Below, one piece after another: positions 1 to 64,000 of a stretch of 64,000 nucleotides of DNA (positions are counted from its first letter, which is position 1; each line of letters starts with the position of its first letter). This stretch comes from an uncultured beta proteobacterium (GTDB lineage: Bacteria; Pseudomonadota; Gammaproteobacteria; Burkholderiales; Casimicrobiaceae). The DNA is taken from assembly GCA_963742965.1 (NCBI GenBank), contig CAVUOC010000006.1:5967-69966 (forward strand), read 5' to 3'. The position numbers and the translations under genes were made by a program. Below the pieces are notes generated by a model that searched no databases, was not told the DNA's origin, and saw only the letters and a list, made by a program, of their open reading frames with translations.

Positions 1-783
1 CGGCTTTGCCGTGCGCGGCATCGTGCGCTCAATTAGGACATGCGGACGTGCCGCCGCCTGATCGATGCTCCGGAGCAAGTGCCCGAGACGGGGCATTTGC
101 GGATGGTCGATGACCGGCTCATCGAAGATACCACCACGCGATTCGGGCGTAGGCCTTGGGCAGCCAGTGTGGCCGCAAGTTCGCCGACCGATCCCCGAGC
201 CGATGGTTGAACACGAAGTCCAGGCATTGGGTCGTCGGCCACGTGCGTATAGGCAACGACCGCGTCATGCCAGGCACGCAGCAGCGACGCGGCAGCGGGC
301 GTCGTACCCCAGACCTGGACCGCGCCGCTGCAGATGAGCTGATCGTGCGCCACGCGGTCGATGGACCTCGAGAACTGGAAGAAACGACGCTCGCCCACCA
401 TGCCGCGCGAACTCGGGGTCCACACGGGACGGGCATGTACGCGTCGTTGTCATCCAGGGCGAGCCAGTTGAGAATTGCGAAGTCGCAGCCTTCACCCACG
501 AGGCGCCCAATCAACTCGGGGACGCGCCTTATCACGGTGTCGGCATCGAGATAGAGGAACAGGACGCCCCACCTCGCGCAACACGTGCCAGATGAAGTTT
601 GCCTTTGTGTGCGCCGGGTCGAGGTTGCCGTTGGCTGCGATCGAATCGTGCACGGCCGGCACCTCGTACACGGCATGGGTCAGGCCGAAGCGACGCAGGG
701 AATCGGGCGAGGCGCTTGGCAAGCGCGGCATGCGACGGCGTGAACATCGCGGCGACGACGAACGCTGGCTCGCCTGCCGGCAA
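1..783 (-). pseudogene. glycosyltransferase-like protein (DXD-type YLDAD motif); 3' end leaves the window; frame broken about 5 times
   Basis: Pieces of ORFs 532..783, 492..842, 119..676 and 33..425 read as one protein only with frame switches: MPAGEPAFVVAAMFTPSHAALAKRLA / DSLRRFGLTHAVYEVPAVHDS..FIWHVLR / WGVLFLYLDADTVIRRVPELIG..DAYMPV / WTPSSRGMVGERRFFQFSRSIDRVAHDQLICSG..THVADD / QCLDFVFNHRLG..ARIAWWY / FDEPVIDHPQMPRLGHLL. Family call is by general resemblance only. Confidence 0.4.
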
Positions 784-874
784 GTGCTCGAAACGAAGTG
801 ATAGGTGCGGCCTGGCGGCGGGCGGAGGTCGTGTTCACACAAGTGGTCCCCCTGCCAGGAACTCGCCGAAATAG

Positions 875-1672
875 TCAGAGATTGCAGAACGCGAGCTCGA
901 AGTCCACGTCACCGCTGTACGCATTGCCTCGATCCATGCCGGACACGCCGATGAACCGGATGTTCAGCGCGTACTTGTTCGCGCTGATCTCGGGCACGCA
1001 CGGCAGCCCCTGCGCCACGGTGAGCCGCAGGAGCTGCGCGACTTTGGTCGTCGTCAGCATGAGCTGAAACACGCCGCTCGCCGCGGTCTGCCGGCTGGCG
1101 CGGCCGTTGTCGCGCAGGATGCGCAGGACGATGTTGAGACCGTCGTAGATCGGCAGGAACGGCGCGATCCATCCGCGCAGATCGTTCTGCCGCGCGCCCG
1201 GGTCCGCATTGAGCCAGTAGTGGTAGGCGGGCAGATCGAACTCGCAGACGCCCCCGGGGATCGTCGTGCGCTGCTTGATCGTCATCAGCCACTCGTTGTC
1301 GCGCAGGTGCACGCCGGCCCTGCCCGTCTGGGCGAGCAGCGCTGCGCTCGCGCGATCGATGTCGGCGAGGAGCTGCTCGAGCACGCGAGGCTCGATCGCC
1401 GGATTGTTGCGCAACGGCTGGAGCAGTTGCTTCTGCCGCTCGAGCTCTTGCAGCAGATCGGTCTTGAGGTCCGCGCGCGCGGCGACGTCGGTGATCTCGA
1501 AGAGCACCGAGAGCGCGGCGTGGTGATCAGCAGGATCGACCTGCGCCGCGAAGAATTCCGCGCGGCGATAGAGATCCTCGAGCCGCATCAGCGTGCGGAT
1601 GCGCTCGTTCAACGGGTGCTCGTAGCGGATTACGGAGGGCACGCTGCGCGGGGAATTGTGCCAATCCGGCAT
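875..1672 (-). CDS. zapD: cell division protein ZapD
   Basis: ORF 875..1780. From Met37 (1672) it reads ..SVIRYEHPLNERIRTLMRLEDLY.., the ZapD/YacF N-terminal signature. It lies downstream of coaE as in many proteobacteria. GTG at 1642 is an alternative start. Confidence 0.85.
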   Translation of the reverse strand: MPDWHNSPRSVPSVIRYEHPLNERIRTLMRLEDLYRRAEFFAAQVDPADHHAALSVLFEITDVAARADLKTDLLQELERQKQLLQPLRNNPAIEPRVLEQLLADIDRASAALLAQTGRAGVHLRDNEWLMTIKQRTTIPGGVCEFDLPAYHYWLNADPGARQNDLRGWIAPFLPIYDGLNIVLRILRDNGRASRQTAASGVFQLMLTTTKVAQLLRLTVAQGLPCVPEISANKYALNIRFIGVSGMDRGNAYSGDVDFELAFCNL

Positions 1673-1712
1673 TCTGCCCGAAGTCGCGCCGTCGAATAAA
1701 GGCTCGATGGCC

Positions 1713-2336
1713 TCAACCGGGCGTGTTTCGTTGCTCCGCCGCGGCCGCCAGCGCGCGGTAATGCTGGTCGAGCGCGGCAACCTGGGGTGCGATCGCGGTC
1801 ACCGGCCCGGAGTTGTCGATCACGTCGTCGGCCCGCGCCAGCCGTTCGGCGCGCGGGAGCTGCGTCGCCATGATCGCGCGCACTTCGTCGTCGCTCAGTG
1901 CGCTTCGCGCCGCGACGCGCCGTACCTGGACGTCTTCGGGACAATCGACGACGAGAACGCGGTCGACGCGGGTCGCGCCCTCGCGCTCGAGCAGCAGCGG
2001 GACGACGAGGATCCCGTACGGCCCCGTCCATCGGGCCATTTCCTTGCCCGCCGCCTCGCGGATCAGCGGATGCAGGATCCCCTCGAGCGCGGCTCGCGCG
2101 TCGGCGTGCGTGAACACGAGCTGGCGCAAGCGCGCGCGGTCGATCGTCCCGTCGGTGCGGCGAAACAGGGGGCCGAATGCCGCCAGCACGGCCGAATGCC
2201 CGGGCTCGCCCGGCGCGGTCAGCGCGTGCGCGAGGCGATCCGCGTCGGTCAAATCGACGCCGAGGCTCGCGAACGCATCGGCCACGATCGACTTGCCGCT
2301 GCCGATTCCGCCGGTGAGTCCGACGACGAGCGTCAC
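1713..2336 (-). CDS. coaE: dephospho-CoA kinase
   Basis: Tail of ORF 1713..3119. The GTG start overlaps the pilD stop (GTGA). P-loop VTLVVGLTGGIGSGKS; 207 aa. Confidence 0.9.
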   Translation of the reverse strand: MTLVVGLTGGIGSGKSIVADAFASLGVDLTDADRLAHALTAPGEPGHSAVLAAFGPLFRRTDGTIDRARLRQLVFTHADARAALEGILHPLIREAAGKEMARWTGPYGILVVPLLLEREGATRVDRVLVVDCPEDVQVRRVAARSALSDDEVRAIMATQLPRAERLARADDVIDNSGPVTAIAPQVAALDQHYRALAAAAEQRNTPG

Positions 2337-3184
2337 GGGAAGATGATCTTCACGAGCGGTCCGCCGAAGAACAGCGCGACCCCTCCGGCAATCGCGAGGT
2401 AGGGACCGAAGGCGAGCGGCAGCTGGTTGTCGCGCCCCTTGAACACGATCAACGTGATTCCGATCGCCGCGCCGACGACCGACGACAGAAGCACGATCAC
2501 CGGCAGCACCTGCCAGCCGAGCCAGGCGCCCAGCGCGCCGAGCAATTTGAAGTCCCCGTGCCCCATCCCTTCCTTGCCCCGGATCAGCTTGAACAGCCAG
2601 TAGATCGTCCACAGCGCCAGGTATCCGGCGGCCGCTCCGATCACGGCGTCGCGCAGCGGCGCAAACAAGCCCCAGAGATTGGCGATGAGCCCGGCCCAGA
2701 GCAGCGGCAGCGTCAGGTCGTCGGGAAGGAGCTGCGTGTCGATGTCGATCATCGTCAGCGCCAGAAGCGACCACAGCAGCACGCAGGCGGCCGCGCCGCG
2801 CGGCGTCGCGCCGAAGCGCCAGATCGCGTACGCGGCGAGCAGGCCGCCGAGGATCTCGACGATCGGATAGCGGGCCGAGATCGGCGCCTTGCACGCCGCG
2901 CACTTTCCGCCGAGCGCGAGCCACGAGACGACGGGAATGTTCTGCAGCGCGTTGATCGGCTGGCCGCAGGCGGGACACGCGGAACGCGGGACGACGAGGT
3001 TGTACGCGGGCTGCTCCGCCGCGGTCTCGCCGCGGAGCTCGGCGCATTGCTCCCGCCAGCTGCGCTCCAGCATCTTCGGAAGGCGGTGGATCACGACGTT
3101 GAGGAAGCTGCCGACGCACAGGCCGACGAACAGGGCGACCGACGTCGCGACGACCGGGTCGGCTATCGCGTCGGAGAGTGACAT
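2333..3184 (-). CDS. pilD: prepilin peptidase / N-methyltransferase (A24 family)
   Basis: ORF 2333..3184, 283 aa. Cys pairs CPACGQPI..GGKCAACK; polytopic membrane protein; follows pilC. Confidence 0.9.
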   Translation of the reverse strand: MSLSDAIADPVVATSVALFVGLCVGSFLNVVIHRLPKMLERSWREQCAELRGETAAEQPAYNLVVPRSACPACGQPINALQNIPVVSWLALGGKCAACKAPISARYPIVEILGGLLAAYAIWRFGATPRGAAACVLLWSLLALTMIDIDTQLLPDDLTLPLLWAGLIANLWGLFAPLRDAVIGAAAGYLALWTIYWLFKLIRGKEGMGHGDFKLLGALGAWLGWQVLPVIVLLSSVVGAAIGITLIVFKGRDNQLPLAFGPYLAIAGGVALFFGGPLVKIIFP

Positions 3185-3280
3185 AGGCAGATGCGGCGTC
3201 GCGGCGCGACGAACCCGGCCCGCGGCTTCCGGATCAGCCGCGGGGTCGGGCCGCCACCCATGATGGCCCGGAGCGCGCGC

Positions 3281-4510
3281 TCAGACGACCGAGCCCAGCT
3301 TGAAGATCGGCAGGTACATCGCGACGACCAGGCCGCCGATGACCACGCCCAGGAAGACGATGATGATCGGCTCGAGCAGGCTCGAGAGCGCCGACACCGC
3401 GTCGTCGACCTCGCGCTCGTAGAACTCCGCGATCTTCGACAGCATCCCGTCGAGAGATCCCGACTCCTCGCCGATCTGCGTCATCTGCAGCACCATCGAC
3501 GGGAAGAGCTTGGTGTTCGACATCGAGTTGGTGAGGCTCGCGCCGGTGCTCACCTCGGTCTGGATGCGCTTGGTGGCGCCCGCGTAAACCGCATTGCCGG
3601 AGGCGCCGGCCACCGCGTCGAGCGACTCGACCAGCGGTACGCCGGCCGCGAACATCGTCGCGAGCGTGCGCGTCCAGCGCGCGATCGTCGCCTTTTCCAG
3701 GATGTCGCCGACGATCGGTATCTTGAGCGAGACGCGGTCGACTCCGTAGCGGAACGCCGTGGACCTTCGCAGCAGCGTGAAGAATCCCGTGAGCGCGCCG
3801 GCGACGATGATCGCCATCAGCCACCAGTAGGTGACGAAGAAGTCCGACATCGCCATCACCATCAGCGTGGGCGCCGGCAGGTCCGCGCCGAAGCTCGTGA
3901 ACACCTGCTTGAAGGCGGGAATCACCCAGATCATGATGACCCAGACGACGACGATCGCCACGACGATGACCGAGATCGGATAGAACAGCGCCGCCTTGAT
4001 CTTGCCCTTGATCGCGAGGATCTTTTCCTTGTAGGTCGCGAGCCGCTCGAGGATCGCGTCGAGCATCCCGGAGGTCTCGCCGGCGCTCACCAGGTTGCAG
4101 TACAGGCTGTCGAACTGGCTCGGGTGCTCGCGGAACGCCTGCGAGAGGCTCGACCCGGACTCGATCCGGCCCTTGATGTCGAGCATCAGGCGCGAGAAAC
4201 GCGCGTTGCTGTGGCCGCGCGCGACGATGTCGAACGCCTGCAGCAGCGGCACGCCGGCGCGCAGCATCGTCGCGAGCTGGCGGGTGAAGAACGTCACCTC
4301 CTTTTCGCCGACGCGGCGGCCGCCGCGGAACGACTGCTTCTTGACCCGCGTGACGCGGATGCCCTGGCGGCGCAGGTTGGTGGTGACGACCGTTTCCGAC
4401 GCCGCGCGCACTTCGCCGCGCACCTGACGGTTGTTCCGGTCGAAGCCTTCCCAGACGAAGATGTATTCCTTGACGTCCCTGCGCTGCGCGGCGGTGGTGG
4501 CGGTGGCCAT
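3281..4510 (-). CDS. pilC: type IV pilus assembly platform protein PilC (GspF family)
   Basis: ORF 3281..4510, 409 aa. GspF/PilC-like sequence; lies between pilB and pilD. Confidence 0.9.
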   Translation of the reverse strand: MATATTAAQRRDVKEYIFVWEGFDRNNRQVRGEVRAASETVVTTNLRRQGIRVTRVKKQSFRGGRRVGEKEVTFFTRQLATMLRAGVPLLQAFDIVARGHSNARFSRLMLDIKGRIESGSSLSQAFREHPSQFDSLYCNLVSAGETSGMLDAILERLATYKEKILAIKGKIKAALFYPISVIVVAIVVVWVIMIWVIPAFKQVFTSFGADLPAPTLMVMAMSDFFVTYWWLMAIIVAGALTGFFTLLRRSTAFRYGVDRVSLKIPIVGDILEKATIARWTRTLATMFAAGVPLVESLDAVAGASGNAVYAGATKRIQTEVSTGASLTNSMSNTKLFPSMVLQMTQIGEESGSLDGMLSKIAEFYEREVDDAVSALSSLLEPIIIVFLGVVIGGLVVAMYLPIFKLGSVV

Positions 4511-4529
4511 GTTTACCCTCGATGATCCG

Positions 4530-6258
4530 TCATTCGTTGGTGCAGGCTTCGACTTCCTCGAGCGAGGTGATGCCCTGCTTGACCTTGAGCAAGCCCGACT
4601 GGCGCAGGTCGCGCACGCCTTCCTTCTTTGCCTGCTCGGCGATGTCGAAGGCGGTGCCGTTGCGCATGATGAGCTGGCGCATCTCGTCGCTGATCGGCAT
4701 CACCTGGTAGATGCCGACGCGGCCCTTGTAACCGGTTCCCTTGCAGTGATCGCAGCCCTTGGGGCCGAAGGGCTGCCAGCTGCCGTCGAGATCTTCGTCG
4801 GTGAACCCGGCGCGCAGCAACGCTTCCGGCGGGATGTCCTCGGGCTTCTTGCACTGCGTGCACAGGCGTCGCGCCAGCCGCTGCGCGGTGATGAGCAGCA
4901 CCGAGGAGGCCACGTTGAAGGGCGCGACCCCCATGTTGAGCAGCCGCAGCAGCGTGTTCGGCGCGTCGTTCGTGTGCAGCGTCGAGAGCACGAGGTGGCC
5001 GGTTTGCGCCGCCTTGATCGCGATTTCGGCGGTCTCGAGGTCGCGAATTTCGCCGACCATGATGATGTCCGGGTCCTGGCGCAGGAACGCTCGAAGCGCG
5101 ACGGCGAACGTGAGCCCCGCCTTCTCGTTCATGTTGACCTGGTTGACCCCGGCGAGCTGGATTTCCGCCGGGATCCTCGGCCGTCGAGATGTTGACGCCC
5201 GGCTGGTTCAGGATGTTGAGGCACGTGTAGAGCGACACCGTCTTGCCGCTGCCCGTGGGGCCCGTGACGAGGATCATCCCGTACGGGCGCCCGATCGCGT
5301 GCATCATCGATTCCTGCTGCTCGGGCTCGTAGCCGAGCGCCTCGATGCCGAGCTTGATGCCCGACGAGTCGAGGATACGCATCACGATCTTCTCGCCGAA
5401 GAGCGTCGGCAGCGTGCTCACGCGGAAGTCGATTGCCTTGGTCTTCGAGAGGACGATCTTCATCCGGCCGTCCTGCGGGACGCGCTTCTCCGAGATGTCG
5501 AGCTTGGAGATCACCTTGATCCGCGACGCGATCTTGTCCTTGATCACGAGCGGAGGCTGCGCCATCTCCATCAGGATGCCGTCCAGCCGGTAGCGGACGC
5601 GGTAGAACTTCTCGTAGGGCTCGAAGTGGATGTCCGAGACGCCGGCGGCGATCGCGTCCATCAGGATCTTCTGCAGGTAGCGGACGACCGGCGCGTCCTC
5701 GACCTCGGAGCTCTCCTCGTCGCCCGCGGCCTGGCCGGTATCGGACTCCTGGAGGTCGACCTCGAGGTCCTCCATCGAGGCGCCGGCCTCCTTCAGCAGG
5801 GCGCCGGAGGCTTCGACGAGCTTGTGGATCGTCGCGGCGAGCTTGTCGTTCTCGACGACGACGGGCTCGACGACCAGATTGGTCTTGAACCGGATCTCCT
5901 CGAGGCCCTGCAGATTCGCGGGATCGGAGGTGGCGACGAACAGGCGGTTGCCGCGCTTATGCAGCGGCAAAACGTGCCGCGTCTGGGCAATCTTGAGGTC
6001 GATCAGGTCCTTCTGCAGCAGGTCGGTGTCGAACCCGGCCAGATCGAGCAGCGGGACCCCGAACGCCCGCGATGCGAAGATCGCGAGCTGGTTCGGCGTG
6101 ATCCGCTTGCCCGCGAGCACGTGATCGACGAAGCTCACGCCGGCCTGCTGCGCCTGCGTCTGCAGCGTCTCGGCCTCGTACTCCGTCATCAGCCCGTGCT
6201 GGGCGAGCGCGCGCGCGAGTCCGCTGATGTTCCTCGTCGCTGCGGCGTGCGTTGCCAT
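4530..6258 (-). pseudogene. pilB: type IV pilus assembly ATPase PilB, one frame break
   Basis: N-terminal 363 aa are in ORF 4513..6258 (..[33 protein letters not shown]). The C-terminal 200 aa are in ORF 4530..5132 ([43 protein letters not shown]). Deleting one base near 5169 (GATCCCGGCGGAAATC) gives ..[22 protein letters not shown].. Confidence 0.85.
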
Positions 6259-6394
6259 GGGCTAGAAGGTTCGAATACGGTTCGCGGGTTTTGGGCGCCG
6301 AATCATCCCGAACGGTTAAGCAATTCCTGTGCCGTGTCGGCTACAACTGCGTGACGATCGTCCCCGGCGCGGCGTTATTCCGCTTGCATATAAC

Positions 6395-7711
6395 TTAGCC
6401 GGTCGATGATGCCTGCCCCTCATGGCTTTGTAAAGAAGCCGACGGCACGCGCCCCACGGGGGCGAGCAGTTTTACGACTTTTACGCCACGGTCCTGAGTT
6501 TGCAGGATTTCGATCATCTGCCCGGAAACCTCGACATGCGTGCCAGCCGAGGGGATTTCCCCCAGGTGATCGACGATCAGGCCGTTGAGCGTCTTCGGGC
6601 CGTCGATGGGGAATTTCGTGCCGAGCTTGCGATTGAGCGTTCGCAGCGGCGCGAGCCCGTCGACCACCACGCTGCCGTCGGCGGCGCGGCGGTAGGTTTC
6701 GGTGCCGCCGGGCGCCTGCGTCGTGAAATCCCCGATGATCTCCTCGATGATGTCCTCGATCGTCACGAGGCCTTTGAGCTCGCCATACTCGTCGACGACG
6801 AGACCCAGCCGCTCGCGGTCGGTCTGGAACTGCTGGAGCTGGACGAGCAGCGGCGTCCCGGCGGGGACGAAATAGGCGGGACGCAGGATCGAGCGCAGCG
6901 CTTCCGCCTCGATGTCGCCGCCCCGCTGCAGATGCACGACCTGCTTCAGGTGGATCACGCCGACGATGTTGTCGAGCTCGTGCTCGTAGACGGGCAATCG
7001 CGTGTGGTACGAGGTCGCGAGCTGCTGCGCGACCTGCGAGGGCTTCGCCGCAAGGTCGAGCGCATGGATCTGGTTGCGCGGCGTCATCACGTCGTCGACG
7101 CTCACCGCCTCGAGGTCGAGAAGGTTGGCGAGCATCGCGCGGTGCTTGCCGCGGAAGTACTGGCCTTCGAGGACGAGCGAGCGCAGCTCCTCCTGCGTGA
7201 GCGTCGTCTCCGGATCGCCGACCTGCTGCAGGCGCAACATCCGCAGCAGCCCCTGGACGAACAGGTTGACGAACCAGACGATCGGCTTCGCCACCTGCAG
7301 CATCGGCGCCAGGATGTAGGCGACGACGGGCGCGATCCGATCGGCATGGGCCGCGCCGACGACCTTGGGCGTGATCTCGGAGAAGACGAGCAGGCCGAAG
7401 GAAATGGCGACCGTGCCGAGCGCCAGCGCGAGCTCTCCTTCGCCGAACAGGCGCTTCGTGATGACCGCCGTCAGCGTCGCCGCGCCGGCCGCGACGAGCG
7501 TGTTGCCGAGCAGGATCACGCCGAGCAGCGCGTCGGTCTTGCCGAGCAGCGCCACCGCGAGCTTGGCGCCGCGCTCGCCGCGCTGCGCGCGGTGCTTGAG
7601 CCGGTAGCGGTTGACCGCCATCATCGCCGTCTCGGCGATCGAGAAGAAGCCCGAGGTCGCGAGGCACACGGCGAGCGCTGCGCCGAGCGTGCTTAACGGG
7701 ACGTCGTCCAT
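6395..7711 (-). CDS. HlyC/CorC family transporter (DUF21 membrane domain, CBS pair, CorC_HlyC domain)
   Basis: Part of ORF 6395..8548 from MDDVPLSTLGAALAV.. (438 aa). The ATG overlaps the upstream stop (TGATG). Matches the E. coli ypjD-yfjD neighbourhood next to ffh. Confidence 0.85.
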   Translation of the reverse strand: MDDVPLSTLGAALAVCLATSGFFSIAETAMMAVNRYRLKHRAQRGERGAKLAVALLGKTDALLGVILLGNTLVAAGAATLTAVITKRLFGEGELALALGTVAISFGLLVFSEITPKVVGAAHADRIAPVVAYILAPMLQVAKPIVWFVNLFVQGLLRMLRLQQVGDPETTLTQEELRSLVLEGQYFRGKHRAMLANLLDLEAVSVDDVMTPRNQIHALDLAAKPSQVAQQLATSYHTRLPVYEHELDNIVGVIHLKQVVHLQRGGDIEAEALRSILRPAYFVPAGTPLLVQLQQFQTDRERLGLVVDEYGELKGLVTIEDIIEEIIGDFTTQAPGGTETYRRAADGSVVVDGLAPLRTLNRKLGTKFPIDGPKTLNGLIVDHLGEIPSAGTHVEVSGQMIEILQTQDRGVKVVKLLAPVGRVPSASLQSHEGQASSTG

Positions 7712-8548
7712 CAGCGCCCGAGCAGGACCTCGAACACGAATTTGCTGCCGAGGTAGGCGAGAAACACGAAGAGGCTGCCGGCGATGATCCAGCGCAGCGC
7801 GACGCGGCCTCGCCAGCCGTAGCGCCAGCGGCCCCAGAGCAGCGCGCCGATGGTGAGCCAGCCGAGCACCGAAAACACGATCTTGTGCGTGAAGGTGAGG
7901 GGCTTGCCGAACAGCTGCTCGGTGAACACCATGCCGCTCGCGAGCGTCACCGTCAGCAGGACGAAGCCGACGGTCACGAGCCGGAAGAGAAACCGCTCGA
8001 GCGTGAGCAACGGCGGCACCGTGGCCCCCGAGGCGTCGAGCACGCTGTGCCGGAGGCGCTTCTCGAGACCCATCACGACGAGCGCGAGCACCGCGGCGAC
8101 GAGGAACATCGCATAGCGAGACGAGCGCGACGGCGACGTGCAGCGCGGCGAGCGACTCGGCGCCGTAGGCGAAACGGTGCGGATTCGCGAAGACCGGCGA
8201 GACGTGCGGCAGCAGCGCCGGCAGCAGCACCGCCGCCGCGGCAATCGGCAGGATGATCGCTCCGATCGCGGGAACCGTGCGCAGCAGGCCCGACGCCCAC
8301 GCCACGGCAGCGAGCAGCGCGCCGACGACCGATATCGCGTTGAGCAGCGAGAAATCGAGCCCTTGCGCGGTGGCCGTATCCTGGACGACGGCCCAGGCGT
8401 GAAGCACGAGCGCGGCGGGCAGCAGCCAGAATCCCCACGCCGCGCGCGACGGCAACGAGGGTCCGCCGGCGGCTGGCGCGGGCGAGGGCCAGAGCGCGCC
8501 CACGGTGAGCGCGTAGAGAGCCGCAGCGGCGACGTGGAGTAAAATCAT
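7711..8548 (-). pseudogene. cytochrome c assembly (CcsA-like) family inner membrane protein, YpjD-like, one frame break
   Basis: N-terminal part is in ORF 6395..8548 (MILLHVAAAALYAL..LHVAVALVS). C-terminal part is in ORF 7711..8244 (YAMFLVAAVLALVVMGLEKRLRH..). One extra base near 8117 (GTCTCGCTATGCG). Confidence 0.7.
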
Positions 8549-8666
8549 CGGGCTTTGGCGTGCGGCGTACGCCGGTGTGCGGGCGCGTCCAGTTTACCCC
8601 AGGTGCGTCGACGCTTCCCGGCAGCGCGAGCGCCGCAGCGTCGACTCTCCATCCAGACCGGACCCG

Positions 8667-10013
8667 ATGTTCGACAATCTCTCGCAGCGACTCTCGCGCG
8701 TCGTCAAGCAGTTGCGCGGCGAAGCGCGCCTCACCGACGCCAACATCTCCGACGCGCTGCGCGAGGTCCGTCTTGCATTGCTCGAGGCCGACGTCGCGCT
8801 GCCCGTCGTCAAGGAATTCGTCGCGCACGTGCGGGAGAAGTCGCTCGGCGCCGAGGTCGTCGGCTCGCTGACGCCGGGGCAGGCGTTCGTCGGCGTCGTC
8901 CACCGCGAGCTCGCCGCGCTGATGGGCGGGACGGCCGTTGCGCTCGATTTCGCGGTGCAGCCGCCCGCCGTCGTGCTGATGGCCGGATTGCAGGGGTCGG
9001 GCAAGACCACGACGACGGCCAAGCTTGCGCACCTGCTGCGCGGCCAGAAAAAGAAGGTGCTGGTCGTCTCGGCCGACGTCTACCGGCCCGCGGCGATCGA
9101 GCAGCTCGCCACGCTTGCCAGGCAGGTGGGCGTCGACGCGTTCCCGTCGGCAGTGGGCGAGAAGCCGGTCGCGATTGCGACAGCTGCGGTCGACTGGGCG
9201 AGGCGGCACTACCACGACGTCGTGCTCGTCGACACCGCCGGCCGTCTCGCAATCGACGAGGCGATGATGCGCGAGATCGCGGAGATCCATGCGGCGGTCA
9301 AGCCGGTGGAGACGCTCTTCATCGTCGATGCGATGCAGGGCCAGGATGCGGTCAACACCGCGCGCGCGTTTCGCGAAGCGTTGCCGCTCACCGGCGTGAT
9401 CCTGACCAAGCTCGACGGCGACGCGCGCGGCGGCGCGGCGCTGTCGGTGCGCCACGTCACCGGCGCGCCGATCAAGTTCGCCGGCGTCTCGGAAAAGATC
9501 GACGGCCTCGAGACGTTCCATCCCGAGCGGATGGCCTCGCGCATCCTCGGCATGGGCGACGTGCTGACGCTCATCGAGGACGCGCACAAGACGATCGACG
9601 TCGAAGAGGCGCAGAAGCTCGCGAAGAAGGTGAAGTCCGGGAAGGGCTTCGACCTCGAGGACTACAAGGCGCAGATCGCGCAAATGCGCAAGATGGGCGG
9701 GATCGCCGCGATGCTGGACAAGCTTCCGGCGGAGCTCGCGCGCGCCGCGCAGGACACGACGATGAGCGAGAAGAAGATCGCCCGGGTCGAGGGGATCATC
9801 AACTCGATGACGCCCGCGGAACGGGCGAAGCCCGAGCTGCTCAAGGCTTCCCGCAAACGCCGGATCGCCGCCGGGGCCGGGGTGTCGGTCCAGGAGGTCA
9901 ACCAGCTGCTCAACCAGTTCGAGCAGACGCAGAAAGTGATGAAACTGGTCGCAAAGGGCGGAATGCAGAAGATGCTGCGTGGAATGAAGGGTTTGCTGCC
10001 CGGGCTCCGATAG
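8667..10013 (+). CDS. ffh: signal recognition particle protein Ffh
   Basis: ORF 8577..10013 from Met31: MFDNLSQRLSRVVKQLRG.., GLQGSGKTTT, DTAGRL, Met-rich M domain. 448 aa. Confidence 0.95.
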   Translation: MFDNLSQRLSRVVKQLRGEARLTDANISDALREVRLALLEADVALPVVKEFVAHVREKSLGAEVVGSLTPGQAFVGVVHRELAALMGGTAVALDFAVQPPAVVLMAGLQGSGKTTTTAKLAHLLRGQKKKVLVVSADVYRPAAIEQLATLARQVGVDAFPSAVGEKPVAIATAAVDWARRHYHDVVLVDTAGRLAIDEAMMREIAEIHAAVKPVETLFIVDAMQGQDAVNTARAFREALPLTGVILTKLDGDARGGAALSVRHVTGAPIKFAGVSEKIDGLETFHPERMASRILGMGDVLTLIEDAHKTIDVEEAQKLAKKVKSGKGFDLEDYKAQIAQMRKMGGIAAMLDKLPAELARAAQDTTMSEKKIARVEGIINSMTPAERAKPELLKASRKRRIAAGAGVSVQEVNQLLNQFEQTQKVMKLVAKGGMQKMLRGMKGLLPGLR

Positions 10014-10060
10014 CGGCCGCCCGGCGCGACGGGGAACCGGGCTTCCTCGGGAACGACCGC

Positions 10061-10090
10061 TTGCCGGGAGGGGCCGTCCTGTCGTAAAAT
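10061..10090 (+). promoter_or_regulatory. candidate sigma70 promoter of the rpsP operon (TTGCCG-18 nt-TAAAAT)
   Basis: TTGCCG at 10061-10066 and TAAAAT at 10085-10090, about 45 nt upstream of the rpsP ATG. AT-rich hexamer in a GC-rich background. Motif match only. Confidence 0.35.
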
Positions 10091-10134
10091 AGAAAGCTTT
10101 CCCGACGAAACCCCGTCTTACGGAACCGGACAAC

Positions 10135-10424
10135 ATGGTCGTCATCAGATTGGCTCGCGGCGGCGCAAAGAAGCGCCCCTTCTTCAACATCGTCGTCGCC
10201 GACTCGCGCAATCGGCGCGACGGGCGCTTCATCGAGCGCGTCGGCTTCTACAATCCCATCGCGACCAAGAACGAGGAAACGCTGCGTCTCGCGGTCGACC
10301 GCGTCGCTTTCTGGCAGGAGCGCGGCGCCAAGGTGTCCGATACCGTCGCCGGCCTGGTGAAGCGCGCGGCGAAGCCCGCAGCGGCACCCGCGGCGGCACC
10401 GGCGGCGCCACGCCGGCTGCCTGA
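10135..10424 (+). pseudogene. rpsP: 30S ribosomal protein S16; the frame as given has no stop until 11004
   Basis: [41 protein letters not shown].. is unmistakable S16. After the Ala/Pro tail ([14 protein letters not shown]) the frame stays open through rimM. TGA at 10422-10424 lies in the -1 frame, consistent with one missing base in 10385-10420. Confidence 0.85.
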
Positions 10425-10495
10425 CGCCGAGGCGCCGGCCACGGCCGGAGGAAATCGCTCGTTGGGGACGGCGCCCGTCGCGCGACGCGATCGTC

Positions 10496-10996
10496 GTGCT
10501 GGGCGAAGTGGTCGGTTCGTACGGAGTGCGCGGCTGGATCAAGGTCCGGCCGTTCACGGCGTCACCCGAAACGCTGCTGCGCCATCCGACGTGGTGGCTC
10601 GAGCCGCGCGGGGGCGACTGGCGCGAATACCGGCAAAGCGACGGGCGGCTGCATTCGGGCACGTTGGTCGTTGCGTTGAACGGCGTGGACACGCGCGAAG
10701 CCGCGCTCGCGATGAAGGGTGCCCGGGTCGGCGTCCGGAGAAGCGCGCTGCCCGCGGCCGGCGACGGCGAGTACTACTGGGACGACCTGACGGGCTTCGC
10801 CGTGAGAAACCGGGCGGGCGTCGTGCTCGGCGAAGTATCCGGGCTGACCGAGCACGGCGCGCATCCGCTGCTGCGGGTGTCGCGTCCCGCCGGGACGAGC
10901 GGCGGCGAACGGCTGATCCCCTTCGTGCCGGCGATCGTCGATCGGGTGGATGTCGATGCGGCTCGGATCGACGTCGATTGGGGCGAAGATTTCTGA
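10496..10996 (+). CDS. rimM: 16S rRNA processing protein RimM
   Basis: ORF 10496..10996 with GTG start: (M)[16 protein letters not shown].., [15 protein letters not shown]. No ATG in frame upstream, so the start is uncertain. Confidence 0.85.
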
Positions 10997-11000
10997 TCGG

Positions 11001-11777
11001 ATGAGGATCGACGTCGTAACGCTGTTTCCCGAAATGATCGGCCACGCGGCGCGGTTCGGGGTGACGGGCAGGGCGCTCGAGCGAGGGTTGTGGCGTCTCG
11101 GAGTCTGGAATCCGCGTGATTTCGTCGCGGACAGGTATCGGACGGTCGACGATCGGCCGTACGGGGGCGGTCCCGGAATGGTGATGCTGGCGGAGCCTCT
11201 CGCGAAGACGCTGGCGGCAGCGCGGGCTGCACAGGCGGCAGACGGGTGCAAGGCGACGCGAACGCTGCACCTGTCGCCCGCCGGCACGCCGCTCGTGCAC
11301 AAGCGCGTGGCGGAGCTGGCGGCGGCGGCCGATGAGACGGCGTACGTGCTGCTCGCGGGAAGGTACGAAGGGATCGACGAGCGGCTGCTCGCTCGCGAGG
11401 TCGACGAGGAGATCGCGGTCGGCGACTTCGTCGTCTCGGGCGGCGAGCTGCCGGCGCTGATGGTGATCGACGCGATCGTCCGCCAGCGGCCCGGCGTGCT
11501 GAACGACGCCGAATCGGCGGCGCAGGACTCCTTCGCGGCCGGACTGCTAGACTGTCCGCATTACACGCGGCCCGAGGAGCACGACGGCCTGCGCGTCCCC
11601 GACGTGCTGCTGTCGGGCCACCACGCGGCGATCCGCGCGTGGCGCCTGCAGCAGTCGCTGGGCCGCACGTGGGAGCGGCGTCCCGATCTGCTTCGGGAGC
11701 GCGCGCTGTCGAAAGAGGAAGAGGAATTGCTCGCGACCTACCGGCGCGAGCGCAGCGAGGCAGAGGGAAGAGGGTAG
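11001..11777 (+). CDS. trmD: tRNA (guanine37-N1)-methyltransferase TrmD
   Basis: ORF 10950..11777 from Met18: [12 protein letters not shown].., [24 protein letters not shown]. Confidence 0.95.
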
Positions 11778-11922
11778 CGAAGACGACGAAGCAATTGGAA
11801 CCGCCCGCGCGCGCAGCGCGAGCCGCAGCGGTTCCCGACAACAAGCCGCGTGCATCAGGGGGCGCCCTGCGCTGCACGCAAGGTCGACGACCGGAAACAA
11901 CCGAAACGGAGAACTGCAAGCC

Positions 11923-12303
11923 ATGAACATCATCGCAACGCTCGAGCAGGAAGAGATCGCGCGGTTGGGCAAGACCATCCCGACCTTCGCGCCGGGGGAC
12001 ACCGTCATCGTCAACGTGAGCGTCGTCGAAGGCGAGCGCAAGCGCATTCAGGCCTACGAGGGCGTCGTGATCGCCAAGCGCAATCGCGGCCTCAACTCGT
12101 CGTTCGTCGTGCGCAAGATCTCGAGCGGCGAAGGCGTCGAGCGCACGTTCCAGACGTACTCGCCGATGATCGCGGGCATCGAGGTGAAGCGCAAAGGCGA
12201 CGTGCGGCGCGCCAAGCTCTACTATCTGCGCGATCGCTCCGGCAAGTCGGCGCGGATTCGCGAGAAGCTCGCGCACGTGCACAAGGAAAAGAAGGCCGAG
12301 TGA
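11923..12303 (+). CDS. rplS: 50S ribosomal protein L19
   Basis: ORF 11923..12303, 126 aa: [38 protein letters not shown]. Confidence 0.95.
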
Positions 12304-12524
12304 TCCGCGTCGCGTCGGCGCGTCGAGGCGGCGGGCATCCGGCCGCCTTGTCTCGCCGGACCGGATAGCTTCGCCGTCGCGGGCGTCGCCAGCGATCGCA
12401 CCGTTGCACGACGCACGCACTTCGCGCGCCGTGGCCCGCTTCTTGCTCCATCTCTCTTGCCTCGGGACGGGATTTCCCCGAAGATTCCCGTAGTTACCGG
12501 CGAGTCCGCCGCTATCCGGAATCG

Positions 12525-14328
12525 ATGAGAGCCTCGCTCTATGAAGCGCTGGGTATTGCGCCGACCGCCTCCGACGAGGAGGTTCGAGCGGCGCTGCGGC
12601 GCCTGATCCGGAAGTACTACGCGAAGACGCGCGACGGACAAGGCAACGTCGAAGAGGCGCTTCGTTTCATCAACCACGCAAGCCGCATCCTCAGCGATCC
12701 CGATCGCCGCACGCGCTACAACGGCGACCTCGCGCAGTCCGACGGCAAGGGATCGGGGATTCCGGCGATTGCAGGCGACGCGATTGCCGTCCCCGGCGAG
12801 GGCACCGACGTCGAGCTGGCCGGCGACGGGTCGGCCGCCGAGCGCATCGCGCTCGAAGCGGCGGCCGACGCCAAGGAAGCGCGCGCGATTCACCATCCGG
12901 GCCTGACCGAGGCCGTCGCATCGTTCGGGCGGCCGACGATCGTCACCATCGCGTTGTGCGTGCTGTTCGCGGCGTTCATTGCGGCGGCCATCGTCATCGT
13001 GATGCCCGTCGATTCGATCCAGGTGGCGAAACAGGTGCTCGTCTGGCTGACGCTCACGCTGCTGTCGCTCACCGTCGTCTACGGGATCGTCCACGGATTC
13101 TCGTGGGCGAGGCGTCGCGGCGGCGCGCCGCCGCAGGGGCTCATGCCGCAAACCGATCTCGCGATCCTCAACTGGCGCCGCGAGAAGAGCGTCTTCCTCG
13201 GCACCGATCAACCGCAGGAGGACGCGAGCTGGATCTTTCAGCTGCGCATGGCGGAGCTCGAGCGCGCGAAGTCCGGCCGCACGAGCGAGCCGCGCCCCTG
13301 GAACCGTCTCGGCGCCAGGCTCTTCGACTACGCGATCTGGGGCATCGTGCTGGCGCTCCTGCTCTCCGAGCTGCGCGCCGCGGGGCTCGTGCCCGACGAG
13401 CGCAGCATTCTGGCTCGGCCATCCGCTCGTCGCGCCGATGGTGATCACCGGCTCGTGGATCGCGATCGAAACGCTGCTGATGGCTTCGCTCGGCACGACG
13501 CCCGGCAAGTGGCTGTTCGGCTGCTATCTGCAGTTCTCGATCTCCGACGCGTATGCGAACCGCTCGATGCGATCGCAGCTGTTGCGCGCGTTCAAGCGGT
13601 CGGTTCGCGTCTGGTGGGAGGGGATGGGCTGCGGGTTTCCGCTCGTCGCGCCCATCCTGATCGCGATCGCGTACGAGCGCGTCGTGCAGAACCAGGAGAC
13701 CGACTGGGACTTCGCGCAGGACTGCCTCGCCACCTACGCGCCGCCCGGGATACTCAACACGATCACGGGCGTGTGCGGGCTCACCGCGATGCTGTGGCTC
13801 TACGGCGTCGCGTGGCACCGGCCGCTCGCCGACACGATCGCCTCGGTCGGCACGAAGGTCGTCGCGTCGCTGCCTTCGGCGCAGTCGTTGCTGCCGGGCG
13901 GGATCGGCGGGATTTCCGGCATCGCCGGCGAGATCACGCGACTCGGCGCGCGCTCGCAGAGCTCGGCGTCCGACGTTCCGGCGGGGCCCTCATCGGGGGC
14001 GCCCGTCGATTCGGATCTCGCCAAGCTCTTCGCCGAGCGGAACGCGCGCGTCGCCGTGCTCAAGGTCGAAGGGCCGCGCATGCTGGCAGCCGGCAATTAC
14101 CGTCGTGCGGCCGAGCTCTGCGGCAGCTGGGCAGACCTCGAGCTCGGCAACGCCGAAGCGTGGAAGTGCCTCGGGCAGGCGCAGCAGGCGCAGGGCAATC
14201 ACCAGGATGCGCTCTACGCGTTCCGCAAGGCGAAGCAGGCCGATCCGAACGATCGGAGCATCGACGCCGCGATCGACCGCAGCCAGAAGGGAATCGTCGG
14301 CGATTTCCTCAACCGCTACCGCAAGTAG
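12525..14328 (+). pseudogene. membrane protein with N-terminal J domain, RDD-type membrane region and C-terminal TPR-like segment; one frame break
   Basis: ORF 12525.. opens SLYEALGIAPTASDEEVRAALRRLIRKYYAKTRD (J-domain helices, no HPD seen), followed by TM segments. ORF 13438..14328 continues the RDD-like part (..GHPLVAPMVITGSWIAIETLLMASLGTTPGKWLFG) and ends TPR-like (GNAEAWKCLGQAQQAQGNHQDALYAFRKAKQADP). One extra base near 13411. Confidence 0.55.
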
Positions 14329-14822
14329 CCGCGCACCTTTTCGATGAGCGCGCTCGTCGAATGCGCCGACTCGAACGGTATCGCGACGAAGCGCCCGCCC
14401 GCGGCGATCACCTCCGTCGCGCCGGCGGTCGTCGCCGCCGTGTAGTCGGCGCCTTTCACCAGCACGTCGGGGAGGCACGCGACGATCAGCTCGCGCGGCG
14501 TGTCGGCGTCGAACGGGACGACGAGATCGACGGCCGCGAGCGCCGCAAGCACCGCCATCCGGTCGTCGAGCGCGTTGAGCGGCCGGTCCTTCCCTTTGCC
14601 GAGGCGGCGCACCGAGTCGTCGGAATTGACCGCGACGACGAGCGAGGCGCCCAGCGCGCGCGCCTGGTCGAGGTAGGTGACGTGGCCGCGATGCAGCACG
14701 TCGAAGACGCCGTTGGTGAACACGAGCGGACGCGCGAGCTTCGCGATGCGCGCGAGCGCCATGTCGGCCGTCGCCATCTTGGCGAGGTAGCGCGGCGGTT
14801 CCAGCCGATCCGGCGCGGTCAT
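14316..14822 (-). CDS. hldC: D-glycero-beta-D-manno-heptose 1-phosphate adenylyltransferase (RfaE domain II type)
   Basis: ORF 14316..14822: LVFTNGVFDVLHRGHVTYLDQARALG..VAVNSDDSVRRLGKGKDRP, a cytidylyltransferase fold. Confidence 0.85.
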   Translation of the reverse strand: MTAPDRLEPPRYLAKMATADMALARIAKLARPLVFTNGVFDVLHRGHVTYLDQARALGASLVVAVNSDDSVRRLGKGKDRPLNALDDRMAVLAALAAVDLVVPFDADTPRELIVACLPDVLVKGADYTAATTAGATEVIAAGGRFVAIPFESAHSTSALIEKVRGYLR

Positions 14823-14832
14823 CGTCGCACCG

Positions 14833-15426
14833 TCAGTCGGTGTACTCGAAGAGCTTGACGACCCGCGCGACGCCTTCGGTCGTCGCCGCGACCTGCGCGG
14901 CGGCGTCGCCGTCCTTGCGCGACACGATTCCCATCAGGTACACGACGCTGCGCTCGGTGACCACCTTCGAATAGATCGACCTGACCGATTCCGAATCGAT
15001 CATCCGCGTCTTCACCTTCGACGTGATGTAGCTGTCGTTGCTGCGCGCGCCGAGATCGGTGACGGGGCCGATCACCATTTCGTTGTAGATCTTGCGGACG
15101 CGGTCGTGCGAATCGCGGGTGATCTTCTCGATCTCGGTCTTCACCTGGGCGTTCGGCGCCTCGCCCGTCAGCAGCACATTGCCGTTGTAGCTCGTGACAT
15201 TGAGGTGGATGTCGTTGCCCCAGCGCGTTCCCGCCTCGGACTCGACCTTCAACTCGATCGCCTGGTCGTCGACCTGCGCGCCCGTCGATCTGCGGTCGAC
15301 GGCGATCATCGTGGCGCCCGCGGCGCCGGCGACGATCACCGGCACGCAGCCCTGCAGAACGGTCGCGGCGATTGCGAGTGCGGCGGCCGCGGCGCAAGCG
15401 GCCAGGCGCGACGCCTCTCCCGTCAC
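14833..15426 (-). CDS. dolP: BON-domain outer-membrane lipoprotein (DolP/YraP/OsmY family)
   Basis: ORF 14833..15492. GTG at 15426 overlaps the upstream stop (GTGTGA). Lipobox-like leader ..[10 protein letters not shown], then two BON-like repeats. Confidence 0.8.
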
Positions 15427-16016
15427 ACGTCGTCCCCGAGCAGCGTGTTGTCGATCGCGTCGCACAGGCAGTGAATCATCAGCAGGTGGCACTCCTGGAT
15501 CCGGGCGGTCCGCTCGTGAGGGACGCGAAGCTCGACGTCGGCGGCGGAGAGCATCGCGCCGATCCGCCCGCCGCCCTTTCCCGTCAGCGCCACGATGCGC
15601 ATTTCACGATCGCGCGCGGCTTCGATCGCGGCGATGACGTTGCCCGAGTTTCCGGAAGTGGAGATCGCGAGGAGGATGTCGCCCGCCGTGCCGAGCGCGC
15701 GCACCTGCTTCGCGAACACCTGCTCATACGAGTAATCGTTGGCGACGGCCGTGAGGATCGAAGTGTCTGTGGCAAGCGAAATCGCCGGAAGTTCCGGCCG
15801 CTCGCGCTCGAAGCGGCCGACCATCTCGGCGGCGAAGTGCTGCGCGTCGCACGCCGATCCGCCGTTGCCGCAGGCGAGGATCTTTCCGTCGCCGAGCAGG
15901 CACTCCGCCATGAGCTCGGCGCCGCGCGCGATCTGCGGCGCAAGCGCGTCGACCGCCGCGAGCTTCAGTTGCGCGCTGTCTGCGAAATGTGCGCGAATGC
16001 GCGAAATGTGATCCAT
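15423..16016 (-). CDS. gmhA: SIS-domain phosphoheptose isomerase family protein (GmhA/DiaA)
   Basis: ORF 15423..16016, 197 aa: [32 protein letters not shown]. Position yraN-(diaA/gmhA)-dolP matches the E. coli yraN-diaA-dolP order, so DiaA-like function is equally possible. Confidence 0.85.
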
Positions 16017-16150
16017 GAGCCGACGAATTGTACCTCGTCAGGGCGCCCTCCCTGTAAGGACTCGCCCTATCGCGGTTCAGTGTCGGGCGCTCGCAATCGC
16101 TCGGCGACGCGCGCTGCACGCCTTGGCTCGCTGACGCTCGCCCGCCTCGC

Positions 16151-16507
16151 TCATGCGTACATAATGTCTTTCAGCCATTCGATGCGCGCGGAATCGATCG
16201 CATCGAGCAGCACGGCGTCGAACCGGCACGGCGGCGCGCCTCGCAGGCGCGCGAGATACAGTCCCGCTGCCGCCGCCATCCGCGAGCGCTTCCTCGCGGT
16301 GATGCTCGCCGCGGCGCCGCCGTAGTCGTGGCGCGTGCGCAGCCGCACCTCGACGAACACCAGCGTGTCGCCGTCCTGCGCGACGAGATCGAGCTCGCCG
16401 CAGCGCCGGCGAAAATTGCGCTCGAGGATCGTCATGCCTCGCGCCGTCAGGAAATCGGCGGCAAGCGACTCCGCCTTCGCGCCGGCGACGGCGCGCGCGG
16501 CACGCAT
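16151..16507 (-). CDS. yraN: YraN family (UPF0102) endonuclease-like protein
   Basis: Tail of ORF 16151..17719 from MRAARAVAGAKAESLAADFL..GELDLVAQDGDTLVFVEVRLR. 118 aa. Confidence 0.85.
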   Translation of the reverse strand: MRAARAVAGAKAESLAADFLTARGMTILERNFRRRCGELDLVAQDGDTLVFVEVRLRTRHDYGGAAASITARKRSRMAAAAGLYLARLRGAPPCRFDAVLLDAIDSARIEWLKDIMYA

Positions 16508-16509
16508 GT

Positions 16510-17625
16510 TCAGCGCGTCTCCGCCGACACGGCCCGGCCCGATCGGAAGACCATCAGCCTTCCCTCGCGCAGGAACTGGCGGCCGGAGGAGTCGAGCGAC
16601 AGGCGTCCCGTCGCGCCGTCGAAGTCGAGCCGCTCGGGCGTGCCGTCGGCGAACGCCTGCGCGACGCGGAACGCATCGATCCCGAGCGCGTACAGCCGAT
16701 CGAGCGAGGCATTCGGGTAGTCGGGGCGCTTGAGTCCCGCGTACGGCGCGCCCTCGGGATCGACGAGCCAGGGGATGTCGACGAAACGCACGTCGTCGAG
16801 GTCGATGCGCGTTTCGCGCGGAAGGTTCTCGTTGACCTGGTTGCTCGTGTAGATCGGCGTCGATTTGATGTACGACTTCGCCAGCGCGACGTCCGCGCCG
16901 TCGACTGCGAGAAGCGCCGCATCGACCTTGTTCCGGGTGAGCTCGCTGCGCAGCAAGCGGAGGATGTCCGGCGCGCGGTCGAACCTGTACATCGACGGCG
17001 CGTCGCCGCCGGCGAGGATCCATTCGGCGTTGAACGCCGCGGCGAAGCGCTGCTGCAGCGGCGAATCGCTCGCGATGACGGCGACCGTCGTCGCGCCCGC
17101 GTCGCGCGCGCGGTGCGCAAGCTGCCGCGCGTCGCTGTCGAGGGTCAGCGTCAGCGTATACATGCTGTCCGGCAACTGCGCACCGTCGTCCAGCTGATTG
17201 AGCGCGATCGTCGGAGGCAGATCGAGGCCCGCAGCGGCAAGCTTCTTGACGTCGTCGCGCACCAGCGGTCCGACGATCACGCGCGCTCCGTTCTCCCGGG
17301 CCGCGTTGACCGCGGTGAGCATGTCGTCGTCGCCATGCCCTATGACGACGGGTTTCATCTTCGCGGCGGCCGCCGCCGCGAGGAAGCCGGCGCGGACCGC
17401 TCCCGCAGCGCGGCCGAAGGTCTCCGACCCGAGCGGCAGGACCAGCGCGATCGCCGCGGTGGCGTCGGCGCGCTCTTCGGCCGGCGCCGGCGCTTCCTCG
17501 CTTGCCGCCGGAGATTGCGCGGCGGACAATGCGCTGAGCCCGACCGAAAGCGCAAGCGCAATCGAGATGCCGCAGCACCGCGCGAACGAGCGTGGATTCG
17601 GCAGCGGTCGACGCAGGGCGAGCAT
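16510..17625 (-). CDS. penicillin-binding protein activator LpoA-like (YraM family) periplasmic protein
   Basis: ORF 16510..17670 from Met16: signal-like MLALRRPLPNPRSFARCCGISIALALSVGLSALSAAQS, then a periplasmic-binding-protein-like body. Divergent from rsmI and upstream of yraN, as for lpoA in E. coli. Confidence 0.6.
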   Translation of the reverse strand: MLALRRPLPNPRSFARCCGISIALALSVGLSALSAAQSPAASEEAPAPAEERADATAAIALVLPLGSETFGRAAGAVRAGFLAAAAAAKMKPVVIGHGDDDMLTAVNAARENGARVIVGPLVRDDVKKLAAAGLDLPPTIALNQLDDGAQLPDSMYTLTLTLDSDARQLAHRARDAGATTVAVIASDSPLQQRFAAAFNAEWILAGGDAPSMYRFDRAPDILRLLRSELTRNKVDAALLAVDGADVALAKSYIKSTPIYTSNQVNENLPRETRIDLDDVRFVDIPWLVDPEGAPYAGLKRPDYPNASLDRLYALGIDAFRVAQAFADGTPERLDFDGATGRLSLDSSGRQFLREGRLMVFRSGRAVSAETR

Positions 17626-17646
17626 ACGGGTGGGGTCTCGATTCCG

Positions 17647-18558
17647 ATGGACGAGAACGGCGACGCGCACAACGCGAGCGGCGCGACGGAAGAGCGCTAT
17701 CGCGCCGTGCCTGGGACATTATATGTGGTCGCCACGCCGGTCGGAAATCTCCGCGACCTGACGCTGCGCGCGCTCGACGTCCTCGGGAGCGTCGACGTGA
17801 TCGCCGCCGAGGACACGCGCGTGACGGGCGTGCTGCTCCGCCACTACGGGATCGCGACGCGGCCCCTCGCGCTGCACGAGCACAACGAGGTCGCGCGCGC
17901 CGAAGAGATCGTCTCGATGCTCGAGGGCGGCCGCAGCGTCGCCGTCGTCAGCGATGCCGGCACGCCGGGCGTCAGCGATCCCGGCGCGAGACTCGTGCGC
18001 CGGGTCCGCGACGCCGGCTTCCAGGTGGTGCCCATCCCTGGCGCGAATGCCGCGATCGCCGCGTTCTCGACCGCGGGCCTGCGCGCGGAGCGGTTCGTCT
18101 TTCTGGGATTCCTGCCGGCGCCCGCGAAAGCGCAGCGCGAGGTGCTCGCCGCTGTCGCGAACCTTCCGTTCGCGCTCGTCGTCTACGAAGCGCCGCACCG
18201 CGTTCGCGCGACCATCGACCATCTCACGGCGGCGCTCGGCGGCGATCGGGCGCTCGTCATCGCGCGCGAGATCACGAAGAAATTCGAAACCATCGCGCGA
18301 ATGACGCTCGCCGACGCTCCCGGATGGTTCGCCGCCGATCCGAACCATGCGCGGGGCGAGTTCGTGCTGCTCGTCGACGCGCCGCTTCCGGTCGAGGCGG
18401 GAGCCGGCGCTTCGGAGCCGGATGCGCAGCGGCTGCTCGCCGCGCTCGTCGTCGAGCTGTCGCCGGCGCGCGCCGCGCGCGTCGCGGCTGCCGCAACGGG
18501 CCTGCCGCGCGAGAAGCTCTACGCCCAGGCGATCGCGCTGAAGGGAAATCGAAATTGA
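17647..18558 (+). CDS. rsmI: 16S rRNA (cytidine1402-2'-O)-methyltransferase RsmI
   Basis: ORF 17113..18558 from Met179: ..[49 protein letters not shown]. Confidence 0.9.
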
Positions 18559-19443
18559 CCGACGCGAACGCAGCGGTGAACGCGGGGGCGGCGCTCGAAG
18601 ATCGCACGGTCGGCGAAGCGGCGGCGACAGGATGGAACGCGGAGCTCGCCTTGCGCTTCGAGCGCGAAGGGCCGCGGACCGTGCTGCGAGCACGCCGGCA
18701 CGTCGGCCCGCTGCGCGTTCAGAAGGCGCTCTATCCGGAAGGCGACCGCGTCTGCCAGGTCGTCGTCGTGCATCCGCCCGCGGGCATCGTGGCCGGCGAC
18801 TCGCTTGCGATCGACGTCGACGTTGGGCCGGGAGCGCACGTCCAAGCGACTACGCCGGGCGCTGCGAAATGGTATCGATCGACGGGACGGATCGCTCATT
18901 CGGCGACGAGGGTGCGCGCGCACGCCGGTGCGCTCGTCGAATGGTTGCCTCTCGAAACGATCCTGTTCGACGGCGCGCGCGCCGCGATCCGGCTGACGGT
19001 CGAGCTCGCGGCCGATGCCCGGTTCATCGGCTGGGACATTACCTGTCTCGGGCGCACGGCGTCCGGCGAGCGCTTCGGCTCGGGGCGGCTGAGACAAGCG
19101 CTCGAGCTCTTACGCGACGGCGAGCTTCTCTGGTGCGATCGCATCGCGCTCGACGGCGGCTCGCGTTCGCTCCAATCCGGTGCGATTCTTGGCGGAGCGC
19201 CCGTATTTGGCACGATGATCGCAACCGCCGGCGACGCGAGCGACGCGCTCCTTGCCGCATGCCGCGGGGTTCGATGCGAGAGGGGAAACGGTGCGGTGAC
19301 GCGCCTTCCGCACGTGCTCGTCGCGCGCTATCTCGGCGACTCCGCGATGGCGGCGCGCACGTATTTTGCTACGCTGTGGCGCGCGCTTCGTCCGGCTGCT
19401 TGCGGGCTGCGAAGCCGTCGAGCCCCGGATCTGGAACACCTGA
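18555..19443 (+). pseudogene. ureD: urease accessory protein UreD, one frame break near the 3' end
   Basis: Frame of ORF 17592..19637 from about 18555: ..[34 protein letters not shown]... Deleting the G near 19395 (CGTCCGGCTGCTT) gives ..[22 protein letters not shown]-stop (TGA 19441-19443), a typical UreD end. Start is TTG 18555 (overlaps the rsmI stop) or GTG 18576; uncertain. Confidence 0.8.
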
Positions 19444-19465
19444 CGCAAACGCGCGACGAGAAACC

Positions 19466-19768
19466 ATGGATCTCACGCCCAGGGAGAAGGACAAGCTGCT
19501 GCTCTTCACCGCCGCGCTCGTCGCCGAGCGGCGTCTCGCGCGCGGCCTGCGGCTCAACTATCCCGAGGCCGTCGCCTATCTTTCCGCGGCGATCGTCGAA
19601 GGCGCGCGCGACGGTCGCACGGTCGCCGAGCTCATGAGCCATGGCGCGACGCTGCTCTCGCGCGAGCAGGTGATGGAGGGCGTCCCCGAGATGATCTCCG
19701 AGATCCAGGTCGAAGCGACGTTCCCCGACGGAACGAAGCTCGTCACCGTCCACCACCCCATTCCATGA
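19466..19768 (+). CDS. ureA: urease subunit gamma
   Basis: [37 protein letters not shown].., 100 aa. Confidence 0.95.
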
Positions 19769-20144
19769 TCCCCGGCGAGCTCTTCGTGCAAAGCGGCGAT
19801 ATCGAGCTGAACGCCGGCCGCCCGACGATCACGCTGCCGGTCGCGAATACCGGCGATCGGCCGATCCAGGTCGGATCGCATTATCACTTCGCCGAGACCA
19901 ACTCGGCTCTGGCATTCGATCGCGCCGCGGCGCGGGGATTCCGGCTCAACATCCCCGCGGGCACCGCGGTGCGATTCGAGCCCGGACAATCGAGGACCGT
20001 GGAGCTCGTCGCGCTCGCCGGCGATCGAATCGTCTTCGGGTTCAACAGCGCGGTGATGGGCCCGCTGGACGCGTCGGCACGAGCGAAGAAGGCGCGCCGT
20101 CCGGCGAAGAAAGCGAGCTCGATCCGGCGCAAGCGGAGCCCGCG

Positions 20145-20148
<4 letters not shown>
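19765..20148 (+). CDS. ureB: urease subunit beta (with about 25-aa basic C-terminal tail)
   Basis: ORF 19765..20148: [38 protein letters not shown] overlaps with ureA and ureC. Confidence 0.95.
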
Positions 20149-21842
<1,694 letters not shown>

Positions 21843-21846
21843 CCCG

Positions 21847-22344
21847 ATGCTGATCGTCCAACGCAAGCTCGACGCCGCCGTGCCGCACGACGCCGAGCTC
21901 GTCCTGGCGTTCGAGCTGCGGCAGAAGAGCCGGTTGCGGACGGCGGTAGCAAGCGGCGAGGAGATCGGACTCTTCCTTCCGCGCGGGACCGTCCTTCGCG
22001 ACGGCGATTGCCTGCAGGCCGACGACGGACGCGTCGTCCGCGTGACTGCGGCGGCCGAGGATCTCATCGAGGTGCGCTGCGCGGACGCCGATGCGCTGGC
22101 GCGCGCCGCGTACCACCTCGGCAATCGTCACACGCCGGTGCAGGTGGGAGCGGGGTGGCTACGTCTTGCCGCCGACGAGGTGCTCGCCGCGATGCTGCGC
22201 GGCCTGGGCGCGACGGTGACGCCGGTCCGCGCGCCCTTCGAGCCGGAAGCCGGCGCGTATGCGGCGGGTCACCACGCGCATTCGAGCGATGCGAAGCACG
22301 CGGGGATCATCCACGATTTCGCGACGGGTCCCGCGCGGAGATGA
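21847..22344 (+). CDS. ureE: urease accessory protein UreE
   Basis: ORF 21724..22344 from Met42: [22 protein letters not shown].. with a His-rich tail ([11 protein letters not shown]). Confidence 0.9.
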
Positions 22345-23042
22345 TCGAATCCGCGGATGGCGGCGGCATGCTGCCTCTCGTTCGCCTGCTGCAGCTCGCG
22401 AGCCCGACGCTGCCGATCGGCGCATACAGTTACTCGCAGGGGCTCGAGCGCATCGTCGAGGACGGACTCGTGCGCGACGCGGCAAGCGCGCAGTCGTGGA
22501 TCGTCGATCTGCTCGAGCTCGTCGTCGCGCGCGCAGAGGCGCCGATTGCGTGGCGCCTGCTCGAGGCAGTCCAGGCACGCGATTGGCCGTCCTTCTCATC
22601 GTGGAATGCGCGGTTCCGCGCGTCGCGCGAGACCGCAGAGCTTCGCGCCGAGACCGAGCAGATGGGCGGATCGCTGGCGAAGCTCGCCGTCGAGCTCGAG
22701 CTCATCGATGCGCAGACCAAGGGAATCGTCGAAGCGATATCGCCGATCACGCTGCCCGCGGCGTTCGCATTGGCGGCGCAAGGGTTCGGAATCCCTCCGC
22801 AGCCGGCACTCACAGCGTACATCTGGGCGTGGCTCGAGAACCAGGTGCTCGCGGCGGTCAAGCTCGTTCCCCTCGGTCAGGTTGCGGGGCAGCGCTTGCT
22901 CGCTTCGCTGGGCGCCGTGATTCCTGCGGTCGTCGAGACGGCGACGACGATCGCCGACGACGAGCTGTCGACGTTCGCGCCGGGATTGGCGCTCGCGAGC
23001 GCCCGGCACGAAACTCAGTACACTCGGTTGTTTCGATCATGA
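22341..23042 (+). CDS. ureF: urease accessory protein UreF
   Basis: ORF 22008..23042 from Met112: ..[21 protein letters not shown]... The ATG overlaps the ureE stop. Confidence 0.9.
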
Positions 23043-23100
23043 GAACGGCGAGGGCGTACCTTCCGGCCGGAACGAAGCCCGCTTCGAAACGCAAAGGATC

Positions 23101-23721
23101 ATGACAATCACCCAACCGCTGCGCGTGGGTATCGGCGGGCCGGTAGGCTCCGGCAAGACCGCGCTCACGCTCGCGCTCTGCCGCGCGCTGCGCGATCGCT
23201 ACCAGATCGCGGTCGTCACCAACGACATCTACACGGAGGAAGATGCGCGTTTTCTGGTCGCGAACGACGCGCTTCCGCCCGAGCGCATCATCGGCGTCGA
23301 GACCGGAGGTTGTCCGCACACGGCGATTCGCGAGGACGCGTCGATCAACCTCGAGGCGGTCGACCGGCTCGCCAAGCGCTTCGGCAACCTCGACATCGTG
23401 TTCGTCGAAAGCGGCGGCGACAACCTCGCGGCGACCTTCTCGCCCGAGCTCTCCGACCTCACCCTCTACGTGATCGACGTCGCTGCCGGGGACAAGATCC
23501 CGCGCAAGGGTGGCCCGGGAATCACGCGCTCGGATCTGCTGATCATCAACAAGATCGACCTCGCGCCCATGGTGGGCGCATCGCTCGAGGTGATGGAGCG
23601 CGACGCGCGCAAGATGCGCGGCGAGCGTCCGTTCGTCTTCACGAACCTCAAATCCGGACACGGGCTCGAAGCGGTCGTGCGTTTCGTCGTCGAGCGCGGA
23701 ATGGTCGGGTCCATCGCATAG
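23101..23721 (+). CDS. ureG: urease accessory GTPase UreG
   Basis: ORF 23101..23721: [39 protein letters not shown]. Confidence 0.97.
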
Positions 23722-23896
23722 GGCCGAGCGTGCCCGACATGGTGCAGACCGTTCGTCCATAACGGTGCGCCGCGTTCTGCAATGCACTGAATTGGGACGG
23801 CGGCCCATTGGAGTTCCCGGCGTCGCCGTGCGCGCATCGCGCAATTTCCCCCGCTAAATTAAGCGCAAAGAGCACATTGCTCGCGCGATCGTGCGA

Positions 23897-23911
23897 TGGC
23901 ATGGATCGTGC
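23897..23911 (+). promoter_or_regulatory. candidate sigma54 (-24/-12) promoter upstream of urtA
   Basis: TGGCATGGATCGTGC has GG and GC at the canonical spacing of TGGCAC-N5-TTGC, about 115 nt upstream of the urtA ATG. The -12 element is GTGC rather than TTGC. Motif match only. Confidence 0.3.
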
Positions 23912-24026
23912 GATGCAACATGCCAGGGCCGACGCGCGCCGGGATGTTGCGATATCCGCGTGTGCGCTCACGGCTCGTCAAGGGGCCGGTGCCGGCATCG
24001 TCCATTCAATGAATACGGGGAAATCC

Positions 24027-25295
24027 ATGGAACGCAGAAATGCTCTGAAGCGACTGGCGCTGTCCGCCGCGCTCGCCGTCGCGAGCCTGGGCGTCGCAAC
24101 GCAGGCGCTTGCCGCCGACACGATCAAGGTCGGCGTGCTTCATTCGCTGTCGGGCACGATGGCGATCAGCGAAACGGTGCTGAAGGACGTCACGCTGATG
24201 GCGATCGACGAGATCAACGCGAAAGGCGGCGTGATGGGCAAGAAGCTCGAAGCCGTCGTCGTCGATCCCGCGTCGAACTGGCCGCTCTTCGCCGAGAAGG
24301 CGCGGCAATTGATCTCGCAGGACAAGGTCGCCGTCGTGTTCGGCTGCTGGACGAGCGTTTCGCGCAAGTCGGTGCTGCCGGTGTTCGAGGAGCTCAACGG
24401 GCTTCTCTTCTATCCGGTCCAGTACGAGGGCGAGGAGCTCTCGAAGAACGTCTTCTACACGGGCGCGGCGCCGAACCAGCAGGCCATTCCCGCCGTCGAG
24501 TACCTGATGAGCAAGGAGGGCGGCGGCGCGAAGCGGTGGGTGCTGCTCGGCACCGACTACGTGTACCCGCGCACGACCAACAAGATCCTGCGCGCGTTCC
24601 TGAAGTCGAAGGGCGTGGCCGACAAGGACATCGACGAGAAGTACACGCCGTTCGGCCACAGCGACTACCAGACGATCGTCGCCGACATCAAGAAGTTCGC
24701 CGCGGGCGGCAAGACCGCCGTCGTCTCGACGATCAACGGCGACTCGAACGTGCCGTTCTACAAGGAGCTCGGCAACCAGGGGCTGAAGGCGACCGACGTG
24801 CCGGTCGTCGCGTTCTCGGTCGGCGAAGAAGAGCTCCGCGGCGTCGACACGAACCCGCTGGTGGGCCATCTCGCCGCGTGGAACTACTTCATGACGCTGA
24901 AGAACCCGGCGAACGACTCGTTCAAGAAGCAATGGGCGGCGTACGCGAAGGCGAAGAAGCTCCCCGGCGCCGACAAGCCTCTGACCAACGATCCGATGGA
25001 AGCGGCGTACGTCGGCATCAACATGTGGAAGCAGGCCGTCGAGAAGGCGAAGTCGACCGACACCGACAAGGTCGTCGCGGCGATGGCCGGCCAGAAGTTC
25101 ATGGCGCCGGACGGCTTCGAGATCAAGATGGACGAGAAGAACCACCACCTGTGGAAGCCCGTGTACATCGGCGAAGTGCAGAAGGACGGCCAGTTCAACG
25201 TCGTCTGGAAGACCAAAGGGCCGATCCGCGCGCAACCGTGGAGCCAGTTCATCGAAGGCAACGAGAAGAAGAAGGACGAGCCTGACAAGAAGTAA
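24027..25295 (+). CDS. urtA: urea ABC transporter substrate-binding protein UrtA
   Basis: ORF 23808..25295 from Met74: MERRNALKRLALSAALAVASLGVATQALAADTIKVGVLHSLSGTMAISE... ATG 24009 is an alternative start. Confidence 0.9.
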   Translation: MERRNALKRLALSAALAVASLGVATQALAADTIKVGVLHSLSGTMAISETVLKDVTLMAIDEINAKGGVMGKKLEAVVVDPASNWPLFAEKARQLISQDKVAVVFGCWTSVSRKSVLPVFEELNGLLFYPVQYEGEELSKNVFYTGAAPNQQAIPAVEYLMSKEGGGAKRWVLLGTDYVYPRTTNKILRAFLKSKGVADKDIDEKYTPFGHSDYQTIVADIKKFAAGGKTAVVSTINGDSNVPFYKELGNQGLKATDVPVVAFSVGEEELRGVDTNPLVGHLAAWNYFMTLKNPANDSFKKQWAAYAKAKKLPGADKPLTNDPMEAAYVGINMWKQAVEKAKSTDTDKVVAAMAGQKFMAPDGFEIKMDEKNHHLWKPVYIGEVQKDGQFNVVWKTKGPIRAQPWSQFIEGNEKKKDEPDKK

Positions 25296-25313
25296 CGGGG
25301 TGTTGGGGTAATC

Positions 25314-25361
25314 GGGCGGCGGCGGCGGTCCGTGATCACTCGCTGCCGCCGTCCCGTTTTT
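25314..25361 (+). terminator. GC-rich hairpin plus T-run between urtA and urtB (intrinsic terminator/attenuator)
   Basis: GGGCGGCGGCGGCGG..loop..CGCTGCCGCCGTCCC (about 13 bp stem with one bulge), followed by GTTTTTAG. Begins 19 nt after the urtA stop. Confidence 0.5.
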
Positions 25362-25386
25362 AGTCTCACGCATTGACGGCGGCCTC

Positions 25387-27012
25387 ATGCTTCCCTCCAC
25401 CGAACGCGCCCGTCGACTCGCAGGATTGGCGCTGACCTGCGTCTTCGCGGCGTTCTGCGCGGTCGCCGCGCAGGCGACACCGCCGGAGAAGATCCGCGAT
25501 CTCGCGTTCGGCGAGAACGACGCCAAGGTCGAGGCGATCGCGGCGCTCGTTGCCGAGGGCGACGACGGAGCGCTCGCGCTGCTGCAGGCGCTCTCCGACG
25601 GGGCGATCCAGACCTCCGGCGAGCAGGTTCTGAAGGTGAAGGACAAGACGGCGGTCGACGCGATCACGGGCAAGGCCGTCGATCCGGTTCCGCCGACACT
25701 CGACGACATCGTTCTCAACAATCGCGTGCGGCGCGAGCTCGCCACGGCCATTGCGGCGCTCAAGCTCACCTCGGCCGATCGCGCGACGCGCCTCGCCGCG
25801 GCGAAGGAGCTGCAGCGCGGCGCTGCCGAGGCGATGCTTCCCGCGATCCGCCGCGCGCAGGAGCGCGAGCAGGATCCCGAGATCAAGGGGCTGCTTGCGC
25901 TGGCGCGCTCGACGATCGAGCTCGGCAGCGACGACAAGTCGACGCGAATCGGCGCGATCAAGGCGCTCGCCGAAAGCCGCGACCCCAACACGAGGACGCT
26001 GCTGCTGCCGCTTCTCGAGAAGAAGGGGGCCGAGTTCGCCGAGGCCGACGGCGACGTGCGCGCCGAGGCGGAGCTCTCGCTGCGCTCGATCGAAAGCCGT
26101 CTCGCGACCGGCGAGATGGTCGGCCGCGTCTTCTCCGGCGTGAGTCTCGGCAGCATCCTGCTTCTTGCCGCGCTGGGCCTCGCGATCACCTACGGCCTGA
26201 TGGGCGTGATCAACATGGCGCACGGCGAGCTCATGATGATCGGCGCCTACGCGACCTACGTCGTCCAGAATCTGTTCCGCAGCTACGCGCCGGGCGCGTT
26301 CGATCTCTATCTCGTTGCCGCCGTGCCTGTCGCGTTCGCGTCCTCAGCGATCGTCGGCATGGCGCTCGAGCGCAGCGTGATCCGCTTCCTGTACGGGCGG
26401 CCGCTCGAGACGCTGCTCGCCACCTGGGGCATCAGTCTCATCCTGATCCAGGCGACACGCACGGTTTTCGGCGCGCAGAACGTGCAGGTCGAGAACCCCG
26501 GGTGGATGTCGGGCGGCGTCGAGCTCTTTTCGAACCTCGTGCTCCCGTACAGCCGAATCGTCATCATCGGCTTCGCGGCCGCGGTCGTCGCGCTCATCGC
26601 GCTGTTGCTGACACGCACGCGCCTCGGGCTCTTCGTTCGCGGCGTCACGCAGAACCGCCCGATGGCGAGCGCGCTCGGCGTGCCGACAGGGCGCGTCGAC
26701 ACGTACGCGTTCGGCCTCGGGTCGGGCATTGCCGGACTCGCCGGATGCGCGCTGTCGCAGATCGGAAACGTCGGTCCGGATCTCGGCCAGAGCTACATCG
26801 TCGACTCCTTCATGGTCGTCGTGCTCGGCGGCGTCGGGCAGCTCGCCGGAACCGTGTACGCGGCGATGGGCCTCGGCATCGCGAACAAGTTCCTCGAGGC
26901 GTGGTCGGGAGCGGTGCTCGCGAAGATCGCGATGCTCGTGTTCATCATCGTGTTCATCCAGAAGCGTCCGCAAGGGCTGTTCGCGCTCAAGGGCCGGATG
27001 GCGGACGCATGA
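25387..27012 (+). CDS. urtB: urea ABC transporter permease UrtB with long N-terminal periplasmic extension
   Basis: ORF 25387..27012, 541 aa: signal peptide, about 240-aa helical-repeat region, then a LivH-type permease (GVINMAHGELMMIGAY..). Confidence 0.9.
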   Translation: MLPSTERARRLAGLALTCVFAAFCAVAAQATPPEKIRDLAFGENDAKVEAIAALVAEGDDGALALLQALSDGAIQTSGEQVLKVKDKTAVDAITGKAVDPVPPTLDDIVLNNRVRRELATAIAALKLTSADRATRLAAAKELQRGAAEAMLPAIRRAQEREQDPEIKGLLALARSTIELGSDDKSTRIGAIKALAESRDPNTRTLLLPLLEKKGAEFAEADGDVRAEAELSLRSIESRLATGEMVGRVFSGVSLGSILLLAALGLAITYGLMGVINMAHGELMMIGAYATYVVQNLFRSYAPGAFDLYLVAAVPVAFASSAIVGMALERSVIRFLYGRPLETLLATWGISLILIQATRTVFGAQNVQVENPGWMSGGVELFSNLVLPYSRIVIIGFAAAVVALIALLLTRTRLGLFVRGVTQNRPMASALGVPTGRVDTYAFGLGSGIAGLAGCALSQIGNVGPDLGQSYIVDSFMVVVLGGVGQLAGTVYAAMGLGIANKFLEAWSGAVLAKIAMLVFIIVFIQKRPQGLFALKGRMADA

Positions 27013-27022
27013 TGTCGACGTT

Positions 27023-28153
27023 GTGAACGCTCCCTTGCCGCGCGAGCTCTCCGAGCAGATCCGTCCCGCTTTCGTCGCGCGTCGGCCCGCGCTGCTCTCG
27101 CGCGGCGGCTGGGCGATGCTGACCGCCGCCGTGTACGTGATCTTCGTGCTCGTGCCGGCCATGAACCTGTACCTGCCGGCGAGCCATCCGCTGCACCTGT
27201 CCGATTACTTCGTCTCGCTTGCCGGCAAGATCATGTGCTACGCGACCGTCGCGCTCGCGATGGACCTGATCTGGGGCTACACGGGCATCCTGTCGCTCGG
27301 GCACGGGCTCTTCTTCGCGCTCGGCGGCTACGCGATGGGGATGTACCTGATGCGCTCGATCGGCACCGCGGGCGTCTACCACAGCACGCTGCCCGACTTC
27401 ATGGTGTTTCTCGACTGGAAGGCCTACCCCTGGTACTGGAGCTTCACCGATCACTTCTGGTACGCGGCGATGCTCGTCGTGCTCGTGCCCGGCGTGCTCG
27501 CGTTCGTATTCGGGTATTTCGCGTTTCGCTCGCGAATCAAGGGCGTCTACTTCTCGATCATCACGCAGGCGCTCACGTACGCGTTCATGCTGCTGTTCTT
27601 CCGCAACGACACGGGCTTCGGCGGCAACAACGGATTCACCGACTTCAAGGAGATCCTGGGCTACCCGATCGCGACGCCGAAGACGCGGATGGCGCTTTTC
27701 GCGGCGACGGGCGCGGTGCTGCTCGCGACGTTTCTCCTCGGGCGCTACATCGTGACCTCGAAGCTCGGGCGCGTGCTGATGGCGATCCGCGATGCCGAGA
27801 GCCGCGTGATGTTCTGCGGCTACAACCCGCTCTCGTACAAGCTCTTCATCTGGACCCTCTCCGCGGTCCTGTGCGGGATCGCCGGCGCGCTCTACGTGCC
27901 GCAGGTCGGGATCATCAATCCCAGCGAGATGTCTCCGGCCAACTCGATCGAGATCGCGATCTGGACCGCCGTGGGCGGACGCGGCACGCTGATCGGCCCG
28001 ATTCTCGGCGCATTCATCGTCAACGGCGCGAAGAGCTGGTTCACCGTCGCGTTTCCGGAGTTCTGGCTGTTCTTCCTCGGGTTGATGTTCATCCTCGTCA
28101 CGCTGTTGCTGCCGCAAGGCGTGATCGGTTTGCTGCAGCGCAAGCGGCGATGA
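27023..28153 (+). CDS. urtC: urea ABC transporter permease UrtC
   Basis: Frame of ORF 26729..28153. GTG at 27023 is the first start after the urtB stop. LivM-type permease (DLIWGYTGILSLGHGLFFALGGY). Confidence 0.85.
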   Translation: MNAPLPRELSEQIRPAFVARRPALLSRGGWAMLTAAVYVIFVLVPAMNLYLPASHPLHLSDYFVSLAGKIMCYATVALAMDLIWGYTGILSLGHGLFFALGGYAMGMYLMRSIGTAGVYHSTLPDFMVFLDWKAYPWYWSFTDHFWYAAMLVVLVPGVLAFVFGYFAFRSRIKGVYFSIITQALTYAFMLLFFRNDTGFGGNNGFTDFKEILGYPIATPKTRMALFAATGAVLLATFLLGRYIVTSKLGRVLMAIRDAESRVMFCGYNPLSYKLFIWTLSAVLCGIAGALYVPQVGIINPSEMSPANSIEIAIWTAVGGRGTLIGPILGAFIVNGAKSWFTVAFPEFWLFFLGLMFILVTLLLPQGVIGLLQRKRR

Positions 28154-28193
28154 TGTACCCGCATGCTTGCGGCTTTCGCCGCCGGGCACCACG

Positions 28194-29025
28194 ATGAGCG
28201 ATACCGCGCTGCACACCGTCGACGGCGGCTCGTCGGGACTCGCGCAGGCGGGCATGCGGATCGCGGGCCCGAACGTCGACACGACGCACGGCCCGATCCT
28301 CTACCTCGAAGGGATCACCGTCGCCTTCGACGGCTTCAAGGCGCTGAACGACCTGTCGCTCACCATCGAGGACGGCGAGTTGCGCTGCATCATCGGCCCG
28401 AACGGCGCGGGGAAGACGACGATGATGGACGTGATCACCGGCAAGACGCGGCCGGATTCCGGATCCGCGTTCTTCGGCCAGACGATCGATCTTGTCGCAG
28501 CTCACCGAAGCCGAGATCGCCCACGCGGGCATCGGCCGCAAGTTTCAGAAGCCCACGGTGTTCGAGCGGCACACGGTGTTCGAGAACCTCGAGCTCGCGA
28601 TGAAGGCCGACAAGCGCGTGCGCGCGACCATCAATGCGCGTCCACGCCGCGCCGAGCTCGACCGGATCGGCGAAGTTCTCGCGCTGATCCAGCTCGCCGC
28701 CGAAGCCGATCGGCCGGCGGGCTCGCTGTCGCACGGGCAAAAGCAGTGGCTCGAGATCGGCATGCTGCTGATGCAGGAGCCGCGCCTGCTGCTGCTCGAC
28801 GAGCCGGTCGCCGGGATGACCGACGAGGAGACGATGCGCACGGCGGAGCTGTGCATGTCGCTCGCGGGACGGCATTCGGTCGTCGTCGTCGAGCACGACA
28901 TGGACTTCATCGCGCGGATCGCGCGCACGGTGACGGTGCTCCACGAAGGCAGCGTGCTCGCCGAGGGCCCGATGGACGTCGTGCAGGCGGATCCGCGCGT
29001 GATCGAAGTCTATCTCGGGCGCTGA
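28194..29025 (+). pseudogene. urtD: urea ABC transporter ATP-binding protein UrtD, one frame break
   Basis: ORF 28167.. from Met10 (..GPNGAGKTTMMDVITGKTRPDSGSAFFGQTIDL) continues in ORF 28492..29025 (SQLTEAEIAHAGIGRKFQKPTVF..LSHGQKQWLEIGMLL..LLLDEP). One extra base near 28493 (GATCTTGTCG). Confidence 0.85.
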
Positions 29026-29038
29026 ACCGGATCCGGTC

Positions 29039-29731
29039 ATGCTGAGCGTCGCCGCACTCAACCAGTACTACGGCAGCAGCCACACGCTGCGCAACGTCGC
29101 GTTCGAGGCGCCGACCGGCGCGGTCACCGTGGTGCTCGGCCGCAACGGCGTCGGCAAGACGACGCTGCTCAAGTGCCTCGCGGGGCTGCTGCCCGTGCGC
29201 TCCGGCGCGATCCGGTTCGACGGCACCGACGTCACGAAGGCGCCGGCGCATGCGCGCGCGCGTCTCGGCATGGGCTACGCGCCGCAGGGACGCGAGATCT
29301 TCCCGCGCCTCACCGTCGAAGAGAACCTCAAGCTCGGCCTCGCGACCAAGGCGCCCGGCACGCCGATCCCGCAGCGCATCTTCGAGATGTTCCCGGTGCT
29401 CGCCGAGATGCTGCATCGGCGCGGCGGCGATCTCTCGGGCGGCCAGCAGCAGCAGCTCGCGATCGGACGCGCGCTCGCGGCGGGGCCGAAGCTCCTCGTG
29501 CTGGACGAGCCGACCGAGGGCATCCAGCCGTCGATCATCAAGGACATCGAGCGCGCGATCCGGCGCCTTGCCGCCGAGGGCGGAATGGCGATCCTGCTCG
29601 TCGAGCAGTACTACGATTTCGCGCGCTCGCTCGCCGATCGCTACGTCGTGCTCTCGCGCGGCGAGGTGATCAAGGCGGGCAAGGGCGCAGACATGGACGC
29701 GGACGGCGTTCGCGCCTGCCTGACGGTGTGA
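29039..29731 (+). CDS. urtE: urea ABC transporter ATP-binding protein UrtE
   Basis: ORF 29039..29731, 230 aa: GRNGVGKTTLLK, LSGGQQQQLAIGRAL, LVLDEP. Confidence 0.9.
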   Translation: MLSVAALNQYYGSSHTLRNVAFEAPTGAVTVVLGRNGVGKTTLLKCLAGLLPVRSGAIRFDGTDVTKAPAHARARLGMGYAPQGREIFPRLTVEENLKLGLATKAPGTPIPQRIFEMFPVLAEMLHRRGGDLSGGQQQQLAIGRALAAGPKLLVLDEPTEGIQPSIIKDIERAIRRLAAEGGMAILLVEQYYDFARSLADRYVVLSRGEVIKAGKGADMDADGVRACLTV

Positions 29732-29778
29732 GCTGACGCGCGGAGGCCGCCGGGCGGGGTGCTAGACTTTCCCTCCCG

Positions 29779-30718
29779 ATGAAGAACGACACCCGTCCCG
29801 TCGTCGTCCGCGAAGTCGGCCTGCGCGATGGCCTGCAGAGCATCGCGCGCGTGCTGCCGACCGCGCAGAAGCTCGAATGGATTCGCGATGCCCACGCGGC
29901 CGGGCAGCGCGAGATCGAAGTCGGCTCGTTCGTCCCCGCGCGGCTCCTGCCGCAGCTCGCCGACACCGCCGAGCTCGTTGCCTTTGCGAAGACGCTGCCC
30001 GGGCTTTGCGTCTCGGTGCTCGTGCCGAACCTGAAGGGCGCGGAGCGCGCGATCGAAACCGGCGCCGACCTGATGCTGCTGCCGCTCTCCGCGAGCCACG
30101 CGCACAGCCTCGCCAATCTGCGCAAGGCGCCCGATGACGTCGTTCGCGAGATCGCGAGCGATCCGCGCGGCGCGCGACGCGGCCGGCTCGCGCTGCCTGA
30201 TCGAGGTCGGCATCAGCACCGCGTTCGGCTGCACGATTCAGGGCAAAGTCGAGCCCGAAGAAGTGCTGCGGCTGCTGCGGGCGGTGATCGACGCGGGCGT
30301 CGATCGCGTGGGGCTCGCCGACACCGTCGGCTATGCCGATCCGGCGATGGTGCGCGATCTGTTCGAGCGCGCGGCGCTCGTCGCGGGCGAGCGCCTCGGA
30401 TGCGGGCACTTCCACGACACGCGCGGACTCGGAATCGCCAACGTCTTCGCGGCGTGGCAGACGGGTGTTCGCCGGTTCGACGCGTGCATCGCCGGCATCG
30501 GCGGCTGCCCGCACGCGCCCGGGGCGAGCGGCAACGTCGCGACCGAGGACGTCGTCTACCTCTTCGCCAGCATGGGCGTGCCGACGGGCCAGGACTTCGA
30601 CCGGCTGATCGCGCTGCGTGCCAAGGTTGCGGCGTGGCTCGAGGGCGAGGAGCTGCACGGCACCATCTGGCGCGCCGGCCTGCCGAAGACGATGCTCGCG
30701 CCGACCGCGGCGCGTTGA
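29779..30718 (+). pseudogene. hydroxymethylglutaryl-CoA lyase family (HMGL-like) protein, one frame break
   Basis: ORF 29779.. (VVVREVGLRDGLQS..EIEVGSFV..) continues in ORF 30134..30718 (..IEVGISTAFGC..HFHDTRGLGIANV..GGCPHAPGASGNVATEDVVYL). One extra base near 30157. Confidence 0.75.
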
Positions 30719-30758
30719 CCGCGCGCGCCTGCGATGAACCGCGACCGCCACTGCTTCG

Positions 30759-31963
30759 TTGCCGCTTGCCGGCGTGCGCGTCGTCGAGTTCACGCACATG
30801 GTGATGGGGCCGACCTGCGGGATGATGCTCGCCGATCTCGGCGCCGAAGTGATCAAGGTCGAGCCGATCGACGGCGACCGCACGCGCCGGCTGCTCGGCG
30901 CGGGCGCCGGCTTCTTCCCGATGTTCAATCGCAACAAGAAGAGCATCCTGATCGACCTGCGTGTTCCGGCCGGCGCCGAAGCGGCGCGGCGGCTGTGCGC
31001 GAGCGCCGACGTCGTCGCCGAAAACTTCAAGCCGGGGACGATGAGCAAATACGGCCTCGACTACGCGGCGCTCGCCGAGTCGAACCCGCGGCTGATCTAC
31101 GTGACGTGCAAGGGCTTCTGCCGGGCCCGTACGACAACCGGACCGCGCTCGACGAAGTCGTGCAGATGATGGGCGGCCTCGCGTACATGACCGGCCGGCC
31201 CGGCGATCCGCTGCGTGCCGGAACCAGCGTCAACGACATCATGGGCGGGCTCTTCGGCGCGATCGGTGCGTTGTCGGCGCTGATCCAGCGCGGCGTCACC
31301 GGGCGCGGGATGGAAGTGCAGTCGGCGCTCTTCGAGAACAACGTGTTCCTGATGGGTCAGCACATGCTGCAGTTCGCGATGACCGGCAAGCACCCGGCGC
31401 CGATGCCCGCGCGCGACAACCCGTGGGCCGTCTACGACGTGTTCACGGTGAAGGACGGCGAGCAGATCTTCCTGGCCGCAGTGAGCGATGCGCAATGGGT
31501 GACGTTCTGCGACGCGCTCGGCTTCGAAGACCTCAAGAGCGATCCCGCGCTCGCGACCAACAACCAGCGCGTGAGCGTGCGTCCGACGCTCCTCGCGACG
31601 CTGCGCGAGCGCCTCGCCGGAAGGCGCGCCGACGAGCTCGCCGAGCTGTTCGAGAAGGCCGGTCTTCCCTTTGCGCCGATCAGGAAGCCCGAGGACCTGT
31701 ACGACGATCCGCATCTCAATGCGACCGGAGGTCTCGCCGACGTGCGCCTTCCCGACGGCGACAAGGCGGGCACCACGGTGAAGACGACGCTCTTTCCGAT
31801 CACCCTCGAAGGCCGCCGGCTGGGCGTGCGGATCGATCCGCCGACGATGGGCGAGCACACGCGCGAGCTGCTGGCGGCGATCGGGTATTCGTCGGACGAC
31901 GTCGACGACCTCGATCGCGCAAGCCGCCGTCGCATGAGCGCGGGCCTGGATCGATCGATATGA
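30759..31963 (+). pseudogene. family III (CaiB/BaiF) acyl-CoA transferase, one frame break
   Basis: ORF 30759..31169 (PLAGVRVVEFTHMVMGPTCGMMLADLGAEVIKVEP..) continues in the frame of ORF 30734..31963 (LPGPYDNRTALDEVVQMMGGLAYMTG..). One base is missing near 31119 (GGCTTCTGCCG). Start is TTG 30759, or ATG 30734 if one A of ATGAAC is spurious. Confidence 0.75.
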
Positions 31964-31974
31964 AGGAGAATCGC

Positions 31975-32980
31975 ATGACCTTGCATTTGCATTCACGCGC
32001 GGCGCGCGCCGCGCTGACGGGCGCGCGCGCAGCGCTCGCTCGCGGCGATCGCGCTGCATCCGGCGAGCTCGCTGCATGCGCAGATCGGCGACCGCGCGGT
32101 GAAGTTCATCCTGCCGGTCGCGACCGCATCGGGGGTCGACACGATCACGCGCGCGGCGTCGCCGGCGCTCTCCAAGGCGCTCGGGCATCCGGTGATCGTC
32201 GACAATCAGCCGGGCGCCGGCGGCATCGTCGGCACCTCCGCGCTCGTCAAGTCGCCGCCGGACGGATTCACGCTCTCCATCGTGTCGAACAACCACGTGA
32301 TCTATCCGAGCGTCTACAAGTCGGTTCCGTTCGACCCGATCGCCGACATCACGCCGATCGCGGTCATCGGCTCGACGCCGATCGTCATCGTCGTCAATCC
32401 GGCGAAGGTTCCGGCGAAGGACGTCAAGGAGCTCGTCGCGCTGCTCAAGGCGAAGCCGGGCGGCTACAACTATGGATCGTCCGGCAACGGGACGATCCTC
32501 CATCTCGCTGCGGAAATGTTCTTCGACGAAGCCGGCGTCAAGGCGACGCACGTGCCGTACAAAGGCGTGGGGCCGATGCTGACCGATTTGATCGGCGGCC
32601 AGGTCGACATCGGCGCGCTGTCGCTGCCGTCGGTCCAGCAGCATCTGAAGAACGGGACGCTGCGCGCGATCGGCGTGGGGACGGCGAAGCGCCTTGCCGC
32701 CGCGCCGGAGATTCCGACGATGGTCGAGCAGGGATTGCCGAACTACCTCGTCGAGGGCTGGTTCGCCGTCATCGGCCCGGCGAAGCTGCCGCCTGCCGAC
32801 GTCGCGCGCATCAACGCCGCGTTCGTCACGGCGTTCGGCACGCCCGAAGTCCGCGAAACGATGGCGAAGCAGGGGAACACGATCAACGTCAGCACGCCCG
32901 AGTACGCGGCGCAATTCTTCCGCTCCGAGCTGGCGAAGTACGCGACGCTCGTCAAGAAGGCGGGCGTCGAGCTGCAGTGA
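31975..32980 (+). pseudogene. Bug family (TctC-like) tripartite tricarboxylate transporter substrate-binding protein; frame break inside the signal peptide
   Basis: ATG 31975 after AAGGAGA. Leader MTLHLHSRAARAALTGA.. then shifts into ORF 32099..32980 (..LAAIALHPASSLHAQ..KFILPVATASGVDTITR..YKGVGPMLTDLIGGQVD). Confidence 0.75.
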
Positions 32981-33009
32981 CGCGATGAGCGACCCGGGCA
33001 GCCGCCGGA

Positions 33010-33902
33010 TCAGGCCTTCTGGCCGATCTCGAAATTCGCCATCATCTCCAGCGCGCGGACCATGCCGGAGTGGTCCCACGCCTTGCCGCCGTGCGCGGCG
33101 CAGGCATTGAAGAGCTCCTGCGCGGTCGCGGTGTTCGGCAGGCTCACGCCCATCTTGCGCGCCGCGGTCAGCGCGAGGTTCAGGTCCTTCTGGTGCAGCT
33201 CGATGCGGAAGCCGGGATCGAACGTGCGCTTGACCATCCGCTCGCCGTGCACCTCGAGGATCCGCGACGACGCGAAGCCGCCCATCAGCGCCTGGCGCAC
33301 CGGCCGGGTCGGCGCCGGCCTTCGACGCGAACAGCAGCGCCTCGCCGACCGCTTCGATCGTCAGCGCGACGATGATCTGGTTGGCGACCTTGCAGGTCTG
33401 GCCGTCGCCGTTGCCGCCGACCAGCGTGATGTTCTTGCCCATGAGCTCGAACAGCGGCTTGACCTTCTCGAACGCCGCCTCGCTGCCGCCGACCATGATG
33501 GTGAGCGACGCCGCCTTGGCGCCGACCTCGCCGCCCGAGACCGGCGCATCGAGGTAGTCGCAGCCGAGCTCGTTGATGCGCTTCGCGAACTCCTTGGTCT
33601 CGATCGGCGAGATCGAGCTCATGTCGACGACGATCTTGCCCGGCGACAGGCCCGCGGCGACGCCGTCGTCGCCGAACAGCACCGCCTCGACGTCCGGCGT
33701 GTCCGGCACCATCGTGATGATGATCTCGGCTCTTCTCGGCGACCTCCTTGCCGCTCTGGCAGACTTTGCGCGCCCGCCTGCGTCGAGCTCGTCCGGGATC
33801 GCTGCCGACGTCGAGCACGAAGAGCGTGTGGCCGCCGGCTTGCAGATGGCCCGCCATGGGCGCGCCCATGATGCCGAGGCCGATGAATCCGACTTTGCTC
33901 AT
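33010..33902 (-). pseudogene. glxR: 2-hydroxy-3-oxopropionate (tartronate semialdehyde) reductase, about 4 frame breaks
   Basis: MSKVGFIGLGIMGAPMAGHL.. (frame of 33285..34562), ..EIIITMVPDTPDVEAVLFG..MSSISPIETKEF..GGNGDGQTCKVANQIIVAL.. (frame of 31097..33712), ..RQALMGGFASSRILEVHGERM.. (ORF 33010..33300). Near-colinear with E. coli GlxR from memory. Confidence 0.8.
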
Positions 33903-33942
33903 GGCTGCACTCTCCTTCGATGTCCGGTTGATGGCCGCGCGT

Positions 33943-34731
33943 TCACGTCCGAGGTACGGCTTGATCCAGCCGAGGCCCGCCGTCGGTCGTCGTCTTCGGC
34001 TTGTACTCGCAGCCGATCCAGCCGTCGTAGCCGAGGCGGTCGATGAATGCCGAAGAGGAACGGGTAGTTGATCTCGCCCGTGCCGGGCTCGTTGCGGCCC
34101 GGGTTGTCGGCGAGCTGCATGTGCGCGATCCGCGCTCGATGCTTCTCGATCGTCGGCGCGAGATCGCCCTCCATGATCTGCATGTGATAGATGTCGTACT
34201 GCAGCCACAGGTTGTCGCGAGCCGACGGCCGCGATGACGTCGATCGCCTGCTGCGGTGCTGGTTCAGGTAGAAGCCCGGGATGTCGCGCGTGTTGATCGG
34301 CTCGATCAGCAAGCTTGATGCCCGCGCCGGCGAGCTTCGGCGCGGCGAAGCGCAGGTTGGCGACGAACGTCTCGCGCACCTTGGCCGGCGGCCACGTCCT
34401 GCGGCGCGATGCCGGCGAGGCAGTTGACCTGCTTGCAGCCGAGCGCGGTCGCGTACTCGATGGCCGGCCGACGCCGTCCTGGAACTCGCCGACGCGGTCC
34501 GGCAGGCACGCGATGCCGCGCTCGCCCTTCGCCCAGTCGCCGGCCGGCAGGTTGTGCAGCACCTGCTTCAGCTTGTGCGTCGCCAGCCGCTCGGCGAGCT
34601 GCTCCTTCGGATACGGCGTAGGGGAACAGGTATTCGACGCCGGTGAACCCGGCTTTCGCGGCGGCGGCGAAGCGGTCGAGGAAGTCGACCTCGTTGAACA
34701 GCAGCGTGAGATTCGCGGCGAACTTCGGCAT
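33943..34731 (-). pseudogene. hyi: hydroxypyruvate isomerase, about 9 frame breaks
   Basis: MPKFAANLTLLFNEVDFLDRF.. / YPKEQLAERLATHKLKQVLHNLPAGDWAKGERGIACLP.. / AIEYATALGCKQVNCLAG / ..ETFVANLRFAA.. / LIEPINTRDIPGFYL / ..LWLQYDIYHMQIMEGDL..ADNPGRNEPGTGEINYPFLF / IDRLGYDGWIGCEYKP.. are spread over all three frames. The stop is assigned to TGA 33943-33945. Confidence 0.8.
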
Positions 34732-34748
34732 CGCGTCGCTCCCTTCGT

Positions 34749-35531
34749 CTATCGGGCTGCTAGCTCTTGAAGCGATCGCGAGAAGCGCTTCGGCGACCCG
34801 CGCGCAAGCAACCCGAGGTCGGCGCCCACGGCCGTGAACACGGTCCCGAGCTCGATGTAGCGGCGCGCCTGCTTCTCGTCGGGCGTGAGGATGCCCGGCG
34901 CCTTGCCGCACGCCTTGATCCGCTCGATCGCGTCGGCGATCGCGCCTGCACCTCCGGGTGCGCTGCGTCGTCCAAGTGCCCAGGCCCGCCGAGAGGTCGC
35001 CCGGGCCGATGAACACGCCGTCGACGCCCTCGACCTCGGCGATCGCCTCGAGATTGTCGAGCGCCAGCGCGCGTCTCGATCTGCACCAGCACGCAGATGC
35101 TCCTCCTCGTAGCGTTTGAAGTAGTCCTTGACCCGGCCGAAACGCGACGCGCGCGACGCCGACGCGAAGCCGCGCACGCCGCTGCGGCGGGTAGCGCGTC
35201 GACGCGACGGCCTTCTGCGCTTCCTCCTCGGTCTGCGACGTACGGAATGAGCAGCGTCTGCGTGCCGATGTCGAGGAAGCGCTTGATCATCACCGTGTCG
35301 TTCCACGGCGGCCGCACGATCGGGTGCGCGGTGCCTCCGATCGCCGCCTGCAGCTGGCTGTGGACCATCGGCAGCTCGTTGGGCGAGTGCTCGGTGTCGA
35401 GCAGCAGCCAGTCGAAGCCCGAGCCGGCGAGGATCTCGACCGTCAGATGTGGCTCGACAGGCTCGACCACAGGCCGATCTGCTGGCGCCCGGCCTTGATC
35501 GCGCGCTTGAACGGATTGGCGGGCAGTCCAT
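34749..35531 (-). pseudogene. garL: HpcH/HpaI family aldolase (GarL-like 2-dehydro-3-deoxyglucarate aldolase), about 8 frame breaks
   Basis: ..[27 protein letters not shown] / [51 protein letters not shown] / [18 protein letters not shown] / GVRGF.. / [10 protein letters not shown] / [29 protein letters not shown] / [12 protein letters not shown] / [19 protein letters not shown].. Confidence 0.75.
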
Positions 35532-35555
35532 GGCGTAGCTCGCTCTTGCAGTCGG

Positions 35556-37289
35556 TCAATGGATCTCGGGATCGGGAATCGGCTTCGCCGCGCTCGAGGA
35601 AGTCGAAGTCGCAGCCTTCGTTGGCCTGCGTGATGTGCTGCGCGAACATCGCGCCGTAGCCCGCGCGTGAATCGCGGCGCGGGCGGCTTCCACGCCGCGC
35701 GGCGCCGGGCCAGCTCGTCGTCGCTCGACCTTGAGCGTCAGCCGGCGCGCCGGGATGTCGAGCTCGATCACGTCGCCGTCGGCGACCAGCGCGAGCGGGC
35801 CGCCGACGAAGGATTCCGGCGCGACGTGCAGCACGCAGGCGCCGTAGCTCGTGCCGCTCATGCGCGCGTCCGAGATCCGCAGCATGTCGCGCACGCCCTT
35901 CTGCAGCAGCTTCTTCGGGATCGGCAGCTGGCCCCATTCCGGCATGCCGGGCGCGCCCAGCGGGCCGGCGTTCTGCAGCACGAGCACCGAGTTCTCGTCG
36001 ACGTCGAGGTTCGGATCGTCGATGCGCGCCGCCATGTCGTTGTAGTCGTCGAACACGACCGCCTTGCCCGAGTGGCGGTGCAGCTGCGGCTCGGCGGCCG
36101 GCGGCTTGATCACCGCGCCGTCGGGCGCGAGGTTGCCGCGCAGCACGGCGAGGCTGTCGCCTGGCGACGAGCGGCGCTGTCGAGCGGCAGGATCACGTCG
36201 TCGTTGAAGACCTTGGCGCCGGCGATGTTCTCGCCGAGCGTCTTGCCGTTGACGGTCAGCGCATCGTGGTGCGAGCAGCTCGCCGAGCCGGGCGAGCAGC
36301 GCGCGCAGCCCGCCCGCGTAGTAGAAGTCCTCCATCAGGTACTTGCCCGACGGGCGGATGTTGGCGAGCAGCGGCGTCTTGCCGCGCGAGCGCGTCGAAG
36401 TGGTCGAGATCGAGGCGGCACGCCGGCGCGGCGCGCCATCGCGATCAGGTGCACGACCGCGTTGGTCGACCCGCCGAGCGCCAGCACCGTGGTCACCGCG
36501 TTGTCGAACGAGTGCGCGGTCAGGAAGTCCGACGGCTTCAGATCCTCCCAGACCATCTCGACGATGCGCTGGCCCGTCAGCGTCGCCATCGCCGCATGGC
36601 GCGAGTCGGGCGCCGGGATCGACGAGGCGCCCGGCAGCGTGAAGCCGAGCGCCTCGGCGGCGCTCGTCATCGTCGACGCGGTGCCCATCGTCATGCAGTG
36701 GCCGGGCGAGCGCGCGATGCCCTGCTCGATCTCCTGCCAGTCCGCCTCGGTGATGTTGCCGGCGCGCAGCTCGGCCCAGTATTTCCAGGTGTCGCTGCCG
36801 GAGCCGAGCGTCGCGCCGCGCCAGTTGCCGCGCAGCATCGGCCCGGCCGGCATGTAGATCGCCGGCAGGTTCATCGACGATCGCGCCCATGATCAGCGCC
36901 GGCGTGGTCTTGTCGCAGCCGCCCATCAGCACCGCGCCGTCGGCCGGGTGCGAGCGCAGCAGCTCCTCGGTCTCCATCGCGAGGAAGTTGCGGTACAGCA
37001 TCGTCGTCGGCTTCTGGAACGGCTCCGACAGCGACATCGCCGGCAACTCGACGGGAAAGCCGCCCGCCTGCCAGACGCCGCGCTTCACCTCCTCGACGCG
37101 CTGCTTGAAGTGCGTGTGGCAGGGGTTGATGTCGCTCCACGTGTTGATGATCGCGATCACCGGCTTGCCCGCGTAGTCGCTGCGGTCGTAGCCCATCTGC
37201 GCGGTGCGCGAGCGGTGGCCGAACGAGCGCAGGTCCTTGACGCCGAACCAGCGGTGGCTGCGCAGCTCCTCGGGCTTCTTCCGGCTCAT
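35556..37289 (-). pseudogene. IlvD/Edd family sugar-acid dehydratase (xylonate/arabinonate-dehydratase-like), 8 or more frame breaks
   Basis: [69 protein letters not shown] (ORF 35556..37289), [32 protein letters not shown].. (ORF 36335..36874), ..[25 protein letters not shown].., ..[22 protein letters not shown] (ORF 35443..35937). The ATG overlaps the udh stop (ATGA). Confidence 0.75.
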
Positions 37290-38119
37290 TTCGCGCTCCT
37301 CGAAAGCCGCGGCGGGCGCTTGTCGGGCGGCGTGAAATCGATGGTCACGAATCCGCCGCCCTGATAGCGCTGCGCGACCGCGTCGAGCGGATTCTTCTGC
37401 TTCAGGATTTCGGCCGCATAGATCTCGGAATCCTGCTTCGGCACGTAGCCGAGCCGCGCCTCGTCCTCGCCGAAGTTCCAGTAGCGGCGCGTGTTGTTCG
37501 AGATTCCCCAGACGGCGAGATAGCCGACGTCGGGAACCGTCGAGGCAGCGCGTCGATCATGTGGAAGAAGTCGTCGTGCCCGAACCACGTGCTCAGATGA
37601 CGGAACTCCATCGGACGCGGCAGGCAGCTTCCGATCCGGATGCTCACGCCCTCGATGCCGTGCTTGTCCCAGTACATCCGCGTCATCGCCTCGCCCCACG
37701 ACCTTGCTCAATCCGTAGAAGCCGTCGGGACGGAACGCGCAGCCGGGATCGAGCTTGTCGTCGACAGAGTACATGCCGAACGCGTGGTTCGAGCTCGCGA
37801 AAACGACGCGCTTGACCCGGTGCCGGCGCGCGCCCTCGTAAAGCTCGTACAACCCGCGCAGATTGTTCTCGATGATCTCGGGCAGCGGCCGCTCGACGCT
37901 GGTGCCGGCGAGGTGGATGACCACGTCGACGCCTTCGAGCACGCGATCGACGACCGCCGGGTCGCGCAGGTCGCCGAAGCAGACATCCTCGCCGTCGACG
38001 AGCGGCGTGAGCGCCTTCGAGCCTCCCGCCGACCGGAGGTCGACGCGCCGCCGCAGCAGCTCTGCGCGCAGCACGGTCCCGAGCTGCCCGCGAGCGCCCG
38101 TCAACGCCACTTTTGTCAT
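37286..38119 (-). pseudogene. udh: uronate dehydrogenase (NAD-dependent, SDR/epimerase fold), 2 frame breaks
   Basis: ATG 38119 after GGAGAC. MTKVALTGARGQLG..VVFASSNHAFGMY..RPDGFYGLSKV (ORF 37286..38221), ..[37 protein letters not shown] (ORF 37402..37686), ..QRYQGGGFV. These motifs match characterised Udh as I remember it. Confidence 0.7.
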
Positions 38120-38208
38120 TCGATCTGTCTCCATCGCGACCCCGCGGAGGGGGGATTGTATCGCGGTCGCCAGCCCGCGCGTGCGCCGAAGCTGACGACG
38201 CCATCGCA

Positions 38209-38237
38209 TTCGAATCGACACCTTCGCCTGCTAGAAT
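38209..38237 (+). promoter_or_regulatory. candidate sigma70 promoter for fba-zwf (TTCGAA-17 nt-TAGAAT) with flanking repeats
   Basis: In the udh/fba divergent region. TAGAAT at 38232-38237 is flanked by the inverted repeat CCTTCGC..GCGAAGG, and GAATCGA occurs twice. Motif match only. Confidence 0.3.
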
Positions 38238-38326
38238 CGAACATCAGCGAAGGGGTGGACGCGGCGATCGAAGGCTCGACGCCGGCGCAGTGGTCCGGCC
38301 CCGGTTCCGATCACCGGAGGAATGAC

Positions 38327-39346
38327 ATGTCGAACGCGGAAATGGAAAAGACCGTCGCCGAACTGACGGCGCCGGGCAAAGGGATACTCGCTGCCGACGA
38401 GAGCGGCGGCACGATCGAAAAGCGCTTCAAGGTCATCAACGTGACGTCCACCGAGGAGACGCGGCGCGACTATCGCGAGCTCCTGTTCTCGGCGTCGGGT
38501 CTCGCGAGCTTCATCAGCGGCGTCATCCTGTACGAGGAGACGCTGAAGCAGAAGAGCGCGGCAGGCGTGCCGCTGCCGCAACTGCTGACGGCGCAGGGCA
38601 TCGTACCGGGGATCAAGGTCGACAAAGGCACGGTGCCGCTGCCGCGCTTTCCCGGCGAGAAGCTGACGCAGGGCCTCGACGGATTGGCCGAGCGGCTCGC
38701 CGAATACAAGAAGCTGGGCGCGCGCTTCGCGAAATGGCGCGCGGTCATCGACGTCGGCCCCGGCATTCCCACGCCGCAGGCGATCGCCGCCAACGCTCAC
38801 GCGCTCGCGCGCTACGCCGCGCTGTGCCAGGACCAGCAAATCGTGCCGATCGTCGAGCCCGAAGTGCTGATGGACGGCGACCATACGATCGCGACCGCGG
38901 CCACTGTCACCGACGAGGTGCTCCACACGGTGTTCGACGCGCTGCACCGGCAACGCGTCGTGCTCGAGTGCATGATCCTCAAGCCGAACATGGTGGTGCC
39001 TGGCTTGAAGTGTCCGCAGCAGGCGTCGCCCGAAGAAGTCGGGCGCGCGACGCTCGCGTGCCTGCGCCGCAACGTCCCGGCGGCCGTTCCCGGGATCTTC
39101 TTCCTGTCGGGCGGAATGAGCGACGAGGCGGCGACGGCCAACCTGAACGCGATGAACGCCGTCGCGAAGAAGCAGCCGTGGGTGCTGAGCTTCTCGTACG
39201 GACGCGCGCTGCAGGCCGCGGCGCTCGACGCGTGGCGCGGCGCAGCCGCGAAGAAGGCCGCTGCGCAGCAGGCTTTGCTCAAGCGCGCGCGTCTCAACGG
39301 CGCGGCGCGCGAAGGCAAGTACACGTCGGCGATGGAAACCGCCTGA
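38327..39346 (+). CDS. fba: class I fructose-bisphosphate aldolase
   Basis: Frame of ORF 37640..39346 from Met230 after GGAGGA: ..GKGILAADESGGTIEKRF.., PGIKVDKG, ILKPNMV, LSGGMS. 339 aa, uninterrupted. Confidence 0.9.
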   Translation: MSNAEMEKTVAELTAPGKGILAADESGGTIEKRFKVINVTSTEETRRDYRELLFSASGLASFISGVILYEETLKQKSAAGVPLPQLLTAQGIVPGIKVDKGTVPLPRFPGEKLTQGLDGLAERLAEYKKLGARFAKWRAVIDVGPGIPTPQAIAANAHALARYAALCQDQQIVPIVEPEVLMDGDHTIATAATVTDEVLHTVFDALHRQRVVLECMILKPNMVVPGLKCPQQASPEEVGRATLACLRRNVPAAVPGIFFLSGGMSDEAATANLNAMNAVAKKQPWVLSFSYGRALQAAALDAWRGAAAKKAAAQQALLKRARLNGAAREGKYTSAMETA

Positions 39347-39371
39347 GGTCGTTCTCCCGATTCGCGCGGCG

Positions 39372-40914
39372 ATGGTCGCCGCGCGCAACCGAAACACCTC
39401 ACGTGTCGCGCGGCGGATGGAACCGATGAGGCGAACGGCAACGCGCGTGCAGAGCGGCAGCCGGACCGAGCCGTGCCTTTTCGTGATCATCGGCGCGACC
39501 GGTGATCTCGCGCGGCGCAAGCTGTTTCCGGCGTTGTTCCAGTTGATGGAGGACGGCCTGCTCTCGTCGCGGTGCCGGATCCTCGGTGTCGCGCGCGACG
39601 ACCGGATGAACGACGAGCGGTTCCGTGCGCTCGCGCGCTCGGCGCTCAAGGGGCTCGCGCCGGCGACGAAGATCCGGCGCTGGTGCGCCGGCGCGCTGCA
39701 CTACCAGACGATCGCGGAGACGAGCGACATCGGCTACCGGGAGCTCGCCGGGCGCATCGCGCAGCTCGATCGCGTCCACGAGCTCGCCGGCAACTGCGTT
39801 CTCTATCTTGCGCTGCCGCCCTCGGTCGTCGAGCCGACGATCGAGGCGCTGGGCAAAGCGAACCTCGCGCGCAGCCGCGGCTTCACGCGGCTCGTCATCG
39901 AAAAGCCGTTCGGACACGATCTCGCGTCGGCGCAGAAGATGAACGTGCTCGCGCACCGGTATTTCGACGAGGCGCAGATCTACCGGATCGATCACTACCT
40001 CGGCAAGGAGTCGGTGCAGAACCTGCTCGCGTTCCGCTTCGGCAACGCGCTGTTCGAGCAGGCGTGGAACCGCGATCACATCGCGAGCGTCGCGATCAAC
40101 GTGGCCGAGGAGCTCGGTGTCGAGCAGCGTGCCGGCTATTACGAGCAGACGGGCGCGCTGCGCGACATGGTGCAGAACCACCTGACGCAGCTGCTGACGC
40201 TGACCGCGATGGAGGTCCCGGCCGCGTTCAACGCCGACAGCATCCGCTTCGAGAAGGTCAAGGTGCTGCGCTCGGTCGCGCCGATCCGCGCCGAGCTCGG
40301 TCGTCGTCGGCCAGTACGGTCCCGGGCCGCGTCGGACGCAAGCGCGTTCGCCGGCTACCGCCAGCGAGCCGGGCGTCGCGGCGCGCTCGACGACGGAGAC
40401 CTTCGTCGCGATGCGCCTCGCGATCGACAACTGGCGCTGGCAGGGCGTGCCGTTCTACCTCCGCACGGGCAAGCGGCTCGCGCGCCGGTCGACCGAGATC
40501 ACGATCGACTTCCGCAGCCCGCCGGTCGCGCTGTTCCGCTCGGTCGACGGGTGCGCGACGCACGCGAACGCGCTGGTGATCACGCTGCAGCCGAACGAGG
40601 GCTTCGACCTTTCGTTCGAGGTGAAGTCGCCGGGCGAGCAGTTCACGCTGCAGACGCAGCACATGGACTTCCGCTACGCCGAAGCGTTCGGCGACTCGCT
40701 CGCGTCCGGCTACGACACGCTGCTCCTCGACGTCGTCCAGGGCGATCAGACGCTGTTCGTGCACGCCGACGAAACCGAAGCGTCGTGGCGGCTCTACACG
40801 CCGCTCATCGGCAAGGTGCGACCGCTGCATTTCTACGCGGCCGGCGGCATGGGTCCCGCAGCGCTCGCGCAATTGGCGAAATCCGCGGCGCGAAACGGCG
40901 CGGCCAATCGCTGA
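39372..40914 (+). pseudogene. zwf: glucose-6-phosphate 1-dehydrogenase, 4 frame breaks within about 80 bp
   Basis: ..LFVIIGATGDLARRKLFPAL..RIDHYLGKESVQN..MVQNHLTQLL.. (ORF 39372..), then SVVVGQYGP / GRVGRKRV / AGYRQ / EPGVAARSTTETFVAMRLAIDNWRWQGVPFYLRTGKRL (ORF 40411..40914). Each junction (about 40295-40370) needs one base removed. Start is ATG 39372, 39417 or 39426. Confidence 0.85.
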
Positions 40915-41046
40915 CGCGCGTCGGCGCGATCCACGCGCGTCGGACGCGTCCGACAGCTGAAAGGAGCTGCCGCCTACGCCGCAGACGGCGGACGGCGGGT
41001 CTACAGTCACCGCATCGCCGTGGTCGCGTCGAGGAGCTCCGATCCG

Positions 41047-43077
41047 ATGATGTTCTTGCCGGCGGCGCGCCGCATCTTCGTCGCAGCCGCGCTCTTCCTG
41101 TCGCTGCTGTCGCACGCGGCTGCGCAGGTCTCCGACTCCACGGTGCTCACGCCGCTGCCGTTGCCCGGCCCGTATCCGGTCGGATGCAGCAACGTCGCGC
41201 AGGACTTCAGCCGTGTCGCGCCCGGCGAAGACGTGCAGGCGTACTGGGAGGGGCTGCCGCGCGACAACGGCGCCTCGCGGACGATCGCCGACCTGCTGTC
41301 GGACCCGTCGAATACGCTCGGCGTGACCGTCACCGCGCCGAACAACGGCGACGTGTTCGGTTCCTATGCGGGGCGGACCCTCTCCTTCACGGTCCTCGTC
41401 TGCTATCCGACGACATCGGACAATCCGCGTCCCGATTATCTGCTGCCGACCGGCCGCATCGTTCCGCACATGCAGCGCGGGTCCGAGCCGCCGCTTCTGC
41501 CCGACGCGACGTCGCGGTTTCCGCTGCTGCTGTTTTCGCACGGCTACGGCGGCAGCCCGCTGTCGAACGATTACATCACCGCGCTCACGATCCTCGCGAG
41601 CTACGGCTACGTCGTCGCCGCGCCGTTCCACAACGACTGGCAGTACAACACCGCCGATCTCTCGACTTCGCCGACATCGTCTATCTGATCGCTCACCTGC
41701 GCGACTATCTCGCGATGCAGGCGCTGCGTCCGCTGGCGCTCTCGGCGACGATCGACCTTCTGCTCGACAATCCGCAGTGGAGCGCGCGCGTCGATCCGAG
41801 CCAGATCGGCGGCTTCGGCGCCAGCCTTGGCGGCGAGTCGATGCTGCTGATGGCGGGCGCGGGGCTCACGACGTCGCTCGGACTGTCGTGGACCGTCGTG
41901 GACAGGGACCCGCGCCTCAAGATGGCCGTCACGTACGTTCCGTATTTCGGGCAACCGTTCTTCCCGGCGTTCGGCCGCGACCAGCGCGGGCTCGAAGGCA
42001 TCACGCTGCCCTTCCTCGCGATCAGCGGCACCGCCGACACGACGGCGCCGATCGCGATGACGTACCTCGGGGTTTCCCAGCTCGCCGGCACGCGCGAGCT
42101 CGTCGCGCTGAACGGCGTCACGCACGGCTTCGACATTCCGTCGACGAACGACATCTTCACCTGGACGCTGACCTTTCTCGACGCCGAGCTGCGCGGCAAT
42201 CCGGCCTCGAAAGACAAGCTGCTGCACGCGACGAGCGTGGCCGGCGGCGGCGACGATCACGTAGTGATTCCCTACAACGGGTTGGCTTCATCGGCCGTCG
42301 CTCAACTTCGGCGGACTGTGGTGGGCCGCTCCGGCCGGCTCCGAGCCCGGCTGGGCGCTGCAGCTCACGCACCAGGGCGACGTCATCGTCGCGACGTTGT
42401 CGACGTACGATCTCGAACGGCAAGGCCTGGTGGGTCACGATGGCGGCCTTCAAGGTCGCGCCAAACACGTATTCGGGAACCTTCTACGAGACGCGCGGCC
42501 CGCCGCTCGGCGCGCCGTTCGATCCGACGAAGGTGACCAACACCGCCGTCGGCACCGGAACGCTCACGTTCACCGATTCGCGATCGGGAACCTTCTCGTA
42601 CACGTTGAACGGCGTCACCCAGACGAAGGCGATCACGTTGTTCACGTTCGCGGCGCCGGTTCCCGTGTGCACGTTCGGCTCGACGATTCCGCCCGCGGCA
42701 GCGACGAACTACCAGGGCCTGTGGTGGGGCGCGCCCGGCGCCGAAACCGGCTGGAGCCTCGCGTTCACGCATCAGGACAACGTTCTCGTCGCCGATTGGT
42801 TCACGCACGACACCGACGGGCGTCCGATGTGGCTCTCCGTGGCGCTGTTCAACGTGACCGGCAAGACCTACGCCGGCGCGCTGATTCAGACGTCCGGGCC
42901 GCCGTGGAACGCGGTGCCGTTCGATCCGCGCGCCGTGATGCTGGCCACGATCGGTGCGGCGAGCGTGACATTCACCGACGGCAACGACGCGCGTTCACTT
43001 ACACGATCGGCGGCGTCACGCAGACCAAGCCGATCACGCGCTTCGTGTTCGTCGCGCCCGGCACGATCTGCCAGTAG
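41047..43077 (+). pseudogene. secreted alpha/beta hydrolase (PAF-acetylhydrolase/dienelactone-hydrolase-like) with two tandem C-terminal modules; about 4 frame breaks
   Basis: Signal peptide MMFLPAARRIFVAAALFLSLLSHAAAQ; ..FPLLLFSHGYGGS..; GxSxG as GGFGASLGGES (frame of 39372..42536). The C-terminal modules lie in frames of 42397.. and 41366... Breaks near 41660, 42295, 42415 and 42990. Stop at 43075-43077. Confidence 0.55.
42298..43060 (+). repeat. tandem duplication of a roughly 115-aa protein module inside the hydrolase gene
   Basis: Copy 1: SLNFGGLWWAAPAGSEPGWALQLTHQGDVIVA..NGKAWWVTMAAFKVAPNTYSGTFYETRGPPLGAPFDPTKVT..TLTFTDSRSGTFSYTLNGVTQTKAITLFTF. Copy 2: NYQGLWWGAPGAETGWSLAFTHQDNVLVA..GRPMWLSVALFNVTGKTYAGALIQTSGPPWNAVPFDPRAV..SVTFTDGNDARFTYTIGGVTQTKPITRFVF. 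Confidence 0.6.
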
Positions 43078-43091
43078 CGCGCACCGCCCGC

Positions 43092-43530
43092 TCAGTGCGT
43101 GATGACGACGAGCACGCTGCACGGCGCGTGCTCGATGAGCGCGCGCGTGCTGGAGCCGCGCCACCACCGCTCCGCCCAGCTGTCGAGGTGCCGATGGCCG
43201 ACGACGATCAGGTCGGCGCCGATCTGTTTTGCATAATTGGAAATCTGCTCGACGGAATCCCCGACCAGGACCTCGCCGCTGGCAGCATGGCCGGCCTCGG
43301 AAAGCCGTTTCAGGCCGTCGGCAAGGATTTCCTCGTACCTCTGTCCTCTCCGTTTCCGCGTCCGACCCGCTGTCGTAGAGAACGCCATCGACGGCAACGT
43401 TGATCGGCGACGGCATGATCGCGACGAGAAACAGCTCCGAATGGCTCCACTGCGCGATGTCGCGGCAGTTGAGCAGGGCCTTCTGTCCGGATTCCGAGCC
43501 GTCATAGGCTAGCAGCACTCGCTTGTACAT
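43092..43530 (-). pseudogene. universal stress protein (UspA family), one frame break
   Basis: MYKRVLLAYDGSESGQKALL.. (ORF 42886..43530) joins ..GQRYEEILADGLKRLSEAG..GADLIVVGHRHLDSWAERWWRGSSTRALIEHAPCSVLVV (ORF 43092..43505). One extra base near 43350. Confidence 0.75.
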
Positions 43531-43548
43531 CGCGGTTCCTCCTCTGCA

Positions 43549-44974
43549 TCAGTCGAAGCGCACGTACTCGAAATCGATCGGTTGCATGTTGACGCCGCGC
43601 GGGGGCGGCGCGATCCAGTTCGCGAACTGACCGGGCTGCACGACACGGCCCATCAGCGACGCGACGAAGCGCGGTCCGACTCGCGTCGGCAGCCACGCGC
43701 TCGGCGTGCGCCGCCCACTCGGCCGCCGACACGACATTGCCTTCGGGGTCGACGCTCGCGGCGGCGAGCGGGCCGATCCGGCGATGGAACGCCTTGTGCG
43801 GCGCCTGGAGGCGCGGGCGGACGCCGTGCTTGTCGATGATCTTGTTCCAGCGCGCGATGCCGGCGTTCGCGTCGCGGATGTAGTCGTCGCGCAGCTTTTC
43901 GTTGAGCGCATTGAGCGCCGGCGCCTTGCCGGTGACGAGCCGGCCGTCGCGGATCTCGAGGACCGGATACTCGGCGTCGGTCAACAGGTGATCGTCGTCG
44001 ATCTTCGTTTCCTCGAAGCGCCCCTTGAGCCCTGTCGAGTAGAACGTCGCGGCGTTCGACGACACGTCGGAGCCGAAGAGATCCATCGTGACGCTGAAGT
44101 GGAGGTTGAGATAGCGCTGCAGCGTCGGCAGATCGATCACGCCCTGCGCGCGCAGCGTCGCCGGATCGTCGCTGTCGCAGGCGACCATCGCCTCGCACGT
44201 GCGCTGCACGATGCGCGAGACGCCGGATTCGCCGATGAACATGTGGTGCGCTTCCTCGGTCAGCATGAAGCGGCAGGTCCGCGACAGCGGATCGAATCCG
44301 GACTCGGCGAGCGAGCAGAGCTGGTACTTGCCGTCGCGGTCGGTGAAGAACGTGAACATGAAGAACGACAGCCAATCGGGCGTGCGCTCGTTGAACGCGC
44401 CGAGGATCCGCGGGTTGTCGGCGTCGCCGGAGCGCCGCTCGAGCAACGCCTGCGCCTCGTCGCGGCCGTCGCGGCCGAAATGCGCGTGCAGCAGATACAC
44501 CATCGCCCACAGGTGGCGGGCTTCCTCGACGTTGACCTGATACAGGTTGCGCAGGTCGTACATCGACGGGCACGTCCGTCCCAGATGACGCTGCTGCTCG
44601 ACCGATGCGGGCTCGGTGTCGCCCTGCGTGACGATCAGCCGGCGCAGGTTCGCCCGATATTCGCCCGGCACCTCCTGCCACGCGGGCTCCCCCTTGTGCG
44701 CGCCGAAATTGACCTTGCGCTCCGGCTCGGCCGGAGCGAGGAAGACGCCCCAGCGATAATCGCGCATCTTCACGTAGTCGTAGTTCGCCCAGCCTTTCGG
44801 CACCGCGCTCACCGCGGTGCGCAGATAGACGTCGATCTCGCTCGTGTCCTGCGGACCGACGTCCCCCCACCAGCGCAGGAATTGCGGCTGCCATTGCTCG
44901 AGCGCGCGCGTGAGCGCCCGGTTGGCCGCAAGGTCCACGTTGTTCGGGATTTTTTCGTTGTAGTCGATGTTCAT
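43549..44974 (-). pseudogene. boxB: benzoyl-CoA 2,3-epoxidase (oxygenase) subunit BoxB, one frame break
   Basis: ORF 43502..44974: MNIDYNEKIPNNVDL..QPQFLRWW..IVTQGDTEPASVEQQRHLG..VNVEEARHLWAMVYLLHAHFGRDGR..MLTEEAHHMF. The C-terminal 48 aa (WLPTRVGPRFVASLMGR..FANWIAPPPRGVNMQPIDFEYVRFD) are in ORF 43549..43911. One extra base near 43696. Confidence 0.9.
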
Positions 44975-45022
44975 CGGGTGCTCCGGACGCGTGGCGCGAC
45001 GCGGTCGCTCTGCACGTGCCCG

Positions 45023-46725
45023 CTAGACGCGCTCCCGGTCGAACCGCGCCTTGTTGCCGGTGCCGAAGACCTTCAGCGCGCCCGTTTCGCCGACCGCGTT
45101 CGGCCGGACGAAGATCCAGTTCTGCCACGCCGACAAGCGTCCGAAGATCCGCGTCTCCATCGTCTCGGCGCCGCCGAATCGCAGGTTCGCCTCCATCCCC
45201 GTGAGCGCGTCGGGCGAAAGACTCGCGCGCTCCTCGAGCGCGATGCGGACTTCGTCGGCCCAGTCGAGCTCGTCCGGCGCGACGGTCACGAGACCCAGCT
45301 CGATCGCCTTCGCGGCCGTCAATTCGAGCGCCGATCGCGCTGCGCGCGCGGCTGAAGCGGCTCGGCCTCATCGTAGAACCGCGCGGCGATGCGCGCCGCC
45401 CGTTCGCCATCGGGTATGCGCCGAAGTTCTGGGCGGAAAGCGCGATCCGCGGGGCGGCCGCTTCGTCGTCGGGCCGCGCGAGCATGTAGCTGCGATCGGC
45501 GGCGAGCGCGAGCTCGAGCAGCGTCCCGGCGAAGCACGAGCCGGGCTCGATCAGCGCAATCAGCGTGCGCGAGGTCACGTCGAGCCGGGCGAGCGTTCGC
45601 CGCAGCATGCCGATCGTCTCCCGCACGAACCAGTGCGTGCGGTGGCGCTCGAGCGCGGCATCGGCGGCAAGAACGCGGCCGGCGGCGCCTTCGGTCTTCA
45701 CGATCCACGTGCCGACGTCGAGCTCGTTGGTGCGCAGCGAGCAGGATGGCGTCGTCCAGCTCGCGCGCCATCGCAAGCGGCCACCACGATGCGCCCGCGG
45801 CGACGATCGAGTCGATGTCCTCGGGCACCGGCACGCCGGGTGCGCGCACCGTGATCGTCGCGTGCCGCGCTGCGCGGTCGATCGTCACATCGACGTGCTC
45901 GTAGCGGTAGCCGGCGCCGTCGACCGTGCGGGCGAGCGGCGGGAGGAGCGACGCCCGTCGCGTTGCGCGGCCGATCGCTCGCCTCGGCGAGCGCCAGCGC
46001 GCGCTCCTTCACCTTTTGCGCGAACTGCTGCGGCTTCGCGTGATCGTCGATCAACCGCCATTCCTGCGCCCGCTGCGCGCGCACGCCTTCGGCCAGCGTG
46101 CAGAAGACGTCGGCGTGATCGCGCCGGACATGGCGCTTGTCGGTGAGGCGCGTCAGTCCGCCGGTTCCGGGCAGCACGCCGAGAAGCGGCACTTCCGGGA
46201 AGGCTCACGGCGGAGGACCGGTCGTCGATCAGGATGATCTCGTCGCAGGCGAGCGCGAGCTCGTAGCCGCCGCCCGCGGTCGTGCCGTTGCACGCGGCGA
46301 CGAACTTGAGGCCCGAGTGGCGGCTCGCGTCCTCGATGGCGTTGCGCGTCTCGTTGGTGAACTTGCAGAAGTTGACCTTCCACGCGTGCGACGACATGCC
46401 CAGCATGAAGATGTTGGCGCCGGAGCAGAAGACGCGTTCCATTGCCGCTCGTCAGGATCACGCAGCGCACTTCCGGATGCTCGAAGCGGATCCGCTGCAG
46501 CGCGTCGGCGAGCTCGATGTCGACGCCGAGGTCGTAGGAATTGAGCTTGAGCTTGTAACCGGGACGGATTCCGCCGTCCTCGTCGACGTCCATCGTCAGC
46601 GTCGCGAGCGGGCCGTCGAACGCGAGCTTCCAGTGCGCGTAGCGGTCGGGGTGCGTGTCGTAGCTGACCGGTGCGCTGCCGGGCGCTCCCGTTTTCGCGG
46701 CCTGCGGCGGTGCGGTATCGGCCAT
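45023..46725 (-). pseudogene. boxC: 2,3-epoxybenzoyl-CoA dihydrolase (benzoyl-CoA-dihydrodiol lyase) BoxC, about 6 frame breaks
   Basis: ATG 46725 after GAGGAGA. MADTAPP..YAHWKLAFDGPLATLTMDVDEDGG..RCVILTSG / ERVFCSGANIFMLG..AACNGTTAGGGYELALACDEI / PLLGVLPGTGGLTRLTDKR.. / ..YRYEHVDVTIDRAARHATITV.. / LRTNELDVGTW..IEPGSCFAGTLLELAL.. / ..RFYDEAEP / LELTAAKAIELGLV..FGGAETMETRIFGRLSAWQNWIF. Confidence 0.85.
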
Positions 46726-46827
46726 GCGCTTCTCCTCAATGCGCTGTATTATGCCGGACGCTTTCCGGGCCGGACGGGAAAGCCCGGACGCTCGCGGGGC
46801 GATGCTGCCGACCCGGAGGAGAGCAGG

Positions 46828-48429
46828 ATGCCGTCCTTGAGCACCGCCGACCATCGCGTGAGCCCGCCGCGGATCGAGATTCCGCGCGACTACAACGCCG
46901 CGCACGATCTGATCGAGCGAAACCTCCGGGCGGGACGCGCCGGCAAGCTCGCCTACATCGACGATGCAGGGCGCGTACACGTACGGCGAGCTCGCCGAGC
47001 GCGTGAATCGATGCGCCAACGCGCTGACGGGGCTCGGCCTGCGCGCCGAGGAGCGCGTGCTGCTCTGCCAGCTCGACACGATCGATTTCCCGGCGGTGTT
47101 CCTGGGCGCGATCAAGGCCGGCATCGTTCCGATCGCGGCGAACACGCTGCTGATGGGCCACGACTACGACTACATGCTGCGCGACAGCCGCGCGCGCGCG
47201 CTGATCGTCTCGGCGCAGCTCCTTCCGACGATCGCGCCGGTCCTGCCGCGACACCCGCAGCTCACGCCACGTGATCGTTTCGGGACCGGGCGCCGAGGAT
47301 GCGCACGCGACGCAGTCGCTGGCGGCGCTCACCGCCAAGGCGTCGCCAACCTTCGCGCCGGCGGAAACGACGTGCGACGACGCCTGCTTCTGGCTGTATT
47401 CGTCGGGGTCGACCGGCGCGCCCAAGGGCACGGTCCACGTGCACTCGAGCCTGATCCAGACGGCCGAGCTCTACGCGAAGCCCGTGCTCGGCATTCGCGA
47501 GGAGGACGTCGTGTTCTCGGCGGCGAAGCTCTTCTTTGCCTACGGTCTCGGCAATGCGCTGACGTTTCCGATGGCGGTCGGCGCGACGACGGTCCTGATG
47601 GCCGAGCGCGCAACCCCGCCTGCGGTCATCGCGCGGCTCACGCGCCATCGGCCGACGATCTTCTACGGCGTGCCGACGCTCTTCGCCGCGCTGCTCGCGA
47701 ATCCCGGAATTGCCGAAGCGCGGCGAGCTCGAGCTCCGGATCTGCGCGTCGGCGGGAGAGGCGCTGCCGGCCGAGATCGGCAGGCGATGGACCGAGCGCT
47801 TCGGCGTCGAGATTCTCGACGGCCTCGGCTCGACCGAGATGCTGCACATCTTCCTGTCGAATCGGCCCGGCGCGGTCCGTTACGGGACGAGCGGCGTCCC
47901 GGTGCCCGGCTACGAGCTGCGCATCGTCGGCGACGACGGCCAGCCGGTCGCGGCGGGCGAGGTCGGCGAATTGCAGATCAACGGACCGACGGCGGCGATG
48001 GGGTACTGGAACAATCGCGAAAAGTCGCGGGCGACGTTCCAGGGCGCGTGGACCCGCAGCGGCGACAAGTATTCGATCGACGCGGACGGCTGCTACGTCT
48101 ACTCGGGCCGCAGCGACGACATGCTCAAGGTCGGCGGCATCTACGTGTCGCCGATCGAGGTCGAGGCGGCGCTCGTCACGCATCCGGCCGTGCTCGAGGC
48201 GGCGGTGATCGGCCGCGCCGACGACGAAAAGCTCGTCAAGCCGCAGGCGTACGTCGTGCTGAAGCGCGGCCAGGCGCCGTCGGCTGCGCTCGCCGAGGAG
48301 CTGCGCCAGCACGTGAAGACGCACCTCGCGCCGTACAAGTACCCGCGCTGGATCGAGTTCATCGACGAGCTTCCCAAGACGGCGACGGGTAAGATACAGC
48401 GCTTCAAGCTGCGGGCCCGCGCCGGCTGA
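46828..48429 (+). pseudogene. bclA: benzoate-CoA ligase, 3 frame breaks (each one extra base)
   Basis: ATG 46828 after GGAGGAG. MPSLSTADH..NAAHDLIERNL..KLAYIDDAG / AYTYGELAERVNRCANAL.. / VIVSGPG..FWLYSSGSTGAPKGTVHVHS..FFAYGLGN.. / ..LRICASAGEALP..TSGVPVPGYEL..GDKY..RSDDMLKVGGIYVSP..PKTATGKIQRFKLR. Frames of ORFs 46282, 46964, 47271 and 47710. Confidence 0.85.
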
Positions 48430-48484
48430 CGCGAACGGTCGCGGGCAGCGCGACGCAACGCTCGCGAAACAAGGGAGGATTTCG

Positions 48485-49678
48485 ATGGACGCAACCCGCA
48501 GGATGCAGCGCCGTGCCACGGCGATCCGCGTGATGGGTGTTGCCGCAGCCTGCGCGCTCGCGTGGACGAGCGGGGCGCTCGCGCAGCAGGCGAAGATCAA
48601 GATCGGGCTGATGCTTCCGTACACGGGAACCTACGCGGCGCTGGGGACGGCGATCACCAACGGCTTCAAGCTCGCGATCCAGGAGAACGGCGGCAAGCTC
48701 GGCGGACGGGAGATCGAGTATTTCACCGTGGACGACGAATCCGACCCCGCGAAAGCGCCGGACAACGCGAACAAGCTCATCAAGCGCGATCAGGTCGACG
48801 TGCTCGTGGGCACCGTGCATTCCGGCGTCGCGCTGGCGATGTCGAAGGTCGCGCGCGACAACAACACGCTGCTCATCATCCCGAACGCCGGCGCCGACGA
48901 GATCACCGGCCCGCTGTGCGCGGCGAACGTGTTCCGCTCGTCGTTCTCGAATTCGCAGTTCGGCATCGCCATGGGCAAGGTGATGGCCGAGCAGACGAAG
49001 AAGACCGCCGTCACCTTGACCTGGAAATACGCGGCCGGCGACGAATCGGTGGGCGGCTTCAAGGAGGCGTTCGAGGCGGGCGGGGGCAAGGTCGTCAAGG
49101 AGCTGTCGCTCCCGTTTCCGCAGGTCGAGTTCCAGCCGTACCTGACCGAGATCGCAGCGTTGAAGCCCGACGTCGTCTACGCGTTTTTCGCAGGCGGCGG
49201 CGCGGTGAAGTTCGTCAAGGATTACGCCGCGGCGGGGCTCAACAAGACGATCCCGCTGGTCGGGCCGGGCTTCCTCACCGACGGCACGCTGGATGCGCAG
49301 GGCGAGTCGGCGCAGGGCCTGCTGACGACGCTCCATTACGGCGACGGCCTCAACATTCCGAAGAACAACGCGTTCCGCGCCGCATACGCCAAGACCTTCT
49401 CGACGCCGCCGGATGTCTATGCGGTGCAGGGTTACGACGCCGCGCAGCTGCTGATCGCCGGCGTCAATGCGGTGAAGGGCGACTTGTCGAAGCGCGCCGA
49501 TCTCGTGAAGGCGATCGAGACCGCGAAGATCGAAAGCCCGCGCGGCTCCTTCGCACTGTCGAAATCGCACAATCCGATTCACGACATCTATCTGCGCAAG
49601 GTCGACGGCAAGGAAAACAAGGTGATCGCCGTCGCGATCAAGAGCCTGAACGATCCTCCGCGCGGCTGCAAGCTCTGA
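48485..49678 (+). CDS. ABC transporter substrate-binding protein (LivJ/branched-chain-amino-acid family fold; probable aromatic-acid uptake)
   Basis: ORF 48485..49678, 397 aa, uninterrupted. Signal peptide ..ALAWTSGALAQQ, then KIKIGLMLPYTGTYAALG... Substrate is inferred from the neighbouring bclA/box genes only. Confidence 0.8.
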   Translation: MDATRRMQRRATAIRVMGVAAACALAWTSGALAQQAKIKIGLMLPYTGTYAALGTAITNGFKLAIQENGGKLGGREIEYFTVDDESDPAKAPDNANKLIKRDQVDVLVGTVHSGVALAMSKVARDNNTLLIIPNAGADEITGPLCAANVFRSSFSNSQFGIAMGKVMAEQTKKTAVTLTWKYAAGDESVGGFKEAFEAGGGKVVKELSLPFPQVEFQPYLTEIAALKPDVVYAFFAGGGAVKFVKDYAAAGLNKTIPLVGPGFLTDGTLDAQGESAQGLLTTLHYGDGLNIPKNNAFRAAYAKTFSTPPDVYAVQGYDAAQLLIAGVNAVKGDLSKRADLVKAIETAKIESPRGSFALSKSHNPIHDIYLRKVDGKENKVIAVAIKSLNDPPRGCKL

Positions 49679-49726
49679 CGACCGCCGGGCAGCATGCGGC
49701 GGCGCGCTTGCCGCAGGGACGCGACT

Positions 49727-49776
49727 GGGGCAAGCCGGAGGGCGCCCGGTTCTCGTGAAGCCCGGAGGCTTGCCCC
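49727..49776 (+). other. perfect 10-bp-stem hairpin between the binding-protein and permease genes
   Basis: GGGGCAAGCC (49727-49736) pairs with GGCTTGCCCC (49767-49776) across a 30-nt loop. No T-run follows. Confidence 0.45.
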
Positions 49777-49823
49777 GGTTGCGTCGATGAGCGCAACCGT
49801 CGCGCGCTCCGGCCGATACCGCC

Positions 49824-50694
49824 ATGGATGTCCACACCTTTCTGATTCAGCTGCTGAACGGCGTCCAGTACGGGCTGCTGCTGTTCCTCGTGGCGAGCGG
49901 GCTCACGCTGATCTTCGGCATCATGGGCATCATCAACCTCGCCCATGGCAGCTTCTACATGATCGGCGCCTACATGGCGTTCACGCTGTCGTCGTTGAGC
50001 GGCAGCCTGTTCGTCGCGATCGTCGCCGGGATCGTGCTCTCGGTGCTCCTCGGCGTGGTCCTCGAATGGGCGCTCTTCTCCCATTTGTACAAGCGCGACC
50101 ACCTCGAGCAGGTGCTGCTGACCTACGGATTGATCCTCGTGTTCGAGGAGCTGCGAAGCCTGATCGTCGGCAACGACGTCCATGGCGTTCCGGTGCCCGC
50201 GCTGTTCGACTGGTCGATCCCGCTCACCGCCACGCTGTCCTATCCGGTGTACCGCCTGTTCATGTCGGCGATGTGCCTCGTCCTCGCCGGATTGCTGTAC
50301 GTCTTCATCCATCGCACCCGGCTGGGAATGATGATCCGCGCCGGCGCGTCGAATCGCGAGATGGTCGCGTCGCTGGGGCTCAACATCAACCTCGTCTACC
50401 GGCTGGTTTTCGCGCTGGGCGTCGCGCTCGCCGCGTTCGCCGGGATGATCGCGGCGCCGGTGTCGTCGGTCTATCCCGGAATGGGCACGCAGGTGCTGAT
50501 CATCTGCTTCGTCGTCGTGGTGATCGGCGGCATCGGCTCGATCCGGGGCGCGCTCGTGGCGCGCGCTGCTGATCGGGCTCGCCGACACGTTCGGCAAGGT
50601 CTTCATGCCGGAGCTTTCGGGAGTCACCGTCTATCTGCTGATGGCGGTGGTTCTGCTCTGGCGGCCGGAGGGCATTTTCCGGGGCGCGGCGTGA
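49824..50694 (+). pseudogene. ABC transporter permease (LivH type), one frame break
   Basis: ORF 49824..: MDVHTFLIQLLNGVQYGLLLFLVASGLTLIFGIMGIINLAHGSFYMIGAY... After ..GGIGSIRGALVA one extra base (about 50557) hides ALLIGLADTFGKVFMPELSGVTVYLLMAVVLLWRPEGIFRGAA-stop (TGA 50692-50694). Confidence 0.8.
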
Positions 50695-51687
50695 TGCGAC
50701 GTCGACGGCGGAGCAACGCGGTGACCGCGAGGCGCGTCGCCGCGGGCGATCGCGCTCGCTCTGCTCGCGTCTGGTTCCTTTGGCGGGAGCGACGTTCTAC
50801 ACGGAGCTCGTCGCGAAGGTAATGGTCCTCGCGATTTTCGCGCTGTCGCTCGACCTGCTGGTCGGCTACACCGGGCTCGTTTCGTTCGGCCATGCGGCGT
50901 TCTACGGCATCGGCGCGTACACGCTCGCGCTGCTTACGCCGAAGTACGAAGCGGCGAGCCTGTGGCTCACGCTTCCCGCGGCCGTCCTCGCTGCCGCGAC
51001 TCTGCGCGCTTGCGGTCGGCGCGCTGATCGTCCGGGTGAAGGGCATCTATTTCATCATGGTGACGCTCGCCTTCGCCCAGATGTTCTATTTCGTGTTCCA
51101 CGACACGAAGCTCGGCCGCGGCTCGGATGGAATCAGCGATGAACTTCAAGCCGGTTGCGGCGATCGGCGGCGTCGCGTCCGATCGATCTCGGCAACGCGA
51201 CGCACGTCTATTACTTCGTGCTTGCGATGCTGATCGCACCTTCGTCGTTTCTGCGCATCGTGCTGCGCTCGCCGTTCGGGCGCGCGCTGATGGGAATCCG
51301 CAGCAACGAGCAGCGAATGCGCTCGCTCGGCTTCCCGGTCTATCGCTACAAGCTCGCAAGCTTCACGCTCGCGGGAATGCTCGCCGGCCTCGCCGGCTAT
51401 CTGTCGGCGCTGCAATTCGGCTTCGTGAACCCGGAGCTCCTGTCGTGGCACCAGTCGGGCAACGTGCTGCTGATGCTGATCCTGGGCGGCGTGGGGAGCC
51501 TCTACGGCGCGATCGTCGGCGCCTTCGCGTTCGTCGCGCTCACGGAGGTGTTCCAGTCGATGACGCGCCATTGGCAGCTGCTGCTCGGCACCGCGATCAT
51601 TCTGCTGGTGATCTTCCTTCCCGGGCGGATCTGGCGAGCATCGCCGGTCGCTTCCGGCGCACGCTCGTCGGAGAAGCTCGACGATGA
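50694..51687 (+). pseudogene. ABC transporter permease (LivM type), about 5 frame breaks
   Basis: The ATG overlaps the livH-like stop (TGATG). Pieces: ..ATFYTELVAKVMVLAIFALSLDLLVGYTGLVSFGHAAFYGIGAY (ORF 50780), ..CALAVGALIVRVKGIYFIMVTLAFAQMFYF (ORF 50892), ..IDLGNATHVYYFVLA..SPFGRALMGIRSNEQR..LILGGVGSLYGAIVGA (ORF 51155), and end ..ASIAGRFRRTLVGEARR (ORF 51127..51687). Confidence 0.7.
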
Positions 51688-52432
51688 GTGAGCCGCTGCT
51701 CGCGACCCGCGGGCTGACGCGCCATTTCGGCGGTCTCGCTGCGGTGAGCGACGTTTCGATCGCGCTCGAGCGCGGCAGGCTGCATGCGGTGGTCGGGCCC
51801 AACGGCGCGGGCAAGACGACGCTGATCAACGTGCTTTCGGGCGATCTCGCCGCGTCGTCGGGAAGCGTGACTTACGCGGGCGAGGACATCACGCGCGAAT
51901 CGTCCGATCGACGGTCGCGCCGCGGCATCGGCCGCAGCTACCAGAAGACCAACATCTTCGGCGCATTCACCGCGTTCGAGAACTGCCGGCTTGCCGCGCA
52001 ATCCCGCGCGCCGCGGGTGTTGCATCTGTTCAGCGACGCGACGGCGTACCCTCCGACGAATGCCGCCGCCGAGCGGGCGCTCGCCGCCGCGGGCCTCGAG
52101 CGGGCGCGGCGATCGCATCGCGTCGGCGCTCTCGCACGGCGAGCAGCGGCAGCTCGAGATCGCGATGGTGCTCGCGACGCAGCCGAAGGTGCTGCTGCTC
52201 GACGAGCCGCTCGCCGGCATGGGCGCCGACGAAGCGGCGCGGATGGTGCGCCTGCTGAAGACGCTCGCGACCGGGCACGCGATCCTGCTCGTCGAGCACG
52301 ACATGGACGCGGTGTTCGCGGTCGCCGACCTGATCACCGTGATGGTGAACGGCCAGGTGCTCGAAAGCGGCGCGCCGGACGCGGATTCGCGCGAGCGCGG
52401 CGGTCCAGCAGGCGTATCTGGGGGACGCATGA
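51684..52432 (+). pseudogene. ABC transporter ATP-binding protein (LivG type), 2 frame breaks
   Basis: ORF 51684..: MSEPLLATRGLTRHFGGLAAVSDVS..GPNGAGKTTLINVLSG. ORF 51991..: ..LSHGEQRQLEIAMVLATQPKVLLLDEPLAGM..LLVEHDMDAVF. The end IRASAAVQQAYLGDA-stop is restored by deleting one base near 52385. Confidence 0.8.
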
Positions 52433-52531
52433 GCGAGGCGGGCGAAGCCCAGGCCCGAAGGGCGCGTCGCCGAGGAGTGCGGCTCGAGGCCGCAGACGCC
52501 CCAATCCATTCGCGGGGTGGGAGGCCGACGC

Positions 52532-53247
52532 ATGAGCGAATGGCTGCTCGAGGCGCGCGAGCTCCACGCCTACTACGGCGCGAGCCACGTGCTGCACGGG
52601 ATCGACTTCCGGATCGGCCGCGGCGAAACGGTGGGACTCATGGGCCGGAACGGGATGGGCAAGAGCACGCTGATCCGCAGCATGCTCGGGATCGTCAAGC
52701 CGCGCGACGGCGAGGTGCGCGTCCGCGGCGCGCCGATGACCGGCGCCGAGCCCTGGCTCGTCGCGCGGCAAGGCATCGCCTACGTGCCCGAGGGGCGCGG
52801 CATCTTTCCCAACCTGACGGTTCGCGAAAATCTCGTGATGGCCGCGCGCAGCGGACCGCGACGGCCGCCGCGACTGGACGCTCGATCGCGCGCTGACGAC
52901 TTTTCCGCGTCTCGCCGAGCGGCTCGACTACGCGGGTGCGCAGCTCTCGGGCGGCGAGCAGCAGATGCTGACGATCGGGCGCGCACTGCTCACGAATCCC
53001 GGATCTGCTGATCCTCGACGAGGCGACCGAGGGCCTCGCGCCGCTCATCGCGCGCGAGATCTGGAACATCCTCGCCGACATCCGCACCCACGGCATCGCG
53101 ACGCTGATCGTCGACAAGAACTACCGATCGGTCACGGCGATCGCCGATCGCAACGTGATCCTGGTCAAGGGGCGCGTGGTCTTCGAGGGCGACAGCCGAA
53201 CGCTGCTTGCGCAGCCGGAGACCCTTCAGCGACATCTCGGGGTCTGA
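52532..53247 (+). pseudogene. ABC transporter ATP-binding protein (LivF type), about 3 frame breaks
   Basis: ORF 52517.. from MSEWLLEARELHAYYGASHVL..GRNGMGKSTLIRS... Later pieces: ..[19 protein letters not shown] (ORF 52965) and [32 protein letters not shown]-stop (TGA 53245-53247). Confidence 0.8.
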
Positions 53248-54045
53248 ATGCCGTTCGTCGACATCGCGTCGCATCGGATCGAGTACGAGCGAATCGAGGT
53301 CGGCCGGCGATCGCCGCCCGACGCTCGTCTTCCTGCACGAGGGACTGGGCTCGATCGCGATGTGGCGAGACTTCCCCGAACGCGTCGCGCGCGCGACGCA
53401 GCTGCGACGCGATCGTCTATTCGCGCCACGGCTACGGCAACTCCGATCCGTTGACGCGAGCCGCGAGCCGTCCGCTACATGCACGACGAGGCGCTAGATC
53501 GCGCTGCCGCAGCTCCTCGACCGCCTCGCGATCGATCGGCCGATCCTGATCGGGCACAGCGACGGCGGATCGATCGCGCTGATCCATGCGGGAGCGCGGT
53601 GCGCCGGCCCGTCGGCGCCGTCGTCACGCTGGCGGCGCATGTGCTCGTCGAGGAAATCTCCGTCGCGAGCATCGCGGCCGCGAAGACCGCGTACGAGACG
53701 ACCGATTTGCGCGCGCGGCTCGCGCGCTATCACGCCGATGTCGACTCGGCGTTCTGGGGCTGGAACCGCATCTGGCTCGCGCCCGAATTCCGCGACTGGA
53801 ACATCGAGGAGTACCTGCCGCGGATCCGCTGTCCGGTGCTGGCGATCCAGGGCGTCGACGACGAGTACGGGACGATGGAGCAGATGCGGCGGATCGGCGC
53901 GGGCGTCGCCGACGTCGAGCTCCTGCGCGCTGCGACGACTGCCGCCATTCGCCGCATCGCGATCGGCCGGAGGCTGTGCTTGACCGCGATCGTCGGTTCT
54001 CGTCGGATCGCGATGCGCCGGCCGGCGTCGCCGCCCGGTCCGTAA
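53248..54045 (+). pseudogene. alpha/beta-fold hydrolase, 5 or more frame breaks; 3' end uncertain
   Basis: [19 protein letters not shown].. / ..[25 protein letters not shown] / ..[15 protein letters not shown] / ..[17 protein letters not shown] (nucleophile elbow GHSDGG) / ..VTLAAHVLVEE..CPVLAIQGVDDEYGT.. / ..CRHSPHRDRPEAVL are spread over all three frames. Confidence 0.55.
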
Positions 54046-54175
54046 GGCGCGCTCCTGGCGGGGCCGACCGAATCGCGCTGTCAAGGCGCGAGACGCGCTC
54101 AAACGCCACGGCATACTGCCGCGGTGAGACGCGGAAGCGATCCGTCGGCGGGCTCGCCTCCATCCGACCCAATCC

Positions 54176-54694
54176 ATGAAGGAGCACGCGATGTATTCCA
54201 GGATTGCGAACCTGTGTTCGACCACCGCGCTCGCGGCGGTGCTGACTTTTACCGCCGCGGGCGTCGCGAGCGCGCAGAACGCCGTGCAGCCGGTGCCCGA
54301 CAGCGGCATCGTGCGCGTCAAGAGCGCCTATTCGGTGCCCGAAACCGTCGCGCGGCTCAAGGCGGATGTCGCGAGCAAGGGCATCCGGTTCTTCGACGAG
54401 ATCGACCAGGCGAAGCTCGCGGCCGACGCGGGCGTCAAGCTGCGGCCCTCGACGTTGCTGGTCTTCGGCAACCCGCCGCTCGGCACGCTCTTCATCCGCT
54501 CCAATCCGCTGGCCGCGCTCGACTGGCCGGTGCGTCTTCTCGTGCTCGAGGACGAGAACGGACAGGTCTGGGCCGCGTATACCGATTTTTCCTACATCGC
54601 GAAGCGGCACGCGATCGACGGCGCCGATGCCGAAGCGTTCAAGACCGCCTCGGGCGTGATCGCGTCGATCACCTCGAGCGTCAAGGGCCAGTGA
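54176..54694 (+). CDS. DUF302 domain-containing periplasmic protein
   Basis: ORF 54176..54694: signal peptide ..ALAAVLTFTAAGVASAQ, then ..PSTLLVFGNPPLGTLFI..LDWPVRLLVLEDENGQVWAAYTDFSYIAKRH. ATG 54191 is an alternative start. Confidence 0.8.
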   Translation: MKEHAMYSRIANLCSTTALAAVLTFTAAGVASAQNAVQPVPDSGIVRVKSAYSVPETVARLKADVASKGIRFFDEIDQAKLAADAGVKLRPSTLLVFGNPPLGTLFIRSNPLAALDWPVRLLVLEDENGQVWAAYTDFSYIAKRHAIDGADAEAFKTASGVIASITSSVKGQ

Positions 54695-54721
54695 TTCACC
54701 CGCGCGGGCGACCGCGCGGAG

Positions 54722-55561
54722 CTACTTGCGGATATCGGCCTCGAGGAGCGCGCGGAGCTCCTTCGTCACCTTCGGCATCACGCCGAACCACTTCTCGAAG
54801 CCGAAGCCGGCCTGGTGCAGCAGCATGCCGAGGCCGTCGACGATCCGATGGCCGCGCGCGCGCGCCTGCGCGAGCAGCGGCGTCTCGAGCGGCACGTAGA
54901 CGACGTCGTAGACCACCGCGCTGCTGCTTCAACGGAGCAAGGTCGATCTCGAGCGGCGGCTTTCCGACCATGCCGAGCGACGTGCAGTTGACGAGAAGAT
55001 CGGCGCTCGGGAGCAACGCGGGCAGCGCGTCGAAGCCGTGACCGCTGACGTGCGGGCCGAAATGCTCGGCGAGCGCGCGGGCGCGCTCGATCGTGCGGTT
55101 GGCGAGCGACGACGTCGGCGCCGCGCTCGAGCAACGCGTACGCCGCCGAGCGCGCCGCGCCGCCCGCGCCCAGTATCACGACACGGCATCCGGCAACGTC
55201 CCACCCGGGCGCGAGCTCGTCGAGGTTCGCGATGAAGCCGTGCGGATCGGAATTGCTGCCCATGAGCCGCGTCGCCTTCGTACCAGACCGTGTTGACCGC
55301 GCCGACCGCTTCGGCGATGCCGTCGCGCTGGGCGACGAGCCGGTACGCGGCTTCCTTGTGCGGGACGGTGATGTTGCCGCCGACGTAGCCGTTGTCGGCG
55401 AGATGCGTGAAGAAGTCGGCGAACGCCTCGGGCGTTCGGTCGACGAGCTCGTAGCGGCCCGCGATGCCCAGCTGCGCGAGCCAGTAGCCGTGAATCATCG
55501 GCGAGCGCGAATGCGAGATCGGGTGGCCCATCACGCAGGCGCGCCGTACGGCACTGTTCAC
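54722..55561 (-). pseudogene. aroE: shikimate dehydrogenase, 3 frame breaks (each one extra base)
   Basis: GTG 55561 after AAAGG. ..[42 protein letters not shown] / [36 protein letters not shown] / [24 protein letters not shown].. / [24 protein letters not shown]... Frames of ORFs 54929, 54778, 54696 and 54722. Confidence 0.8.
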
Positions 55562-55645
55562 GATGCGACCTTTCGTGCTTTCATGTTCGGCGGCTGAGGC
55601 GGCCCCGGTGCCTTGCGCCGCCGGAATCGAATCGGGAATTCTAGC

Positions 55646-56901
55646 TTGAAAGTTCTGTTTCGCGCCCTCGTGGTGCTTCATCGTCGCGCTGCCGTTTCTG
55701 GCGATCGCGGCGGTGCTGATGTGCTTCCAGGACCGGCCGCTCGTCTCGACGACCGTGCAGCTCACTCCGCACGACATCGAGAAGGCGAAGCGCATCCTCG
55801 ACGCGCACGATCCGCGCAAAGCCGGTCGCGACGGACTGCAAACGGTGGCGATCGACGAGCGCGACCTCGAGACGACGCTGAACTACCTCGCGAGCCGCAT
55901 CGGACACGGCTCGGTGCGCGTCGTGCTGCGTCCGGGAGCGGCGTCGGCTGCAGGGGACCGTCGAGCTGCCGCGCAGTCCGATCGGCCGCTACGTGAACAT
56001 CGATGCCGCGTTGCACGAAACCGGCGCGCTGCCGCGTTTCGACCACCTGAAGATCGGCAGCGTCCCGGTGCCGGGCGTGCTCGCCGACTACCTGCTGCGC
56101 GAGGGCCTTCGACGGGCCGTCGAGACGGATCGCGGCGGTCTCGCCGCCGACGTCGTCAAGGACGTGAAGGTCGGCGACGGGCGCCTCACCGTGACGTATC
56201 AATGGAACGACGCCGTCGCCGAGCGCGCGCGCGCGGTGCTGGTCGCTCCGGAGGATCAGGCGCGGCTGCGCGTCTATCACGACCGTCTGGTCGAGGTCGT
56301 CGCGCAGGCGCCGAACAAGGTCTCGCTGGCGACGCTGATGCCGCCGCTGTTCCTCCTCGCGCTCGATCGCGGGGCGACCGGCGACATCGTCCGCGAGACG
56401 CGCGCCGCGATCGTCGTGCTGGCGTTCTACTCGAACGGGAAGGGACTCGGCGAGATCGTATCGGCGGCGAGGCAATGGCCGCAGCCGGCGCGGCGCACGG
56501 TGACGCTCGCCGGCCGCGACGATTTCCCCAAGCACTTCCTGATTTCCGCGGCCATCGCGGCCCAGGCCGGAACGCCGCTCGCCGATGCGATCGGCGTCTA
56601 CAAGGAGATCGACGACTCGCGCGGCGGCAGCGGGTTTTCGTTCAACGACATCGGCGCCGATCGCGCGGGCACGCGTTTCGGCGAGGTGGCATCGCAGTCG
56701 CCGGAGCGCGCGCGCAAGCTCGCGCGCGCCGTCGCCGCCGGCGTGAAAGAGTCCGACTTCATGCCCGACGTTTCGGATCTGCCGGAGTTCATGCAGGAAG
56801 CCGAGTTCAAGCGGCGCTACGGCGGCGTCGGCGGCGCGGGTTACAACAAGATGATGGCGACGATCGAGGCGCGCGTCGCGTCGCGCCCGCTGCTCCGATA
56901 G
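55646..56901 (+). pseudogene. membrane-anchored protein of unknown function, 2 frame breaks; start uncertain
   Basis: Proposed TTG 55646 (LKVLFRALVVL) / FIVALPFLAIAAVLMCFQDRPLVSTTVQLTPHDIEKAKRILD..VRVVLRPGAA / LQGTVELPRSPIGRYVNIDAALHE.. then ORF 55993..56901 (302 aa, ..GGSGFSFNDIGADRAGTRFGEVA..). I recognise no family. Confidence 0.4.
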
Positions 56902-56971
56902 CCTGCTGCAGCGCTCCGCGCCAGATGCGCTAAGCTTTGAGTCCGCGGCAACCGTCGGCACGAGGAGGCGT

Positions 56972-57457
<486 letters not shown>

Positions 57458-57474
57458 ATTCGAGGAGACCCGCG

Positions 57475-59692
57475 ATGACAACGACCTCGCGCGGCAAGAC
57501 GACGAATCTCTCGCGCCGCAGGTTCCTGGTGAGCTCGGCCGCCGCAGGCGGCGGGCTCGCGCTCGGCTTTCAGCTTCCGTTCGCGGTGGCCGAAGCCGCG
57601 ACGCAGACCGCCGCGCCGGTTCCGGAGATCAATGCGTGGGTTGTCGTGAAGCCCGACAGCACCTGCGTGATCCGCATCGCGCGCTCGGAGATGGGGCAGG
57701 GGACGCTCACCGGTCTCGCCCAGCTCGTCGCCGAGGAGCTCGAGTGCGACTGGAAGAAGGTGACGCACCGAGTCGCCGACGCCGGGCGAGAACCTCGCGC
57801 GCAAACGCGTGTGGGGCGAGATGGGAACCGGCGGAAGCCGCGGGATCCGGACGTCCGAAGACTACGTTCGCCGCGGCGGCGCCGCGGCGCGGATGATGCT
57901 CTTGCAGGCGGCCGCCAACGAATGGAAAGTGCCGGTCGCCGAGCTCACGGTGTCCAACGGCGTCATCACGCACGCCGCGTCGAAGCGCACGACGACGTAC
58001 GGCAAGGTCGCTGCGGCCGCGGCGAAGCTTCCGCCGCCCGACGAGAAGAGCATCAAGCTCAAGGATCCGAAGGAGTGGAAGATCGCCGGCAAGCCGCTGC
58101 AGCGGCTCGACACGGCGCCGAAGCTCGACGGCAGCCTCGTCTACGCGATCGACGTCAAGCTGCCCGGAATGAAGTGCGCGGCGATCAAGGCGAGCCCCGT
58201 TTTCGGCGGCAAGCTCGTGAGCTTCGACGAAAGCAAGATCGCCGGAAGGGCCGGCGCGCCGCGCGCCGTCAAGGTGAACGACCGCACGGTGGCCGTCGTC
58301 GCCGACACGTGGTGGCGCGCGAAGTCCGCGCTCGACGCGCTGCCGATCGTCTGGGACGAAGGTCCTTCGGCATCGCAGACGAGCGCGACGATCGCCGAGC
58401 ATTTGAAGGAGGGCCTCACCGCGCCCGGCGCGTATGCGTATCGGCAGGAAGGCGACGCGCTGAAGGCGATCGACGGCGCTGCGAAGAAAGTCGAAGCCGT
58501 CTACAGCACGCCGTTCCTCGCGCACGCGACGATGGAGCCGATGAACTGCACGGCGAAGGTCACGGCGGACCGCGCCGAGGTGTGGGTGCCGACGCAAAAC
58601 GGCGAGGCGGCGCTCGCAGTGCTGTCCGAGGAGTCCGGCCTGCCGCTCGAGAAGTGCGAGGTCTACAAGCACGTGCTCGGCGGCGGATTCGGCCGCCGCG
58701 GCAGCACGCAGGATTACGTGCGCCAGGCGGCTGCGATCGCCAAGCAGTTCCCCGGCGTTCCGATCAAGATGATCTGGAGCCGCGAAGAGGACATGACGCA
58801 CGACTTCTACCGGCCGATCTCGCAGTGCCGGCTTGCCGCCGGCCTCGACGAGTCGGGCAAGCTCGTCGGCATGCACGTGCGCGTGTCGGGCCAGTCGATC
58901 AACGCGTTCAACAATTCGCCGCTCGCGAAGGACGGCAAGGACGAGCGGCAGATGCAGGGCTATTACGAGAAGCCCGGCGATGCGCAGCTGGGCTACACGT
59001 TCCCGAATCTGCTGATCGAGTACGCGATGCGCAACACGCACGTCCCCGTCGGGCCGTGGCGCGGCGTCAACACGAACCAGAACGCCGTCTACATGGAATG
59101 CTTCATCGACGAGGTGGCGAAGGCCGCGGGCGCGGATTCCGTCGAGTTCCGCCGGGCTCTGATGCAGAAGCATCCGAAGCACCTTGCGGTGCTCAACGCG
59201 GCGGCGGCGAAGGCCGATTGGGGCAAGCCGCTCCCCGCAGGCGTGCATCGCGGCGTCGCGCAGTTCATGGGTTACGGCAGCTATTCGGCGGCCGTCGCCG
59301 AGGTTTCGGTCAGCGCCGACGGCAAGGTCAAGGTCCATCGAATGGTGCTCGCGCTCGATTGCGGCCACGCGGTCAATCCCGCGCAGATCGCAGCGCAGGT
59401 CGAAGGATCGGTTGCATACGGGCTGAGCGCCGCGTTCTTCGGCGAATGCACGGTCGACAAGGGCCGCATCGTCGAGAGCAATTTCGACACCTACGAGATC
59501 CTGCGCCTCGTCGACATGCCGAAGGTCGAGACGGTGATCGTGCCGTCGTACGACTTCTGGGGCGGGGTCGGCGAGCCGACGATCTGCGTGGTCACGCCGG
59601 CGGTGCTCAACGCCATCTTCGCTGCGACCGGAAAACCCGTGCGCACGCTGCCGCTGAAGAGCCAGAAGATCGGGTTATCCGCGAAGGCATGA
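57475..59692 (+). pseudogene. molybdopterin-binding large subunit (IorB-like) with twin-arginine signal, one frame break
   Basis: ATG 57475 after GAGGAG. MTTTSRGKTTNLSRRRFLVSSAAAGGGLALG..IRIARSEMGQGTLTGLAQLVAEELECDWKKVTH (frame of 57097..) then ESPTPGENLARKRVWGEMGTGGSRGIRTS.. and ORF 57809..59692 (627 aa). One extra base near 57772. Confidence 0.85.
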
Positions 59693-60204
59693 GTCCGGCG
59701 AGCCATGGCGCCAGAGGCCGCTGCGTTCGAGCCCGCGCTCGAACGCGGCGTCGCTCGAAGATCGCGGGCATCGTTGCGAGCGGCCTTGTGGCGGCCGCGC
59801 ACGTCGCCGCGGCCGCCGATCCGGTGCCCGATGCGCTCGTCCCCTATCGCGTCGTCGCCGACGGAATACCGGAGCCGCTCGCAACGGGTGACGCCGCGCG
59901 CGGGAAGGCGCTGCTCGCTGCGCGCGATCCCGCGAACTGCGTGCTGTGCCACTCGGTGCCGGACGCCTCGATCCCGTTTGCGGGCAACGTCGGACCGCCG
60001 CTCGCCGGCGTCGGAGCGCGGCTCTCGACGGCGCAGCTGCGCTTGCGCGTCGTCGACAACATGCGCGTCAACTCGCAGACGATCATGCCGAGCTATTACA
60101 AGGTCGCCGGCCTCGAGCGCGTCGCCACTGCGTTCCGCGGCAAGCCGATCCTGACGGCGCCGCAGGTCGAAGACGTCGTCGCCTATCTCGGGACGCTGCG
60201 ATGA
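59689..60204 (+). CDS. soxX: monohaem c-type cytochrome SoxX
   Basis: ATG 59689 overlaps the iorB-like stop (ATGA). Signal-like ..IAGIVASGLVAAAHVAAAA; one CxxCH (CVLCH). ..STAQLRLRVVDNMRVNSQTIMPSYYKV..ILTAPQVEDVVAYLGTLR matches the SoxX C-terminal pattern as I remember it. Confidence 0.8.
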   Translation: MSPASHGARGRCVRARARTRRRSKIAGIVASGLVAAAHVAAAADPVPDALVPYRVVADGIPEPLATGDAARGKALLAARDPANCVLCHSVPDASIPFAGNVGPPLAGVGARLSTAQLRLRVVDNMRVNSQTIMPSYYKVAGLERVATAFRGKPILTAPQVEDVVAYLGTLR

Positions 60205-60672
60205 ACAGCGACGCGCTGCACCGCCTCGCGCGGCGCCGTGCGCTCCAGGCAGGCGGCGCGCTGTTGCTCGCGCCGTGGCTGCCTGCGCTGCGCCGCCGAC
60301 CGCGACGTCGCCGACGTTCCCGCGCTCGCGGCGTTCCTCGCCGGCCGCGTGCCGCGCTGGGAGCGCATCCGGCTCGATCTGCCGCGCCTCGCCGACAACG
60401 GTCAGGCGGTGCCGATGAAGATCGTCGTCGACGGGCCGTTCGCGCCGGGACCCTACGTCAAGGTGATCCGGTTGTTTTCGCAGCGCAATCCGGTCCCGGA
60501 AATGGCGACGTTCGAGTTTCCGGTCGCAGTCGAGCGCATCGAGGTCGAATCGCGGATCCGCCTTGCAGGCACGCAGCGCATCGTCGCGGTCGCGACGATG
60601 AGCGACGAGGCGCTCTACGCGGCAGGGGCCGACGTCGTCGTGACGATCGACGCCTGCATGGACGGCACCTGA
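60201..60672 (+). pseudogene. SoxY-like sulfur-carrier family protein with non-canonical C-terminus (..VTIDACMDGT); frame break in the leader
   Basis: ATG 60201 overlaps the soxX stop (ATGA). Tat-like leader MNSDALHRLARRRALQAGGALLLAPWLPAL (frame of 59946..) then AADRDVADVPALAAFLAG..PRLADNGQAVPMKIVVDG..IRLAGTQRIVAVATMSDEALYAAGADVVVTIDACMDGT (ORF 60238..60672). One extra base near 60290. Immediately followed by soxZ. Confidence 0.7.
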
Positions 60673-60678
60673 GAGCCC

Positions 60679-60999
60679 ATGCCCGACGCACGCATCAATA
60701 TTCCTGCGGAAGTCCCGCGCGGAAAGCCGTTCGAGGTGCGCATCCTGATACGGCACCCGATGGAAACGGGCTACCGCACCGATGACGGCGGCAAGCAGAT
60801 CGCGCGCAACGTGCTCACCACGCTCACGTGCCGCTACAACGGCGAGGCCGTGTTCTCTGCCCGGTTGAGCTCGGGAATCGCCGCGAATCCTTACCTGCGA
60901 TTCTTCGTCACCGCTCGCGAATCGGGCCCGCTCGCGTTCGAATGGGTCGACGACCGCGGGGTTCGAGGGGATGAGCGCGCGGCGGTGACTGTCGTCTGA
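60679..60999 (+). CDS. soxZ: thiosulfate-oxidation carrier complex protein SoxZ
   Basis: ORF 60679..60999, 106 aa: ..GKPFEVRILIRHPMETGYR..IARNVLTTLTCRYNGEAVFSARLSSGIAANPYLRFF.. Confidence 0.85.
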   Translation: MPDARINIPAEVPRGKPFEVRILIRHPMETGYRTDDGGKQIARNVLTTLTCRYNGEAVFSARLSSGIAANPYLRFFVTARESGPLAFEWVDDRGVRGDERAAVTVV

Positions 61000-61775
61000 T
61001 GTGGCGTTTGCTGGCGGCCGTCGTCGCGTGCTGCGCGGCCAGCGTTTCGGCGCAGCAGCGAGCGGTGCCGCTCTCCGCGTTACGCTCCGGCATAACGTTC
61101 GCCGGCGCCGACGTGCGGGCGATGCAGGCGGACGAGCTGGCAAATCCCGGCTTGCTGTGGGTCGAGCGCGGCGAGAAGCTGTGGAACGCCGCGGCGGGAA
61201 CGTCGGGCAAGAGCTGTGCGTCGTGCCACGGCGCGGCGCCGTCGTCGATGCACGGCGTCGCCGCCCATTATCCGAAGTTCGACGCCGATGCGGGCGCCGT
61301 GCTCGATCTCGATGCGCGCATCGTCGACTGCCGCACTCGACGCCAGCAGGCACCGCCATTGGCACGCGAGTCGGACGACCTGCTCGCGCTCACTGCGTAC
61401 GTCGCGTATCAGTCGCGCGGCGTGCCGCTCGCGGTCGCCATCGACGGCCCGGCGCGCGCCGCGTTCGAGCGTGGCCGCGAGTTCTACGCGCAGCGGCACG
61501 GGCAGATGAATCTCGGCTGCACGCATTGCCACGACCAGAGCTGGGGCAAGCGCCTTCTCGGCGAGACGATCAGCCAGGGACACGGGACGGGATTTCCGGC
61601 CTATCGTCTCGAGTGGCAGGGCCTGGGATCGCTGCAGCGAAGGCTCAGGGCGTGCCTCTTCGGCATTCGCGCCGAGATGCCGCCGGCGGGTGCGCCGGAG
61701 TTGACCGACCTCGAGCTCTACCTCGCATGGCGCGCGCAGGGGCTGCCGATCGAGGCGCCCGGCGTGCGCCGCTAG
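60999..61775 (+). CDS. soxA: dihaem c-type cytochrome SoxA
   Basis: ORF 60999..61775; the ATG overlaps the soxZ stop (TGATG). Signal peptide MWRLLAAVVACCAASVSAQQ; CASCH and CTHCH; ..GFPAYRLEWQGLGSLQRRLRACLFGIRAE.. contains the conserved distal Cys. Confidence 0.85.
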   Translation: MWRLLAAVVACCAASVSAQQRAVPLSALRSGITFAGADVRAMQADELANPGLLWVERGEKLWNAAAGTSGKSCASCHGAAPSSMHGVAAHYPKFDADAGAVLDLDARIVDCRTRRQQAPPLARESDDLLALTAYVAYQSRGVPLAVAIDGPARAAFERGREFYAQRHGQMNLGCTHCHDQSWGKRLLGETISQGHGTGFPAYRLEWQGLGSLQRRLRACLFGIRAEMPPAGAPELTDLELYLAWRAQGLPIEAPGVRR

Positions 61776-61778
61776 GCG

Positions 61779-62846
61779 TCACAGCTTACCGGCGTAATCG
61801 CGATTCGACTGCTTGAGCCGCGCGTCGTTGCCGAAATACGCGTGCTTCGACATGTCGGCCGAGTAGCGGCTCGCCGGCGGCGTGCGGCCGAGCGCCTCGG
61901 CGATGCTGCGGATGTGATGCGGCATCGCTCCGCAACAGAGCCCGAAGTAGCGCACGCCGAGCGCGAGCGCTTCCTTGGCGAAGAGCGCGATCTCGAAGCG
62001 GTTGCACGTGAAGGGCTCGAGCGCGACCGGAAACGGCATGTCGCCCGGTATGCACGAGCAGTTGCCGTCGCGCAACGACTGAAACGTCGGCTCGCGGTCG
62101 TGCGTGCGAAAAGGCACGGGCAATGCAGCAACCGGAACGTCCACCGCGCGAACGATCTTCGCGATCAATGGCAGCATCGTGCGCGGACCGCGGATGCAGT
62201 TGAGACCGACGACATCGGCGCCGGCGTCGGCGAGCATCCTGCAGCAATCCTCGGGCGTGAGGCCGTCGCGCGTGAGCGGCTCGCGGTGGATCGTCATCGT
62301 CACCGCCGCCCGCAACCCGGCGGCCTTGATGATGTCGAGCGCCATTTTCGCTTCCGAGCCATACGAGAACGTCTCGGCGATCACGTAGTCGACGCCTGCT
62401 TCGGCGGCCCAGCCGACCTGCTCCTCGAACATCGCGCGGCTCGCGTCCTTGCTCGAGGTGTCGGCCGGGTCGTACACGTTCGTGTTGCAGATATCGCCGG
62501 CGAAGAGCGCACCCGTTTCCCCGGCGACCTTCTTCGCGATCGAGAGCGCGTGGCGGTTCATCGCCTCGAGCTGGTGCTCGCGCCCGATGATGCGCAGCTT
62601 CTCGCGGTGCGCGTAATAGGTGAACGCTTCGACGACGTCCGATCCGGCGTGCACGAAATCGCGGTGCACCTGCTCGACGACGCCGGGGTGGTCGAGCACC
62701 GCTTCCGGAACGAACGCCCCGGCCTGGACGTAGCCGCGGCGCTCGAGCTCGAACAGGTAACCCTCGGCGCAGATGATCGGACCCTCGGCGAGACGCTCGA
62801 CGAGTCCCTTCCGCGAGTTGCGATCGGACGCCAATGCATTCTCCAT
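61779..62846 (-). CDS. homocysteine S-methyltransferase family protein (betaine-homocysteine methyltransferase-like)
   Basis: ORF 61779..62861. ATG 62846 is preferred over GTG 62861, which would overlap the upstream gene. ..GPIICAEGYLFELERRGY..GSDVVEAFTYYA..VGLNC..GLCCGAMPHHIR (Zn-binding Cys pattern). Confidence 0.75.
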   Translation of the reverse strand: MENALASDRNSRKGLVERLAEGPIICAEGYLFELERRGYVQAGAFVPEAVLDHPGVVEQVHRDFVHAGSDVVEAFTYYAHREKLRIIGREHQLEAMNRHALSIAKKVAGETGALFAGDICNTNVYDPADTSSKDASRAMFEEQVGWAAEAGVDYVIAETFSYGSEAKMALDIIKAAGLRAAVTMTIHREPLTRDGLTPEDCCRMLADAGADVVGLNCIRGPRTMLPLIAKIVRAVDVPVAALPVPFRTHDREPTFQSLRDGNCSCIPGDMPFPVALEPFTCNRFEIALFAKEALALGVRYFGLCCGAMPHHIRSIAEALGRTPPASRYSADMSKHAYFGNDARLKQSNRDYAGKL

Positions 62847-62851
62847 TGCGC

Positions 62852-64000
62852 TCACACCCACGGACAGTGGCTGTTGCTCGCGCCGAACGTCTTGCCGTTG
62901 GCGAAGCGCGACAAGGCGAACGGATCGAGCTCGGCGACGCGGTCCCCGCGGCCGATGAGCCTTGCGACGAGCTTGCCCACGCCGGTCATCTTGAAGCCGT
63001 GATTGCTGTCGGCGATCATGTAGACGTTGGGCGCGATCCAGTCGAAGACCGGCACGTTGTCGGGGGTGAACGCGCCGATGCCGCCGTTGCGCCGCTCGCG
63101 GAAATTCTTGCGGCTGCCCTCGAAGCGGCCCATCAGCTGACCCATCGCCGCCGTCAGATAGTCGGCGAATTCCGGCTCCGCCTGATACTCGTCGTTTTCG
63201 TGGCCGTAAGGATCCGTCACCGCCTTCGGACCGATCCTGATCGGGATCGTGCCGCCCTGCACGCCTGGCCGGTCCATCCGCTCGGCCCCGTTCTTCCAGT
63301 ACACGTACAGGTGATCGGCGAGCATCCTGTCGCTCGCTTTATCGATGACCGGCGTGTTCATCAGCTCGACGTGCAGCACCGGCGGGTCGAGGTCGTCGAC
63401 GGTGCGATACGGCTTGTCGACATACACTTCGCCTTCCAGCAGGCGCCAGTACGTCCACATGTCCTTGCGGATCGTCGCGCCGTCGGCGTAGCGGGCATCG
63501 ATCTCCATCGGCTTGCCGAGCATCGCCCAGTGCTTCGGCGTCCACGCGCCCAGCCCGAGCACGACCACCTCGCAGCCGATGTCGCCGCGATTGGTGCGCA
63601 CGCGCGATACGACGTCGCCGGTCCTGTCGTAGCCGAGCACTTCCACGCCCGGGAGGATCCGCACCCCGTGATCGCGGCACTTCTGCGCGAGGCCCGCAAC
63701 GGCTTGCCTCGTGCCCGCGTACCCGCTCACCTTTTCGTGCAGCACGACGTCGATGCCGTCGGTCTTGAAGTCGGGCCAGATCTTTTTCAGGAACTTCTTC
63801 GCTTCGGTGCCCTGAAAGAGCTCCGACGGGTAGCCGGCCCGGGCCTGGCTCGCTTGCAGCCTCTCGTAGTCGGACGCCTGGTTCGCTTCGCCCGCCGAAA
63901 CGTAGCCGACCTGCTGGAAGCCGAGCGCGACCGGATCGCTCGTCCAGACGTCGACCGAATGACGCAGGATCGCGTGGATCGGCTCTGTCATGTACAGGTT
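62852..64000 (-). CDS. FAD-dependent oxidoreductase (DAO / sarcosine oxidase beta-like), 5' end outside the window
   Basis: ORF 62852..63991 lacks the N-terminal GxGxxG dinucleotide fold, so the gene must start beyond 64000. ..VVVLGLGAWTP..MIADSNHGFKMTGVGKLVA.. Confidence 0.65.
   Translation of the reverse strand, partial: NLYMTEPIHAILRHSVDVWTSDPVALGFQQVGYVSAGEANQASDYERLQASQARAGYPSELFQGTEAKKFLKKIWPDFKTDGIDVVLHEKVSGYAGTRQAVAGLAQKCRDHGVRILPGVEVLGYDRTGDVVSRVRTNRGDIGCEVVVLGLGAWTPKHWAMLGKPMEIDARYADGATIRKDMWTYWRLLEGEVYVDKPYRTVDDLDPPVLHVELMNTPVIDKASDRMLADHLYVYWKNGAERMDRPGVQGGTIPIRIGPKAVTDPYGHENDEYQAEPEFADYLTAAMGQLMGRFEGSRKNFRERRNGGIGAFTPDNVPVFDWIAPNVYMIADSNHGFKMTGVGKLVARLIGRGDRVAELDPFALSRFANGKTFGASNSHCPWV

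Follow-up and report, generated by a model that had tools for sequence, protein, structure and literature searches.

A SoxY-like carrier with a non-canonical cysteine arm, encoded together with an IorAB-type molybdenum hydroxylase in an uncultured member of the Casimicrobiaceae

The carrier protein SoxY, as known from Paracoccus pantotrophus (PDB 2OX5), holds its cargo on a cysteine in a flexible C-terminal arm of the sequence GGCG(G), has SoxZ as its partner and SoxXA as its loader, and is encoded in clusters with SoxB and usually SoxCD; its partner molybdenum enzyme belongs to the sulfite-oxidase family. Two further NCBIfam families are of interest here: TIGR04487 ('SoxY-related AACIE arm protein'), found mainly in Alphaproteobacteria, and TIGR04557 (SoxYZ-like carrier), in which SoxY and SoxZ are fused into one polypeptide and which is linked to PQQ alcohol dehydrogenases, a rhodanese and SoxH-like hydrolases. 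Starkeya novella has, besides a complete canonical sox cluster, a second cluster consisting of soxX2Y2Z2A2F2 and a xanthine-oxidase-family enzyme (Snov_1975-1982), which was not induced by thiosulfate, methanol or glucose and was barely expressed, with the SoxAX2 and SoxYZ2 proteins undetected, and for which no functional significance was suggested under the conditions tested (Kappler et al. 2013, PMC3797975). A 2026 survey reports ~1000 'insulated' soxA/X/Y/Z paralogues in genomes already carrying sox clusters, and in a phylogenetic survey SoxY sequences without 'GGC' were discarded as being of poor quality. Literature searches on AACIE, on SoxY with isoquinoline oxidoreductase and on iorB with soxA revealed nothing relevant, and broader searches gave only the S. 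novella paper and surveys that ignore the AAC-type arm.

The DNA analysed here, from now on referred to as the window, is a stretch of 64,000 nt from a contig (CAVUOC010000006.1) of an uncultured bacterium of the Casimicrobiaceae. Between positions 56972 and 61775 it contains soxX, soxZ, soxA and a soxY-like gene (soxY') without soxB or soxCD, all in one operon with the genes of a xanthine-oxidase-family enzyme of the IorAB type (Table 1). The start and stop codons overlap between iorB and soxX (ATGA), soxX and soxY' (ATGA) and soxZ and soxA (TGATG), and from this layout the six genes iorA-iorB-soxX-soxY'-soxZ-soxA appear to make up a self-contained, translationally coupled module. The S. novella cluster shares the SoxAX and SoxYZ proteins without SoxB/SoxCD and the xanthine-oxidase-family molybdenum enzyme in the operon, but adds a SoxF-like flavocytochrome c, absent from the window, and has another gene order; compared by its published description, in which the arm is not discussed, it looks like the same type of module. 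In a homology search aimed at the arm of S. novella SoxY2, with 8000 candidates scored, none of the 120 entries listed was from Starkeya.

Table 1. Positions of the module genes and of the parts of soxY' in the window
Feature	Position	Strand	Basis or remark
iorA, small subunit (two [2Fe-2S] clusters), IorAB-type molybdenum hydroxylase	56972..57457	+	Pfam Fer2_2, Fer2
iorB, molybdopterin-binding large subunit	57475..59692	+	Pfam MoCoBD_1/2; Tat signal SRRRFLV
soxX, monohaem cytochrome c	59689..60204	+	NCBIfam TIGR04485, 76.2 bits (cutoff 61)
soxY' 5' part (start and twin-arginine leader)	60201..60290	+	translation MNSDALHRLARRRALQAGGALLLAPWLPAL
Extra C shifting the soxY' frame	60291..60291	+	only indel compared with the intact gene of L001
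soxY' body (immunoglobulin-like beta-sandwich, arm, stop)	60292..60672	+	Pfam SoxY, AlphaFold, Foldseek
C-terminal arm I-D-A-C-M-D-G-T	60646..60669	+	Cys 60655-60657; Asp at Cys+2 60661-60663
soxZ, carrier partner subunit without signal peptide	60679..60999	+	TIGR04490, 81.8 bits (cutoff 76); Pfam SoxZ
soxA, dihaem cytochrome c with Cys-ligated active-site haem	60999..61775	+	TIGR04484, 240.7 bits (cutoff 110)

The IorA of the window is 83% identical to that of a related locus (L003) and has no signal peptide. The closest solved relative of IorB is the aldehyde dehydrogenase large subunit 8gy3_C (E 5.6e-70, full length), and its translation shows the GVGEP motif, catalytic Glu included. SoxA matches Rhodovulum SoxA (1h31) over its full length (E 1.9e-58); the two CxxCH motifs align, as does the RLRAC Cys.

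A preliminary description of the region had proposed that the soxY-like carrier lacks the GGCG(G) arm and has a cysteine fifth from its end, and translation bears this out. The SoxY-like ORF of the window ends in ...VVVTIDACMDGT followed by a stop; its frame is open from 60238 and runs to a TGA at 60670–60672, giving ...AAGADVVVTIDACMDGT, with the arm Cys (codon TGC) as residue five from the C-terminal end. No GGCG(G) end is present in either of the other frames across 60200–60700, GGCG(G)-stop has zero occurrences in a six-frame translation of the whole window and no GGCGG-type SoxY is encoded there, which rules out a hidden GGCGG end of soxY'; neither was any indel found near the C-terminus that would restore one. 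The span that had been assigned to the gene, 60201–60672, does hold leader, body and C-terminus, but not in a single reading frame: the Tat leader, which starts at ATG 60201 (MNSDALHRLARRRALQAGGALLLAPWLPAL), is in one frame and the SoxY body in the +1 frame.

When the region was compared with a public contig from an independent short-read assembly (L001; 99.2% identity, 18 mismatches in 2340 nt), the sole indel in the 2340-nt alignment was an extra C in the window at 60291 (ctgCgccgcc instead of ctggccgcc), all other differences being substitutions, and the soxY' of L001 is unbroken and encodes a protein of 156 aa with a C-terminus identical to that in the window. Within the same 6 kb iorB is also broken by a 1-nt insertion, near 57766 (residues 1–98 in the frame 57475–57765, residues 99–739 in the next frame, 57767–59689), and the unrelated housekeeping gene aroE (54722–55819) is spread over three frames, which points to consensus errors. 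Because the copy in L001 is intact and iorB and aroE carry similar indels nearby, the frameshift in soxY' is probably an assembly or sequencing error. A reading in which the frameshifts in soxY' and iorB are real and the source organism has here a cluster of decaying pseudogenes would fit with two of the six module genes being out of frame, but is improbable given the intact gene in L001, the split aroE and the codon-position GC bias, which is still high in the frame-shifted segments. The function of soxY' in the source organism hinges on the indel being an artefact. Three cases of frameshift were retained, each checked against homologues or by a split conserved sequence, while the reading of many overlapping ORFs as many frameshifts was dropped, since stop-to-stop ORFs overlap naturally at 68% GC.

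The SoxY-like Tat leader and body and the adjacent soxZ that had been noted earlier were all recovered. SoxY' belongs to Pfam PF13501 (SoxY; 84.7 bits, cutoff 28.4), taking out the 1-nt insertion restores the leader RRRALQ, with R11 and R12 of the twin-arginine invariant in the family alignment, and the gene then shows the canonical arrangement of a Tat signal and an adjacent soxZ without signal. The AlphaFold model gives a confident beta-sandwich (residues 50–148, pLDDT 87–95) followed by a disordered arm of 8 residues without secondary structure (pLDDT ~52). In Foldseek the top 16 matches were all SoxY chains (TM 0.74–0.81, target-normalised), the best being 2ox5, 2oxg, 2nnc and 4uwq (TM 0.78–0.81). 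Judged by this model SoxY' is a SoxY homologue with the SoxY fold, and it shares with the Paracoccus protein the Tat leader, the ADNG..VP motif, a cargo Cys placed on a flexible arm at the C-terminus, the partner SoxZ and the loader SoxXA. In the alignment Cys152 falls on the carrier Cys within the GGC of Paracoccus SoxY, making it the positional equivalent of the canonical cargo Cys and the predicted site of cargo attachment in SoxY'. Where the canonical arm reads GGCG(G), the Cys of the window protein is followed by four residues, including one hydrophobic and one acidic.

This end is no chance feature, as the pattern xxC[ML][DE]xx is kept in 120 of the 120 homologues listed (~60–97% identity); GGCG(G) is found in none of them, and one reads GGCMD. 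The terminal Cys is thus conserved throughout the homologues listed, and in an alignment of 30 sequences (71% mean column identity) both C152 and D154 are invariant. The Cys had also been described as flanked by acidic residues, which holds on one side only: position Cys+2 is always Asp or Glu while position Cys-2 varies (D/A/S/T/G). From these alignments the conserved arm would read small, small, Cys, hydrophobic, Asp/Glu and a variable tail, with 2–10 residues after the Cys in this type of carrier. That SoxY' is part of the six-gene module and that Cys152 has a carrier role is, as a joint claim, held with high confidence.

The best-scoring NCBIfam family for SoxY' is TIGR04487, and membership in it had been suggested as a possibility. 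This was not upheld: the protein of the window scores 103.9 bits and an intact orthologue (P0001) 108.7 bits against a cutoff of 172, true members score 178–217 bits (Reyranella, for example, 196), and in a body-only neighbour-joining tree with the arm removed, crude and without support values, the window clade stands apart from the AACIE clade. The comparison suggests that SoxY' forms a separate betaproteobacterial clade next to TIGR04487, its members coming from uncultured Burkholderiales/Casimicrobiaceae. The two share the Tat leader, soxZ as the next gene, the operon partners iorA, iorB, soxX, soxZ and soxA and the logic of the arm (Ala/Ser, Ala/Gly, Cys, aliphatic, Asp/Glu), while the arm is A-A-C-L/I/V-E in TIGR04487 and D/A-A/G-C-M/L-D-G-T/S in the window clade; Asp-Ala-Cys-Met-Asp of the window keeps the small-small-Cys-hydrophobic-acid pattern of the AACIE motif with different letters. 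An IorAB context is found for TIGR04487 members in Reyranella, Neorhizobium, Methylobacterium and contig L084, and the gene order among the members seen here, iorA-iorB-(fccAB)-soxX-soxY'-soxZ-soxA, is that of the window except for fccAB. Genes for flavocytochrome c sulfide dehydrogenase occur in alphaproteobacterial modules, which ties the system to sulfur, and are lacking in the module of the window.

The scores against canonical SoxY (TIGR04488; 79.3 bits for the window, 80.0 bits for P0001, cutoff 125) and against TIGR04557 (48.9 bits, cutoff 140) also stay below the cutoffs. TIGR04557 carriers resemble SoxY' in being SoxY/SoxZ-derived periplasmic proteins that travel with a non-Sox periplasmic dehydrogenase, but SoxY' and SoxZ are encoded by separate genes and no PQQ dehydrogenase was found near soxY' in the window.

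The neighbourhood of soxY' is well conserved among 80 related genome loci. SoxZ adjoins soxY' in 78 of the 80, SoxX is upstream in 77/78, SoxA is present in 73/74, IorB in 55 of the 64 loci having at least 4 kb of upstream sequence, and iorA lies before iorB in 64/80. An all-against-all clustering of flanking ORFs from the 80 loci gave no conserved neighbour beyond the six genes (hydrolase, regulator or transporter) and no recurrent SoxB or SoxCD cluster, and tblastn found SoxB within ~10 kb in none of 160 related loci, in contrast to the clusters of canonical SoxY. The synteny with IorAB spans alpha- and betaproteobacteria in co-directional as well as divergent layouts. A metagenome scan, run from a 5-sequence alignment, added 24 loci of a third clade (type C) with the order iorA-iorB-soxY'-soxZ and neither soxX nor soxA; the IorB of these also has a Tat signal and is only 42% identical to that of the module.

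Judged from gene context, carriers with this arm type would be partners of Tat-exported IorAB-type molybdenum hydroxylases and not of SoxB/SoxCD, in keeping with the different docking partner that had been suspected from the arm. Co-occurrence with an IorAB-type enzyme, suspected to be general, holds for most loci, but IorAB is absent from ~8 genome loci and 5 metagenome loci. A direct functional partnership of SoxY' with IorAB is likely, and with IorAB rather than with SoxXA, since true TIGR04487 loci share the IorAB context and the type C loci lack soxXA.

The same genes could be read as spare Sox isoforms, a duplicate soxXY'ZA core that feeds SoxB/SoxCD encoded elsewhere or has no function at all, with IorAB merely co-located or using SoxX/SoxA as an outlet for electrons at the level of cytochrome c. 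The almost unexpressed second cluster of S. novella beside its canonical one (PMC3797975), the 'insulated' paralogues in sox-bearing genomes and the naming of window-clade proteins as plain SoxY by NCBI all agree with such a reading. It is nevertheless highly improbable: the synteny with IorAB persists across both classes and both layouts and even where soxXA is missing, the arm differs exactly at the residues contacted by the canonical partners, these differences are conserved, and the sister family shows strong purifying conservation over at least 8000 90%-identity clusters. SoxXA as a mere electron outlet would also leave the invariant Cys unexplained.

IorB sequences with and without neighbouring sox genes were compared. 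The same IorB subfamily (56–65% identity) is also found without any sox gene, beside a small cytochrome c, while the next-best relatives outside the subfamily have at most 41.6% identity. The non-sox IorBs interleave with the sox-linked ones in the tree, and a single, trivial alignment column (Gly versus Ala/Thr) separates 46 sox-linked from 6 non-sox sequences, so that no sox-specific docking adaptation of IorB is evident in this set. The small cytochrome c is present in 6/7 of the sox-less IorAB contexts and at 1/80 of the genome soxY' loci; BLASTP revealed no similarity between it and SoxX, ruling out that the two are homologues. XdhC adjoins IorAB in 3/7 of the non-sox contexts, the seven loci being non-independent; of the first 80 genome loci, no IorAB-bearing one has XdhC adjacent. 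One weak XdhC match (27% identity) was seen in L065, a locus without IorAB. A SoxY-like match on a Methylosinus plasmid that carries a sox-less IorAB turned out to be an IS-truncated remnant of a canonical sox cluster with soxB and is unrelated.

These data bear on what the carrier delivers. In an alternative Sox pathway, SoxXA or flavocytochrome c would load sulfur from sulfide or thiosulfate onto the arm and IorAB would replace SoxCD and oxidise the sulfane sulfur, passing electrons to the haems of SoxX/SoxA, and, with no need of SoxB, the product would leave as, for instance, sulfite or thiosulfate pushed off by incoming sulfide. With its loader, carrier and molybdenum enzyme the operon does mirror the logic of Sox, the alphaproteobacterial modules include a flavocytochrome c sulfide dehydrogenase, the arm type co-varies with the loss of SoxB/SoxCD, and SoxXA may stand in for the small cytochrome c that is so rare at soxY' loci. 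We know of no xanthine-oxidase-family enzyme that oxygenates sulfur, though, and the release hydrolase was found at none of the 160 loci. The same IorB subfamily works without sox genes and has essentially no sox-specific residues, a second, distant IorB subfamily (type C) is paired with a carrier of this kind where SoxXA is lacking, and the S. novella cluster was neither induced by thiosulfate nor detected as SoxAX2/SoxYZ2 protein (PMC3797975). This pathway is on balance unlikely.

The relation of IorB to an aldehyde dehydrogenase large subunit (8gy3_C) suggests still another role, that of a thiol carrier, in which a periplasmic aldehyde is taken up spontaneously by the free thiolate of Cys152, IorAB oxidises the resulting protein-bound thiohemiacetal to a thioester and the Asp/Glu aids its hydrolysis, a periplasmic counterpart of the glutathione-dependent detoxification of formaldehyde and glyoxal. 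The iorAB-soxY'Z loci without SoxXA would then be self-sufficient and the invariant acid at Cys+2 would have a role, and the TIGR04557 carriers are likewise tied to periplasmic alcohol dehydrogenases, which make aldehydes. As far as we know, molybdenum aldehyde oxidoreductases need no thiol cofactor, and both SoxXA, present in most loci with an intact active site for sulfur chemistry, and the flavocytochrome c sulfide dehydrogenase would be left without a role, which makes this reading very unlikely.

Enzymes of the xanthine-oxidase family require a terminal Mo=S ligand, whose sulfur is naturally supplied by protein persulfides (MOCOS/ABA3 and XdhC-NifS systems); desulfo xanthine oxidase can be reactivated by sulfide in vitro, and in the cytoplasm XdhC both sulfurates the molybdenum cofactor and inserts it. 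In the explanation favoured here, soxY' encodes the subunit that bears the cysteine arm in a periplasmic SoxY'Z carrier. The SoxXA encoded with it has retained the two haem motifs as well as the Cys ligand of the haem and, judged by homology, probably attaches sulfur from an inorganic donor (sulfide or thiosulfate) to Cys152 by oxidation. The loaded arm would then serve IorAB, which is the weakest step, by handing its sulfane sulfur to the molybdenum centre and installing or repairing Mo=S outside the cytoplasm. The likeness to XdhC and MOCOS would lie in a protein-bound persulfide supplying the terminal Mo=S, whereas those systems are cytoplasmic and unrelated to SoxY' in sequence.

As a whole, a SoxY'Z carrier that is loaded by SoxXA and serves the molybdenum centre of IorAB is the best explanation of the module that we can offer, and a tentative one; its specific part, donation of sulfur by the SoxY' arm to Mo=S of IorAB, is possible at most, and the extension to all SoxY'Z with an AAC-x-Asp/Glu arm as periplasmic sulfur delivery for the Mo=S of exported IorAB, loaded by SoxXA or flavocytochrome c where present, is slightly more doubtful. 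Oxidation of carrier-bound sulfur by IorAB as a substrate is considered less likely than Mo=S donation. A service to the cofactor is favoured because the same IorB subfamily occurs without sox genes, interleaved and with one separating column, because two IorB subfamilies share the carrier and have the cofactor as their common element, and because SoxB was found at none of the 160 loci. The distribution of XdhC, next to IorAB in some non-sox contexts and in none of the IorAB-bearing soxY' loci among the first 80, points the same way, as does the lack of thiosulfate induction in S. novella (PMC3797975).

Several observations speak against Mo=S donation. Most periplasmic IorAB enzymes have no carrier, which means that one is not generally required, the type C loci without SoxXA encode no enzyme for loading sulfane sulfur, and the contrast in XdhC comes from seven non-independent loci. 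With thiosulfate as donor SoxXA makes an S-thiosulfonate, from which a persulfide is normally exposed by SoxB, absent from these loci. The arm runs on for 2–10 residues beyond the Cys, which therefore does not form its tip and can hardly be pictured reaching a molybdenum buried at the end of a funnel, and four to six accessory genes are many for a repair function. We know of no precedent for periplasmic sulfuration of the molybdenum cofactor and of no periplasmic equivalent of XdhC or MOCOS. If delivery of Mo=S were true it would be the first case of molybdoenzyme cofactor maintenance outside the cytoplasm, and Sox proteins would here have a non-respiratory use; more generally the module would represent new biochemistry, either a xanthine-oxidase-family enzyme acting on protein-bound sulfur or a periplasmic Mo=S donor.

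Judged by sequence counts, a SoxY without GGCGG appears to be no rare oddity. Among the nearest 150 50%-identity representatives, 100 have the arm type described here and 26 have GGC, and the clusters of the sister family come mostly from soil. The variant, found in hundreds of soil bacteria beside a periplasmic molybdenum enzyme in place of the usual enzymes of sulfur oxidation, would mark a widespread system. The routine annotation of such proteins is 'thiosulfate oxidation carrier' and, together with the removal of non-GGC sequences from the phylogenetic survey, this may cause metagenomic inventories of sulfur oxidation to miscount. An arm type that travels with a periplasmic IorAB, with or without SoxXA, offers a testable handle on the role of duplicate sox genes, and cultured carriers are available in Starkeya (S. 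novella), Neorhizobium (N. galegae), Methylobacterium (sp. NMS14P), Reyranella (R. massiliensis) and Roseomonas.

The SoxY-like gene of the window, soxY', ends in ...ALYAAGADVVVTIDACMDGT* in a frame open from 60238 to the TGA stop at 60670-60672, with the codon of the arm cysteine at 60655-60657. The preliminary description of a SoxY-like carrier without the GGCG(G) arm is borne out by this translation and by a six-frame translation of the entire 64-kb window, in which no GGCG(G)-stop was found. An indel near the 3' end that would restore such an arm was looked for, but neither of the two remaining frames there yields a GGCG end. The gene had also been described as one span, and both leader and body do lie inside it, but not as a single continuous ORF; the ATG at 60201 starts a twin-arginine leader (MNSDALHRLARRRALQAGGALLLAPWLPAL), beyond the leader its frame reads as Arg/Pro-rich nonsense, the SoxY body being encoded in the +1 frame relative to the leader. 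An exact-protein look-up of the window SoxZ led to a public contig of 2339 nt (L001) that shares 99.2% identity with the window. The two differ by 18 substitutions and by a single indel, at 60291, where the window has one C more (ctgCgccgcc vs ctggccgcc), and in this contig soxY' is intact and encodes a 156-aa protein (P0001) with a C-terminus identical to that of the window. The window iorB is also broken, by a 1-nt insertion near 57766, and the housekeeping gene aroE is scattered across three frames, so that apparent 1-nt indels are seen in three genes within 6 kb (three frames in aroE, two each in iorB and soxY'). Together with the intact near-identical copy elsewhere these point to consensus errors of a long-read assembly; real pseudogenisation in the source organism is a less likely alternative. 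The window resembles a long-read consensus that was never polished, and its remaining ORF calls need care.

In fold SoxY' is a SoxY carrier, and its cysteine arm is conserved yet non-canonical. The window protein matches Pfam SoxY with 84.7 bits, and an AlphaFold model built from a 30-sequence family alignment predicts a confident beta-sandwich (pLDDT 87-95 at residues about 50-148) with a final strand that stops at Thr148, followed by an eight-residue tail, IDACMDGT, modelled without secondary structure (pLDDT ~52). When the model was compared with the PDB using Foldseek the best 16 matches were all SoxY chains (Paracoccus, Chlorobium and Thermus; TM 0.74-0.81). Because 'VVVTIDAC' of SoxY' sits over 'VKVTIGGC' of Paracoccus SoxY in the HMMER alignment, Cys152 is, by alignment, the positional equivalent of the canonical SoxY cargo cysteine. 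Of 399 matches found among 5.8 billion proteins, the best 120 (about 60-97% identity) all end in xxC[ML][DE]xx, the arms being AGCMD (51), DACMD (35), AACLD (12), AGCLD (10) and others. In the 30-sequence alignment (71% mean column identity) Cys152, Asp154 and the twin arginines are invariant, so the terminal cysteine is conserved; of the acidic residues earlier said to flank it, Asp/Glu at Cys+2 is constant but Asp at Cys-2 is variable. When 1.84 billion proteins were reduced to 50%-identity representatives, the nearest 150 of these included 100 with small-small-Cys-x-Asp/Glu and 26 with GGC. Between 0 and about 8 residues follow the acid, which often leaves the cysteine away from the tip of the arm.

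The NCBI family 'SoxY-related AACIE arm protein' had been named correctly in the preliminary description (TIGR04487, the top NCBIfam match of SoxY'), but the membership proposed there did not hold, as the window body reaches 103.9 bits and the intact P0001 108.7, where the curated cutoff is 172. Genuine AACIE-arm proteins score 178-217 bits, for example 196 for that of Reyranella massiliensis (C-terminus VTLAACLEEAT). Scores were 79-80 bits for TIGR04488, canonical SoxY (cutoff 125), and 49 bits for TIGR04557, the quinoprotein-associated carrier (cutoff 140). A crude neighbour-joining tree without support values, computed from SoxY bodies minus the arm, groups the GGC-arm proteins together; several clades have Ala/Ser-Ala-Cys arms, and among these the window clade branches on its own, apart from the AACIE clade. 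The sub-cutoff score and the separate branch make the window protein, at the sequence level, a sister of the AACIE-arm family, outside it by the family's own criterion. The window clade is a distinct betaproteobacterial one, below both SoxY cutoffs (TIGR04487 and TIGR04488) and armed with C[ML]DG[TS]. The AACIE-type family, when clustered at 90% identity, comprises 8000 clusters or more, and its arms are AACLE, AACVE, AACTE and AACIE. Two window-clade homologues with the same non-GGC arm type (P0021 and P0086) are named 'thiosulfate oxidation carrier protein SoxY' by NCBI, which likely over-states what is known of them; the window protein and the scanned homologues P0001 and P0090 fall below both the TIGR04488 and the TIGR04487 cutoffs.

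Features of the module and its surroundings in the window
Feature	Position	Strand	Remark
DUF302 secreted protein	54176-54694	+	Pfam PF03625, 55 bits; 2.3 kb upstream of iorA
aroE	54722-55819	-	
302-aa ORF	55993-56901	+	directly upstream of iorA
iorA	56972-57457		
iorB	57475-59692		
soxX	59689-60204		
soxY'	60201-60672		
soxZ	60679-60999		
soxA	60999-61775		
Homocysteine S-methyltransferase-family gene	61779-62861	-	
DAO-family FAD oxidoreductase	62852-63991	-	

The iorB/soxX and soxX/soxY' junctions are ATGA overlaps, the soxZ/soxA junction is TGATG and only 6 nt separate soxY' from soxZ, an arrangement which suggests translational coupling from iorB through soxA. SoxX, SoxZ and SoxA of the window pass the NCBIfam equivalog cutoffs, and SoxA aligns full-length with Rhodovulum SoxA (1h31), matching both CxxCH motifs and the cysteine of 'RLRAC', known from published work as the persulfide-bearing haem ligand. 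IorB, of the xanthine-oxidase-family molybdenum hydroxylase IorAB, has a Tat signal and a GVGEP motif with the catalytic Glu, its closest solved structure being 8gy3_C (deposited as aldehyde dehydrogenase large subunit; E 5.6e-70). Every component of the module is predicted to be periplasmic.

With each GTDB species represented by one genome, a scan gave 319 relatives, and 80 loci were examined. The closest (identity about 50% or more, roughly 67 loci) are all from uncultured Burkholderiales/Casimicrobiaceae soil genomes; relatives at 33-42% identity, with AACLE-type arms, belong to Reyranella, Xanthobacteraceae, Azospirillum, Variovorax and Hylemonella. Using tblastn with six proteins of an intact locus (L003), SoxZ was found at 78 of the 80 loci, SoxX at 77/78 with at least 600 nt upstream of soxY', SoxA at 73/74 with at least 1.5 kb downstream and IorB at 55/64 with at least 4 kb upstream. 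Of the two layouts of IorB, the co-directional one was seen at 37 loci and the divergent one at 26. The suggested co-occurrence with an IorAB-type enzyme is thus common but not universal, IorAB being truly absent within 10 kb at about eight of the 80 loci. By tblastn neither SoxB nor XdhC was found in these 80 loci, except for a weak XdhC-like match in one locus without IorAB (L065), and clustering of all flanking ORFs revealed no further conserved neighbours.

Among annotated records of cultured bacteria, Neorhizobium galegae pNgVX and Methylobacterium sp. NMS14P share an eight-gene order, namely a (2Fe-2S) protein, a molybdopterin-binding protein, a cytochrome c and a FAD oxidoreductase followed by soxX, an AACIE-arm soxY, soxZ and soxA, while in Roseomonas marmotae iorAB-soxXYZA comes first, ahead of the genes for the cytochrome c and the FAD protein. 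The FAD protein of Reyranella has a match (E 1e-140) in 5n1t_A, the flavin subunit of flavocytochrome c sulfide dehydrogenase, and in a further locus (L084) a TIGR04487 member is likewise downstream of IorB and SoxX. The window module differs from the alphaproteobacterial modules in lacking flavocytochrome c genes. In three divergent-layout betaproteobacterial loci (L032, L034 and L040, about 5170-6430, minus strand) a flavin-subunit homologue, 41-44% identical to that of Reyranella, directly follows iorB, so that there the sulfide dehydrogenase gene tracks iorAB and not the sox genes. The iorB of pNgVX, a finished plasmid record (L085, 4755-6918), is matched in two frames (two HSPs) with no CDS in the gene table and may be a genuine frameshift or pseudogene of that strain.

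Another 80 loci came from a metagenome scan that used a third clade (arms ...ESACLD...) as its seed. At 32 of them soxX lies upstream, with IorB ahead of it in at least 22 of these 32, while 24/80 have iorA-iorB-soxY'-soxZ without soxX or soxA; SoxB and FccB were found in none of the 80. IorB of the 24 SoxXA-less loci belongs to a different subfamily (42-43% identity to the module IorB) with the Tat signal present, and immediately downstream there is often a divergent, tail-anchored coxG-like gene. As IorAB is kept where SoxXA is missing, IorAB rather than SoxXA is the constant partner of this arm type. The minimal arrangement, with the arm VNESACLDGG, was also seen in L093 and L094, an example among L105-L184 being L116 (4333-7812). 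Five of the 80 loci (L136, L137, L140, L146 and L150) are stand-alone soxY'Z pairs, with neither iorAB nor soxXA adjacent, and have Thr after Cys (...EAACTDGG or ...EAACTED).

When Reyranella IorB was searched by tblastn against 72,556 plasmids and chromids, one subfamily appeared at 56-65% identity and all others at 41.6% or less. Within this subfamily no sox gene is near iorB in Sinorhizobium meliloti, S. medicae, S. fredii, Rhizobium etli, Rhizobium sp. 007, Agrobacterium tumefaciens and Methylosinus trichosporium OB3b; in 6/7 of these contexts iorB adjoins a small class-I cytochrome c gene and in 3/7 XdhC, with or without MocA. The sox-less sequences are interleaved with sox-linked ones in the IorB tree and a single alignment column (Gly468 vs Ala/Thr) distinguishes 46 sox-linked from 6 sox-less IorBs, which suggests that IorAB performs the same chemistry whether the carrier is present or not. 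A further SoxY arm type (...VATNGCL* or ...ATNGCR*) occurs in S. meliloti pSymA (L091, 6995-9436) and Rhizobium sp. 007 (L104, 5971-8388), in clusters of four genes (soxY, soxZ, cytochrome c and flavocytochrome c flavin subunit) that have none of soxXA, soxB and iorAB nearby; rhizobia with this arm carry the sox-less IorAB and cytochrome c elsewhere.

Full-text literature searches found no papers discussing this SoxY arm. Before phylogeny, SoxY sequences lacking the 'GGC' motif were taken out by Sudo et al. 2024 (PMC11237559), and a 2026 survey (PMC13500833) counted ~1000 paralogues of soxA/X/Y/Z that lie outside recognised sox clusters and gave them no function. The only true precedent is the second sox cluster of Starkeya novella (Kappler et al. 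2013, PMC3797975), likened to the module here by its published composition and not by the arm type of SoxY2, with very low expression on glucose, methanol and thiosulfate, with SoxAX2 and SoxYZ2 undetected in the proteome and with its function left open by the authors. Already known are the arm type, flagged by the NCBI family name, and the module composition, noticed in one organism in 2013; new here are the distinct betaproteobacterial clade with its C[ML]DG[TS] arm and no flavocytochrome c genes, and the partnership of the arm type with periplasmic IorAB, with or without SoxXA and with SoxB not found nearby.

The module is a conserved periplasmic one with SoxXA and IorAB, and no SoxB was found in related loci. 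Its function is constrained by an IorAB pairing that spans several SoxY' clades and two IorB subfamilies, by SoxXA and flavocytochrome c being optional, by the absence of a release hydrolase from related loci, by an IorB unchanged with or without sox genes, by an arm cysteine not at the tip and by thiosulfate being no inducer of the S. novella cluster (PMC3797975). By homology, SoxXA would make a sulfur-sulfur bond on Cys152. The natural first guess, a SoxCD-like IorAB oxidising carrier-bound sulfane, is unlikely (all likelihoods here are rough estimates of ours), strained as it is by the missing release hydrolase and the unchanged IorB, and we know of no sulfur-oxygenating member of the xanthine-oxidase family. 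Somewhat likelier, though tentative, is a service at the cofactor level, in which the terminal Mo=S ligand of IorAB would come from the persulfide on the arm; enzymes of the xanthine-oxidase family all require this ligand, and cytoplasmic XdhC could not repair it once the enzyme had been Tat-exported. Such donation would fit the breadth of the IorAB pairing, the missing hydrolase, the unchanged IorB, the lack of thiosulfate induction and the weak XdhC contrast between sox-less and sox-linked IorAB, and analogous chemistry exists in the persulfides of MOCOS/XdhC-NifS and in the reactivation of desulfo xanthine oxidase by sulfide; it is strained by the optional SoxXA and flavocytochrome c, by the cysteine away from the tip and by the lack, to our knowledge, of any precedent for Mo=S sulfuration in the periplasm. 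SoxY' as a thiohemiacetal carrier for aldehydes would account for the loci without SoxXA and for the Cys+2 acid but has no role for SoxXA or the sulfide dehydrogenase and is improbable, a spare isoform or mere electron outlet is very improbable, and the remaining probability falls to something not yet conceived.

The DUF302 gene has no conserved adjacency to the module in other loci; such genes are also found in canonical sox regions, e.g. beside soxB and DsrE genes on a Methylosinus plasmid (L097). The 302-aa ORF has strong coding bias, no Pfam match and no counterpart seen upstream of iorA in L002 and L003. Convergent on soxA, the homocysteine S-methyltransferase-family and DAO-family genes overlap each other by 10 nt and probably form a methyl-amine or betaine-type operon that is unrelated to the module.
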